31,894 nucleotides of DNA from a virus (taxonomy: Duplodnaviria > Heunggongvirae > Uroviricota > Caudoviricetes), in the IMG/VR virus record IMGVR_UViG_2558860161_000001; one strand, given 5' to 3'. The notes under the pieces are model-generated. The model searched no databases and was not told the origin of the DNA. It saw nothing but the letters and a program-made list of their open reading frames with translations. The position numbers and the translations under genes are program-made. Numbering within the stretch: position 1 is the first letter of the stretch; the number at the start of each line of letters is the position of its first letter. Shown here in pieces: positions 1-31,894 of this stretch.

Positions 1-20
1 TGTACTAAGGAGCAGGAACA

Positions 21-113
21 ATGTGGTATTTACTTTGGTTCGTCGGCATTTTGTTGATGTGTTCGCTCTCCACCCTTGTGTTGGTATGGCTGGACCCGCG
101 TCTGAAAAGTTAA
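21..113 (+). CDS. appX: Cytochrome bd-II oxidase small accessory subunit AppX-like peptide (30 aa), host flank
   Basis: ATG at 21, TAA at 111-113. Translation MWYLLWFVGILLMCSLSTLVLVWLDPRLKS is a single-TM 30-aa peptide matching the enterobacterial AppX/CydX small-subunit family as I recall it. Not phage-like. Confidence 0.7.
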   Translation: MWYLLWFVGILLMCSLSTLVLVWLDPRLKS

Positions 114-178
114 CGAACGTAGGCCTGATGCGGCGTGATTAGACTTGAGATAAATGACAGGGGATAAGTGAGATAATT

Positions 179-213
179 ATGGGAAGTACTGGGTCAACAT
201 GGGAAGAGACTGG
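179..213. repeat. Direct repeats ATGGGAAG-N(1-2)-ACTGG at 179..193 and 199..213 near the prophage left end; candidate transposase-binding sites
   Basis: Two near-identical 14-15 bp direct repeats about 20 bp apart in the non-coding stretch between appX and mor. Related half-motifs AGACTGG/AGACTTG occur at 141..147, 207..213 and 250..256, and GAGATAA(A/T)T at 147..155 and 170..178. Confidence 0.4.
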
Positions 214-215
214 AT

Positions 216-248
<33 letters not shown>

Positions 249-296
249 AAGACTGGCCCGAAAAAAACAGAACTCGCACCAGCCTGATTGCAGATA

Positions 297-686
297 TTAC
301 TCCTTTTTCCCTGTATCGGCATCAGGTTCGCCATCAAACAGTTTGCCCTGCATCCGATCCAGTTCTTCTTTTCTGACCCGCTTCACCACGCTGTAAACCC
401 ACTGTAGTGAAACACCAAATTTGCGGGCCAGTTCGTGATGGTTGCGCCCGTCAAACTCCAGGAAAATTTCCCGGTCGCGCTGGCTGACCTTCCAGACCAT
501 GCCCATCGGAAAATAGACGTTTTGCCCACCCCAGACCTGCATCATGCGGTTCGCGACGGCCTGACCAATCTGGTCGGCAACTGCGGGTTCGATATCAATA
601 ATCTCGCGGACAGTCTCAGAGGTATGCTGTGCCAGTTCCACCAACAGTTCCGGCCCTTTACTACGAAACTGATTCAGGTCGCTCAT
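297..686 (-). CDS. mor: Mor/C-family transcriptional activator (Mu middle operon regulator homologue)
   Basis: Translation has the Mor/C C-terminal HTH signature (GGQNVYFPMG ... FNGRNHHELARKFGVSLQWVYSVVKR) resembling Mu Mor. Start moved to the internal ATG at 684..686, which has a GGGAG Shine-Dalgarno and an ATGA overlap with the upstream stop. Last gene of the leftward early operon. Confidence 0.8.
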   Translation of the reverse strand: MSDLNQFRSKGPELLVELAQHTSETVREIIDIEPAVADQIGQAVANRMMQVWGGQNVYFPMGMVWKVSQRDREIFLEFDGRNHHELARKFGVSLQWVYSVVKRVRKEELDRMQGKLFDGEPDADTGKKE

Positions 687-1111
687 TGCTTCACTCCCGC
701 AGCTCTGCGCTGCCACTTCTTCAGTTTCTCAATCACGCTACTTGCCTGCTCATTGCTGAGCCAGCGTAACGCGCTGATGCCGGTTTCCCGTTTAACCCAC
801 AGCGCCAGCGCCTGCTCTGAACTGTCACGGACGATGCCTGCGGCAGCCATTTCAAGCCATAGCGCACGGATTTTCTTTGACTGCGGATGGCTGTCGAGCG
901 GTAAGCCGGACTTGGCTTTCCCGGCAGGCTTAATGCGAAAGCCTTTCTTTTTCATTGATTCCAGCACGCGGTTTAGCTGTGGGGTATCCATCCCTTTGGT
1001 TGAGGCTTTGCCGGTCAGCCCCTGTAGCATCTGGCGGTAGGTGTCCTCATCCATCTGGAGGTCGCTGCGGGCAATATGAATGAGTTGAATAAGACGCTGC
1101 TTAGTCATCAT
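683..1111 (-). CDS. gemA: GemA-like protein (Mu gp16, DUF1018 family)
   Basis: Translation MMTKQRLIQLIHIARSDLQMDEDTYRQMLQGLTGK...NRVLESMKKKGF matches the conserved GemA N-terminal motif. ATG at 1109..1111 is preceded by an AAGGAG Shine-Dalgarno. The longer track ORF (to 1300) was rejected. Confidence 0.75.
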   Translation of the reverse strand: MMTKQRLIQLIHIARSDLQMDEDTYRQMLQGLTGKASTKGMDTPQLNRVLESMKKKGFRIKPAGKAKSGLPLDSHPQSKKIRALWLEMAAAGIVRDSSEQALALWVKRETGISALRWLSNEQASSVIEKLKKWQRRAAGVKQ

Positions 1112-1316
1112 TGCCACTCCTTTTACCTGCGCCACCGATATAGTCGACATATAAAGGAAGCGCGACAGGCCAGCACAGGAACATAACGGCCCAACTGATC
1201 CAGTGTCCGGTACCGCTGTAACGTGAGTAAAACCCTGAACGGCGGTGCAGTTCAGCAGTACACCACCCCACGAGACCATACCAGAACAAGGCACATACAA
1301 TTGATTCAGCCATCAT
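1101..1316 (-). CDS. Small hydrophobic protein (71 aa, two predicted TM helices), function unknown
   Basis: ORF with ATGA overlap to the upstream gene stop. Hydrophobic stretches IVCALFWYGLVGW and WISWAVMFLCWPVALPLYV. No recognisable family. Confidence 0.5.
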   Translation of the reverse strand: MMAESIVCALFWYGLVGWCTAELHRRSGFYSRYSGTGHWISWAVMFLCWPVALPLYVDYIGGAGKRSGNDD

Positions 1317-2002
1317 AAGCCACTCCCCAGCTTCCGCTGTTCCTGCCCGCTGACAGGCTGATGTAGACGGACGTTTTCTCCCTCTCTGTAACCGATGTGG
1401 CGGGACATGTCCGCGTCACGGGATTTACCGGCTTTGCGGCCAGAGGTTGTTCCTGAATCAGGGTATTTTTGTTCAAGCCAGAGGTTTGCCAGCTCCCGTT
1501 CTTCGCGGGACATAGCAAATAAATGAACCTCACTACGCACGGCCAGAACCCATCCTTCGGCAAATTTGTCACCACGGCTGGTCTTGGTCGTGTTTTTGAT
1601 TCTTTTATTCTGCTGTCGAATATAGTTTTTACGGGCCATGATTAACTGTCTGGCCAGTACCTCCCATGTATATGAGGCCAGTTCAACCCGGTCTTTATTA
1701 CCGTAAAAGCCAACGCCGGGTTTAAAGCCGGAGTGAATAATAGACTTAACGCCAAATGCCACCTGGATAATATCCAGCAGACCCAGCATATAACGCGGCG
1801 GATTAACGCTACCTGCAGCCCAGTAGTTACTGACGCTTTCATCAATATCACTGAGTGCGAGGTCAGCCTGGGTGATGTTATAGGCCTGCATCAGTTTCTG
1901 GGCGCGTTGCAGTGCCAGTGCCGCTTCATGGGGGTTATCGGATTTAGCCAGCGCAAGTAGCTTTTTTAACTTCTCCAGCAGCTTTTCATTATTCTGCGGC
2001 AT
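1313..2002 (-). CDS. DUF2786-like phage early protein
   Basis: N-terminal motif EKLLEKLKKLLALAKSDNPHEAALALQRAQKLM is typical of the DUF2786 family as I recall it. ATG at 2000..2002. Confidence 0.6.
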   Translation of the reverse strand: MPQNNEKLLEKLKKLLALAKSDNPHEAALALQRAQKLMQAYNITQADLALSDIDESVSNYWAAGSVNPPRYMLGLLDIIQVAFGVKSIIHSGFKPGVGFYGNKDRVELASYTWEVLARQLIMARKNYIRQQNKRIKNTTKTSRGDKFAEGWVLAVRSEVHLFAMSREERELANLWLEQKYPDSGTTSGRKAGKSRDADMSRHIGYREGENVRLHQPVSGQEQRKLGSGL

Positions 2003-2285
2003 AAGTCACCCCCAGGCGTTCGGCAAGGCGTTCCAGCTTTTTCTGCTTATGAAAATCAATCATCAGGCCCATCCCGTTTAGGCGGAACTGTTCAATCATG
2101 ATTTCAACGTCAGCCAGTTCGCCTGCCAGATCAACTTCATTGCCCAGTCCGTTCATGTTGCGGGCAGCAGCAGCGGCCAGTTCGGCAGCTTCTTCCATCA
2201 GCTTCAGAGCCTGAGCTTCTGGGCCGAAGGTTTTGAGGGCCAGATTGTAGATCGTCGAACGGTTATATAATTTCATGCCTTTCAT
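1989..2285 (-). CDS. Small all-alpha protein, possibly MazG-like NTP pyrophosphohydrolase
   Basis: 98-aa ORF with EExxE (LMEEAAELA) and ExxD (GELADVEIM) motifs consistent with the MazG/HisE-type fold. Assignment is tentative. Confidence 0.45.
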   Translation of the reverse strand: MKGMKLYNRSTIYNLALKTFGPEAQALKLMEEAAELAAAAARNMNGLGNEVDLAGELADVEIMIEQFRLNGMGLMIDFHKQKKLERLAERLGVTYAAE

Positions 2286-2300
2286 CTTATCTTCCCCAAA

Positions 2301-2573
2301 TCAATGGCGTGATACGCTGATAACTTTCACGTGGCCGTCCTCAGTAATTTCCAGCTCGTACAGCGGCGGCATTTTTCTCAGGTGGTCACTGGTGGCGTGA
2401 AGAACGTAAATGGCCTGATCTAGGCCATTTGTTGCTACGATGGCGTGTGAAGCCATGCTGATTAATTTGATTAATACCTGCCGGATATGGTTGGGATTTT
2501 CACAACCACATTCACTGATATATTCCGCGACAATTTCACGGGTCCGTTTTTCGGCTTCTTTTGCAGTAATCAT
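2301..2573 (-). CDS. Hypothetical early protein (90 aa)
   Basis: ORF in the early operon; its ATG overlaps the upstream stop (ATGA). No recognisable motif. Confidence 0.5.
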   Translation of the reverse strand: MITAKEAEKRTREIVAEYISECGCENPNHIRQVLIKLISMASHAIVATNGLDQAIYVLHATSDHLRKMPPLYELEITEDGHVKVISVSRH

Positions 2574-2758
2574 TTCTTTGCCTCACAAGGGATGAATTCC
2601 ATGGCCGGGACTTCGGTGTAGTAATGCTGGCTACAGTGTGGGCATACCAGCGTGATGAGGACGGCTGGTACGCGGTACTTACCGGAGGAAATGACGCTGG
2701 CGTCGCTGAACTTCAGGGTGGTGATACCTTTCTGGCAGTTGATACATTTGATGGACAT
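2570..2758 (-). CDS. Small zinc-ribbon protein (62 aa, CxxC ... CxxC)
   Basis: Cys pairs CINC (residues 5-8) and CPHC (39-42). AAGGA Shine-Dalgarno 8 nt upstream of ATG at 2756..2758. Confidence 0.55.
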   Translation of the reverse strand: MSIKCINCQKGITTLKFSDASVISSGKYRVPAVLITLVCPHCSQHYYTEVPAMEFIPCEAKK

Positions 2759-2779
2759 GATTTATTCCTTAATGCTGTT

Positions 2780-2814
2780 TTCGGCGTGCAGAAGCCCACG
2801 GCACTGACGCCGAA
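2780..2814 (-). other. Intergenic stem-loop (8-bp stem TTCGGCGT/ACGCCGAA) just upstream of the zinc-ribbon gene RBS
   Basis: Inverted repeat at 2780..2787 and 2807..2814. No U-tract follows on the transcribed (minus) strand, so it is not a classical intrinsic terminator; possible processing or attenuation element. Confidence 0.3.
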
Positions 2815-2836
2815 ATAAAAAGAAATTGAATTAAAA

Positions 2837-3448
2837 TTAAATGGCAGCGATATCTAACGGAATATTAATTAGCTTCCCGTGTTTATCTTTCTCCCGGAAA
2901 TTAATATAGGTTTTGGACATTGCCACCTGCAGTGATTCCGATATGGCCTCCATTGCCCGGTTCCAGCGCTCGTCCTGAATCTTGACGCGGCGCAGGGAAA
3001 GAATACGTCCGGTATTAAGCTGGCCCTCTTTGTCCACCTGAAAAGCATCGCTGATGATGGCCCGCAGGTTGGCGTTCGCGCCTTCCGACCACTCGGTGAC
3101 GCACTCGTCTATCAGGTCTTTGGCAATCTGCAGCTCTGGCCCGAAGGTCAGGGTTTCCTGCACGCGGATGGTGATCTGCTGAGCACCGTCGAAGCTGCTG
3201 AAGGTCACGTTGCCTTTGGCACCGCCACGCGTTCTGCCGTACTTCTCGGCCACAAGGTCAAGCCAGGCATAGCACTCGTCAAAGGCACGACGCTTGAAGT
3301 CACTGAGTTCATCGCGTTTAACCTTCGCGGCGACAACCTGTTCTTTAACGAAAGAGTCCATCGCAAGGTCATAGTCAGACACCTGGTCAACCGGCACCAG
3401 ACGCCCCTTGCGGTCTTTCATGTAGTTTTCTTTATTTACTTCGCTCAT
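2837..3448 (-). CDS. Conserved transposable-phage early protein (tentatively DUF3164-like)
   Basis: 203-aa ORF with AAGGTGA Shine-Dalgarno before ATG at 3446..3448. Position downstream of the helper ATPase and sequence character fit the family; assignment is from memory only. Confidence 0.55.
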   Translation of the reverse strand: MSEVNKENYMKDRKGRLVPVDQVSDYDLAMDSFVKEQVVAAKVKRDELSDFKRRAFDECYAWLDLVAEKYGRTRGGAKGNVTFSSFDGAQQITIRVQETLTFGPELQIAKDLIDECVTEWSEGANANLRAIISDAFQVDKEGQLNTGRILSLRRVKIQDERWNRAMEAISESLQVAMSKTYINFREKDKHGKLINIPLDIAAI

Positions 3449-3465
3449 CTCTGTTCACCTTATGG

Positions 3466-3735
3466 TTAATGTAACGACTCTGACCAGGTAATACGGCAGC
3501 CATGCAACTCAAAGACACCCTGACGGAAGCGCCCTGAGCCGTCATGGCCAACATGGGTATAACTCGCTTTGCCCTGCTCCAGCAGGCGGGCACAGTGCCC
3601 GTTGCGGGCGATACGGATAACCGGCTTACTGCCAGCAATCATGACGCTCTGCACGGTAGTGTTCATGGCGTTGAGCGCCATAATGGCGGACTGCACCTTG
3701 TTCATCTGCTGGTTGATATCGGCGATGGATTTCAT
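3466..3735 (-). CDS. Hypothetical early protein (89 aa)
   Basis: ORF starting 2 nt after the stop of the helper ATPase gene. No recognisable motif. Confidence 0.5.
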   Translation of the reverse strand: MKSIADINQQMNKVQSAIMALNAMNTTVQSVMIAGSKPVIRIARNGHCARLLEQGKASYTHVGHDGSGRFRQGVFELHGCRITWSESLH

Positions 3736-3737
3736 GC

Positions 3738-4904
3738 TTAAACTCCTTTGACGACGTCGGCGTTGACCTGCGGGACCCCGATTTCAGCAGCCAGATTCAT
3801 GGCGGCTATCACCAGGTTACTGACGGCCAGCGGATACAGCAGGCTGACCATGCTTTTACGGCTACTACCCAGATTGCTCAGACGGGCGCGGATGGCTTCC
3901 ACTGCGCTGGCGTCCATGATGTCGGCCAGCTGCTTACCGGCACGTTGCAGTTTGAACGTCAGAAACTCTTCGAGGCTGTTGTCCAGCGGCAGCAATTCAA
4001 CCAACTCGCAGCGCTGGACGACCTCACGGACTTCCATGTTGCGTTCGGACAGTTTGTCCGCCAGTTCAGGCTGGCCAATCAGCACGATGGACAGCAGTTT
4101 TTTGAAGCCGGACTCCAGTTCGAAGAAGCGTTTAAGGTGCTTCAGCGTCGGAATGGGAAGGCTGTGGGCCTCCTCAATCACCAGAACGTGGCTGAAACCC
4201 GCCTGACTGCTGTCCTTCAGGACTCGGTGCAACTGGCGGAAGCGGGCGTCCTGGCTGCGTTTGATACTCTCCAGCGGCGCGATGGTGCTGATGATGGCCT
4301 CGGCGATAGCTGCCGCCTTCAGGGTTTTGCCCTTCACGTCGTTGTCTTCCATGGCGATGATGTATGGCTCGATTACAATCACCGGCGCGTTCTCGCGGTT
4401 GACGCGTTCAATCAGGTCGCGGCGCAGCGTGGATTTACCCGCACCGGACTCGCCGATAACCGCCAGAAAGCCACCATGGCGGGCGGTCTGGAACAGCGCC
4501 TCACGCACGTAGCGGATATCCGGCGTGGTGAACACATCGTCCGCGCCCTGCATGGCTTCATCGGCGAACGGATCACGGAAAAGGCCAAACGCTTTTTTGG
4601 TTGCTGGAAATAACACCTGCTTTTTGAGTAACATGTTCTCTTCCTCACTGAGGTTGGTTTTATCGGTAGTACCCGCTGTACGGGGCGTGACAGCGCCCTG
4701 TGCAGCATCAAAACTTTTCACTGTATCAATCCCCTTACTTTCCAGATACAACGCCAGACGCTGGCGTACCTCTTCGGGGCTGGTGCGTGGCCACTCGTTA
4801 TGGTTCACAATCTGGGCCAGCGTGGCCTCGGAAACGGCGACGGCTCTTGCCACCACCGCCTGCGGGATGCGGGCCTCTTTCAGTTGTTGCTTCAGTACCA
4901 GCAT
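3738..4904 (-). CDS. Transposition helper AAA+ ATPase (MuB/TniB-like)
   Basis: Walker A GESGAGKST and Walker B-like HVLVIEEAH. GAGGAGG Shine-Dalgarno before ATG at 4902..4904. Immediately downstream of the transposase gene, as in Mu A-B. Confidence 0.85.
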   Translation of the reverse strand: MLVLKQQLKEARIPQAVVARAVAVSEATLAQIVNHNEWPRTSPEEVRQRLALYLESKGIDTVKSFDAAQGAVTPRTAGTTDKTNLSEEENMLLKKQVLFPATKKAFGLFRDPFADEAMQGADDVFTTPDIRYVREALFQTARHGGFLAVIGESGAGKSTLRRDLIERVNRENAPVIVIEPYIIAMEDNDVKGKTLKAAAIAEAIISTIAPLESIKRSQDARFRQLHRVLKDSSQAGFSHVLVIEEAHSLPIPTLKHLKRFFELESGFKKLLSIVLIGQPELADKLSERNMEVREVVQRCELVELLPLDNSLEEFLTFKLQRAGKQLADIMDASAVEAIRARLSNLGSSRKSMVSLLYPLAVSNLVIAAMNLAAEIGVPQVNADVVKGV

Positions 4905-4914
4905 GCCTTCCTCC

Positions 4915-6684
4915 TCAGTTACCGTTAACGATGCTGATAACGCTGTTGCGGGCCGGAGTGGTCAGGGTAACCATCACCTCATCCAGCGCGGCTTCAGGTA
5001 CGCCATCCGGGTACTGCGCCGTTAACTGGCGGTAATGTTCCGGCGTCCAGATATGGCCGTTAGCGCCAAACTTCTCGCGCAGGGCTTTCGCCGCCTCCAC
5101 ATGGGTCAGCGGACGCTGCTCAATACGCGGCCCGCGCACGTCTGAAGCCTGACCGCGCTTCGGCATATAGGCCGGAAGCGTGGTGTCGTCGATATGTTTG
5201 TACGGGTCAAGTCGCCCGCCGAACGGCAGCGCCTTCGCCTTGCGTGCAGCAGCTGCATCGGTGGCGTTATCGGTGCCCGTAACCAGCTCTTCGATTTCTT
5301 TTGCCGCCGTCTGCGCCGGGGTCTCCGGCAGGGCTTTGTAGTTTTCGCCAAATACCGCCGCGTTTTCGGCAAAGCCGAACTCGTTCTTTCTGACCTCCTC
5401 GACCAGGAAGAACGTCTCGTGACCGTCCTCACCGGTCAGCACCACCTGCGCCACATCGCTGCGCCACGGGTTACGGGTAATCATCAGTTTTTCGCCGACC
5501 AGTACGCCCGGTACCGTCGAAACGTCAAACTCATTGCCCCGGAACGAGACGCGCAGTTTTGGTGTGACCTTACGGAGTTCCGGTGCGGCCACCGCCAGTT
5601 CGCGGCAAACCTCAACGGATGGCGCTTTTTTCAGCTGGTCAGCAGTAATCTTCAGCCAGATATCCGTGCGGGTTTTACCGTGGCGGCTGTGGACCGCCGT
5701 GGCGTTAAAGTGGCTGCGCCATTTCACCGCCAGTGCGTTCAGTTCGTCCAGGCTATGAACCGGCTGGAATTTGAGACCCGGCTCCAGTTTACGTTCGATA
5801 ATGTCACGGGCCTTTTCCACCTGCCCGGTGGCGCGGGCGTTATGCGGCTTGTGCGCTATCAGATTGATGCCCAGCGAGCGGCACATGTTTTTCGTCATGC
5901 CAGCGGTGTTCGCCGAACCGGGATCAAGGTAGAGTATTTTCGGCACGCCGTGCAGCACGTCCGCGCCGCCGCGCTCCTGCATGGCGTTGATAAGCACAGA
6001 ACAGAGGTTCTCACCAGATTCCGCACCCATCACGTACTCAACGTAAATCCAGCCGCTGGTATGGTCGGTAATCTCGTAACTCCACACGCGGTCACTGGCG
6101 ATGCGGGCGATGTTGGCAGGCTTGTTCTTGTAGAACTTCGAGCTGTCCATCACCTGCAACCCTTTATGGCCGTTGCTCAGGTAGTAAAGCGTACAAAGTG
6201 AGGCATCAATCTCCCAGACGTGATTGGGATGCAGGCTGGCCATCTCGGACGACGGGGCCGGTGCGTCAAGCTGTTCCGGGTGCAGACCATAGTTCCGCAG
6301 GGCGCGGCTGATGGTGTCCTCGGACAGCGGGAAAAACTCGCCTGTGGCCTCGTCCGTTCTGCCAGCAGTGATAAAGCCGTTTGACCGCAGGGTCTCCACC
6401 GCATCCGCGATGGAATACAGGCGCTTACCGTTCTTACGGGTGGCCTCGCGCAGCGTGGCAGATATCAGCGCGGCTTCGTCGCGGCTCAGGGCACTGCGCC
6501 CGGCATCGGCGCGTTTTTTACGTTTGTCAGTCACTGATACCTCCTTCAGCTTGCGCAGCAGGGTGGCGCGGGAAATGCCCAGTTCGGCGCAGGCGGCATC
6601 ATATATCGCACCACGCTTACCATGCCCCGCGTCACGTGCCGCGCGGGCAACATAAACCAGTCGTTCAGTCAGGGCGGCACTCAT
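4915..6684 (-). CDS. DDE transposase (transposable-phage TnpA, rve/Tn552-like catalytic core)
   Basis: 589 aa. N-terminal HTH-like region, then catalytic residues in HVWEIDAS and ILYLDPGSANT contexts followed by a conserved Glu region. AGGAGG Shine-Dalgarno 8 nt upstream. Confidence 0.9.
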   Translation of the reverse strand: MSAALTERLVYVARAARDAGHGKRGAIYDAACAELGISRATLLRKLKEVSVTDKRKKRADAGRSALSRDEAALISATLREATRKNGKRLYSIADAVETLRSNGFITAGRTDEATGEFFPLSEDTISRALRNYGLHPEQLDAPAPSSEMASLHPNHVWEIDASLCTLYYLSNGHKGLQVMDSSKFYKNKPANIARIASDRVWSYEITDHTSGWIYVEYVMGAESGENLCSVLINAMQERGGADVLHGVPKILYLDPGSANTAGMTKNMCRSLGINLIAHKPHNARATGQVEKARDIIERKLEPGLKFQPVHSLDELNALAVKWRSHFNATAVHSRHGKTRTDIWLKITADQLKKAPSVEVCRELAVAAPELRKVTPKLRVSFRGNEFDVSTVPGVLVGEKLMITRNPWRSDVAQVVLTGEDGHETFFLVEEVRKNEFGFAENAAVFGENYKALPETPAQTAAKEIEELVTGTDNATDAAAARKAKALPFGGRLDPYKHIDDTTLPAYMPKRGQASDVRGPRIEQRPLTHVEAAKALREKFGANGHIWTPEHYRQLTAQYPDGVPEAALDEVMVTLTTPARNSVISIVNGN

Positions 6685-6687
6685 GGG

Positions 6688-7596
6688 TTATGCCTCCTGC
6701 CCGTTAATCTCTGGCGTCGGGTCAGTCAGCCATGAAGGGGCGGCGTTGCCTGTCGGCTCGTCCGGCAGGTCAAATGTGGAGCGTAGGCTACGCGCGGTGC
6801 TTTCCAACTGGCAGACCAGACCGGCCATAAAGTCTCTGGGGGTATCAATCATATTTTCAGCACAGTATGCGCACAGGGTCTCAAAGGCGCTGGACAGTCG
6901 AACGGCGATGGCAGATTCCGCCTCAACCGCTAACGCTGTAACTTCCGCACGCAGCTTCTTCACCTCTTCGTCAGGCTTGGGCGGCTGGATACGGGATTTC
7001 TTCTCCAGTTTTGTGGAGAGCGAGTCGATTTTTTCGTTTTTGTCGGCAAGCACGCGCTGTTGTGCTGCGTTGGTTTCGCGGGCTTCACGTAGGGCTTGAC
7101 GCAATTCTCTACAGCTCATGCGGTCGACATCATCTAGTTTCAGACCCGCTACAGTGCCACCATCAGCCAGTTCAGCGAGAGATTCATCATCTTCAGTCAT
7201 CAATTCAAAAAGTTTGGATTTACCCAAATGTGCCAACGTTGGCACATTTGATTTCAGTGCGGGGGATAAGTATTTAGTCGATGCTTGCATCATCCGCACA
7301 GAAGTTCGGTATGGTAAGCCCAACTCATTTTCAAGAATGTTAATAAATTCCCCGTGCGGCTCATTTTCTTTAAGAATTACAAGGCGCTTACCTGCTTCCA
7401 GCATCGCCTCAGCACTCTGTGCCATATAAAACCGTGTTTCGTGAACAATACGATCACGTTCATACGGCAGACCATCACCGAACTGCTGCATGATTTCGAG
7501 GCGATGTTCGGTCATGGCATTAAGACTAACGTTGAGGCCATCACTCAGCGGAGCATCTTCCATTAGTTCAACTGGTTGTGATTTTGTGCGTCCCAT
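6688..7596 (-). CDS. Early protein with DUF3102-like N-terminal domain and central coiled coil
   Basis: Motif AGKRLVILKENEPHGEFINILENELGLPYRTSVRMMQAS resembles the DUF3102 signature (from memory). GGAG Shine-Dalgarno before ATG at 7594..7596. Confidence 0.55.
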   Translation of the reverse strand: MGRTKSQPVELMEDAPLSDGLNVSLNAMTEHRLEIMQQFGDGLPYERDRIVHETRFYMAQSAEAMLEAGKRLVILKENEPHGEFINILENELGLPYRTSVRMMQASTKYLSPALKSNVPTLAHLGKSKLFELMTEDDESLAELADGGTVAGLKLDDVDRMSCRELRQALREARETNAAQQRVLADKNEKIDSLSTKLEKKSRIQPPKPDEEVKKLRAEVTALAVEAESAIAVRLSSAFETLCAYCAENMIDTPRDFMAGLVCQLESTARSLRSTFDLPDEPTGNAAPSWLTDPTPEINGQEA

Positions 7597-7605
7597 TTCA
7601 ACTCC

Positions 7606-7911
7606 TTAGCGACTACCAGCCATAACACGCTGGTTGATTTCATTAATACGATCCTGCGCCCGCGCCATTTCGGTACTGTGCGCCATGGCGATTTGTAAGA
7701 GCTGGACTCCAGGGGCAAAACGCCCGTTATCCAGTTTCAGGGCCAGTCCTTCTTCGATAAGGGTATTGAGCGCCCGATTGATATTCGCCGGGGACTCGCC
7801 CAGAGCTGACGCCAGCTCGCCGTTAGAAACACCGTTCAGAGCGTGACCGCGTAAAGCCTTAAGGACACGCAAAATACGGGTACCTGAGCTTGATGTATTT
7901 GGTTTACTCAT
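7606..7911 (-). CDS. Winged-helix HTH DNA-binding protein (IclR/MarR-like N-terminal domain)
   Basis: TRILRVLKALRGHALNGVSNGELASALGESPANINRALNTLIEEGLA is a typical wHTH pattern. ATGA overlap with the ner stop. Confidence 0.6.
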   Translation of the reverse strand: MSKPNTSSSGTRILRVLKALRGHALNGVSNGELASALGESPANINRALNTLIEEGLALKLDNGRFAPGVQLLQIAMAHSTEMARAQDRINEINQRVMAGSR

Positions 7912-8132
7912 GACGCCTCCTTGAGGATGCCGGGGGTAACTTCTTTGCCTATTGCGACCGAAAGGTCTCGCAAAATCCGATAAGTCAAACGACCGCGTGG
8001 AAGTTCGCTTTTGCCTGCCCAGCGGCTGACAGCCTGGGTGACTGTTCGTGGCTCATAGCCCGCGTTAAGCGCGAACTGGCGCAAGCTACTGCCTCTTTCA
8101 ACCAGCCGTGCCCGAACTTGTTGTTTGTTCAT
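7908..8132 (-). CDS. ner: Ner-like DNA-binding protein (Ner/Nlp family), first gene of the early operon
   Basis: 74 aa from ATG at 8130..8132 (AGGA Shine-Dalgarno upstream). LRQFALNAGYEPRTVTQAVSR resembles the Mu Ner/E. coli Nlp HTH. Confidence 0.7.
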   Translation of the reverse strand: MNKQQVRARLVERGSSLRQFALNAGYEPRTVTQAVSRWAGKSELPRGRLTYRILRDLSVAIGKEVTPGILKEAS

Positions 8133-8176
8133 ATGCACCGTGTTCCTGTTGGGTTATGATGTACTCTATTGGGTCT

Positions 8177-8204
8177 ATTGTACGCACCCGAACGGGTATG
8201 TCAA
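8177..8204 (-). promoter_or_regulatory. Predicted early promoter (Pe): -35 TTGACA, 16-nt spacer, -10 TACAAT, with dyad operator ACCCG-AA-CGGGT in the spacer
   Basis: Reverse complement of 8199..8204 is TTGACA and of 8177..8182 is TACAAT. The inverted repeat at 8186..8197 sits between them. Located about 45 nt upstream of the ner start codon. Confidence 0.55.
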
Positions 8205-8220
8205 ATTGAGATATGTTCAA

Positions 8221-8631
8221 ATGAGTATAAAAGAGAGATTGCGCGAAGCGATGGATGCTAAGAGTCTGACAATTAAGGCATTGTCAGACTTGTCAAAAAT
8301 TCCATATCGCTCACTTCAAAACTATCTGCGTGGAGAGAGAGAACCTAATGCAGAGGCTCTTGTTGCGCTAAGCACCCATTTGAACATATCAATAGATTGG
8401 CTACTTACTGGTAAAGGGGAAGCTGTTGGGGTAGAGAAAGCACAGCCAGCTAATCAGGAGCAGCATTTCAACCAGTCTGATCTGAAGTTATTGGAGCTGC
8501 TCAACCAACTGGAGCCAGAGGTGCGAAAAGAGTTGCTGCGAGGCGCTGAGGAAAAACAGCGAATGATTGATATGGAAAAACAGCTTAAGGAGCTGTCCGC
8601 AGCGTTCGAAAGATTAAAAAATACGGGTTAA
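8221..8631 (+). CDS. XRE-family HTH repressor (CI/c-like immunity repressor, no peptidase domain)
   Basis: N-terminal HTH (LTIKALSDLSKIPYRSLQNYLRGEREP...ISIDWLLTGKG) and C-terminal coiled coil. Divergent from the early operon. ATG at 8221 preferred over the upstream alternative start of the track ORF. Confidence 0.7.
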   Translation: MSIKERLREAMDAKSLTIKALSDLSKIPYRSLQNYLRGEREPNAEALVALSTHLNISIDWLLTGKGEAVGVEKAQPANQEQHFNQSDLKLLELLNQLEPEVRKELLRGAEEKQRMIDMEKQLKELSAAFERLKNTG

Positions 8632-8672
8632 TCTGTTCCTATTAAGAACATTATAGGTATAAGGACATGACT

Positions 8673-9200
8673 ATGCGCAAATTATTTTTACCGTTGATAT
8701 TTGTTTTATCTGGGTGTGGAGATAATACCGATCCTGCTGATACGTCCACCACAGCTAAGGAGCACGCGGTTTTTAGCGTTGAAACAGATAATCCGGTTGT
8801 AAATCGCGAATTACCGTTTATTCGCCAACAACTCCCCGGCCTGGATAAGTACGCGGACAGTTTTGAAAAAGTCGAAGTATCCGAGGATAGCGAACGTCCG
8901 GTGACAACGGTGCAGTTTCATATTAAAGACGAAAATAATATTCCAAGTGACTACATAGCCTCTGGTCATAATTGTTATTTGTTCATATCAAATAATGCCC
9001 ACGAAGTGAAAATATCTAAATCAGCATGTCAGGCTGTTTTTTTCGATAAAACGGATGTTCCTGGTGGAGACCTGACCGTGAAACTTGATAAGGAAAAAGT
9101 TCCTATGACAGATGATGGTAAGACCCCGCGAGCAGGTTGTTTGAAAGCTTATTCACCAGAGCCAGATAATGATTATTGGACTTGTCCAAGGCAGGATTAA
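8673..9200 (+). CDS. Lipoprotein of unknown function (moron; lipobox LSGC)
   Basis: Signal peptide MRKLFLPLIFVLSGC with lipobox Cys. Four further Cys in the mature part. AAGGA Shine-Dalgarno 7 nt before ATG at 8673. Gene and the adjacent repressor are markedly AT-richer (about 40-43% GC by eye) than the rest of the prophage (about 55-60%). Confidence 0.65.
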   Translation: MRKLFLPLIFVLSGCGDNTDPADTSTTAKEHAVFSVETDNPVVNRELPFIRQQLPGLDKYADSFEKVEVSEDSERPVTTVQFHIKDENNIPSDYIASGHNCYLFISNNAHEVKISKSACQAVFFDKTDVPGGDLTVKLDKEKVPMTDDGKTPRAGCLKAYSPEPDNDYWTCPRQD

Positions 9201-9206
9201 ATGTTT

Positions 9207-9233
9207 AGGTGGTGCTGCAGATGCACCACCACC
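9207..9233. terminator. Hairpin between convergent lipoprotein and methyltransferase genes (possible bidirectional terminator)
   Basis: AGGTGGTGC ... GCACCACCT inverted repeat centred on CTGCAG. Weak T-tracts, so termination efficiency is uncertain. Confidence 0.4.
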
Positions 9234-9247
9234 TTTAACTACCTCTT

Positions 9248-10018
9248 TCAAAAATTACAAATTACCAGCTCTTTCTTCGGGCTGGGTTTGCCTGTTACCT
9301 TAAGGTTGTAGCTGATATCAACCGACTGCATGTTCAGACCGTTGAATACCTGCCGCATTTCCGGGATATCGTTCACTGATATAATCATCTTCCCTTTGAT
9401 CCTTCGCGCTAAATCTGCCATGTGATCATAGTTTTCCAGCCCGAACTCCACACCATAGCCTTCCGTTCCCCAGTACGGTGGGTCACAGTAGAACAGCGTA
9501 TGCGGGCGATCATATCGCTCTATGCACTGGTGCCAGTCCAGATGCTCTATCAGCGTTCTCGACAGGCGCAGGTGTGCCATCGACAGTTCTTCCTCAATAC
9601 GCAGCAAATTGAAGCGCGGCGCACTGGTTGTAGAGGTACCGAATGTGTGATCGGCGACCTTGCCGCCAAATGCCTGTTTCTGCAGGTAGTAGAACCGGGC
9701 CGCCCGCTGAATGTCGGTGAGCGTTTCTTCCGGCGTATCCTGCAACCATTTGTAAATCTGACGGCTGACCAGCGCCCATTTGAACTGGCGAATAAATTCT
9801 TCCAGATGATGCTTGACCACCCGATAGAGGTTCACCAGTTCCCCGTTGATATCGTTAATGACTTCGGTCTTGCTGGGAGTCTTTAGGAAATAGAGCGCAG
9901 CTGCCCCGCAGAACGGCTCCACATAGCAGGTATGGGCCGGAAACAATGGTAAAATATGCTTCGCCAGACGACGTTTACCGCCAATCCATGGGACGATGGG
10001 TAAAGATTGTTCTTTCAT
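9248..10018 (-). CDS. Dam-family N6-adenine DNA methyltransferase (orphan, no cognate endonuclease seen)
   Basis: Motifs PWIGGKRRL, VEPFCGAAALYF (AdoMet binding) and DPPY (catalytic), in the D12-class order. Start set to ATG 10016..10018 rather than the TTG at 10042. Confidence 0.85.
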   Translation of the reverse strand: MKEQSLPIVPWIGGKRRLAKHILPLFPAHTCYVEPFCGAAALYFLKTPSKTEVINDINGELVNLYRVVKHHLEEFIRQFKWALVSRQIYKWLQDTPEETLTDIQRAARFYYLQKQAFGGKVADHTFGTSTTSAPRFNLLRIEEELSMAHLRLSRTLIEHLDWHQCIERYDRPHTLFYCDPPYWGTEGYGVEFGLENYDHMADLARRIKGKMIISVNDIPEMRQVFNGLNMQSVDISYNLKVTGKPSPKKELVICNF

Positions 10019-10121
10019 TATCCGTAAGCCTTTTGCAATCAATGAAAATATGGCAGGCTAGTCTGGTCTCGCGAGACTGACTGAACCCTGGTCGGCTCAC
10101 AGTGCATACCTGTGGGTTGAT

Positions 10122-10165
10122 GACCAGCCTGGTGTTACCGCACCGGGCTGGTCGTTCTTTCAAAG
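10122..10165 (+). other. Composite hairpin (GACCAGCC ... GGCTGGTC with inner GGTG/CACC) followed by GTTCTTTC; terminator-like element or small RNA 3' end
   Basis: Inverted repeats at 10122..10129 and 10146..10153 with an inner 4-bp stem, then a T-rich run. Lies in the 247-bp intergenic region between the methyltransferase and the lysis genes. No upstream plus-strand gene explains a terminator here. Confidence 0.35.
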
Positions 10166-10265
10166 CCATCATGCGGTTCACGTCTGCATCCTCACTATTA
10201 ACGCTGTTTAAAATCCCTTTCCCCGACCATTTGTGATGCTGTCTCCACTACACAAGGAGACGCTC

Positions 10266-10616
10266 ATGAAAAACCTGAAAAAATTCATTCCCCCTGTTAA
10301 AAAGCCACGTCTCAGCGGCTGGCTGCTGACCGCTGTGCTGCTGCTCGGCACCATCGGTCTGGTATCGCCCCAGCAGCTGCCGGTGGTTGTCTACAAGCTA
10401 TCACTCATCACGCTGGCGGCAGTATTGGGCTACTGGCTTGACCGTTCGCTTTTCCCCAAAGCCCGTCCCGGTCAGTACCTGAAGCATGATGACAGGCTGA
10501 TGGCTGATGGTCGCTTCCCTGTCCAGACTGGCCTTCACCTGGTCTTTTCTGCTGCGCTAATCCGCCGTGCGCTGATTGTTGCTGCAGTCTGTCTGGCCGT
10601 AGCGATGGGGCTTTAA
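10266..10616 (+). CDS. Membrane protein, first gene of lysis cassette (putative holin)
   Basis: AAGGAGA Shine-Dalgarno 5 nt before ATG at 10266. Three hydrophobic segments. TAATG overlap with the next gene. Confidence 0.5.
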   Translation: MKNLKKFIPPVKKPRLSGWLLTAVLLLGTIGLVSPQQLPVVVYKLSLITLAAVLGYWLDRSLFPKARPGQYLKHDDRLMADGRFPVQTGLHLVFSAALIRRALIVAAVCLAVAMGL

Positions 10617-11353
10617 TGATGACCCTCTATATGTACTGGCCTCAGGTTGTCTGGGCCGTGCTGGTACTGCTGGGGCTGGGCATCGAACTGGCCCGCTACG
10701 GGCAGGCCCGAACGGGTAAGCACAGTTTCTGGTGGCAGCTCTTTGGTTCAGTAACGGTAGCCTGGCTGCTCTGGTGTGGCGGCTTCTTCAGTCAGGCCCG
10801 CGCTGCCCAGCCACCGCAGACCGCGCTGCAGTATCGCGACGATGTGATCCGTAATGCCCGGCTTGAATGGGGAATGTCTGCGCCGGTGGCCGACTTCGCC
10901 GCGCAGCTGCATCAGGAAAGCGGCTGGCGACCTGATGCGGTCTCGCCGGTTGGCGCTCAGGGACTGGCGCAGTTTATGCCCACCACCGCTGACTGGATAA
11001 GTCAGCTGATGCCGGGGCTTAACAGCCGTGAACCGTTTAATCCGTCTTGGGCCATCCGGGCGCTGGTCAGCTATGACCGCTGGCTGTGGCAACGCGTCAG
11101 CGCCGTCAATGACTGCGAGCGTATGGCCATGACGCTGTCAGGCTATAACGGTGGTCTGGGCTGGGTACAGCGGGACAAACGGCTGGCCTCGCAGCAGGGG
11201 CTGGACAGCACCCGCTGGTTTGGTCATGTCGCCACGGTGAATGCCGGACGCAGCACTGCCAACTGGCGGGAGAACCGTCATTATCCGCAGCGCATCCTGC
11301 ACGAACTGGCCCCGCGTTATCTCACCTGGGGAGGCGGCAGCTGTGTGGACTAA
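10616..11353 (+). CDS. Membrane-anchored lytic transglycosylase (SLT-domain endolysin)
   Basis: SLT catalytic motif LHQESGWRPDAVSPVGAQGLAQFMPTTA, preceded by two N-terminal hydrophobic segments in the same ORF. Confidence 0.8.
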   Translation: MMTLYMYWPQVVWAVLVLLGLGIELARYGQARTGKHSFWWQLFGSVTVAWLLWCGGFFSQARAAQPPQTALQYRDDVIRNARLEWGMSAPVADFAAQLHQESGWRPDAVSPVGAQGLAQFMPTTADWISQLMPGLNSREPFNPSWAIRALVSYDRWLWQRVSAVNDCERMAMTLSGYNGGLGWVQRDKRLASQQGLDSTRWFGHVATVNAGRSTANWRENRHYPQRILHELAPRYLTWGGGSCVD

Positions 11354-11996
11354 CCTGCTAAAAAATCTGCCGTGGCGCAGTCTGCTGCTGGCGGTGGTCA
11401 TAAATGCTTTTCTGATTGGGCTTTATTACCTGGGCTACAAAAGCGGGCATGAAAACGCCACGCGCGACGGCGATAAGGCGGTCAGTGAGTTGCAGTCAGC
11501 ATTCGACACGTACAAAACGGAGCAGGCAACGCTTGAGAACGCTGCGTTGCGGGCTTGGGCGAAACGGTATCAGGAACAGGTAGCCGCCGGGCAGCAGGCT
11601 GAAGCCAGTTACCTTGAGCAGATTGCTCAACTGGAGAGCCAGAACAAACAACTACAGGGGCAAATTAACGATGTCACACAGCGCTGGATTGATGAAAAAG
11701 GTAAGAGCCATCCCATTGAGTGCGTGTTTACTCGCGGTTTCGTGCGCCAGTACAACGCCGCGCTCGGATATGACAACGCATCCGTCGACACCGGTCATTC
11801 AGACGCAACTGCCGCCGCTGGCACCGGCACTGGCGCAGCGTCCGGGCAACCTGAAGCCGCTGACGCCTGGCTACGCAACTCAGGCGTCTCCCAGCGTGAT
11901 GTCCTCGCCAACATCATCGACAACGCGAAGCAGTGCCGCATCTGGCGCAGCCAGATAAACGGGATGCTGGACGAACGGGAAGGATTACAGAAATGA
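11343..11996 (+). CDS. Rz-like i-spanin (inner membrane spanin subunit)
   Basis: GTG start at 11343 after GGAGG. N-terminal TM (LLLAVVINAFLIGLYYLGY) then a predicted coiled-coil periplasmic domain. Contains an embedded +1-frame lipoprotein gene. Confidence 0.6.
   Translation: MWTNLLKNLPWRSLLLAVVINAFLIGLYYLGYKSGHENATRDGDKAVSELQSAFDTYKTEQATLENAALRAWAKRYQEQVAAGQQAEASYLEQIAQLESQNKQLQGQINDVTQRWIDEKGKSHPIECVFTRGFVRQYNAALGYDNASVDTGHSDATAAAGTGTGAASGQPEAADAWLRNSGVSQRDVLANIIDNAKQCRIWRSQINGMLDEREGLQK
11692..11958 (+). CDS. Rz1-like o-spanin (outer membrane lipoprotein) embedded in the Rz frame
   Basis: MKKVRAIPLSACLLAVSC lipoprotein signal followed by a Pro-rich mature region (PSTPVIQTQLPPLAPALAQRPGNLKPLTPGY). 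Entirely inside the i-spanin gene in another frame. Confidence 0.55.
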   Translation: MKKVRAIPLSACLLAVSCASTTPRSDMTTHPSTPVIQTQLPPLAPALAQRPGNLKPLTPGYATQASPSVMSSPTSSTTRSSAASGAAR

Positions 11997-12325
11997 CGTT
12001 GCAGGTTGAATTCTGGACGGTGGTGGGCTTTCTCATCACCTTCATGAGCTTTGTCGGCGGTATGGCCAAGTGGCTGTTCAGTAAAGCGGAGGAGCGTCAG
12101 GCGGCGCGGTTCGCCTCTCTTGAGCAGTCGCTGCAACAGTCCGCTTCCAACTGGGGCGAGCTGGAAAAAGAATTTATGCGGTTTAAGGCGGATTTACCGC
12201 TGAACTACGTCCGCCGCGAGGATTACATCCGTGGGCAGACGGTCATCGAGGCCAAGCTGGACGCACTCTACAACAAACTGGAAGTGGTACAGCAGTATCG
12301 TCATACAGGAGGTCACCATGGTTGA
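11993..12325 (+). CDS. Small membrane protein (110 aa)
   Basis: ATG at 11993 overlapping the Rz stop (ATGA). N-terminal TM FWTVVGFLITFMSFVGGMAKWLF. Confidence 0.5.
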   Translation: MTLQVEFWTVVGFLITFMSFVGGMAKWLFSKAEERQAARFASLEQSLQQSASNWGELEKEFMRFKADLPLNYVRREDYIRGQTVIEAKLDALYNKLEVVQQYRHTGGHHG

Positions 12326-12629
12326 TATCGCCCGCGTGCGCCGGGAATCCCTGCGCTGGAGTCTGCTGGTTGCTCTGAACAAAACCCGCCCGTACACCGC
12401 CAGCGAGACGCTGCTGCTGGACGTGTCCCGCGCCATCTACCCGGACACCACTCCGCTGGAGCTGCGCCGTGAGCTGGATTATCTGTCCGACCGCAAGATG
12501 GTTGATCTGGAGAAAAAACCCTCCGGCGACTGGTTTGCCGACCTGACCCGCCTCGGCGTTGACCTGGTGGAATATACCGTGGAATGCGGCCCCGGTATCG
12601 CCCGCCCGGAAAAGTACTGGAGTGAATGA
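12318..12629 (+). CDS. Hypothetical late protein (103 aa)
   Basis: Perfect AGGAGG Shine-Dalgarno 5 nt before ATG at 12318. ATGA overlap with the small terminase start. Confidence 0.55.
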   Translation: MVDIARVRRESLRWSLLVALNKTRPYTASETLLLDVSRAIYPDTTPLELRRELDYLSDRKMVDLEKKPSGDWFADLTRLGVDLVEYTVECGPGIARPEKYWSE

Positions 12630-13174
12630 TGGCCAGACGCAGCACGATAGAAAAGCTGCCGGAAGACGTGCGTCGCTGGCTTGAGCGGGCGCTGACTGAA
12701 TCCGGCTTCAGCGGGTATAACGAGCTGGAGTCCCTGCTGCGTGAGCAGGGTTATGTCATCAGCAAATCGGCTATCCATCGCTATGGCCAGAAGATTGAGC
12801 GCCGCTATGGCGCTATCCGTGCAGCCACTGAAGCGGCCCGGATGCTGACCGAAGGTGCGGCTGACGATCAGGATGCACGTTCGGAGGCGGTGATCGCCCT
12901 GATTCAGACCGAGCTGTTCGAGAGCATCGTCCAGCTGCAGGAAGCGGAAGAAGGCGAAGTCGACCCCAAAGAGCGCGTGGCGCTGTTGTCGAAGGTGGCA
13001 AAGAACGTGGCCACGCTGTCCCGCGCTTCCGTCAACCTCAAGAAGTTCCAGTCTGAAGTCCGGGCCAGAGCGCAGCAGGCGGCCAGCAACGCCGAGAAAA
13101 TTGCCCGTAAGGGTGGACTGTCAACCGATGCGGTACAGGCGCTGCGTCGTGAAATTCTGGGGATTGCCTCATGA
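12626..13174 (+). CDS. Terminase small subunit-like protein (DUF3486, Mu gp27-like)
   Basis: N-terminal LPEDVRRWLERALTESGFSGYNELESLLREQGYVISKSAIHRYGQKIERR matches the DUF3486 pattern. Immediately upstream of the large terminase. Confidence 0.6.
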   Translation: MMARRSTIEKLPEDVRRWLERALTESGFSGYNELESLLREQGYVISKSAIHRYGQKIERRYGAIRAATEAARMLTEGAADDQDARSEAVIALIQTELFESIVQLQEAEEGEVDPKERVALLSKVAKNVATLSRASVNLKKFQSEVRARAQQAASNAEKIARKGGLSTDAVQALRREILGIAS

Positions 13175-14694
13175 GCCAGCTTGCTCCTGTTTTGCCTGAC
13201 ACCTCGGCGCTGGATATCCCCGCCGTTCTGATGCCCTACCAGCAGCGCTGGGTGGCTGACACGTCTCCGCTCAAGGTGATTGAGAAGAGCCGCCGAACCG
13301 GTATCACCTGGGCTGAGGCGTCCGATGACGTGCTGACCGCAGCCTCTTCAGCCCCTGCGGGTGGGATGAACGTGTATTACATCGCCTATAACCAGGACAT
13401 GACCGTCGAATATATTCAGGCGTGTGCGATGTGGGCGCGGGCATTCAACTATGCCGCCAGTGAAATCGAAGAGGGTTTCTGGGAAGAGGACGAAGACGAC
13501 AAGCATATCAAGACCTACACCATCAAATTCCCTGACTCCGGCTTCCGCGTTGTCGCGCTCTCCAGCCGTCCGTCTAACCTGCGTGGCCGTCAGGGCATCA
13601 TCGTTATCGACGAAGCGGCGTTCCATGAGCAACTGGACGAACTGCTGAAGGCGGCGCTGGCGATGCTTATCTGGGGCGGTAAAGTGCGCGTTATCTCCAC
13701 CCATGACGGTGACGATAACCCGTTCAATACGCTTATCGGTGATATCCGGGCCGGGCGTCAGGGGGGCAGCGTACATCGCATTACTTTTCAGGAGGCTGTG
13801 TCCCAAGGGCTGTTCCACCGCGTCTGCCTGCGTACCGGGAAAGAATGGTCGGAAGCATCCGAGCAGGCGTGGATGGCATCGGTGTACAAATTCTACGGTG
13901 CCGGTGCATCGGAGGAGCTTGACTGTGTTCCGGCCAACGGTGGCGGAGCCTGGCTGTCCCGCGCCCTGATTGAGTCCCGTATGTCGGCTGGCACGCCGGT
14001 GTTGCGTCTGACCTGCCCGGAGGGTTACGAGCTGAAGCCCGATGATGTCCGCTGGAGCGAGACGCAGGAGTGGCTTGATACACATCTGAAACCGTTGCTG
14101 GAGGCGCTCCCCGCTGACGCACGTTCTTTCCTGGGTCGCGACTTTGGCCGCAGCGGTGACCTGTCGGTGGACTATCCCCTGCTGCAGGAGAAGAACCTAG
14201 TTCGCCGCGTGCCGTTCGTGCTGGAGCTGCGCAACGTGCCGTTCAAACAGCAGGAGCAAATCGCCTGGTACCTGATGGATGGCCTGCCAAACCTGATGGG
14301 CGCGGCGCTTGATGCCCGTGGTAACGGCTCTTACCTCGCCGAATACGCCATGCAGCGCTACGGCTCCAGCCGGGTTAAGCAGGTGATGCCAACTGAAAAC
14401 TGGTATCGCGAGCATATGCCGCCGGTCAAGGCTGCGCTGGAAGATGGCAACCTGGTGGATTTACCGAAGGATGAAGATACGCTGGATGACCTGCGGGCCG
14501 TTCAGGTGGTAAACGGCGTTCCCCGCGTGCCGGAACAGCGCTCAAAAGCGAAGTCTGACAGTGGCAAGCGTCACGGGGATTCAGCCATCGCACTGGCGCT
14601 GGCGTACTTCGCCAGTCGTGAAATTAACAAAGGGCCGGTGAAGGCAAGCTCACGCCGTCGTCGTCAGGCGGCCCGTATGCTGGAGGATTACTGA
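13171..14694 (+). CDS. Terminase large subunit (Mu gp28-like)
   Basis: 507 aa with ATPase-like KSRRTGIT and VIVIDEAAF motifs and a C-terminal nuclease-like region. ATGA overlap upstream, TGATG overlap downstream. Confidence 0.85.
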   Translation: MSQLAPVLPDTSALDIPAVLMPYQQRWVADTSPLKVIEKSRRTGITWAEASDDVLTAASSAPAGGMNVYYIAYNQDMTVEYIQACAMWARAFNYAASEIEEGFWEEDEDDKHIKTYTIKFPDSGFRVVALSSRPSNLRGRQGIIVIDEAAFHEQLDELLKAALAMLIWGGKVRVISTHDGDDNPFNTLIGDIRAGRQGGSVHRITFQEAVSQGLFHRVCLRTGKEWSEASEQAWMASVYKFYGAGASEELDCVPANGGGAWLSRALIESRMSAGTPVLRLTCPEGYELKPDDVRWSETQEWLDTHLKPLLEALPADARSFLGRDFGRSGDLSVDYPLLQEKNLVRRVPFVLELRNVPFKQQEQIAWYLMDGLPNLMGAALDARGNGSYLAEYAMQRYGSSRVKQVMPTENWYREHMPPVKAALEDGNLVDLPKDEDTLDDLRAVQVVNGVPRVPEQRSKAKSDSGKRHGDSAIALALAYFASREINKGPVKASSRRRRQAARMLEDY

Positions 14695-16190
14695 TGGCCC
14701 GTGGACTCTGGGTTTCACCCAGTGAGTTCGTCAAATTTGCCGAACCTAATAAAACACTGACGGAGCAGATCGCCTCGCGCAGCCGCTCCATCGACTTCTT
14801 CGGGCTGGGGATGTACCTGCCTAACCCTGACCCCATTCTGAAATCTCAGGGCCGGGATATCCGCATCTATCGCGAGCTGCGTACCGACCCGCTGGTCGGT
14901 GGCTGCATCCGCAGGCGTAAGGCGGCGGTCAAATCGCTGGAGCGCGGTCTTGAACGTGGCCATGCCCCGGCGCGGGTATTCAGCTTCATCCGGGATATGC
15001 TCGACGATCTGGATCTGTCCCGCATCATCGGCGAGATGACCGACGCCGTTCTCTACGGGTATCAGCCCTGTGAGATCATGTGGGGACGCTCTGTTAAATC
15101 CTGGGCCATTGCCGATATCGTAGGTAAACCCCCTGAGTGGTTCCAGTTCGACAACGACAACCTGCTGCGCTTTCGCGCCAAGGACGCCGGGCTGGAAGGC
15201 GAGCCGGTACCGCTGAACAAGTTTGTGGTACCGCGTCAGGACGCGACCTACGATAACCCGTATGGCTTCCCTGACCTGTCGATGTGCTTCTGGCCCGTGA
15301 CCTTCAAAAAAGGCGGCATGAAGTTCTGGGTGCGCTTTGCCGAGAAATATGGCTCACCGTGGGTTATCGGCAAGCATCCGCGCGGTACCGCTCAGGGTGA
15401 GATTGACCTGCTGCTGGATTCCATGGAGGCAATGGTGGAAGACGCGGTGGCCGCTATCCCCGACGATTCCTCCATTGAAATTAAGGAGGCCGCAGGCAAG
15501 GCCGACAGCAGCGATATTTATCAGAACCTGATAACGCTTGCCCGCAGTGAAATCTCCATCGCCCTGCTGGGGCAGAACCAGACCACCGAGGCCAACAGTA
15601 ACCGCGCCTCCGCGCAGGCCGGACTGGAGGTTACTGATGATATCCGTGACGCTGACGCTGATATCGTGGAAAGCGCGGTGAATCAGGCCATCAGGATGGC
15701 GGTATCAATGAACTTTGGCGACGTGGCCAGCCCCGTCTGGAAGATGTGGGAACAGGGAACGGTCGACGATACCCAGGCAACCCGCGACGAGAAACTCAGC
15801 CGCTCCGGTGTGGTCTTCACCCCGCAATACTTCAAGCGTGAGTACCAGCTGCAGGACGGTGATATTGACGAGACACCACCGTCAGAACGCCAGAAGAACA
15901 TGCTGCCGCTGTCATTTGCCGAAGCTATTGATGCCGATATTCAGGCACAGCAGGCCCTGGACGACGCGCTGGATATTATGATGAACGGAGGCGCGTTAAA
16001 TGGCACGCTGGAACCCGTACTGGCTCCTTTGTTTAAGCGGGTTGAAGATGGCGTCAATCCGTCTGAGCTGCTGGGCGAACTGGCCGAGCTGTACCCGCAG
16101 ATGAACGCTGAAGACCTGCAGGAACGGCTGGCACGGATTATGTTTGTTGCAACTGTCTGGGGGCGTCTGCATGAGCGTGACAACGGCTGA
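14694..16190 (+). CDS. Portal protein (Mu gp29/DUF935-like)
   Basis: 498 aa, positioned between terminase and the Mu F-like gene. Sequence character fits DUF935 portals. Confidence 0.8.
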   Translation: MARGLWVSPSEFVKFAEPNKTLTEQIASRSRSIDFFGLGMYLPNPDPILKSQGRDIRIYRELRTDPLVGGCIRRRKAAVKSLERGLERGHAPARVFSFIRDMLDDLDLSRIIGEMTDAVLYGYQPCEIMWGRSVKSWAIADIVGKPPEWFQFDNDNLLRFRAKDAGLEGEPVPLNKFVVPRQDATYDNPYGFPDLSMCFWPVTFKKGGMKFWVRFAEKYGSPWVIGKHPRGTAQGEIDLLLDSMEAMVEDAVAAIPDDSSIEIKEAAGKADSSDIYQNLITLARSEISIALLGQNQTTEANSNRASAQAGLEVTDDIRDADADIVESAVNQAIRMAVSMNFGDVASPVWKMWEQGTVDDTQATRDEKLSRSGVVFTPQYFKREYQLQDGDIDETPPSERQKNMLPLSFAEAIDADIQAQQALDDALDIMMNGGALNGTLEPVLAPLFKRVEDGVNPSELLGELAELYPQMNAEDLQERLARIMFVATVWGRLHERDNG

Positions 16191-16992
16191 ACTGGCGTAC
16201 TGCATGACGTTGCCCCCCAAACGGGCTATCAGTTACCTGAAGTCCAAAGGGTATAGCTTCACGTGGGACTGGGAGGAGATGTGGCAGGATGCCCATGCCC
16301 GCGCCTTTACCGTCGCCAAAGTGACCCGCCTTGATATCCTGGAAGATATTCGCGGGGCACTGCAGCAGGCTGTCGATGAAGGAAAAACAGGCCGCTGGTT
16401 CCGGCAGGAGCTGGAGCCGGAGCTGCAGCGTAAGGGATGGTGGGGGCCACGTGACACCACCGACCCGGTAACGGGCGAGCCGGTCACCATCCAGCAGGGC
16501 AGCCCATGGCGTCTCGACACCATCTTTCGCACAAATATGTCCGTACTCTACAGCGCCGGTCGCTGGGCTGAGCAGATGGAGAACGTCGACGACAGGCCGT
16601 ACTGGATGTATACCGGCATCAACGACAGCCATACCCGCAAGAGCCATCTGGCGCTGCATGGTCTGGTGCTGCGCTATGATGACCCGTTCTGGCAGGCGTT
16701 CTATCCGCCGAACGGCTGGCGCTGCCGTTGTGGCGTGATTGCCCTGAGCGCGGCGGATGTGCGTGCCCGTGGCCTGAAGGTGTCAGGTTCTGGCGCAGCT
16801 CTGGGATGGGAGCTGAAGCTGGTCTCAGAGAAAACCGGCGAGATGCAGAACGTCGCCACCTTCAATACCGGCACCACGAAGGTGGCTACCGACGTCGGCT
16901 GGTCTTATGCGCCGGGGGCAGCATACCGTCCCGACCTTGCCCGCTATCAGGGGACGCTTCAACCGCTGGCACAGCAGGAACTGAGAGGATAA
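16171..16992 (+). CDS. Head morphogenesis protein (Mu F-like)
   Basis: ATG at 16171 overlapping the portal 3' end. Conserved Mu F-type region (WRLDTIFRTNMSVLYSAGRW ... NGWRCRCGV). Confidence 0.75.
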   Translation: MSVTTAELAYCMTLPPKRAISYLKSKGYSFTWDWEEMWQDAHARAFTVAKVTRLDILEDIRGALQQAVDEGKTGRWFRQELEPELQRKGWWGPRDTTDPVTGEPVTIQQGSPWRLDTIFRTNMSVLYSAGRWAEQMENVDDRPYWMYTGINDSHTRKSHLALHGLVLRYDDPFWQAFYPPNGWRCRCGVIALSAADVRARGLKVSGSGAALGWELKLVSEKTGEMQNVATFNTGTTKVATDVGWSYAPGAAYRPDLARYQGTLQPLAQQELRG

Positions 16993-16994
16993 CG

Positions 16995-17453
16995 ATGGCT
17001 TCCGATAACCTGGTCAATGTCACCATTAACGATGAATCCCTGCGCCGGAGCCTCCGTGCGCTGGATCTTGCTGCCACAGACCTGGAACCCGCGATGCGCA
17101 AAATCGCCGGAACCCTGCTGGCGGAAACGCAGTTTAACTTTCTCGATGAGGGGCGTCCGGGGTGGACTCCCTCGCTGGCAGCGCAGGAGCGCGACGGGCA
17201 AACGCTGCAGGATACCGGGCGTCTGATGGGGTCGGTATCAACCGACCATGACGACCGGCAGGCAGCGGTTGGCACTAATGTCGTTTATGGGCCGATTCAC
17301 CAGTTTGGGGGTAAAACGGGGCGTAATGAGTCCGTTGAACTTCCTGCCCGTCCGTTCCTGCCGCTGACGGGGGACGGTGAGCTGCAGCCTGAAGTGGTTG
17401 TCCCTATCCTCGATACGATTGTCCGCCATCTTGAAGCAGCGGCCCGTCGCTGA
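16995..17453 (+). CDS. Virion morphogenesis protein (Mu G-like)
   Basis: 152 aa with the VGTNVVYGPIHQFGG ... ARPFLPL signature of the family. Confidence 0.7.
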   Translation: MASDNLVNVTINDESLRRSLRALDLAATDLEPAMRKIAGTLLAETQFNFLDEGRPGWTPSLAAQERDGQTLQDTGRLMGSVSTDHDDRQAAVGTNVVYGPIHQFGGKTGRNESVELPARPFLPLTGDGELQPEVVVPILDTIVRHLEAAARR

Positions 17454-17497
17454 GTTTTGTCTCTGCAGGCGGGTGATTTATCATTGCCAGCCGCTGA

Positions 17498-17533
17498 GGG
17501 GCTGTATTACCTTTATAAAGGCTTTACAGCCCC
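17498..17533 (+). terminator. Long hairpin after the G-like gene (9-bp stem GGGGCTGTA/TACAGCCCC enclosing the palindrome CCTTTATAAAGG), followed by GCTTTG
   Basis: Inverted repeats at 17498..17506 and 17525..17533 with the 12-bp palindrome 17510..17521 in the loop. Weak U-tract. Confidence 0.4.
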
Positions 17534-17635
17534 CGCTTTGCACCACTATTCGCCCGCAGCGTGACATTCCCCGTACTGATACCCCCGATTTTTTCTAAAG
17601 CAGATTAAAAGCGCTGCTGACGCTTTTTCCACAGA

Positions 17636-17663
17636 CTGTCCCCGACAACGTAACGCGGGACAG
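17636..17663 (+). promoter_or_regulatory. Stem-loop (CTGTCCC ... GGGACAG) whose 3' arm contains the only SD-like GGGA, 4 nt upstream of the I-gene start
   Basis: Inverted repeat at 17636..17642 and 17657..17663, with ATG at 17668. Possible translational control of the protease/scaffold gene. Confidence 0.3.
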
Positions 17664-17667
17664 CAAA

Positions 17668-18765
17668 ATGCCAGCCATTCACATTTTTAAAGCCGGTACT
17701 CATACCGATATGCACGGCACGAAATTGCCGTTCACGCAAAGCGATCTTGCCGCCTGCGTGAAAGCCTATGACCCGTCCGTCCATGAAGCACCACTCGTTA
17801 TCGGCCACCCCAAAACGGAAGACCCGGCGTGGGGCTGGGTGAAATCCCTGTCGCTTAACGGCGGCGATCTGCTGGCTGAGCCTGACCAGCTCGACCCGCA
17901 GTTTGCCGAACTGGTGGGCAACGGGCGCTTCAAGAAGGTCTCAGCCTCGTTCTATCTCCCGGACTCACCGAACAACCCGAAGCCCGGCACGCTTTACCTG
18001 CGTCATGTCGGCTTTCTGGGGGCGCAGCCACCGTCCATTAAGGGGCTTAAGCAGGTTTCGTTTGGTGAGAAAGAAGAAGGCGTCGTGGAGTTTGCCGACT
18101 GGAGTGATATCACCAACGCCTCTTTATGGGGCCGTCTGCGCGATTTTCTGATCGCCCAGTTCGGGCTGGACGAGACCGACAAGGTGCTTCCTTCATGGCA
18201 GGTGGACTCCCTGCGTGAAGAGGCTTACCGCGACACCGGGAAGTCTGAACCGGACTTCAGTGAACACAATCCCACCCCTCAAAAAGAGAACAGCACCATG
18301 ACTGAAGAAGAAATCAAAGCGCTTCAGGCGGAAAACACGCGTCTGAAAGCGGAAGCCACCCAGCGGGCGGAACAGGAAGCGAAGGCTAAGCAGGACAAAC
18401 TGCACGCGGACAACGTCTCCTTTGCCGAGAAGCTGGTTGGCGATGGCCGACTGGCTCCTAAAGCGAAGTCGGTTGTCGTGGCCATTCTGGACGCGGTCTC
18501 TGCAGGCGACAAGCCGGTTGAGTTTGCCGAAGGCGATATCCGCACCCCTCTGGCCACGGCGTTTAAGACGCTGCTGGACAGCACTGAGCCGGTACTGAAT
18601 TTCAGTGAGCACGCGACCAAAGACCGCGTGAACACGGAGATCAAAACGACGTCAGCAGAGTTCGCTGAAGCCGACCCGGAACGTCTGGCGCTGCATCAGA
18701 AAGCGCTGGAACTGTCGAAAAAAGAAGGCATCAGCTACGACGCTGCTGTCTCCCGCTGCCTGTAA
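17668..18765 (+). CDS. Head protease/scaffold protein (Mu I-like)
   Basis: 365 aa. N-terminal Mu I-type domain (MPAIHIFKAGTHTDMHGTKLPFTQSDL...) and an acidic/coiled-coil C-terminal scaffold-like region. Confidence 0.8.
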   Translation: MPAIHIFKAGTHTDMHGTKLPFTQSDLAACVKAYDPSVHEAPLVIGHPKTEDPAWGWVKSLSLNGGDLLAEPDQLDPQFAELVGNGRFKKVSASFYLPDSPNNPKPGTLYLRHVGFLGAQPPSIKGLKQVSFGEKEEGVVEFADWSDITNASLWGRLRDFLIAQFGLDETDKVLPSWQVDSLREEAYRDTGKSEPDFSEHNPTPQKENSTMTEEEIKALQAENTRLKAEATQRAEQEAKAKQDKLHADNVSFAEKLVGDGRLAPKAKSVVVAILDAVSAGDKPVEFAEGDIRTPLATAFKTLLDSTEPVLNFSEHATKDRVNTEIKTTSAEFAEADPERLALHQKALELSKKEGISYDAAVSRCL

Positions 18766-18778
18766 TTAAGGAGAGAAC

Positions 18779-19732
18779 ATGTCTGACTATTTAAAGGGTA
18801 AGCGCGTTGTTGACCCGGTGCTGACCAGCATCGCTCGCGGTTATAAAAATGCCGCATTTATCGGCGAACGCATCTTCCCCATTGTCCAGACCGATAAGGA
18901 AGGTGTGACCGTCCCGACCTTCGGTAAATCCGCCTTTGTTGAGTACGACACCGAGCGTGCCGTGGGGGCTGACAGTAACGTCCTGGTACGTGAGAAGACC
19001 GGCAAACTGGATCTGGTTCTTAACGAGCACGATCTGGCCGCGCCGGTGGACTACCGCGAGCAGGCGGAGTCGATGTTCAACGAAGAGGCCAAGGCCATTC
19101 GTCGCGTGACCAGTGGCGTCAACCTGAAGCGCGAACTGTATGCGGCCCGTCTGGCGCAGGACAAAAACGTTTACCCGGCATCGTCCGTTAAAGCACTGGC
19201 AGTTGCTGAACGCTGGGTCGGTGGTAAAGGTGATCCAATTGGCATTATTGAAGGTGGCATTGAGGCGGTACGTAACAAAACCGGCCTGCGCCCAAACCTG
19301 ATGACCATGGGGGCCAGCGTCATGTCGCTGCTGAAGTTCCACCCGGCGATTCAGGCCGCGATTGGAGCCAACGAGCGCAAGCGTATCACCATCGAAATTC
19401 TGAAAGACCTTTTCCAACTGGAAGATGTGGCGATCGGCGAGCCGGTCTCCATGGCCTCCATGAAAGACGCGCAGAACAAGGACAAAGTCCCGACCGATAT
19501 CTGGGGTGACAACCTGATGCTGCATTACGTTGGCAAACCGCAACCAGGCACCGACAGCGCCGACGAAAACGAGCCGTCATTCGGTTACACCCTGCGCCGT
19601 AAAGGGATGCCGGTGGCGGATAAATACGACGGTGTCGGCGGCAAAGTGAAGTACTGCCGTTATACCGATATCTACAAAGTCGCCGTGGTCGGTGGCGATG
19701 CCGGGTATCTCGTCACCAACATTGTGAAATAA
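18779..19732 (+). CDS. Major capsid protein (Mu T-like)
   Basis: 317 aa with AAGGAGAG Shine-Dalgarno. Positioned after the protease/scaffold gene; sequence fits the Mu T major head subunit family. Confidence 0.85.
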   Translation: MSDYLKGKRVVDPVLTSIARGYKNAAFIGERIFPIVQTDKEGVTVPTFGKSAFVEYDTERAVGADSNVLVREKTGKLDLVLNEHDLAAPVDYREQAESMFNEEAKAIRRVTSGVNLKRELYAARLAQDKNVYPASSVKALAVAERWVGGKGDPIGIIEGGIEAVRNKTGLRPNLMTMGASVMSLLKFHPAIQAAIGANERKRITIEILKDLFQLEDVAIGEPVSMASMKDAQNKDKVPTDIWGDNLMLHYVGKPQPGTDSADENEPSFGYTLRRKGMPVADKYDGVGGKVKYCRYTDIYKVAVVGGDAGYLVTNIVK

Positions 19733-19742
19733 GGAGACGGTC

Positions 19743-20099
19743 ATGGGTACAACTCAACAGGTCATTCTGACCACCACCGTGACGGCCAGCGCGGCGCTGA
19801 CGCAACAGCGCTTTGTCGGTGCCGATAATGGCCCCTGTCAGGCCGGTGCCGTGGCGCTCGGTGTGGCAGAGGTGGATGCTGCTGCCGGTGATGTAACGCC
19901 GGTCAACGTACTGGGTATTGTTGCCGTCGAGGCTGGTGCTGCGATTGCTAAAGGGCAGAACGTCCAGTCGGATGAGAATGCCTGCGCCGTTCCCCAGACA
20001 GCCGCATCGGGCGAGACCCCGGCGGGCATTTCTGCCGGGATTGCGCTGGATGAGGCGCTGGCCGAAGGTGACGTTATCCGTATCCTGCGCGGGGTGTGA
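19743..20099 (+). CDS. Small Gly/Ala/Val-rich head protein (possibly DUF2190-like)
   Basis: AAGGAGA Shine-Dalgarno before ATG at 19743. 118 aa located directly after the major capsid gene. Confidence 0.5.
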   Translation: MGTTQQVILTTTVTASAALTQQRFVGADNGPCQAGAVALGVAEVDAAAGDVTPVNVLGIVAVEAGAAIAKGQNVQSDENACAVPQTAASGETPAGISAGIALDEALAEGDVIRILRGV

Positions 20100-20100
20100 T

Positions 20101-20547
20101 ATGTACTGCACCCTCGCGGATTTGCTTGAACAGGTTCCTGAGCGGACGCTAATCCAGCTCACCAATGAGGAGCTGGACTTCGACTCGCCCGCGACGGTGA
20201 AAACTGAGGTGGTGGACAGCTGTATTCGCTATGCCGATGAACTGATTGATGCCCATCTGCGCGGACGCTATACCCTGCCGCTGGCGGAAATACCGACCGT
20301 TCTGCGGGACATTGCCATCACGCTGGTGCGTTACCGGCTCTACACCCGCCGCCCGGAAGGGGCTGTCCCGGATACCGTGAAGGATGACCACAAAGAGGCC
20401 CGGCGACAGCTGGAGGGGTTGCGTGACAACAAGCTGACGCTGGGGCTGCAGTCCACTCAAAAAGACGTGCCTGAGTCCGGTGAAATCCGGGCGCGGGCAC
20501 GTCGCCCCACCTTTGGCGGGCGCGATGGCTTACTGGAGAAATACTGA
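20101..20547 (+). CDS. Mu gp36-like protein (DUF1320 family)
   Basis: 148 aa. Position and sequence fit the gp36 head-tail connector family. Confidence 0.6.
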   Translation: MYCTLADLLEQVPERTLIQLTNEELDFDSPATVKTEVVDSCIRYADELIDAHLRGRYTLPLAEIPTVLRDIAITLVRYRLYTRRPEGAVPDTVKDDHKEARRQLEGLRDNKLTLGLQSTQKDVPESGEIRARARRPTFGGRDGLLEKY

Positions 20548-21011
20548 TGAACGTTCTGCCCGTCCTCGATGCAGTACTGACCCGGTTACGGGAGAAGCTG
20601 CCGCAGCTGCAGGTGGAGTACTTCCCGGAGAAACCGGCTGAGTATCGCCTGAATCATCCGGTTGGGGCGCTGCTGGTGAGCTATGCCGGGTCGCGCTTCG
20701 ATAAGCCGAATGATATCGGTGCGGTGCTCCAGACTCAGACTATCCAGCTCTGCGTCACGGTAGTTTTCCGCCAGCTCAACGGTAAAAGAGGCGCGATTGA
20801 CGTTCTGGATGCAGTCCGTCGCATCCTCGGTGGCTACACCCCGCCGAACTGCCGCCGTCGCATCTGGCTGACCCGCGAGGTGTTTATCGGTGAGGTCAAG
20901 GGGCTGTGGCAGTACGCCCTCGACTTTGCCACTGAAAGCGTCTTTATCGAAGACAGCGATTTACCGTCCGGCCCGCTGTTAACCGAAGTGAACTATGAGG
21001 AAAGCGAGTGA
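20547..21011 (+). CDS. Mu gp37-like protein (DUF1834 family)
   Basis: 154 aa with TGATG overlap to the upstream gene. Confidence 0.6.
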   Translation: MNVLPVLDAVLTRLREKLPQLQVEYFPEKPAEYRLNHPVGALLVSYAGSRFDKPNDIGAVLQTQTIQLCVTVVFRQLNGKRGAIDVLDAVRRILGGYTPPNCRRRIWLTREVFIGEVKGLWQYALDFATESVFIEDSDLPSGPLLTEVNYEESE

Positions 21012-21262
21012 TGAAAGAATACCGCTATTCCGGCCCGGCCAGCGGCGTCACGCTGTCGGACGGAACCGAAATCCTGCTCTGGCCGGGGAAGAATGTTTCC
21101 CTGCCGGAGGAGCATGACTATGTGAAGGTACTGGTGGCGCTGAAGCATCTGACACCGGTATCTGAAGAGACTAAACCCGCCAGCACACCGGTTGTGCAGT
21201 CACCAAAGCGCAGGAACGCCGGCGACAACGATGTGAAAACGGAGGACTCCCATGGCAGCTAA
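21011..21262 (+). CDS. Hypothetical protein (83 aa)
   Basis: ATG at 21011 overlapping the upstream stop. Precedes the sheath gene. Confidence 0.45.
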   Translation: MKEYRYSGPASGVTLSDGTEILLWPGKNVSLPEEHDYVKVLVALKHLTPVSEETKPASTPVVQSPKRRNAGDNDVKTEDSHGS

Positions 21263-22679
21263 CTATCTGCATGGCGTCGAAACCATTGAGGTGGAAAACG
21301 GTGCCCGCCCGGTAAAAATGGTGAAGTCTGCCGTCATTGGCCTGATTGGTACCGCCCCGATGGGGGACGTCAATACGCTGGTGCAGTGCCTGTCTGAGAA
21401 AGATGCAGCGGCGTTTGGCAGCCAGCTCACCGGTTTTACCATTCCGCAGGCGCTGGATGCGATCTACGACCATGGGGCAGGCACCGTTCTGGTCATTAAC
21501 GTGCTTGATCCGGCTGTGCATAAAACCGCTGTGGCCGATGAAGATGTAACGTTCGACAAGGCGACGGGCAAGGCACAGCTGGCTAATCCGGTGGTCGCGC
21601 AGCTGGTACTGAAACCGGACAGCGATGGCCAGCCTTATGTGGAAGGTCAGGACTACTCGCTTGATGCACAGACCGGAGTGATTACCAACCTTGGTAAGAG
21701 CATTGCCGCAGATGCAACGGTGAAGGCCAGCTATAACTATGCTGATCCAACTAAAGTCACCCCGGCTGATATCATCGGTGCCGTTAACGCTGCGGGCAAC
21801 CGTACCGGCATGAAGCTGCTTAACGACAGCTTCAACCTGTTTGGCTACTTCGCAAAAATACTGATTGCCCCGGTCTTCTGCACCCAGAACAGCGTCTCGG
21901 TTGAGCTTATCGCCATGGCTGAGAAGCTGGGCGCGGTGACCTACATCGACGCGCCGATTGGTACCACTTTTGCGCAGGCTCTGGCGGGGCGTGGCCCGGA
22001 AGGCACCATTAACTTCAACACCAGCTCCGACCGCGTCCGTCTGTGCTACCCGCACGTCAAGGTGTACGACGCGGCCACCAACAGCGAACGGCTGGAGCCG
22101 CTGAGCCAGCGTGCTGCAGGTCTGCGTGCCAAAGTCGACCTGGACAAGGGCTACTGGTGGTCGTCCTCCAACCAGGAAATTCTGGGTATCACCGGCGTGG
22201 AGCGCCAGCTGTCGGCAATGATTGACGACCCGCAGAGCGAGGTGAACCTGCTCAACGAACAGGGCATCACCACGGTCTTCAGCAGCTACGGCAGCGGCCT
22301 GCGTCTGTGGGGCAACCGTATGGCGGCATGGCCAACGGTCACCCATATGCGCAACTTTGAGAACGTTCGCCGTACCGGTGATGTGATCAACGAGTCCCTG
22401 CGTTACTTCAGCCAGCAGTACATCGACATGCCGATTACCCAGGCGCTGATTGATGCGCTGACGGAGTCGGTCAACGCCTACGGTCGCAAGCTGATTGGCG
22501 ACGGTGCGCTGCTGGGCTTCAGCTGCTGGTTTGATCCGGCCCGCAACGAAGAGACGGAGCTTGCCGCCGGTCACCTGTTGCTGAGCTACAAATACACGCC
22601 ACCACCACCGCTGGAGCGACTGACGTTTGAGACCGAGATCACCTCGGAATATCTGTTAACCCTGAAGGGGAATAGCTGA
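21252..22679 (+). CDS. Tail sheath protein (Mu L-like)
   Basis: 475 aa, followed immediately by the tube gene. Conserved C-terminal sheath region (LRLWGNRMAAWPT...). Confidence 0.85.
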   Translation: MAANYLHGVETIEVENGARPVKMVKSAVIGLIGTAPMGDVNTLVQCLSEKDAAAFGSQLTGFTIPQALDAIYDHGAGTVLVINVLDPAVHKTAVADEDVTFDKATGKAQLANPVVAQLVLKPDSDGQPYVEGQDYSLDAQTGVITNLGKSIAADATVKASYNYADPTKVTPADIIGAVNAAGNRTGMKLLNDSFNLFGYFAKILIAPVFCTQNSVSVELIAMAEKLGAVTYIDAPIGTTFAQALAGRGPEGTINFNTSSDRVRLCYPHVKVYDAATNSERLEPLSQRAAGLRAKVDLDKGYWWSSSNQEILGITGVERQLSAMIDDPQSEVNLLNEQGITTVFSSYGSGLRLWGNRMAAWPTVTHMRNFENVRRTGDVINESLRYFSQQYIDMPITQALIDALTESVNAYGRKLIGDGALLGFSCWFDPARNEETELAAGHLLLSYKYTPPPPLERLTFETEITSEYLLTLKGNS

Positions 22680-23200
22680 TGGCAAAGATTGAGATCAACC
22701 GCATCACGAATGCCAACATCTACCTGGATGGCGCTAACCTGCTGGGCCGGGCCGAGGAGGTCAAACTCCCGGACGTCTCCATGACCATGCAGGAGCATAA
22801 GGCGCTGGGGATGGTGGGCAAAGTGGAACTCCCGGCAGGCTTCGACAAGCTGGAGGGTGAGATCAAGTGGAACAGCTTTTACCGCGACGCGATGCTGTCT
22901 GCTGCGAACCCGTATAAGTCGCTGGCGCTGCAGTGCCGTTCCAGCGTCCAGCGCTACAGTTCGCAGGGGCTGATTGACGAAATCCCGCTGGTCACATTCC
23001 TGACGATCATGTTCAAGAAGAACCCGCTGGGGACGTTCAAACAGCACGAGAACGCCGAGTTCTCTAGCAGCTTCACCTGCACGTACATCAAGCAGGTACT
23101 GGATGGTGAAGAGCTGCTGGAGCTGGACTATCTGGCCAACATCTTCCGAGTCGGCGGCGTTGACCAGTTGACTGACTACCGCATCAATATCGGGGGCTGA
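22679..23200 (+). CDS. Tail tube protein (Mu M/P2 FII-like)
   Basis: 173 aa with TGATG overlap to the sheath gene. Confidence 0.8.
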   Translation: MAKIEINRITNANIYLDGANLLGRAEEVKLPDVSMTMQEHKALGMVGKVELPAGFDKLEGEIKWNSFYRDAMLSAANPYKSLALQCRSSVQRYSSQGLIDEIPLVTFLTIMFKKNPLGTFKQHENAEFSSSFTCTYIKQVLDGEELLELDYLANIFRVGGVDQLTDYRINIGG

Positions 23201-23202
23201 CG

Positions 23203-23484
23203 GTGACCGTCGAGATTGAAGATAAAGGCGGGAACTGTGGTTCGATTGGCATGGGAAATGGTACGTGGTTTACCATCCTTGATATTCCGGGGGTGGAAAA
23301 CCTTTTTAATACCCAGAAAACCAATGATCCGATTGACTGCACCCGCTCTAAAGCACGGAAGCTCGCTGACCTGATTGAGGCATGGGAGCCACCTGACCAC
23401 TGGTTCACCGGCATCGGCAAATCTGAAGGAAAGGCGCTTCTTATCGCCTTCCTGCGTAACTGCAAAGGCTTTCGCACTCACTGA
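23203..23484 (+). CDS. Orphan small ORF (93 aa) between the tube and chaperone genes, unknown function
   Basis: GTG start 2 nt after the tube stop, with a GGGGG stretch upstream. Followed immediately by a strong intrinsic terminator. Coding status is uncertain. Confidence 0.4.
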   Translation: MTVEIEDKGGNCGSIGMGNGTWFTILDIPGVENLFNTQKTNDPIDCTRSKARKLADLIEAWEPPDHWFTGIGKSEGKALLIAFLRNCKGFRTH

Positions 23485-23491
23485 TATCACA

Positions 23492-23514
23492 GGGGCTTCG
23501 GCCCCTTTCTTCTT
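23492..23514 (+). terminator. Rho-independent terminator (GGGGC-TTCG-GCCCC then TTTCTTCTT)
   Basis: Perfect 5-bp GC stem with a UUCG tetraloop and a U-rich tail. Confidence 0.65.
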
Positions 23515-23530
23515 AATCCCCTTTAATATC
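23510..23530 (+). promoter_or_regulatory. 21-bp motif TTCTTAA-N3-CCTTTAATATC (copy 1), candidate late promoter/activator site
   Basis: Near-identical copy at 29326..29346. Both lie in late-operon intergenic regions 30-50 nt upstream of a start codon and contain a -10-like TAATAT. Confidence 0.35.
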
Positions 23531-23582
23531 CGTCACGTCCACCTCCAGACATACTGCTCTGAACTTACACAGGAGCACGATC

Positions 23583-23897
23583 ATGTCACAGACCCAATCC
23601 GATACTTTTAAGCTGTCTTACCCCTTCACCACCGCAGCAGGCACCAGAGTTGAGCAGGTTGAACTGAAACGCCTGACGGTCAAAGACCTGAAGCAGGTGC
23701 GCAAAATCAGTAAAGACCCGGCTGACTGGGACGAACCGCTCATTGCCCGTAGCACCGGTATTCTCCCCGAAGACCTCGATAACATGGATCTTGCCGATTA
23801 CATGGAGCTGCAGAAACGATTTCAGCAAGTCACTGGGCTGGGCAAGAGCGACGAAAACGCTGATGCAGGCGCAGGGGCTGCTGGCGAGGTGGTTTAG
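23583..23897 (+). CDS. Tail assembly chaperone (P2 gpE-like)
   Basis: AGGAG Shine-Dalgarno 7 nt before ATG at 23583. 104 aa. Located between the tube and tape measure genes. Confidence 0.6.
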   Translation: MSQTQSDTFKLSYPFTTAAGTRVEQVELKRLTVKDLKQVRKISKDPADWDEPLIARSTGILPEDLDNMDLADYMELQKRFQQVTGLGKSDENADAGAGAAGEVV

Positions 23898-24000
23898 ATT
23901 TCAGCCGGGGGAGATTGATGCCCTCGATACTGACGATCTGGAGATGTGGCTGGAGCAGGCTGAAGAGCAAATCAAAAGCGAGTTCGGCGACAATCAGTAA
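23743..24000 (+). CDS. Putative frameshift-dependent C-terminal extension of the tail chaperone (E'-like), in the +1 frame
   Basis: Overlapping ORF in the +1 frame relative to the chaperone, open from 23743 and extending about 100 nt past the chaperone stop, with no good independent start. Geometry resembles G/GT or E/E+E' pairs. Confidence 0.35.
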   Translation: MPVAPVFSPKTSITWILPITWSCRNDFSKSLGWARATKTLMQAQGLLARWFRFQPGEIDALDTDDLEMWLEQAEEQIKSEFGDNQ

Positions 24001-24013
24001 CGACTCATCACTT

Positions 24014-24036
24014 AACAGCCGCCCCTCGCGGCTGTT
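24014..24036 (+). terminator. Hairpin AACAGCCGC-CCCTC-GCGGCTGTT upstream of the tape measure gene (possible attenuator)
   Basis: 9-bp stem. The T-rich sequence is not immediately adjacent. Confidence 0.35.
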
Positions 24037-24092
24037 CTGCATGGCTCTCAGACATTTTCCTTCCGTTTTTCCGCTTTCAGAGGATAACAACC

Positions 24093-26558
24093 GTGGCCAG
24101 TGAATTTTCAGTCGGCGTCATTATTGGCGGCATTGTCGGAAGCAGCTTCCGCTCAGCCGTCAGTGGCACCCGACGCGCCCTAGATTCCCTGGGCGATACA
24201 TCGCGCCGCCTGCAGGAACGCCAGAATGCCTTAACTCGTGCAACTGAACGTTATGGCCAGTTAGGCTCTTCCCGGATGCAGCGCCTCAACAGCGAACTGC
24301 TGCGGGTAAGCCGCACAATGGAGCAAATTGAACGCCAGCAGCGCCGTCTGTCAGCAGTATCAGCCACCAGTGACGCGCTGAAAGCTAACCGCATGGCGCT
24401 CTATGGCCAGGGAGCAGAGACTTATGGTATCGCCCGAACGCTGGGCGCACCGGTCATGGCCTCTGTCAAACAATATTCATCGTTTGAATCCCAGCTACGC
24501 GATATCAGTGTCACCGGTGATCTGGATTCAAGGCAGGAACAGGCCATCGGTACTGCCATTCGTCGGGCATCCCTGCAGGTCAATCAGCTCCAGGAATCTC
24601 TGTTGAGCGGCGTTGGTCAACTGGTTGCCGATGGCATGAATCCGCAGCAGGCAGCGACCTTTGCCGGGATGCTCGGTAAAGCGGCCACGGCCACCAAAGC
24701 AGATATGACTGACCTCGCAAAAATGACCTATGCCTTTAGCGATGCGCTGAAAATTACCGATGCCAAAGAGCTGGAGCAGGCGTTTGGGATTGCGGCAACC
24801 GGGGCCAAGCTAGGCTCGTTTGAGCTGAAGGATATGGCGAAAGCGTTACCCGGTATGGCCAAAGCCTTCGCTGCACGTGGTATTTACGGCAAAGACGCCA
24901 TAACCCAGATCGTAGCCAGTCTGGAAGTGGGTAAAGGCAGCGGCTCAGCGGAAGAGGCCGTCACCAATATGTCAAACTGGCTGGCGGCAATGGGACGCGG
25001 AGATACCACGCAGAAATACGCTAAGGCTGGCGTGGATTACCAGGGATCAATGCAAAATTATGTAGCCCAGGGGTTCTCTCAATATGAAGCCTCCCTGATG
25101 ATTGCCAACCGGTTTATCGACGGTAAAGGCAAGGCATTTGTGCAGCAATGGAAGGCGGCAGGCTCAAGAGGCGATCAGGAAGGCCAGCAGAGGCTGATGG
25201 AGTCCTTCGGACTGGCGGAAGTCTTTACCGATATCCAGACCGTGAACCATCTACTGTCTATGCGTCAGGGCTGGGATAAGTACCAATCTAACAAGCAGGA
25301 AATGAACACTCCCTCTGCAATGTCTACGCTGGACAAGGATGCAGCGAAACAAAATGATACGCTCGAAGGACGTTGGCGCAGAACGCAGATTGGGTTTAAC
25401 GACTCGGCCATTAGCATCGGAGAATCATTACGTCCGGCGTTGATCCAGCTGGGGGAAACATTCATCCCCTTAATGAACAGCGTTGGAAAATGGATTGCGG
25501 CTAATCCGCAACTCGTGAGCGGCACAATTCAAGTGATTGGCGCATTACTTGCGTTCAAGATGGCAACCATCGGCCTCAAGCTCGGGCTGAATCTCCTTAT
25601 TTCACCTTTCGTCAACGTCTGGAAAAATGCCGTGCTCCTGCGGGCCAACTGGCTTCGCCTGACACTCGCGCTGGGTGAAGGCGGCAAACTTCGCTGGCTG
25701 GTGACCGGCTTCAGCGCCGTCGCCAGAGGAGCCAGAACACTGGGTGGTGTGCTGTCAGGTGGGCTGGTTCGCGGCATTATGATCGCCGGGCGTGCCGTTC
25801 TCTGGATTGGGCGGGCATTGCTGATGAATCCCATTGGTCTTGCTATCACCGCCGTCGCGGCGGCGGCTTATCTTATTTATCGTAACTGGGGGGCTGTCAG
25901 CAGTTGGTTCAAACAGCGCTGGGCTGACATTAAAGAGGCTTTTAACGGCGGTATCGTGGGGATTGGTAAACTGCTGATTAACTGGTCGCCGGTTGGTCTG
26001 CTCTATAAAGCCTTTGCGGCTGCGCTGAAATATCTCGGCGTTGATCTGCCCGCGAAGTTCACTGACTTCGGTGGCCATCTTATCGACGGGCTGATAAACG
26101 GCATCAAAAACAAATGGGAGTCGCTCAAAACCACCGTCACAGATATGGGTGACAGTGTCGGCGGCTGGTTCAAGGAAAAGCTGGGTATCCATTCGCCGAG
26201 CCGCGTGTTTATGGGCTTTGGTGACAACATCGCGCAGGGTGCCGCTATCGGCCTGCAGCGTACCACACCACTGGCAGCGCTCGCCGGACAACGCCTGGCA
26301 ACAGAGATGACTCCCGATGTTCCCCGTATCCCGTCGCCGGAAATCATGGCTGCGGGATATTCAGGTCGTGGCGCAGTTGCAACTGGCGGCGGAACATCTG
26401 GCGGTATCCAGGTCAGCTTTAATCCTCAGTTTTTCCTCAATGGCAAAGAAACCGCAGCGCCTGCCGGACTGACCGGCGCACTGAATATGAGCCTGCATGA
26501 ACTGGAGAAAATGCTGGAGCGTCTGCTGGCTCAGAAACAACGTCGGGGGTACGAATAA
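24093..26558 (+). CDS. Tail tape measure protein
   Basis: 821 aa with a GTG start after AGAGGA. Helical N-terminal half, Gly/Ala-rich hydrophobic segments in the middle, position after the chaperone pair. Confidence 0.85.
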   Translation: MASEFSVGVIIGGIVGSSFRSAVSGTRRALDSLGDTSRRLQERQNALTRATERYGQLGSSRMQRLNSELLRVSRTMEQIERQQRRLSAVSATSDALKANRMALYGQGAETYGIARTLGAPVMASVKQYSSFESQLRDISVTGDLDSRQEQAIGTAIRRASLQVNQLQESLLSGVGQLVADGMNPQQAATFAGMLGKAATATKADMTDLAKMTYAFSDALKITDAKELEQAFGIAATGAKLGSFELKDMAKALPGMAKAFAARGIYGKDAITQIVASLEVGKGSGSAEEAVTNMSNWLAAMGRGDTTQKYAKAGVDYQGSMQNYVAQGFSQYEASLMIANRFIDGKGKAFVQQWKAAGSRGDQEGQQRLMESFGLAEVFTDIQTVNHLLSMRQGWDKYQSNKQEMNTPSAMSTLDKDAAKQNDTLEGRWRRTQIGFNDSAISIGESLRPALIQLGETFIPLMNSVGKWIAANPQLVSGTIQVIGALLAFKMATIGLKLGLNLLISPFVNVWKNAVLLRANWLRLTLALGEGGKLRWLVTGFSAVARGARTLGGVLSGGLVRGIMIAGRAVLWIGRALLMNPIGLAITAVAAAAYLIYRNWGAVSSWFKQRWADIKEAFNGGIVGIGKLLINWSPVGLLYKAFAAALKYLGVDLPAKFTDFGGHLIDGLINGIKNKWESLKTTVTDMGDSVGGWFKEKLGIHSPSRVFMGFGDNIAQGAAIGLQRTTPLAALAGQRLATEMTPDVPRIPSPEIMAAGYSGRGAVATGGGTSGGIQVSFNPQFFLNGKETAAPAGLTGALNMSLHELEKMLERLLAQKQRRGYE

Positions 26559-27442
26559 TGTTTGCGGTACTGGGTGATATTGAGTTTGAACTGATTACCT
26601 ACTGGGACGGCTTTGAGGCCACTTTCGGTGTCGATTATGCGGAACATGCCCGCATAGAGGGTAAGCCCGGCCTGCAGTTCGTCGGCGACAAGCTGGACGA
26701 AATCCAGATAAGCCTGGTCTTCCATCAGCATTATTGTGTGCCCGACGTGGAGCTGGCGAGACTGAGAACGGCCATGAAAGCCCATCAGGCGCTGGCACTG
26801 GTTTTCGGCAACGGTGACTATCGCGGCTGGTTTGTGATTACCGACGTGACCGCGACCAGCGAGCAGACCGACAGCACAGGCAACGTGCTGGCCGTCAATG
26901 CCACCGCATCTCTCCGGGAGTACATCGGCGACCCGAAGAACCCGCTACAGCCTCCTGCGATACGCACGCAGGTTCCCGGCGTCGGGGCGGTCTCCGGTGC
27001 CGTACCTTCTCCCTCCGGGGTGGCGCAGTACGTTCGCGACGGCGTCAACTATGCCAAACAGGCGCAGTCTGTTCTCCAGACCACCATCAGCGCCGTTCGG
27101 GTGGCGCAGAAAATGAAGGATAACCCCGCCGTCGCGCTGACCCGCGTGCCGGGGCTGATGAGCGGACTGGGCAACGTGTCCGGGGCGTTAGGCCAGAGCG
27201 TTCCGGCATTCAATGCGCTCTCTGAATCCATGCCTGATGCCATCAGTCTGGCCAGAGCCACCAGCGATGCGGCCACGTATGTACAACAGGCACAGTCTTC
27301 GCTGAGCGGCGTGGACGGCAGCAATATCGCGGCAGCGCTGGATGCCGTTTCCGGGCAGCTTAACTCCGCCAGCACCACCTTCACTCGTATGTCGCCGGGG
27401 TTAAGCACCATGGCAGCTAAAATTCTGGCGAGGAGTGTGTGA
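26558..27442 (+). CDS. Tail protein (P2 gpU-like N-terminal domain; Mu N position)
   Basis: N-terminus MFAVLGDIEFELITYW...QFVGDKLDEIQISLVFH resembles the gpU family. TAATG overlap with the tape measure gene. Confidence 0.6.
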   Translation: MFAVLGDIEFELITYWDGFEATFGVDYAEHARIEGKPGLQFVGDKLDEIQISLVFHQHYCVPDVELARLRTAMKAHQALALVFGNGDYRGWFVITDVTATSEQTDSTGNVLAVNATASLREYIGDPKNPLQPPAIRTQVPGVGAVSGAVPSPSGVAQYVRDGVNYAKQAQSVLQTTISAVRVAQKMKDNPAVALTRVPGLMSGLGNVSGALGQSVPAFNALSESMPDAISLARATSDAATYVQQAQSSLSGVDGSNIAAALDAVSGQLNSASTTFTRMSPGLSTMAAKILARSV

Positions 27443-27654
27443 TGTTTCTTGAACATGTTACCCGTGACGGAGAGCGCTGGGACTCTCTGGCATGGCAGTA
27501 CTACGGCGACCCACTGGGCTATCCCCGGATAATTGCCGCCAATCCGCACGTGGCCATTACGCCGGTGCTGCCCTCCGGGCTGTTGTTACTGATCCCGGTT
27601 ATCGAGGCTGAAGAAGCCACCACAGAAGAGGATATTGCCCCATGGCTGAGATAA
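27442..27654 (+). CDS. Tail protein X-like (P2 gpX family)
   Basis: About 70 aa. DGERWDSLAWQYYGDPLGYPRIIAANPHVAITPVLPSGLLLLIP resembles gpX. Confidence 0.65.
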   Translation: MFLEHVTRDGERWDSLAWQYYGDPLGYPRIIAANPHVAITPVLPSGLLLLIPVIEAEEATTEEDIAPWLR

Positions 27655-28811
27655 ACAGCACTGCACAGGTCGCATCAGCGTTAACCGGCGTCAGCGATGT
27701 TCTGAGTCCGGTGTTCACGCTGTGGTATCTGCAGAAGAACATCACCACCGATATCGCCCCCTATGTCACCCGCGTAACCTACAGCGATAACATCAAAAGC
27801 GAGTCCGATACCATTGAGGTGGAGCTGGACGACACCGATGGCCGCTGGCTGGATAAGTGGTATCCGGGCAAGGGTGACACGCTGACGCTGAAAATGGGTT
27901 ATCAGGGCGAGAAGCTGCTGTCCTGTGGTACGTTCTCGATAGACGAGATCGAGGTGAGTTCGCCCGCGTCCGTTGTCGCTATCCGGGGCGTGGCCACGTC
28001 GGTCAACAACGCCCTGCGGACAAAATCCAGTCGTGGTTTCGAGAGCACCACGCTGGCGGCTATAGCCGGACGGATTGCCAAAAAGCATCAGCTGAAGCTG
28101 GTTGGCAGTATTGAGTCCATCAAAATTGACCGGGTGACCCAGTATGCTGAAACGGACGTGGGCTTCCTGCGTCGACTGGCCAGCGAGTATGGTTATGCCG
28201 TGAAAGTGGTCAGCGACCAGCTGATTTTCTCTCATCTGGCCACGCTGCGCGATCAGGAGCCGGTAAAACAGTTGAAGCCACAGGATGTGGCCAGCTTTTC
28301 CCTGCGTGACACCATCAACCGCGTCTACAAATCCGCAAAGGTAAAACACCAGAAGAGCAGCGATAAAAAGCTGATCGTCTACGAAGCTGATGGCGGTACC
28401 AGCGAAAGCGACAAACAAACCAAAGGCGGTAAGGTCACCAGTGCCGACTCACTGAAGGTCAACAGCCGCGTCAGTGATCCGGACAGCGCCCGGATTAAAG
28501 CAGATTCGGCGCTGGCCAGGCATAACGAATACCAGCAGAACGGCTCGCTGTCGCTGATGGGGACGCCTCAGTTGACTGCAGGCAACAAAATTGAACTGGT
28601 GGGTTTTGGTCAGTTATCCGGGCCATGGCTGATAACTACTGCCCGCCATGCGTTTGACCGTAACAGCGGCTACATCACCGAACTGGAAGTGGCACGAGGG
28701 CCGGTTACGCAGGGCAAAGCGAAGAAAGGTAAAAAGACCGGAAAAACCCAGACGCTGACCGTCTATAAACCGGACGGCAGCACGTCCACGGTAATAAAGG
28801 AGAAAAAATAA
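27642..28811 (+). CDS. Late control D-like tail/baseplate hub protein (P2 gpD/Mu P-like)
   Basis: 389 aa following the X-like gene. Sequence character fits the gpD family. Confidence 0.75.
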   Translation: MAEINSTAQVASALTGVSDVLSPVFTLWYLQKNITTDIAPYVTRVTYSDNIKSESDTIEVELDDTDGRWLDKWYPGKGDTLTLKMGYQGEKLLSCGTFSIDEIEVSSPASVVAIRGVATSVNNALRTKSSRGFESTTLAAIAGRIAKKHQLKLVGSIESIKIDRVTQYAETDVGFLRRLASEYGYAVKVVSDQLIFSHLATLRDQEPVKQLKPQDVASFSLRDTINRVYKSAKVKHQKSSDKKLIVYEADGGTSESDKQTKGGKVTSADSLKVNSRVSDPDSARIKADSALARHNEYQQNGSLSLMGTPQLTAGNKIELVGFGQLSGPWLITTARHAFDRNSGYITELEVARGPVTQGKAKKGKKTGKTQTLTVYKPDGSTSTVIKEKK

Positions 28812-29323
28812 TGGCAGGCGTCACCCGTCAGGTCGGTACGGTCAGCGCCGTCGATGCCGACAAGGTTCAGGCCCGCGTTCGTCTGCCTGAGTGCGATAAC
28901 CTGCGCACTAACTGGCTTAACGTACTGCAGCGCAACACCCAGGATAACAAGGATTACTGGCTACCTGACGTGGGGGAGCAGGTTGAGGTGCTGCTCGATG
29001 CCAACGGCGAGGATGGTGTCATTCTGGGCGCGGTGTATTCAGACGTCGATAAGCCACCGTTCAGCGACAAAAACGTCCGGGGCACGAAATACGCGGATGG
29101 CGCAGAGTTCAGCTATAACCGCGCGACCCATACGCTGACGGTCAAAGGTGGTATCGAGCGCGTAGTAATCGAGGTTGCGGTAGGTATCAGCCTGAAGGGG
29201 AAAACCATTGATTTGACCGCTGACACCACCACGGTGAACGGCAACCTTGAAATCAACGGCAATGCCCACTCCACAGGCAGCATGCTCTCTGACGGCCAGA
29301 ACTCCAATCATCACTCCCACTGA
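28811..29323 (+). CDS. Baseplate assembly protein V-like (spike)
   Basis: 170 aa. VGEQVEVLLDANGEDGVILGAVY matches the gpV-type pattern. Confidence 0.75.
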   Translation: MAGVTRQVGTVSAVDADKVQARVRLPECDNLRTNWLNVLQRNTQDNKDYWLPDVGEQVEVLLDANGEDGVILGAVYSDVDKPPFSDKNVRGTKYADGAEFSYNRATHTLTVKGGIERVVIEVAVGISLKGKTIDLTADTTTVNGNLEINGNAHSTGSMLSDGQNSNHHSH

Positions 29324-29325
29324 CC

Positions 29326-29346
29326 TTCTTAAACGCCTTTAATATC
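29326..29346 (+). promoter_or_regulatory. 21-bp motif TTCTTAA-N3-CCTTTAATATC (copy 2), overlapping the first of two tandem hairpins before the W-like gene
   Basis: Matches copy 1 at 23510..23530. Hairpins AACGCC/GGCGTT (29332..29352) and GGGGCA/TGCCCC (29361..29376) follow. ATG at 29378. Confidence 0.35.
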
Positions 29347-29377
29347 GGCGTTCCCGCACAGGGGCAATACTGCCCCC

Positions 29378-29725
29378 ATGAAAACAACTTCCGTATTCTG
29401 GCAACCGGCCCTGCAGGCCCCTGGCGAAATCGTCCGGGGGCTGGATGATATCTGGCAGGCCATTCAAATCATCCTGCGAACTCCTCGCGGCAGCGACCCG
29501 CATCGCCCGGAGTTCGGCAGCAACCTGCATCTTTATATCGACTGGCCCATCGACCGGGCTATCCCACATGTGGTGCGCGAGTCCGTTGATGCCATCCGGC
29601 GCTGGGAGCCTCGCTGCCAGCTTATGTCGGTTAAACCCGCCGTCGACGGTGAACATCTTACGCTCCGGGTGAGCTGGAAAGGCTCTGACGGACAGCCCCG
29701 GACTCAGGAGCTTTTATGGCGCTGA
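29378..29725 (+). CDS. Baseplate wedge protein (GPW/gp25 family)
   Basis: 115 aa. IQIILRTPRGSDPHRPEFGSNL ... RWEPR aligns well with P2 gpW. Confidence 0.8.
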   Translation: MKTTSVFWQPALQAPGEIVRGLDDIWQAIQIILRTPRGSDPHRPEFGSNLHLYIDWPIDRAIPHVVRESVDAIRRWEPRCQLMSVKPAVDGEHLTLRVSWKGSDGQPRTQELLWR

Positions 29726-30819
29726 CAGAACCCGATTTTATTGAACGCGATGCCGACAAAATCACGGCTGAAATGATTGCTCAGTACGAAGCCGCAACCG
29801 GCAAGACGCTGTACCCCGCCCAGGCTGAGCGCCTGTTGATTGACCTGTGGGCATACCGCGAAATGCTGGTCAGGGTAGCGGCGCAGGAAGCGGCCAAACA
29901 GAATCTGGTCGCCTTTGCCCGTGAGCCGATGATTGATTACCTCGGTGAACTGGTCGGTGTTTACCGCCTTGCCGCGCAGCCTGCCACCACCACTCTCCAG
30001 TTCTCCGTGGATGAGGCACTGGCCATTGATGTGCTGATTCCGGCAGGCACCCGCGTCAGCGCTTCCGACAGCATTATTTTTGCCACCGATACGGACGTGG
30101 TGCTGAAAGCCGGATTGCTTCTGGTCAATGCCACGGCCACCTGTACCGAACCGGGAGCCGCTGGCAATGGCTGGCAACCTGCGCAGGTCAGTCAGTTGCT
30201 CGATGAGATTGATAACGTCGACCTGCAGGTGACCAATCTGATGGCAAGTTCTGGCGGTTCAGAGCAGGAAGACAATGACAGGCTCCGCGAGCGTATCAAA
30301 CTGGCCCCGGAGTCATTCACCAACGCCGGAAGCCGTATGGCATACCGCTTTCATGCCATGCAGGCCCATCCCAACATCGTCGACGTCGCTGTGCTCTCCC
30401 CGGTTCCCGGCACCGTAGAACTGTATCCGCTGCTCAGTACCGGCCTGCCGGAGGACAGCATCCTTACGCTGGTAGAGAGTTTCTGCTCGGACGAAAAAGT
30501 CAGGCCGCTCACTGACACCGTGCGGGCTAAAACACCTGTGCAGGTGGATTACGCCATTGAAGCCAACATCACTATCTATCGTGATCAGGATGCCAACTCG
30601 ATAAAGGACAACGCCAACAGCGCCATACAGAACTGGGTGGCGTCCCGTACCGCCACGCTGGGGCGCGATATTGTCCCCAGTCAGATTATCAGCGTGCTGT
30701 CCGTTGCCGGAGTGTATCAGGTCGAACTGGTGACACCAGTGCTGAAGGTAGTGGCAGAAAACGAATGGGCAAACTGTACGGCGATCACTCTTAACATGAC
30801 CGGGGTGTCCGATGGCTGA
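29716..30819 (+). CDS. Baseplate J-like protein (P2 gpJ/Mu gp47-like)
   Basis: 367 aa following the W-like gene. Confidence 0.8.
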   Translation: MALTEPDFIERDADKITAEMIAQYEAATGKTLYPAQAERLLIDLWAYREMLVRVAAQEAAKQNLVAFAREPMIDYLGELVGVYRLAAQPATTTLQFSVDEALAIDVLIPAGTRVSASDSIIFATDTDVVLKAGLLLVNATATCTEPGAAGNGWQPAQVSQLLDEIDNVDLQVTNLMASSGGSEQEDNDRLRERIKLAPESFTNAGSRMAYRFHAMQAHPNIVDVAVLSPVPGTVELYPLLSTGLPEDSILTLVESFCSDEKVRPLTDTVRAKTPVQVDYAIEANITIYRDQDANSIKDNANSAIQNWVASRTATLGRDIVPSQIISVLSVAGVYQVELVTPVLKVVAENEWANCTAITLNMTGVSDG

Positions 30820-31390
30820 GCCGCTACAACTCCCGCCACCGCTTGAGGGTGATATCAGTCTCAGAACGCTGGGAAGACTCGCCGGGCGGCTGGATAACAT
30901 CGACCTGAGCGTACTGATGGTCTATCTCGTCGATATTGTCGACAGTTCCGCGCTGCCATGGCTGGGCGAGCAGTTCTCACTGTTCGGCGATGGCTGGGAG
31001 CTGGCGGAATCTGACGATGTACGCCGCATGCTTATCAAATCCGCTATCGAGCTGCACCGCTACAAAGGGACGCCGTGGTCAATCAGGGAAATTATCCGCC
31101 GTTTCGGCTTCGGCGAAGTGGATCTGATTGAAGGCACTGGCCAGATTGGCTACGACGGCAAACACACTTACAACGGGCTTTTCGTTCATGGCGATGCGGA
31201 AGCCTGGGCGGTATATCGCGTCATCCTTCAACAGCCCATCACTAACGATCAGGCGGCGCTGTTACGCCAGACGCTCGCTGCTTTTGCTCCGGCCCGCTGC
31301 CATCTGGCAAGCCTGGAGTATCAGTCTGTCGCCATTCGCTACAACAACACCGCCAACTATGACGGCAGCTATAACCACGGGAGCAGTTAA
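30812..31390 (+). CDS. Tail protein I-like (P2 gpI/Mu gp48-like)
   Basis: 192 aa following the J-like gene. Confidence 0.7.
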   Translation: MAEPLQLPPPLEGDISLRTLGRLAGRLDNIDLSVLMVYLVDIVDSSALPWLGEQFSLFGDGWELAESDDVRRMLIKSAIELHRYKGTPWSIREIIRRFGFGEVDLIEGTGQIGYDGKHTYNGLFVHGDAEAWAVYRVILQQPITNDQAALLRQTLAAFAPARCHLASLEYQSVAIRYNNTANYDGSYNHGSS

Positions 31391-31392
31391 TT

Positions 31393-31894
31393 ATGGCAAA
31401 CCTACCTGAAACACCGCAGTGGGAAGAAGGCATCTACCAGATTGAGGTCTCTGACCCCGTTCTGGGTGGGCCTGACGGAATCTCTAACCGTCAGGGTAAA
31501 CAACTGGCCAGCCGCACGCTGTACCTGAAGCAACAGGTTGAAAAAGGCGGTTCTGAACTTGCGAAACACATCGCGGCAGCAGACCCGCATACCCAGTACG
31601 CACCGAAAGCCAGCCCGACATTCACCGGCACGCCAACAGCGCCTACGCCTGCAAATAGTGATAACAGCAAGAAGCTGGCGACGACAGAGTTTGTGGCCAA
31701 AGCACTTGCGGCGCTTGCTGGCAGCGCTCCTGAGACGCTGGATACGCTCAAAGAGCTGGCTGATGCCCTCGGCAACGATCCGAATTTTGCGACCACGGTG
31801 TTGAACAAGCTGGCGGAAAAGCTGGCCAAAGACCAGCACGGCGCAGATATTCCTGACCCGGCGCTCTTTGTCAAAAACCTTGGTTTGGGAGAAG
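31393..31894 (+). CDS. Tail fibre protein, N-terminal part (truncated by window end)
   Basis: ATG at 31393, open to the window end, so not in the ORF track. My translation MANLPETPQWEEGIYQIEVSDPVLGGPDGISNRQGKQLASRTLYLK...PTFTGTPTAPTP is a conserved tail-fibre N-terminus. Confidence 0.75.
   Translation, partial: MANLPETPQWEEGIYQIEVSDPVLGGPDGISNRQGKQLASRTLYLKQQVEKGGSELAKHIAAADPHTQYAPKASPTFTGTPTAPTPANSDNSKKLATTEFVAKALAALAGSAPETLDTLKELADALGNDPNFATTVLNKLAEKLAKDQHGADIPDPALFVKNLGLGE

Follow-up and report, generated by a model that had tools for sequence, protein, structure and literature searches.

Analysis of the tail genes in a stretch of 31,894 nt of viral DNA (IMG/VR record IMGVR_UViG_2558860161_000001, hereafter the window) points to a tail assembly chaperone whose long form is probably made by a +1 slip of a minority of ribosomes at UUU 23820..23822, which would give a 138-aa fusion of the E+E' type. 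Frameshifted tail chaperones are textbook biology, and nearly all of the characterised cases are -1 shifts; the present locus is a variant of this mechanism, with a site that is unannotated. A preliminary description of this DNA had already proposed that a programmed shift produces a C-terminally extended chaperone, and this is still the best reading, but we place the candidate site about 75 nt upstream of the GTT-TAG stop context that was suggested there.

The tail module of the window is that of a temperate myovirus prophage of the BcepMu-like (Bcepmuvirus) type. The region is 99.7% identical across 1.2 kb to 'Klebsiella phage KP12 clone KP12_2' and 83% identical to Escherichia phage PhiKM (classified as Bcepmuvirus), a 601-nt query is 100% identical to the E. 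coli O19:H7 730V1 prophage, and similar DNA is found in 639 of 5,426 complete E. coli genomes. The genes follow in the order sheath, tube, a 93-aa ORF, chaperone, tape measure and then the gpU and gpX homologues (Table 1), which places the chaperone pair between the tube and tape-measure genes, as in the lambda G/GT and P2 E/E+E' class. The chaperone ORF runs from ATG 23583 to TAG 23895..23897, with an AGGAG 8 nt 5' of the ATG; its product matches Pfam Phage_TAC_7 over residues 8-84 (E=6.8e-23, 80.9 bits, cut-off 25) and is named 'phage tail assembly protein' in the identical E. coli prophage. Given this position and the Phage_TAC_7 match, the locus is indeed a tail chaperone pair, and the preliminary description was exact in placing the frame-0 stop at 23895..23897 and in finding the +1 ORF open to 24000.

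Table 1. Coordinates in the window of the chaperone locus, its neighbours and the proposed shift site.
Feature	Position	Strand	Evidence or remark
Sheath gene	21252..22679		
Tail tube gene, upstream neighbour of the chaperone pair	22679..23200	+	Pfam Phage_tube, E=1.1e-54
Frame-0 tail assembly chaperone gene (P2 gpE / Mu gp41 family), 104 aa	23583..23897	+	Pfam Phage_TAC_7
Block AAA CGA TTT CAG, end of the TAC_7 domain	23814..23825	+	Almost invariant in the enteric clade
Proposed +1 shift site CGA_UUU_C: E-site CGA, P-site UUU 23820..23822, C 23823	23817..23823	+	TTTC conservation, stop bounds
Predicted +1-frame extension (E' equivalent), 58 codons + TAA 23998..24000	23824..24000	+	Translation, cross-clade peptide conservation, codon-position pattern
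+1-frame ATG, NCBI start of a separate 45-aa 'GpE family' gene	23863..23865	+	Not conserved
E' conserved core (LLARWFRFQPGEIDALDTDDLEMWLEQAEEQIK), homologous to the P2 E' domain	23881..23979	+	Pfam Phage_P2_GpE, hhalign
Tape measure gene, downstream neighbour	24093..26558	+	Pfam PhageMin_Tail, E=4.1e-16

We then examined the reading frames of the overlap. The +1 frame is open from 23692 to the TAA at 23998..24000, the preceding +1 stop being at 23689..23691, and the first start codon listed for this ORF is TTG 23743. The -1 frame holds eight stops from 23609 to 23863 across the chaperone gene, which rules out a -1 shift to a long extension and leaves no X_XXY_YYZ site that could function. A canonical -1 slippery heptamer leading into a -1-frame extension is thus absent and the extension lies in the +1 (equivalent to -2) frame, both of which had been recognised at the outset. 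The -1 heptamer defines the common subtype of the chaperone frameshift rather than the functional class, Mu using a -2 shift.

To compare relatives, 178 loci were gathered, drawing on GenBank phages, IMG/VR and a single genome for each bacterial species. With respect to the chaperone, the E' extension occupies the +1 frame at 122 of 126 loci in one scoring set and at 49 of 51 in a second (about 170 loci in total), and since the arrangement is kept in this way, the overlap of the frames is not due to chance. It spans four deeply diverged clades with chaperones that are about 30-50% identical, namely an enterobacterial (enteric) clade (Escherichia, Salmonella, Pectobacterium, Photorhabdus, Brenneria, Lonsdalea and others), a Ralstonia/Pandoraea/Verminephrobacter clade, a Pseudomonas clade (phage Bise) and a Burkholderia clade (BcepMu). 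Departures from this pattern are P2 and the Pasteurellaceae relatives (a Pasteurella phage that has a classical A_AAG_GGA site, and two Pasteurellaceae-type loci), which use -1, as well as two further loci in which the frames are fused through single-base deletions. None of the relatives has a +1-frame stop within the overlap, so the frameshift reading is not refuted by them. The view that a +1 extension is the less common type does not hold for these phages: it is the rule in the BcepMu-like group, and Mu is known to reach the same relative frame via -2.

The predicted fusion consists of chaperone residues 1-80 (...LQKRF) followed by SKSLGW...GDNQ, the full extension being SKSLGWARATKTLMQAQGLLARWFRFQPGEIDALDTDDLEMWLEQAEEQIKSEFGDNQ. 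In the cross-clade alignment, the +1 peptide keeps a Trp 3-6 residues past the Phe in three clades, and its motif P..LW.A..LLARWF is kept across clades. The C-terminal 33 residues of the extension, from LLARWF (23881) onwards, match Phage_P2_GpE, the Pfam model of the E' part of P2 gpE+E'. For the peptide of the window, the match lies under the cut-off of 23 bits (15.7-16.5 bits, E about 0.006-0.011); the same profile columns are matched by 8 of 9 family peptides, and one relative (L110) reaches 32.1 bits. In addition, hhalign of a 14-sequence alignment of family peptides against P2 E' gave a probability of 93% (E=3.3e-7). Judged by these profile matches and by the hhalign result, the chaperone/extension pair is homologous to P2 E/E'. 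A scan of NCBIfam gave no match, although NCBI names the identical protein 'GpE family', and a search of solved structures gave none.

The substitution pattern was scored by codon position over 54 unique sequences of the enteric clade. In the 47 codons upstream of the proposed site, each degenerate codon varies at its frame-0 third position. The CGA and TTT codons show zero variation, wobble bases included. In the 33 nt past the site (23826..23858), variation occurs at all three codon positions, so that codon-position statistics alone cannot pin the switch to one codon. From about 23859 on, it falls at frame-0 first positions, which are the third positions of the +1 frame. At the G4 run (23874-23877), all four Gly codons occur in the +1 frame, the frame-0 residue being A, P, S or T, and as this variation is synonymous in +1, the +1 frame is already read there.

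Stops in relatives narrow the position of the shift from both sides. On the 5' side, a +1-frame TGA lies 8 nt before the TTT in all of the Ralstonia/Pandoraea-type sequences; on the 3' side, frame-0 stops lie 30-33 nt past the TTT in the Pseudomonas clade and in three E. coli variants (L004, L052 and L053), where a CAG to TAG change in frame 0 is synonymous in the +1 frame. Hence, if the site is homologous family-wide, the shift must be confined to about 38 nt (-8 to +30 relative to the TTT at about 23820). Within this interval, TTT followed by C is the only universal feature, being present in 84 of 84 unique junctions and in 14 of 14 unique junctions of the BcepMu clade (about 98 unique sequences), and the alignment of related chaperone pairs thus gives TTTC at 23820..23823 as the conserved candidate site. 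Among the Phe codons of the flanking genes, the share of TTT is 37% for the enteric clade and 13-16% for the GC-rich ones, and that of TTTC is 1-6% (codon usage computed with a GC3 filter against spurious ORFs in GC-rich DNA). The in-frame UUU and the following C are therefore kept against synonymous change, with a background TTT share of 13-37% of Phe codons. The residue that follows the Phe varies (Gln, His, Leu or Arg), and yet the first base of its codon is always C. The invariance of the T residues could partly reflect double coding if the shift took place a few bases upstream; nothing upstream can re-pair.

The Phe occupies position 74 of the TAC_7 profile in all four clades, and the -1 sites of P2 and of the Pasteurella phage lie 3-6 profile positions downstream of it. 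We also considered that this Phe codon could be positionally identical to the slip-site Phe of P2, and rejected this because the Pfam profile coordinates and hhalign put about 3 positions between the two. The codon before the TTT is CGA in 78 of 84 unique sequences, CGA making up 5-9% of Arg codons. Elsewhere it is TCC or GCC (BcepMu clade), GCA, GCG or AAA (Pseudomonas clade) or CGG (in one locus, L166), so CGA is not essential.

Proteins that join the two frames in databases do not help to locate the site. The junctions of the in-frame 138-aa 'fusions' differ (A-run, G-run and others), which marks them as indel errors or mutations that are uninformative on the site. Likewise, the in-frame fusion of an Apirhabdus locus (L138) stems from the loss of a single nucleotide 15 nt 5' of the TTT and is no guide to the site either.

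We looked for elements that could stimulate a shift at UUU. The A-site codon of the window is abundant (339 CAG against 52 CAA in its long ORFs), so the usual +1 stimulus of a slowly decoded A site is missing; in other clades this codon is CUG or CGC, and CGC or CGT occurs in the BcepMu clade only. No Shine-Dalgarno-like element was found at the proposed site. As for RNA structure, the minimum-free-energy z-score was -1.9 and the fold of the alignment contained no compensatory pairs. A pairing of CGAUUUC with GAGAUUG 88 nt downstream was considered and rejected, as it shows no covariation and is lost in the BcepMu clade.

In the mechanism that we propose, most ribosomes would stay in frame 0 and make the 104-aa gpE-like protein. 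In a minority, with UUU (23820..23822) in the P site, tRNA-Phe (anticodon GAA) would un-pair and re-pair one base further on at UUC, its Watson-Crick cognate, and decoding would resume at AGC 23824 and end at the TAA at 23998. The product would be the chaperone domain through ...LQKRF joined to a 58-residue E' domain. The direction of the predicted slip follows from the logic of re-pairing: +1 is favoured over -2 because tRNA-Phe cannot re-pair two bases back on GAU. The rare CGA before the UUU, which would be in the E site and is read by inosine-adenosine wobble, may weaken E-site pairing and so favour slipping. If lambda G/GT and P2 E/E+E' are a guide, both products would coat the tape-measure protein and the extension would recruit tube subunits, in which case the ratio of the two would matter for tail assembly. 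In E. coli, UUU followed by a pyrimidine is reportedly prone to +1 shifts, a result ascribed to Schwartz and Curran in 1997.

The shift could instead use clade-specific sites elsewhere in the interval of about 38 nt, which we regard as unlikely. The candidates in the sequence of the window itself are GGG_C (23835..23838), where tRNA-Gly could slip by +1, and CUGGG-CUGGG-C (23833..23843), where the slip would be -5. Hardly any enteric-clade sequence departs from the GGG at 23835, the window has two copies of CUGGGC at a distance of 5 nt, and re-pairing of CUG-GGC 5 nt back would be perfect and would land in the +1 frame. However, the 5-nt repeat is missing in PhiKM-type sequences (ACGGGGATGGGT), and a Salmonella locus (L008, AGC ATG GCT) lacks the GGG codon, as do the Ralstonia, Pseudomonas and BcepMu clades. 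Coding of Gly-Trp in the +1 frame, where the Gly wobble base varies freely, accounts for the conservation of GGN TGG.

Alternatively, E' could be a separate protein that initiates on its own at ATG 23863, with no frameshift, which is how the locus is annotated by NCBI: in the identical E. coli prophage, the PGAP pipeline calls a 45-aa 'GpE family phage tail protein' (WP_001148841.1), and an in-frame ATG is indeed present. The preliminary description, which saw no good independent start in this frame, was nearly right: the ATG exists, but no Shine-Dalgarno sequence lies upstream of it and it is not conserved. It is missing from most relatives: the commonest E. coli type has ACG at this place, other clades have TGG, and no conserved start codon was found anywhere in the +1 frame in any clade. 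Moreover, conservation of the +1 frame and variation of the synonymous type reach upstream of 23863, and both in P2 (record) and in lambda (PMC5009743) the domain that is homologous or analogous to E' is produced solely as part of a fusion. Separate initiation is, hence, an unlikely source of E'.

A Mu-type -2 (or +1) shift on a G run, either GCA GGG GCT (23871..23879) or CCG GGG GAG (23905..23913), seems to us very unlikely, and the comparative sequence data already contradict it. Mu does reach the same relative frame by -2 slippage on GG GGG CGA (PMC3458567), and single-base deletions at the G5 run fuse the frames in database proteins and in one of our loci (L082). Nevertheless, the G4 run was rejected as a slip site, since it lacks conservation: the base after GGG can be G, C, T or A, GGG can also give way to GGC, and every one of these changes is synonymous in the +1 frame. 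The G5 run (23907..23911, CCGGGGGAG) was rejected as a Mu-like site since it lies past the frame-0 stop of the window, within the conserved E' core, and is missing in the Ralstonia, Salmonella and BcepMu sequences. In other relatives, the frame-0 stops are upstream of both G runs.

The GTT-TAG stop context (23892..23898) that had been suggested for the +1 shift is a highly improbable site. [quoted passage not shown] The window (TTTAGA) differs from PhiKM (TTCCGG) at three bases here, and each of these changes is synonymous in the +1 frame (WFRF). In addition, first-position re-pairing of tRNA-Val on UUU is impossible, a shift there would miss the conserved LLARWF, the +1-frame coding of which begins 5' of the TAG, and some relatives end frame 0 about 40 nt earlier. 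Finally, it is hardly credible that the +1 ORF is an untranslated relic, which would not remain open in about 170 loci, or that it is reached by a 79-nt ribosome hop from UUU 23820 to UUU 23899, for which a 9-nt direct repeat (GATTTCAGC at 23818 and 23897) is available and 79 is congruent to +1 modulo 3, but the region between the repeat copies is conserved as a +1-frame protein across clades, most variation from about 23859 to the second copy is at +1-frame third positions and the landing UUU is missing in the BcepMu clade (AAG ATT CAG).

In the public records that we examined, the pair is annotated as two genes or as a pseudogene with an 'internal stop', or the extension is missed, and none carries a slippage annotation at this locus. 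The BcepMu record gives gp42 (the E' ORF) and gp43 as the frameshift pair, although the TAC_7 protein is gp41. We found neither the site nor a +1 shift in BcepMu-like phages described in the literature covered. In the paper on PRFect, the tool got 0 of the 481 forward frameshifts in its RECODE test set right. A motif rule for the family would correct annotation across hundreds of genomes.

The predicted +1 slip at UUU leads to a broader suggestion, which we make tentatively and hold to be somewhat short of an even chance: a large family of BcepMu-like prophages, with hosts in E. coli, Salmonella, Pectobacterium, Photorhabdus, Ralstonia, Pseudomonas and Burkholderia, may use a previously undescribed, minimal UUU_C signal for bacterial +1 shifting, possibly stimulated by CGA. 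With the same reserve, this signal might do without a stop codon, a rare A-site codon, a Shine-Dalgarno element and RNA structure. To our knowledge, few +1 sites are well defined in bacteria, the examples being prfB and certain genes of Listeria phages and SPP1. If true, a conserved UUU_C combined with an A-site codon that is common would count as a very simple +1 signal. It would also be the counterpart in bacteria of the PA-X site of influenza and would offer a tractable E. coli system for studying how an E-site codon (CGA, I:A wobble) affects frame maintenance.

Among known systems, P2 gpE/gpE+E' and lambda gpG/gpGT occupy the same slot between the tube and tape-measure genes. In P2, the upstream ORF also belongs to Phage_TAC_7, the extension domain is homologous (Phage_P2_GpE; hhalign 93%) and its shift site likewise falls right where the chaperone domain ends, no more than about 3 profile positions from the one proposed here. 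P2 differs in that it shifts -1 on T_TTT_TTG, whereas the window has a closed -1 frame, no heptamer and an extension that is read in +1. According to reviews, the frameshifts of tail chaperones are -1, -2 or +1, depending on the phage (PMC5009743; PMC3458567).

Mu gp41 has its extension in the same relative frame (+1 = -2) and a similar host range, and the Mu chaperone is weakly related to TAC_7. However, it belongs to a distinct Pfam family (Gp41_Mu), and its extension has no recognisable sequence similarity to that of the window. No Mu-type tandem -2 site (a G run followed by CGA, or an equivalent) is conserved in the -8 to +30 nt around 23820. Since the -2 shift of Mu on GG_GGG_CGA (PMC3458567) has an efficiency of about 2.2%, a low efficiency would be adequate at the proposed site. 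The Mu site was long called the sole natural example of programmed -2 shifting (PMC3458567; PMC3498833), and later cases exist. The E. coli prfB (RF2) site CUU_UGA_C also works by a +1 slip in the P site that ends on a UUN codon, with an enterobacterium as the host, but prfB requires an A-site stop and a Shine-Dalgarno sequence 3 nt upstream, and the proposed site has neither.

The same mechanism as that proposed here has been shown for influenza PA-X, where tRNA-Phe slips in the P site from UUU to UUC: the +1 shift occurs on the UUU_C of UCC_UUU_CGU, at about 1% and with an effect of the E-site codon (PMC3498833), and a low efficiency would be expected in the present case as well. In both, there is no obvious RNA structure; the E-site codon before the UUU is largely kept in the present family and may influence shifting, and the UCC_UUU_CGC nonamer of the BcepMu clade (also GCC_UUU_CGC) is almost that of PA-X. 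They differ in that PA-X has a rare CGN codon in the A site, whereas the present site would act on the bacterial ribosome, with a common A-site codon (CAG, CUG or CGC) and mostly CGA in the E site, and the resemblance is convergent, not homologous. A +1 shift of the PA-X type has also been proposed for fijiviruses, chronic bee paralysis virus and amalgaviruses.

Three E. coli prophages (L004, L052 and L053) carry a frame-0 CAG to TAG change, 33 nt past the TTT of the proposed +1 shift site TTT_C and equivalent to window 23853..23855, which is synonymous when read in the +1 frame. Provided that these phages are viable, they can do without the tail of frame 0. For L004, the NCBI annotation gives the chaperone gene pseudogene status, citing an 'internal stop'. 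In Lelliottia wanjuensis (L166), CGG replaces the CGA codon ahead of TTT_C, the sole such case among the enteric-clade sequences, and this locus provides a natural test of the importance of CGA.

Single-base deletions that fuse the two frames were found at two places. In the Apirhabdus apintestini chromosome (L138), one base is missing about 15 nt 5′ of TTT (CTGGAGCTGCAG to CTGGGCTGCAG), which places the entire chaperone in-frame with the +1-frame extension E′, and hence the fusion is the only possible product of this locus. This deletion is either a sequencing error or the mark of a prophage in decay. The second place is an indel hotspot, a run of five G residues (G5) inside E′. An IMG/VR contig (L082) and several database proteins (P0003-P0005 and P0008; found on as many as 12 contigs) lack one base at or beside this run, and the loss joins a frame 0 of the 111-aa type to the C-terminal portion of E′. 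Frame 0 of the 111-aa variants terminates directly 3′ of the G5 run.

Features in and around the chaperone region, in window positions
Feature	Position	Location
93-aa ORF	23203..23484	between the tube and chaperone genes
Terminator-like hairpin, AGGGGCTTCGGCCCCT with a T-rich tail	23491..23506	after the 93-aa ORF, immediately ahead of the chaperone gene
CGAUUUC	23817..23823	
Direct repeat GATTTCAGC, first copy	23818..23826	
Direct repeat GATTTCAGC, second copy	23897..23905	
G5 run	23907..23911	inside E′
GAGAUUG	23911..23917	88 nt downstream of CGAUUUC
GC-rich hairpin, 9-bp stem AACAGCCGC / GCGGCTGTT	24014..24036	between the stop codon of E′ and the start of the tape-measure gene

The sequence around the proposed shift site contains both a repeat and a potential long-range pairing. 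CGAUUUC and GAGAUUG could form seven pairs, two of which are G-U. The conservation of both segments is due to coding; compensatory changes were not observed, and the BcepMu clade does not retain the pairing. The 9-nt direct repeat encodes R-F-Q in both copies, the first in frame 0 and the second in the +1 frame; their spacing is 79 nt, which is congruent to +1 modulo 3. Ribosome hopping, with the two copies as the take-off and landing pair, was weighed and rejected.

As for the flanking intervals, the 93-aa ORF has a single family match, to Pfam DUF7739, which is weak and falls below the cut-off (E=0.0027). This ORF is labelled hypothetical in Klebsiella phage KP12, the related phage PhiKM and E. 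coli prophages. The hairpin downstream of E′ is not followed by a U tract; its stem is mostly retained in PhiKM (ACAGCCGC / GCGGCTGT) with a different loop, and it might have a role in the expression ratio of chaperone to tape measure or in mRNA stabilisation.

GenBank OM835952 (L001; Klebsiella phage KP12 clone KP12_2, partial, 35 kb) has Vequintavirinae in its taxonomy line, but the sequence, which has FluMu gp36-like and P2-type tail genes, is a temperate BcepMu/Mu-like phage, probably a prophage that was co-assembled and filed under the name of the lytic phage. In the BcepMu reference record (L006, NC_005882, 2103..2864), no gene is annotated from the tube gene to gp41. In this record, gp42 is named as the analogue of lambda G, with gp43 as its slippage product. 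Pfam (TAC_7) identifies gp41 as the chaperone; gp42 corresponds to the E′ ORF in the +1 frame, with an internal ATG taken as its start, and the annotated gp42/gp43 frameshift pair is probably mis-assigned.
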